Shown here: positions 1 to 664 of the stretch, piece by piece
How positions within the stretch are numbered: the stretch's first letter is position 1
Layout of the letters: the number at the start of each line of letters is the position of its first letter
Assembly: GCF_003334255.1 (NCBI RefSeq)
Contig: NZ_QOWU01000200.1
DNA: 664 bases
Source: Escherichia coli
GTDB lineage: Bacteria > Pseudomonadota > Gammaproteobacteria > Enterobacterales > Enterobacteriaceae
Strand: one strand, 5' to 3'
The notes under the pieces: generated by a model
Told to the model about the DNA's origin: nothing
Seen by the model: only the letters and a program-made list of their open reading frames with translations
Databases searched by the model: none
Made by a program: the position numbers and the translations under genes

Positions 1-664
1 GGGTGGTGAAGGGCGTGCGCTTCAGTCTGCGCCTGACCAGTGGAAGCGGTGAGAACAGCCGCCTGCTGACCACCGCCATCACCGCAGACACGGAGCACCG
101 TTTCAGTGGCCTGCCTCTCGGGGAATACACCCTGACGGTCAGGGCGATTAACAGCTATGGCCAGCAGGGCGAACCCGCCACCACCACGTTCCGGATTAAT
201 GCGCCTGCAGCACCGGCCACCATTGAGCTGACGCCGGGGTATTTTCAGATAACGGCGGTACCGCGTCTTGCGGTGTATGACCCGACGGTGCAGTTTGAGT
301 TCTGGTTTTCGGAGGCAAAAATTGCAGACGCCGCACAGGTGGAAACCTCTGCCCGTTATCTGGGGACCGGCAGTCAGTGGAGTGTCTCCGGTCCGCACAT
401 TAAGCCCGGAAAGGATTTCTGGTTTTATGTGCGCAGCGTCAACCTGGTGGGTAAATCTGCTTTTGTGGAAGCCAGTGGACGGGCGAGCAATGATGCTGCG
501 GGCTATCTGGAACTTTTCCGGGAAAAGATAGGAAAAACGCATCTGGCAGAGGCGCTGTGGGCAGAGATTGACAACAGTCAGCTGAAGGACGAGATGGCGG
601 AAATGCAGACCACCATCACAGAAACCCGCAATGAAATCACGCAGACGGTCAGTAAAACGCTGGA
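1..664 (+). CDS. J: Internal fragment (partial at both ends) of a lambdoid phage tail tip / host specificity protein J (central tail fibre). Codon phase: first complete codon at nt 3, last complete codon ends at nt 662.
   Basis: Seen in sequence: the frame starting at nt 3 has no stop in 220 codons, while frame +1 stops at nt 7-9 (TGA) and frame +2 at nt 50-52 (TGA); the minus strand has no ORF in the supplied track. Leu codons are 14/17 CTG, typical of expressed enterobacterial genes. From memory of phage lambda J (not searched): the translation closely matches its FN3-containing central region, e.g. '[38 protein letters not shown]', '[23 protein letters not shown]'. The FN3 signature [YF]-x-[LF]-x-V-R-[AS]-[IV]-N-x-x-G occurs twice, about 99 residues apart. 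Confidence 0.85.

Follow-up and report, generated by a model that had tools for sequence, protein, structure and literature searches.

The J protein is the host-range determinant of lambdoid phages. In phage lambda, three copies of its two FNIII domains make up a closed cone which ends the tail tube, and a three-helix bundle situated below this cone enforces its closure (PMC10721106). The alpha-helical shaft (AHS) of lambda gpJ is formed by residues 809-861 (PMC11101478). When LamB is bound, the shaft is partly converted into beta strands, the FNIII strings part and the tube opens (PMC11101478). Such a trimeric closure of the tube together with its receptor-triggered opening is known for lambda only (PMC11101478). 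In phage T5, the protein pb3 carries two consecutive FNIII domains after its hub domains, and these part when the tube opens (PMC10721106; PMC11101478).

The stretch of DNA analysed in our study (the window, 664 nt at its full length) is, with a probability of about 95%, an internal piece of the J gene of a lambda-like siphovirus (residues 645-864 of the protein), most probably carried by a chromosomal prophage of E. coli or of a very close relative. This reading is built on what was observed of the identity of the segment, its domain content, its position in the protein, the selection acting on its plus frame and the genomic context of its near-identical relatives. The features of the window are as follows.

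3..662, + strand: partial coding sequence of J with neither start nor stop codon in the window; its codons are residues 645-864 of the 1157-aa protein (exact substring, profile matches, codon bias).
6..206, + strand: FNIII-1, C-terminal two thirds (PF24421 Ig_J, aa 2-68, model positions 38-104 of 104, E 2.7e-23).
210..518, + strand: FNIII-2, complete (PF24489 Ig_J_second, aa 70-172, model positions 2-104 of 105, E 1.4e-39).
495..659, + strand: alpha-helical shaft (AHS), joining FNIII-2 to the central fibre (predicted helices, alignment to lambda).
641, + strand: G for A, the sole difference from the three closest prophages (L002-L004), synonymous (ACG versus ACA, Thr).
1..662, - strand: antisense open frame, not a gene, a by-product of codon usage.

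The 220 residues encoded by the window are an exact substring (residues 645-864) of the 1157-aa J protein in prophage L002. The NCBIfam model NF049904 (lambda_TipJ) matches aa 2-220 with its positions 646-864 of 1163 at an E value of 1.5e-105; the score of 353.8 bits is obtained from 220 of ~1160 residues, and the curated cut-off of 1950 bits presupposes a full-length J. PHROGs 10903, 2148 (tail fiber protein) and 31 (central tail fiber J) match with E values from 4e-129 to 2.5e-66, the last of these spanning positions 900-1101 of 1565 (E 2.5e-66). Among solved structures, the best match (E 4e-74) is to residues 647-838 of the tip attachment protein J of lambda, as in 8iyk and related entries. 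The protein search proposed along with the original prediction has returned J-like central tail fibre families (PHROG 31, lambda_TipJ), and the prediction itself, that the window encodes the central region of a lambdoid host specificity protein J, is borne out by the agreement of lambda_TipJ, the PHROGs, the Pfam Ig domains, the solved gpJ structures and the predicted fold.

The domain content is that of the J family: Pfam, AlphaFold2 and Foldseek together show a pair of adjacent J-specific FNIII/Ig domains with a helical shaft behind them. An AlphaFold2 monomer model was calculated on an alignment of 13 sequences and reached a mean pLDDT of 82.7; it consists of two FN3-type beta-sandwiches, with strands up to aa 160, and of helices thereafter. 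When compared with the PDB by Foldseek, the model retrieved chains of lambda gpJ as its first matches (E 1e-23 to 1e-14) and generic tandem FN3 pairs next. In the FNIII-1 segment, beta strands are modelled at aa 6-65 and the alignment to lambda gpJ starts from residue 647; positions 1-37 of the PF24421 model are unmatched and would fall upstream of the window. FNIII-2 is the best-predicted part (pLDDT ~90, strands at aa 73-160), and the residues invariant among 13 homologues cluster in it, e.g. F100, W101, S103, Y142, R144, N147, G150 and F154-E156. The helices of the shaft are modelled at aa 165-177, 180-191 and 194-219 with a pLDDT of 54-76 as a monomer, and residues 809-861 of the lambda AHS align to aa 163-215 of the window. 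From about aa 190 onwards the shaft is a non-lambda sequence variant.

The frame +3 of the window is free of stops over nt 3-662 (220 codons), and the frames +1, +2, -1 and -2 contain 8, 12, 7 and 11 stops, respectively. When the mononucleotides of the window were shuffled 20,000 times, just 37 of the shuffled sequences had any open frame. The GC content is 57.5% as measured (58/48/66% at codon positions 1/2/3), which agrees with the earlier estimate of about 58%. The CTG-dominated leucine usage noted earlier was also confirmed, CTG making up 14 of the 17 leucine codons in frame +3, with two CTT, one CTC and no CTA, TTA or TTG. For the analysis of selection, the window was compared with 23 homologous segments, giving 16 distinct alleles which are all gap-free. 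Codon position 3 of the plus frame holds 40 of the 60 variable sites and 68% of the changed codons are synonymous; the plus frame is under clean purifying selection.

A continuous plus-strand frame of 220 residues had been described for the window, and this frame is indeed open over nt 3-662. It is not the sole continuous frame, as the antisense frame -3, which lies in codon register with J, is also stop-free across the whole window. It is free of stops in all 16 alleles, and in L002-L004 it stays open over J codons 609-941 (332 codons). It could be asked on this basis whether the real gene lies on the minus strand and the antisense frame encodes a protein; the probability of this is negligible. 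The frame is open because the sense J here uses no TTA, CTA or TCA: these codons number 0 in the window and 10-13 in the full 1157-codon J of the closest relatives, and with ~13 such codons per 1157 an antisense gap of 220 codons is unremarkable. In lambda J (L013), the antisense stretch is open over codons 311-1017 (706 codons). Read in the antisense in-register frame, only 15% of the changed codons are synonymous as against 68% in the sense frame, and the antisense translation was matched by neither PHROG nor NCBIfam families at E<=1. This translation is rich in arginine, as would be expected from antisense read-through. The antisense gene was dropped on its 15% synonymous share, its origin in codon usage and the lack of a family match.

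Another candidate, an ORF of 87 aa in frame +1 (nt 268-531), was rejected as well: PHROG and NCBIfam gave nothing for it at E<=1, and only 8% of the changed codons are synonymous in its frame. No Rfam match at E<=1 was obtained for a structured RNA in the window. The DNA repeats in the window are limited to two short two-copy repeats at chance level, with no inverted repeats. Promoter-like sites number 0 and terminator-like sites 2, against 0.8 +/- 1.0 expected, and nothing among these is meaningful inside a coding region.

The relatives of the window were searched in GenBank phages, 5426 complete E. coli genomes, IMG/VR, metagenome contigs and GTDB species representatives. A sequence identical over all 664 nt was found in none of these collections, and the GTDB species representatives gave 0 matches. 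The best complete E. coli genomes are identical at 663 of 664 positions (99.85%; L002-L004), seven genomes in all fall at 99.7-99.8%, three of which (L002-L004) were inspected, and the best GenBank phage reaches a DNA identity of 95.9%. IMG/VR was searched with a 59-mer and the metagenome contigs with a 150-mer, both carrying G641; this variant was carried by 8 contigs of IMG/VR and by 15 of the metagenome set, but no contig of either group is identical to the full window. One metagenome contig (L027) is identical over nt 431-664 and ends there. Matches are found in 2079 of the 5426 complete E. coli genomes (~38%), with up to 11 places in a single genome and a median of 2. The closest DNA belongs to E. 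coli chromosomal prophages and 6558 of the 6576 matching places are on chromosomes, which upholds the placing of the window in a lambdoid prophage of an enterobacterial chromosome. Matching phage records number 488. Among the 30 phage records listed, the annotation, where present, is J, tail fibre, host specificity or other tail protein with two exceptions, an outer membrane protein alpha precursor and a 'TMhelix containing protein'.

The neighbourhood of these relatives is that of a siphovirus tail module. In L002-L004, the window lies inside a J gene of 3474 nt (1157 aa), and the gene order is tape measure, M-like, L, C40 peptidase (K), I, J, Ail/Lom, side tail fibre and a DUF4376 protein. 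The tail-module order around J is present in L001-L004 by annotation and in the metagenome contig L018 by PHROG matches (M-L-K-I-J-stf-tfa); L027 shows the downstream side-fibre genes only. The inspection of the flanks suggested at the outset was carried out on these relatives, and the expected arrangement was found in the 99.85% prophages, with M-L-K-I upstream, lom-stf downstream and a J of 1157 codons. This context also bears on whether the window could stem from a non-phage element with phage-tail-like parts, be it a satellite that carries a J homologue, a gene transfer agent or a tailocin of the lambda type. Gene transfer agents too have J-like hub and fibre proteins (PMC10721106), and the window itself excludes none of these sources. 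The near-identical copies, however, are all situated in complete lambdoid/HK97-like modules (capsid, portal and head-tail genes) or in isolated phages, and such an origin is very improbable.

Some further observations were made on the loci carrying this J. The same J is present in two prophage backbones at different chromosomal sites, L002/L003 on the one side and L004 on the other. One J-bearing backbone has an HK97-like head and a tape measure gene of 3243 nt and adjoins ompW/yciE-trpA; the other, which adjoins yecD-aspS, has a head like that of lambda and a tape measure gene of 2574 nt. The L and K proteins of L002 and L004 are identical, and the point of exchange between the backbones (L002/L003 versus L004) is apparently situated between L and the M-like gene. 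The right arm past the tail fibre genes (L002 19076-25229; L003 19012-25012) contains a gene for an adhesin with a YadA C-terminal domain, apparently as cargo. Apparent cargo is also seen in the same arm in the form of a 4008-nt gene of an S6 family peptidase, which we take to be probably a serine protease autotransporter. In phage PhiR12_2 (L001), two minus-strand genes annotated as 'Transposase / Integrase' and 'ATP-binding transposition helper protein' are placed between the tail-fibre ORFs (12541-14822), and this pair looks like an IS21-type insertion in the side-fibre region.

The J frame was extended in all fetched loci, and 20 relatives could be assessed at both ends. A full-length open J was found in 18 of the 20, with frames of 1167-1215 codons and including all three relatives at 99.85%; trimmed to the conserved N-terminal start motif, J measures 1156-1176 aa in six relatives. 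The two remaining relatives, PhiR12_2 and the metagenome contig L020, carry a broken J. In PhiR12_2 (PV340550.1, locus 9665-10700), a one-base gap makes the frame stop 271 nt past the window, and J past the window is 98.3% identical to the type ending in '...YTDDFDTAS'. It is due to this single gap that J is annotated there as a protein of 954 aa, followed by a gap of 173 nt and a separate 163-aa 'tail fiber protein'. Either the frame is truly shifted in this plaque-forming phage, or the gap stems from an error in sequencing. In L020 (OGGU01003443.1, ~6450-7098), approximately the first 320 codons of J are missing, and the remainder continues in frame from an unrelated N-terminal sequence (MQAVILAAGMGKRLG...); this is a genuine leftover of J, the product of a rearrangement or a chimera made in assembly. 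An AT-rich ORF of 143 aa adjoins the truncated J in this contig.

These cases are relevant to the possibility that the window lies in a decayed J of a cryptic prophage, truncated or frameshifted outside the window and giving no functional tail tip. Defective prophages are common, the portal gene of the L003 prophage is frameshifted, and two of 20 relatives are interrupted, by the frameshift 271 nt after the window in one and by the 5' truncation in the other. Against this, a full-length open J is kept in 18 of 20 relatives, including the three at 99.85%, the window is under clean purifying selection and its sole private change is synonymous; such decay is considered rather improbable. As 18 of the 20 assessable relatives are intact, a full-length J is likely to be present in the source genome, judging from its relatives. 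An intact J does not imply a live phage, as the L003 prophage has a frameshifted portal. The caveat made earlier, that the window alone cannot tell an intact gene from a cryptic one, stands, and two relatives carry a broken J.

The centre of J represented by the window is joined to at least three C-termini, namely '...KKATAGITIS' (1157 aa), '...YTDDFDTAS' (1176 aa) and '...ASASGFVES' (1176 aa). The first two types part at approximately J residue 880, i.e. 15-20 codons past the window. In the metagenome contigs, the G641 variant is mostly linked to the '...YTDDFDTAS' C-terminus (~1176 aa). In contigs of this type (L018 6571-6756; L027 3026-3211), stf follows J directly with no lom, and in the '...KKATAGITIS' prophages lom is placed between J and stf. 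The differences among the alleles occur in linked patches (nt 83-89, 200-227, 257-275 and 476-485) which are combined differently among alleles, and this reassortment points to short-patch recombination between copies of J. Reassorted patches of this kind are an expected result when lambdoid prophages residing in the same host recombine. The non-lambda shaft variant is nearly unchanged across J proteins having at least three unrelated receptor-binding C-termini. It can tentatively be speculated, at somewhat less than even odds, that this variant serves as a conserved joint for the swapping of receptor-binding modules between co-resident prophages and that the patches reflect the same ongoing gene conversion. 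If true, this would refine the known lambdoid mosaicism and would not constitute a new kind of system.

With regard to function, the segment in the window would be expected, by analogy, to play the same opening role as in lambda. The three-helix shaft would clamp the FNIII domains and tie them to the beta-prism fibre and the C-terminal receptor-binding domain. Once the receptor is bound, a signal would pass up the fibre; the shaft would then partly refold, the FNIII strings would separate, and the tube would open and the DNA be ejected. The transfer of this role is well grounded for the FNIII domains because they are 55-85% identical to lambda over J 641-800. A helix-to-strand switch in the last ~30 residues, where the identity to lambda is ~10%, may be proposed from predicted secondary structure only. 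A search of the literature for the PhiR phages, or for the receptor of this J type, was without usable result.

The window is an ordinary fragment of a very common and well-understood gene and is already known, its 220 residues being present in identical form in annotated RefSeq proteins. Its value is mainly one of annotation, as it flags the tail module of a lambdoid prophage within an E. coli-like genome. As the part of J which decides the receptor is downstream of the window, the window says nothing about host range. It opens no new question and a specialist would not be surprised by it.

In comparison to the known systems, the window is nearest to the gpJ of E. coli prophages in the strains DETEC-S792, S1-KEN-03-A and 99RCEF (WP_271290539.1, WP_338691810.1 and WP_220411592.1), which are proteins of 1157 aa containing the same 220 residues and differ from the window by the one synonymous base at nt 641. 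The best GenBank phage records, at 95-96% DNA identity to the window, are long-tailed Stx1a-converting phages and the ECOR-derived phages PhiR12_2, PhiR12_5 and PhiR5_1. For the Stx-converting phage Stx1_120412 and the phages PhiR12_2 and PhiR5_1 the range is 94.6-95.9%, and their J differs from the window in clustered patches at nt 83-89, 200-227 and 257-275. At the protein level, J of Stx1_120412 and BP-4795 has 91-97% identity to the window, BP-4795 being matched at this level only. The Stx-converting, PhiR and BP-4795 J proteins have the same non-lambda shaft variant as the window.

Lambda gpJ (NP_040600.1; PDB 8iyk, 8k35, 8xcg/8xci and 9e7m) has the same order of FNIII-1, FNIII-2 and shaft at residues 647-861, an FNIII-2 strongly conserved with that of the window and the same gene neighbourhood of M-L-K-I-J-lom-stf. 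The two are ~55% identical as proteins and 69% identical as DNA over 562 aligned bases. The J type of the window shares 40% of its residues with lambda gpJ over J 801-840, and this falls to 10% over J 841-880. The C-terminus of lambda gpJ is the LamB-binding domain, whereas the receptor-binding C-termini of the window's relatives differ from it, and so the receptor of this J type need not be LamB. T5 pb3, which is likened to J by published description, also has two FNIII domains after the hub. On the other hand, T5 splits the functions among pb3, pb4 and pb5, and no helix bundle keeps its FNIII domains closed (PMC10721106).

Follow-up and report, generated by a model that had tools for sequence, protein, structure and literature searches.

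Tandem FN3-like modules in an internal fragment of a lambda-type protein J from an Escherichia coli prophage

A similar short peptide signature occurs twice in the open reading frame of a 664-nt stretch of Escherichia coli DNA (hereafter, the window), and this raises the questions of which protein the window encodes, whether the two signatures mark two domains or one, and what such domains would do. An earlier note, made from the letters of the window, had proposed two tandem fibronectin type III (FN3)-like modules of a phage tail tip, and had suggested that modules of this kind decorate the tip and assist weak adhesion to the cell surface. Our analysis leads us to read the window as residues 645-864 of protein J of a lambda-like E. 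coli prophage, with the signatures on strand F and the FG loop of two consecutive domains and with a gate function as in lambda; we assign this reading a probability of roughly 0.93. In lambda these two domains, FNIII-1 and FNIII-2 of J, have already been described together with their structures. The segment belongs to the textbook picture of a lambda-type tail tip, of which homologous structures have been solved in the closed and in the receptor-bound state, and the value of the present result lies mainly in correct annotation.

The reading frame and its gene

Frame +3 is open from end to end across the window (nt 3-662; all features described below lie on this plus strand unless stated otherwise), with 220 codons and no stop. 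Four of the five remaining frames contain 7-12 stops each; the codon-aligned antisense frame is the exception, and we asked whether the real feature might be a protein encoded there. Frame -3 is without a stop over 220 codons, and in the near-identical prophage of E. coli DETEC-S792 (L001) a 215-aa ORF is present on the minus strand at L001 5895-6542. The antisense frame is open, however, because TTA, CTA and TCA codons are absent from the sense frame, whose GC3 is 66%. The antisense product is rich in Arg, Gly and Cys, has no PHROG match and no RefSeq annotation, and the homology of the sense product is overwhelming. We rejected the antisense ORF as a shadow ORF, and the odds that it encodes a protein appear to us vanishingly small.

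Frame +3 encodes part of the interior of a lambdoid tip attachment (host specificity) protein J, namely residues 645-864 out of 1157. At the DNA level the closest match is a prophage J gene from E. coli DETEC-S792, which is 99.8% identical to the window and differs from it by one synonymous change, at nt 641. The window corresponds to codons 645-864 of this 1157-codon gene, which lies at L001 4071-7544. Comparisons at the protein level lead to the same family: phmmer aligned the window protein with lambda gpJ over residues 647-838 of chain 8iyk_J (E 4.3e-74) and over residues 647-832 of chain 9e7m_Ja (E 1.5e-73), and the NCBIfam profile NF049904 (lambda_TipJ) was matched at positions 646-864 of 1163, with an E value of 1.5e-105 and a score of 353.8 bits. 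That score falls under the 1950-bit whole-protein cutoff because the window holds only 220 of about 1160 residues. The phmmer and lambda_TipJ matches bear out the guess, made in the earlier note, that the modules belong to the tail tip of a lambda phage. PHROG matches were to "central tail fiber J" and to tail fibre families.

The window has a match in 2079 of 5426 complete E. coli genomes, and among the matches listed the annotation is host specificity protein J or gpJ. The nearest phage records are Stx1a- and Stx2a-converting phages and other lambdoid phages, at a DNA identity of at most 95.9%. We note one entry under a different name: a 172-aa protein from E. coli O145:NM (P0016), 97% identical to the window protein, is called "homoserine acetyltransferase, partial" at NCBI, although it is evidently a J fragment that has been misannotated in the database.

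The genes around J in the DETEC-S792 prophage are arranged as in lambda, in the order tape measure, M, L, K-like C40 peptidase, I, J, lom and tail fibre. A Pfam search with the full-length J of this prophage identified FNIII-A_GpJ (residues 86-207), Phage-tail_3 (331-492), Ig_J (609-712), Ig_J_second (714-816), Phage_Tail_Tip (871-998) and Ig_GpJ_C (1027-1157). The full architecture of lambda J and the tail gene neighbourhood H-M-L-K-I-J-lom-stf are therefore both found with a gene that is 99.8% identical to the window. If the prophage that carries the window itself is defective, its J could go unexpressed.

Two side observations concern the surrounding DNA. The region 3' of J in DETEC-S792 (L001 7612-12389) encodes an outer membrane protein of the Lom family, a protein with a tail-fibre N-terminal domain, a DUF4376 protein and a protein with a YadA C-terminal domain, the last of which is an unusual-looking cargo or fibre gene. 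Within the window, a search of Rfam returned no match at E values up to 1, and we consider an inverted repeat to be due to chance because it is 75% complementary.

Two FN3-like modules and their signatures

Two separate, adjacent Ig-like domains were identified by Pfam in the window protein, with the boundary at aa 68/70. The first is Ig_J (PF24421) at nt 6-206, where aa 2-68 match model positions 38-104 of 104 with an E value of 2.7e-23; this is the C-terminal two thirds of FNIII-1. The second is Ig_J_second (PF24489) at nt 210-518, where aa 70-172 match model positions 2-104 of 105 with an E value of 1.4e-39, and this domain, FNIII-2, is complete. Between the domains, whose Pfam ends fall at aa 68 and aa 70, lies the Pro/Ala-rich linker NAPAAPAT, located at nt 198-221 exactly as the earlier note had it. 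Across 41 homologs, prolines P68 and P71 of the linker (P108 and P111 in the numbering of the structural model) are either invariant or conserved to 90% or more.

A first structure prediction with AlphaFold, made from the single sequence of the window, had a pLDDT of 44 and was discarded as unusable. For the model used here, AlphaFold was given an alignment of 41 sequences that included diverse relatives down to 28% identity. The query was J 605-864 of the DETEC-S792 prophage, which adds 40 upstream residues taken from the 99.8%-identical gene, such that a model residue number equals the window residue number plus 40. This model has a mean pLDDT of 85, and exceeds 90 over most of both modules. 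Along the chain it has seven strands (J 621-709), a Pro-rich linker, a second set of seven strands with one short helix (J 717-804), and long helices. The boundaries of FNIII-1 and FNIII-2 used throughout are taken from Pfam and from this model.

In FNIII-1 the model places strand C at nt 18-41, C' at 60-83, E at 93-113, F at 120-149 and G at 177-197. Five of the seven strands are present in the window, and the other two, A and B, fall before nt 1, as judged from Pfam on the full-length J and from the model. In FNIII-2, strand A is at nt 219-239, B at 246-266 and C at 291-311; a short helix at nt 330-350 separates C from C', and is followed by C' at 354-371, E at 378-389, F at 414-440 and G at 465-482. 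The pLDDT of FNIII-2 is 89-95 throughout. The proposal of two tandem FN3-like modules in nt 3-482 is thus upheld by the adjacent Ig_J and Ig_J_second domains and by the two seven-strand sandwiches of the model. Of the extent that was proposed, the end is accurate, as nt 482 is the end of strand G of the second module, but the start is not that of a domain, as the first module is cut by the beginning of the window. The 14-residue peptide with which the second module was said to begin is at nt 222-263, at IELTPG, and the aromatic-rich VQFEFWF is at nt 288-308, within that module as claimed.

When the model was compared with the PDB by Foldseek, the first hits were lambda gpJ chains (8iyk_F, 8k35_A, 8xci and 9e7m), with E values of 1e-25 to 1e-28. 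The comparison of a predicted structure with the lambda tail tip, proposed earlier as a check, accordingly gave beta-sandwiches with gpJ as the leading match. The best hits other than J were all tandem FN3 pairs, at E values of about 1e-8 over about 200 columns that span both modules: fibronectin 7-B-8, neogenin FN5-6, LAR FN1-2, NCAM FN1-2 and titin A77-A78, at identities of 11-18%.

The relation to the canonical FN3 family is less direct at the level of Pfam. The domain scan did find Ig-like domains, but they belong to the J-specific Ig_J families; the generic fn3 family (PF00041) gave an E value of 2.6 (aa 25-59) on the window, which is not significant, with no hit in the second module, and fn3 was absent among the hits on full-length J. 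Because the fn3 hit is not significant, the term "FN3-like" as used here is based on the fold and on a transitive link through other proteins. These are very large proteins of 1143-6589 aa (P0181, P0187, P0204, P0209 and others), which are significant phmmer hits to window aa 25-85 approximately (nt 75-257). In each of these giant repeat proteins, 7-45 separate stretches align with the linker and the C-terminal half of FNIII-1. Pfam recognises the repeats of P0204 as fn3, with E values of 4e-12 and 1.6e-10, and these repeats also give faint Ig_J hits with an E value of 0.03. Through these sequence matches, the giant proteins tie the J-specific Pfam family to fn3 transitively. Weak Pfam hits to Y_Y_Y, Cadherin, SpaA and InlK_D3 were set aside as general Ig-like similarity.

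The modules share with canonical fn3 the seven-strand sandwich, the tandem order and a short Pro-rich linker, as well as the signature L-x-x-G-x-Y-x-[LF]-x-V-x-A-x-N-x-x-G in the EF loop, strand F and the FG loop. They differ from it in the short helix added between C and C' of FNIII-2, and in their placement by Pfam in J-specific families.

No part of the FN3 fold is more conserved than strand F and the FG loop, with an aromatic residue that packs into the core, and both signatures lie here. Signature 1 (18 aa; nt 123-176) corresponds to model residues 81-98 and covers strand F and the FG loop of FNIII-1, where strand F comprises model residues 80-89 and strand G residues 99-105. Signature 2 (19 aa; nt 417-473) corresponds to model residues 179-197 and runs in FNIII-2 from strand F through the FG loop into the start of strand G; in this module strand F comprises residues 178-186 and strand G residues 195-200. 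The signatures therefore occupy equivalent positions of two domains, as had been proposed, rather than two sites within one. Both peptides were correctly recognised by the earlier note and both of its end points (nt 176 and 473) are right; the starts need correction, from 126 to 123 for the first, since 126 is the Y and the E lies 3 nt earlier, and from about 420 to 417 for the second. The spacing was given as about 99 residues, and the aligned cores, VRAIN at aa 46 and VRSVN at aa 143, are 97 residues apart.

The statement that both signatures fit the strict motif Y-x-[FL]-x-V-x-A-x-N-x-x-G-x-S does not hold for either one. Signature 1 has Q at the position of the final S, and in signature 2 the Y is replaced by F and the A by S. 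Against the FN3 consensus L..G.Y.[LF].V.A.N..G, module 1 is a full match up to the G, and module 2 matches with the Y replaced by F and the A by S. A relaxed motif, [YFW]x[FLYIV]xVx[AS]xNxxG, is matched by both. Among 30,000 composition-preserving shuffles of the 220-aa protein, none contained the relaxed motif twice and one contained it once; this motif was devised after the data had been seen, and the shuffle test speaks merely to the point that the pair of signatures is not an effect of composition. In the 41 diverse homologs, few positions reach 90% conservation, and residues of the signatures are among them. In module 1, L37, G40, Y42, V46 and G53 (model L77, G80, Y82, V86 and G93) are at least 90% conserved, and in module 2, G150 (model G190) is invariant and R144, N147, S152 and F154 (model R184, N187, S192 and F194) are at least 90% conserved.

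We considered whether the signatures are a chance or compositional likeness, in a single domain or in a fold other than FN3, so that the tandem arrangement would be an artefact of the motif. Several of the results above could be cited for this explanation: the strict motif fits neither copy, BLASTP of one half against the other is empty, the Pfam fn3 E value is 2.6, and the single-sequence AlphaFold run, with its pLDDT of 44, was uninformative. It is refuted nonetheless by the two separate Pfam domains, by the confident alignment-based model with its two sandwiches, and by the Foldseek hits to tandem FN3 pairs and to the solved lambda gpJ. The lone profile-profile alignment of the halves also puts motif on motif, and no shuffle in 30,000 produced two relaxed motifs. 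We regard a motif artefact as extremely improbable.

The two modules are divergent from each other in sequence. BLASTP of module 1 against module 2 gave no alignment, and hhalign gave one weak local alignment of 27 columns (E 0.007, probability 5%), in which the signature of one module is aligned with that of the other. Because BLASTP is empty and the hhalign result is weak, we conclude that the modules are not a recent duplication; their equivalence is shown by structure, in the predicted sandwiches. A DNA duplication of a module was likewise not seen in the window, where the repeats are two short pairs, one of 13 nt and one of 20 nt at 80% identity. The 13-nt direct repeat, GAGTTCTGGTTTT at nt 297-309 and GATTTCTGGTTTT at nt 414-426, encodes EFWF on strand C and DFWF on strand F of FNIII-2; probably the same codons were adopted convergently for an aromatic core motif, without any duplication.

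Comparison with lambda gpJ and a predicted tail-tube gate

Structures of lambda gpJ have been determined by cryo-EM (8IYK, 8K35, 8XCG/8XCI/8XCJ/8XCK and 9E7M) and allow a close comparison with the window. The position in the protein, the two Pfam domains, the Pro/Ala linker, the helix after FNIII-2, the overall architecture and the gene neighbourhood are all shared. FNIII-2 of the model superposes on the lambda construct gpJ713 (8xcj_F) with an rmsd of 1.4 A over 119 columns at 70% identity (Foldseek), and the first residue of that construct is the equivalent of the window linker, at APAAPS, as located by the phmmer alignment (PMC11101478). The window nevertheless represents another allele lineage than lambda, and identity to lambda varies along it: it is 58% in FNIII-1, 85% in the linker plus strands A-C of FNIII-2, and 67% in the remainder of FNIII-2.

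The window ends with the start of an alpha-helical shaft, which follows FNIII-2 at nt 495-659 (model helices 205-259, pLDDT 57-84). This part, aa 165-220, is not FN3 and lies beyond the nt 3-482 of the earlier note. Up to about aa 192, near where the phmmer alignment with lambda ends, this shaft is related to lambda shaft residues 809-840; identity is 37% in the first helix (aa 163-192) and 0% in the second helix segment. For the distal shaft, aa 193-220 (nt 579-662; pLDDT 57-79), no similarity to lambda gpJ 841-861 could be detected; in lambda, these are the residues that change from helix into beta-strand when the receptor is bound (PMC11101478). Other E. coli J variants (P0003 and P0011) share the distal shaft of the window at 93% identity.

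By homology to the solved lambda tail tip, we propose that the modules of the window J form part of a gate of the tail tube. J would be a trimer, in which the three FNIII pairs close the cone of the tube. Binding of an outer-membrane receptor by the C-terminal receptor-binding domain would twist the fibre, and this twist would cause the helical shaft to flip and partly refold. The three FNIII strings would then part and swing sideways on the long linker, and the hub domains would rotate outward, opening the tube for DNA ejection. In lambda, the gpJ domains were named FNIII-1 and FNIII-2, and the closed cone is enforced by a helix bundle (PMC10721106). When LamB is bound by the C-terminal domain, shaft residues 809-861 flip and in part become beta structure, the FNIII strings dissociate and come to lie perpendicular to the hub domains, and the hub rotates so that the tube opens (PMC11101478). 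Details of the trigger could differ in the lineage of the window, because identity to lambda is partial and the distal helix is unrelated.

A comparable arrangement is known from phage T5. The baseplate hub protein pb3 of T5 likewise has two consecutive FNIII domains at its C-terminal end, after four hub domains and on a long linker (comparison in PMC10721106), and in the T5 proteins pb3/pb4 the FNIII strings also separate and relocate after receptor binding (PMC10038345). The two systems differ in the closed state: in T5 the three strings are apart before infection and the tube is shut by a plug domain of pb3, whereas in a lambda-type J the FNIII trimer is itself the cone. There were no T5 chains among the best 50 Foldseek hits of our model.

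The description of such modules as decorating the tail tip needs revision in this light, for in lambda they are integral parts of the cone (PMC11101478). By analogy with lambda, the better-supported role for the FNIII modules of the window would be gating of the tail tube, rather than adhesion. The choice of receptor by J is set by its C-terminal domain, which lies outside the window. Because the window covers the gate region (the FN3 cone with the beginning of the shaft) but does not extend to the receptor-binding end, it is silent on host range.

Mosaic variation among J proteins

To describe how J varies around the window, we compared three pieces, FNIII-1, the distal part of FNIII-2 and the distal helix, between the window and four J proteins: P0011, P0014, P0028 and lambda J (L002). 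Identities to the window, given in that order of pieces, are 57%, 96% and 93% for P0011, which has a lambda-like FNIII-1 and is otherwise like the window. They are 95%, 65% and 54% for P0014, in which the distal FNIII-2 is lambda-like and the shaft is 54-60% identical, and 94%, 93% and 11% for P0028, in which both modules resemble those of the window and are joined to another shaft. For lambda the values are 58%, 67% and 0%. The J proteins of E. coli prophages combine variants of FNIII-1, of the distal half of FNIII-2 and of the shaft independently of one another, and this piecewise variation is the familiar mosaicism of lambdoid tail genes.

Between the variable pieces, nt 198-317 (the linker and strands A-C of FNIII-2) are 82-98% identical in P0011, P0014, P0028, lambda and three further relatives, and 70% identical in the most distant relative compared (P0146). 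From these identities, the segment looks like a recombination block.

The mosaic pattern is also the observation most favourable to a different view of the modules, in which they are mainly accessory adhesins with a secondary role in the cone. Weak binding of carbohydrate (LPS, capsule or peptidoglycan) would keep the phage near the cell surface, as with other Ig-like domains on phage particles, and discrete, independently assorting variants of FNIII-1 and of distal FNIII-2 would be expected if exposed surfaces were under diversifying pressure. Weak adhesion by the Ig-like modules of J has been raised in the literature, merely as a possibility (PMC10721106). The lambda structures argue against this role, however, in that the FNIII pairs are not free but packed together in the closed cone, and their movement is coupled to the opening of the tube (PMC11101478). 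The residues conserved in the 41 homologs are those of the core and of strand F and the FG loop, with no pointer to a conserved ligand site, and Pfam found no carbohydrate-binding family in either the window or full-length J. We consider it unlikely that adhesion is the main role of the modules, and prefer the gate described above.

A combined explanation, which starts from the unrelated distal shaft and the independent assortment of the pieces, would hold that J variants are functionally co-adapted, with shafts that differ in the mechanism by which they pass the receptor signal on to the FN3 gate, and that the variable FN3 surfaces in addition bind strain-specific surface glycans. This we judge more doubtful still; if true, glycan-binding FN3 surfaces would be a second, unrecognised determinant of host range in J.

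The block at nt 198-317 may also be of interest to those who build chimeric J proteins, as natural variants appear to recombine around it. In published engineering of gpJ, the exchange was made at lambda residue 964, well past the 3' end of the window (PMC11338833).

What the first reader, a model, noticed from the sequence alone, without database searches (positions are those of the whole stretch)
483..664. Possible mosaic junction where the conserved FN3 region gives way to a charged helical segment ahead of the receptor-binding part of J
After '[11 protein letters not shown]' (ending about nt 509) the protein becomes '[51 protein letters not shown]'. This stretch is rich in E/K/T/Q, free of Pro and Gly after the first few residues, and consistent with an alpha-helical, possibly trimeric coiled-coil segment of the central fibre. 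As I recall, lambda J is very similar up to the 'GYL' motif and then differs in sequence. That would place a recombination breakpoint near nt 500-520, as expected for the host-range-determining distal part of lambdoid J proteins. By my manual count, GC falls from about 65% in nt 1-240 to about 53% in nt 481-664, which fits a junction but could simply reflect the Lys/Glu/Ile/Thr-rich composition. The receptor-binding domain lies beyond the window, so receptor specificity cannot be inferred.
Basis: partly seen in the sequence, partly recalled or inferred. Interest (0 to 1): 0.45.

Follow-up and report, generated by a model that had tools for sequence, protein, structure and literature searches.

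The report
Variable helical shaft of tail-fibre protein J
The flagged stretch is the start of the known alpha-helical shaft of a lambda-like prophage tail-tip protein J; it is a real domain boundary where related phages have swapped DNA, but the gene itself is ordinary and already annotated.

Summary
The window is an internal piece (codons 645-864) of gene J from an E. coli lambdoid prophage, 99.8% identical to annotated RefSeq J genes. Window nt ~489-664 encode the N-terminal two-thirds of the alpha-helical shaft (AHS). In solved lambda structures this three-helix bundle follows FNIII-2 and partly refolds to beta-sheet on receptor binding, opening the tail tip. The last 84 nt (28 codons) are absent from lambda. 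They sit at the hinge between lambda's upper and lower AHS helices and contain part of a 29-residue repeat unit. That unit builds AHS variants of 60, 88, 132, 161 and 259 residues in related J proteins.

The "mosaic junction" idea is partly right. Across the family there is a sharp recurrent junction at nt 522-530 (permutation p 0.0005), and FNIII-2 and AHS types occur in all four combinations. Against lambda, however, there is no datable breakpoint. Synonymous divergence is saturated on both sides, and only protein constraint drops. The AHS+beta-prism block also swaps independently of the receptor-binding domain. The GC drop lies at nt ~240, next to another junction. The periodicity is about 3.6 residues, not heptad.

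The parts
3..662 (+). Internal fragment of gene J (tip attachment / host specificity protein, central tail fibre), codons 645-864 of a 1157-codon gene
   Evidence: Frame 3 is open. The window is 99.8% identical to J of the E. coli DETEC-S792 prophage, flanked by tape measure, L, K and I upstream and lom downstream. phmmer matches lambda J 8iyk_J residues 647-838 with E 4e-74. The single difference from L003 (nt 641, G vs A) is a third codon position.
3..206 (+). C-terminal part of the first Ig-like/FNIII domain (FNIII-1; Pfam Ig_J, J 641-712)
   Evidence: Pfam PF24421, E 4e-26. GC is 64% and GC3 is 0.76.
210..518 (+). Second Ig-like/FNIII domain (FNIII-2; Pfam Ig_J_second, J 714-816)
   Evidence: Pfam PF24489, E 8e-39. 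It corresponds to lambda residues from about 713 on, the start of the gpJ713 construct.
241..316 (+). Second mosaic junction zone and GC/GC3 step, around a conserved island (nt 271-300)
   Evidence: Best breakpoints: query vs Stx1_120412 at nt 260 (85 to 99.8%), query vs F349 at nt 313 (94 to 67%), PhiR40_1 vs lambda-type genes at nt 315-319. Lowest nucleotide diversity (0.07) is at nt 271-300. GC falls from 64.6 to 54.2% at nt 240.
489..578 (+). Upper helix of the alpha-helical shaft (AHS), J 807-836, homologous to lambda J 809-838
   Evidence: Gap-free alignment to lambda J. Lambda residues 809-840 are the upper AHS helix in the solved structure (PMC11101478). Cryo-EM of Ur-lambda resolves gpJ only to residue 807 (PMC12617516). 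The segment is predicted helical.
522..530 (+). Recurrent recombination junction of the J family, 13-21 nt after the GYL codons
   Evidence: MaxChi: 2851/PhiR40_1 at nt 522 (chi2 104); lambda/STEC1575 and Ayreon/mEp460 at nt 530 (chi2 65-70); query/PhiR40_1 at nt 522 (chi2 60); all permutation p 0.0005. All four combinations F0/F2 x A2/A4 exist.
579..662 (+). 28 codons (J 837-864) with no counterpart in lambda J, inserted at the hinge between lambda's upper and lower AHS helices. Includes the first part of a 29-residue repeat unit, of which nt ~630-664 is the part matched by the unit HMM.
   Evidence: A 28-residue gap lies between lambda T838 and E839. The long PhiR40_1 AHS aligns to lambda 810-838 and 840-933. 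A unit HMM built from long-form repeats matches J 854-872 with E 1e-8; 0 of 500 shuffles reach the score, and lambda scores -0.7. AF2 pLDDT is 94-98 over J 842-881. This is the most variable part of the region, with diversity 0.57-0.64.

Best explanation
Window nt ~489-664 encode the N-terminal two-thirds of the alpha-helical shaft (AHS) of protein J, the trimeric central tail fibre of a lambda-like E. coli prophage.

By homology with lambda, three copies of this segment form a helix bundle that clamps the three FNIII-2 domains from below and keeps the tail tip closed. When the distal receptor-binding domain binds its outer-membrane receptor, a twist travels up the beta-prism. The shaft flips and part of it refolds into beta-strands, the FNIII strings separate, and the tip opens for DNA ejection. 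That mechanism is shown for lambda and inferred here.

This J carries an 88-residue shaft against lambda's 60. The 28 extra residues sit at the hinge between lambda's upper and lower helices. They correspond to one copy of a 29-residue (about 8-turn) repeat unit that is present in several copies in longer natural variants (132, 161, 259 residues).

The FNIII-2/AHS boundary is both a drop in sequence constraint and a recurrent site of homologous exchange among lambdoid J genes (junctions at nt 522-530). The AHS plus beta-prism block is reassorted independently of the hub/FNIII part and of the receptor-binding domain.
For: - Identity of the gene and domain order.
- Lambda structure and mechanism: PMC11101478, with AHS residues 809-861, upper helix 809-840, and 841-861 converting to beta. 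PMC12617516 resolves gpJ only to residue 807.
- Helix prediction: low-confidence model with helices over J 810-888, and a helix over J 805-897 with pLDDT up to 98.
- Amphipathic period 3.6-3.67: p 0.016/0.045 for the query AHS and p <=0.004 for the long form.
- Length classes and the 29-residue period. Unit HMM hit in the query but not in lambda.
- Insertion site at lambda 838/840.
- Junctions. Module table.
- Diversity rises from nt 511.
- dN/dS stays below 1 in the AHS.
Against: - The trimeric bundle and its refolding are not shown for this protein; they are inferred from a homologue that is only 29-40% identical over the upper helix.
- The first AF2 model (monomer, 30 sequences) had mean pLDDT 48.
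- Periodicity is not significant for the window's 51 residues alone (p 0.067).
- The internal repeat is not significant within the 88-residue form itself (p 0.21).
- Some units used to build the HMM are orthologous to the query's copy, so one search is not fully independent.
- For this window's own lineage the evidence of exchange at this boundary is weak. MaxChi against BP-4795 gives p 0.13. Only a post hoc patch test is significant, with third-position differences of 11/28 against 25/215 (p 0.0006).
- The breakpoint set rests on 13 full genes that share ancestry, so the junction events are few.
Confidence: 0.8

Rival explanations
1. The change at GYL is only a domain boundary with relaxed constraint. 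The helical shaft evolves faster than the FNIII domains and gains or loses residues by slippage, with no recombination at this position.
For: Against lambda, synonymous divergence is saturated on both sides (pS 0.61 vs 0.65) and only dN rises, from 0.21 to 0.39. MaxChi finds no breakpoint at nt 500-520. The closest relatives are uniformly 99.8-100% identical across nt 260-664.
Against: Pairs that are 91-97% identical in FNIII-2 fall to 48-52% within a few bases at nt 522-530. All four combinations of two FNIII-2 types with two AHS types exist. Ayreon and mEp460 share hub, FNIII and RBD types but differ in AHS+CSF. Against PhiR40_1, dS jumps from 0.48 to about 1.0-1.7 and returns to 0.51.
Confidence: 0.15
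2. The segment is a static canonical heptad coiled coil, a trimeric spacer of the central fibre. It marks the start of a single host-range cassette that runs to the C-terminus.
For: The segment is helical, charged and free of Pro. The distal part of J is the most divergent, with the RBD at 46-60% nt identity in most comparisons.
Against: Period 3.5 is not significant (p 0.33-0.48), whereas 3.6-3.67 is. In lambda the shaft is a three-helix bundle that flips and partly converts to beta-strands (PMC11101478). AHS type and RBD type reassort: RBD type E occurs with short, medium-A and medium-B shafts.
Confidence: 0.05
3. The apparent junctions are artefacts of collapsed or chimeric assemblies, because E. 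coli genomes carry many J copies.
For: Up to 11 matching places occur per genome. Some database fragments carry odd internal duplications (spacers of 138 and 142 that repeat the YVAGIG anchor).
Against: The key sequences are complete genomes of isolated phages (PhiR40_1, Ayreon, mEp460, 2851, lambda) or complete chromosomes. The same junction coordinate recurs in independent pairs.
Confidence: 0.03

Closest known systems
Bacteriophage lambda gpJ (tip attachment protein J), alpha-helical shaft, residues 809-861 (PDB 8IYK, 8XCI, 8XCJ; Ge & Wang 2024, PMC11101478)
   Same: The two proteins are colinear over the full length with the same Pfam architecture and the same gene neighbourhood. The shaft sits directly after FNIII-2 and before the beta-prism. 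The upper helix aligns without gaps.
   Different: The shaft here is 88 residues against 60 between the GYL and YVAGIG anchors, with 28 extra residues at the upper/lower helix hinge. Identity over the upper helix is only 29-40%, and the RBD is about 35-40% identical, so the receptor is probably different and is unknown.
F-type pyocin central fibre coiled coil that switches to a beta-prism (He et al. 2026 preprint, PMC12874032; F2 pyocin fibre PDB 25vf)
   Same: Both are helical segments between the FNIII domains and a beta-prism in a lambda-like tail tip, and both are of variable length. The long natural J variants (161 residues) reach the size of the 163-residue F7 segment. There is weak sequence similarity to the F2 pyocin fibre (E 0.0017 and 3e-5).
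   Different: The published strand motif SxSxxMxxLxS is absent from the query shaft (0 hits). The preprint itself states that lambda does not show the same extensive switch. The similarity lies mostly in the lower shaft and prism, outside the window.
Mosaic tail-fibre genes of temperate phages, exchanged by homologous recombination between phages and prophages (for example De Paepe et al. 2014, PMC3945230, listed; not read here)
   Same: Domain-sized blocks with discordant ancestry, and junctions next to conserved stretches.
   Different: Here the exchanged block is the trigger shaft plus prism rather than only the receptor-binding tip. No Chi sites are involved.

Membership tests
Lambda gpJ family (tip attachment / host specificity protein J) | Full-length colinear homology to lambda J | tested here: met
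   The global alignment of the 1157 aa protein with the 1132 aa lambda J is colinear from the GKG...KGHTPREAKDNLKSTQ start to the C-terminus. The window matches 8iyk_J residues 647-838 with E 4e-74.
Lambda gpJ family (tip attachment / host specificity protein J) | Domain order Ig_J, Ig_J_second, Phage_Tail_Tip, Ig_GpJ_C | tested here: met
   Pfam hits PF24421, PF24489, PF09327 and PF12421 occur in that order, with E 4e-26 to 7e-23 or better.
Lambda gpJ family (tip attachment / host specificity protein J) | Position in the tail gene cluster (after tape measure, M, L, K, I; before lom and stf) | tested here: met
   RefSeq annotation around the 99.8% identical copies.
Lambda gpJ family (tip attachment / host specificity protein J) | Trimer at the tail tip that binds an outer-membrane receptor | not testable with these tools
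gpJ alpha-helical shaft (AHS) | Helical segment immediately after FNIII-2 and before the beta-prism | tested here: met
   The segment lies in a gap between Pfam domains (J 817-870). It aligns to lambda 809-838. AF2 predicts a helix over J 805-897 and helices over J 810-888.
gpJ alpha-helical shaft (AHS) | Three-helix bundle that flips and partly converts to beta-strands on receptor binding | not testable with these tools
   Known for lambda only (PMC11101478). Only monomer predictions were available here.
Canonical heptad coiled coil | Hydrophobic periodicity of 3.5 residues | tested here: not met
   Period 3.5 gives p 0.48 for the full AHS and p 0.33 for the window part. Period 3.6-3.67 gives p 0.016-0.045, and p <=0.004 in the long form.
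F-pyocin-type fold-switching coiled coil | Repeated SxSxxMxxLxS pattern in the switching region | tested here: not met
   0 matches in the query and lambda shafts. The 1-2 matches in Ayreon and PhiR40_1 are not above shuffles.
F-pyocin-type fold-switching coiled coil | Sequence homology to a solved F-pyocin fibre over the helical region | tested here: inconclusive
   25vf_A matches with E 0.0017 (query) and 3e-5 (PhiR40_1), covering mainly the lower shaft and prism.
Recombination (mosaic) junction | Abrupt, statistically supported change of nucleotide identity at the site | tested here: met
   Met for family pairs at nt 522-530 (chi2 60-104, permutation p 0.0005). Not met for the window against lambda at nt 500-520.
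Recombination (mosaic) junction | Discordant combinations of flanking types (four-gamete test) | tested here: met
   F0-A2, F0-A4, F2-A2 and F2-A4 are all present, as are A0/A2 x Z0/Z2 within the shaft.

The most novel reading that the evidence does not exclude
The shaft of lambdoid J proteins may be a length-adjustable module built from 29-residue (8-turn) helical units that are added or lost at the hinge between the upper and lower helices. It may be exchanged together with the beta-prism as a 'trigger cassette', through a fixed junction 13-21 nt after the GYL codons, independently of the receptor-binding domain. If so, natural near-isogenic J proteins with shafts of 60, 88, 132, 161 and 259 residues would form a graded series between lambda's limited refolding and the 163-residue fold switch of F-type pyocins. 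Shaft length would then tune stand-off distance or stored energy.
Probability: 0.3. Interest if true: 0.45.

Novelty: new member of a known kind. Interest (0 to 1): 0.22.

Why it matters
The gene is a routine, already annotated prophage J gene, so the window itself adds little. The useful outcome is a precise placement of the flagged segment. It is the shaft that holds the lambda-type tail tip closed and refolds on receptor binding, a part whose role was only worked out in 2024-2026.

Two further points follow. Natural J alleles differ in shaft length by whole 29-residue units. The shaft-plus-prism block also recombines separately from the receptor-binding domain, through a narrow junction. 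Both are relevant to people who engineer J chimeras for host range, because the junction at nt 522-530 is a splice point that nature has used repeatedly. They are also relevant to those studying how non-contractile tails trigger, because the allelic series is a ready-made set of length variants.

Tried and rejected
- The blastn alignment ends at nt 517/518 and 557 first looked like separate junction classes. Protein alignment showed that all those genes carry the same short lambda-type shaft, so the ends are BLAST extension drop-offs.
- The idea that length steps are whole heptads (28 = 4 x 7) was rejected. Other steps are 44, 29 and 73, and period 3.5 is not significant.
- Chi hotspots as the cause of the junctions: there are none in any of the 13 J genes, on either strand.
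- No tandem DNA repeats, Rfam families, or promoter or terminator signals above chance occur in the window. ORFs in other frames and on the other strand are at most 87 aa and overlap J.
- The published fold-switch motif is not present.
- The AF2 model from a 30-sequence alignment was too poor (pLDDT 48) for fold searches, so none were run.
- The GC drop as support for a junction at nt ~500 was rejected, because the step is at nt ~240.

Full report
**What the window is.** Frame 3 is open over all 664 bases, and no other frame or strand holds an ORF longer than 87 aa. The window is 99.8% identical to the gene annotated as host specificity protein J in several complete E. coli chromosomes. The one difference is a synonymous third-position change at nt 641. 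The gene lies in a lambda-type tail cluster, with tape measure, L, K and I upstream and lom and a side-fibre gene downstream. J there is 1157 codons, and the window covers codons 645-864. About 2,080 of 5,426 complete E. coli genomes hold a match, with up to 11 places per genome. The translated window matches solved lambda J (8IYK and related entries) at residues 647-838 with E 4e-74. The full proteins are colinear from end to end.

**Check of the observation.** The quoted peptide and coordinates are exact; GYL ends at nt 509. After it, Pro+Gly falls from 14.2% to 1.9% and E+K+Q+T doubles to 44%. However, nt 241-480 is already 54.2%, and GC3 runs 0.76, 0.59, 0.63. The GC step therefore sits at nt ~240. 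The small further fall in the last third lies in codon positions 1-2, which reflects amino-acid composition.

**What the segment is.** Pfam places Ig_J at J 641-712, Ig_J_second at J 714-816, nothing at J 817-870, Phage_Tail_Tip at J 871-998 and Ig_GpJ_C at J 1027-1157. [quoted passage not shown] The AHS is a bundle of three helices directly below FNIII-2, with an upper helix at residues 809-840 and a lower part at 841-861. On LamB binding the shaft flips by about 180 degrees and residues 841-861 become beta-strands. The FNIII strings then separate and the tip opens (PMC11101478). Cryo-EM of Ur-lambda resolves gpJ only to residue 807 (PMC12617516). Lambda 809 corresponds to J 807 here, which is window nt 489. 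The flagged stretch is therefore the N-terminal two-thirds of the AHS.

A single-sequence AF2 model of J 802-912 is one long helix over J 805-897. Its pLDDT is 94-98 for J 842-881 and 55-73 for the upper part. A 30-sequence model of J 709-1000 was poor (pLDDT 48) but also called J 810-888 helical. The hydrophobic period over the full shaft is 3.6-3.67 residues (p 0.016 and 0.045), not 3.5 (p 0.48). For the 51 window residues alone it is not significant (p 0.067).

**Length variation.** Between the GYL and Y[VI]AG[IL]G anchors, lambda, Fels-1, mEp460, PhiR26_1 and an Stx2c phage have 60 residues. This J and the BP-4795, 2851, F349, Ayreon and STEC1575 types have 88, and PhiR40_1 has 161. Database proteins add 132 and 259. 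More distant J-like proteins reach 114, 221, 241, 437 and 576. The 132, 161 and 259 forms have a clear 29-residue period, far above shuffles, while one distant lineage uses 32. Twenty-nine residues per eight turns is 3.625, which matches the measured period.

The 28 residues that this J has and lambda lacks (J 837-864, window nt 579-662) lie between lambda T838 and E839. That is the hinge between the upper and lower helices, and it is the same site where the 101 extra residues of PhiR40_1 sit. An HMM built only from repeats of the long forms finds one copy in this J (J 854-872, E 1e-8; 0 of 500 shuffles reach its score) and none in lambda. Some training units are orthologous to that copy, so this test is supportive rather than independent. 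The repeat is not detectable within the 88-residue form by self-comparison (p 0.21).

**Is there a mosaic junction?** Across the family, yes.
- Phage 2851 and PhiR40_1 are about 97% identical over nt 401-522 and 48% after it (chi2 104).
- Lambda vs STEC1575 and Ayreon vs mEp460 go from 93% to 52% at nt 530.
- This J vs PhiR40_1 breaks at nt 522.
- All of these have permutation p 0.0005.

In 122 proteins, FNIII-2 types F0 and F2 each occur with shaft types A2 and A4. Shaft heads A0 and A2 each occur with shaft tails Z0 and Z2. Nucleotide diversity rises from nt 511 and peaks at nt 571-660.

Against lambda itself there is no breakpoint at nt 500-520. The best point is nt 313, next to a conserved island. 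Synonymous divergence is saturated on both sides of GYL (pS 0.61 and 0.65), and only dN doubles.

For the window's own lineage the closest relatives are uniform over nt 260-664. The only hint of exchange at this boundary is a patch at nt 495-580 against BP-4795, with third-position differences of 11/28 against 25/215 in the flanks (p 0.0006). That patch was chosen after looking at the data.

**Modules.** A block table shows that hub, FNIII-1, FNIII-2, AHS+prism and RBD carry discordant types. Ayreon and mEp460 share hub, FNIII and RBD types but differ in AHS+prism. RBD type E occurs with short and both medium shafts. The junction after GYL is thus the proximal edge of a shaft-plus-prism cassette, not of a single host-range cassette.

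A second junction zone lies at nt ~240-316, at the FNIII-1/FNIII-2 border. There the query vs Stx1_120412 goes from 85 to 99.8%, and the query vs F349 from 94 to 67%. This zone coincides with the GC and GC3 step. No Chi sites occur in any of the 13 J genes.

**Comparison with what is known.** The closest known object is the lambda gpJ AHS, and membership in the gpJ family is met on sequence, domain order and gene context. The F-type pyocin fibre has a 163-residue coiled coil that converts to a beta-prism, and similar switches are predicted in many siphophage fibres (PMC12874032). That preprint notes that lambda shows only a limited version. Its strand motif is absent here. Similarity to the F2 pyocin fibre is weak and mostly lies outside the window. 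I therefore do not file this segment as a pyocin-type fold switch.

**Verdict.** This is an ordinary, already annotated J gene. There is a real domain boundary, a real helical shaft and a real family-level recombination junction, although the junction is at nt 522-530. There is no demonstrable breakpoint against lambda, the periodicity is not heptad, and the GC argument belongs to another junction. The modest extra interest lies in the 29-residue unit structure and the independent exchange of the shaft module. I did not find either described in the papers searched.

Noticed in passing
window 241-316: A stretch encoding [28 protein letters not shown] is far more conserved than its surroundings across all 13 J genes: diversity is 0.07 at nt 271-300 against 0.2-0.3 elsewhere. 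Several pairwise breakpoints and the GC/GC3 step lie at its edges, so it may act as a homology anchor for exchange at the FNIII-1/FNIII-2 border.
   Followed up: partly
L001:2071-4935 (phage PhiR12_2) and L009:1072-4544 (VT1-Sakai): J is interrupted in some relatives. The PhiR12_2 J ORF ends early at 954 aa with an unrelated tail and is followed by a separate small 'tail fiber protein' CDS. VT1-Sakai J is annotated as split by a mutation.
   Followed up: no
proteins P0226, P0243, P0257, P0265 (distant J-like proteins): The spacer between the FNIII-2-like and prism-like blocks reaches 221-576 residues. P0226 has a 32-residue rather than a 29-residue period. P0243 and P0265 contain Gly/Pro-rich, apparently non-helical inserts within the spacer.
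   Followed up: partly
proteins P0128 and one 142-residue-spacer fragment: These shaft regions repeat a block that includes the YVAGIG anchor (spacers of 138 and 142). They could be real internal duplications or assembly artefacts of multi-prophage genomes.
   Followed up: no
L003:3071 (start of J) and the equivalents in L005-L008: The J genes of this prophage group start with GTG (VGKGGG...), whereas lambda-type genes start with ATG (MGKGSS...). An untranslated gap of about 250 nt separates gene I from J in this group, against about 60 nt in lambda.
   Followed up: no
window 495-580: Against BP-4795 this short patch straddling the FNIII-2/AHS boundary has 39% third-position differences against 12% in the flanks. 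That looks like a short conversion tract, but the patch was chosen after inspection.
   Followed up: partly
E. coli genomes: The window matches 6,576 places in 2,079 of 5,426 complete genomes, with a median of 2 and up to 11 per genome. Eighteen of the places are on plasmids. This provides abundant substrate for exchange between J copies within one cell.
   Followed up: no
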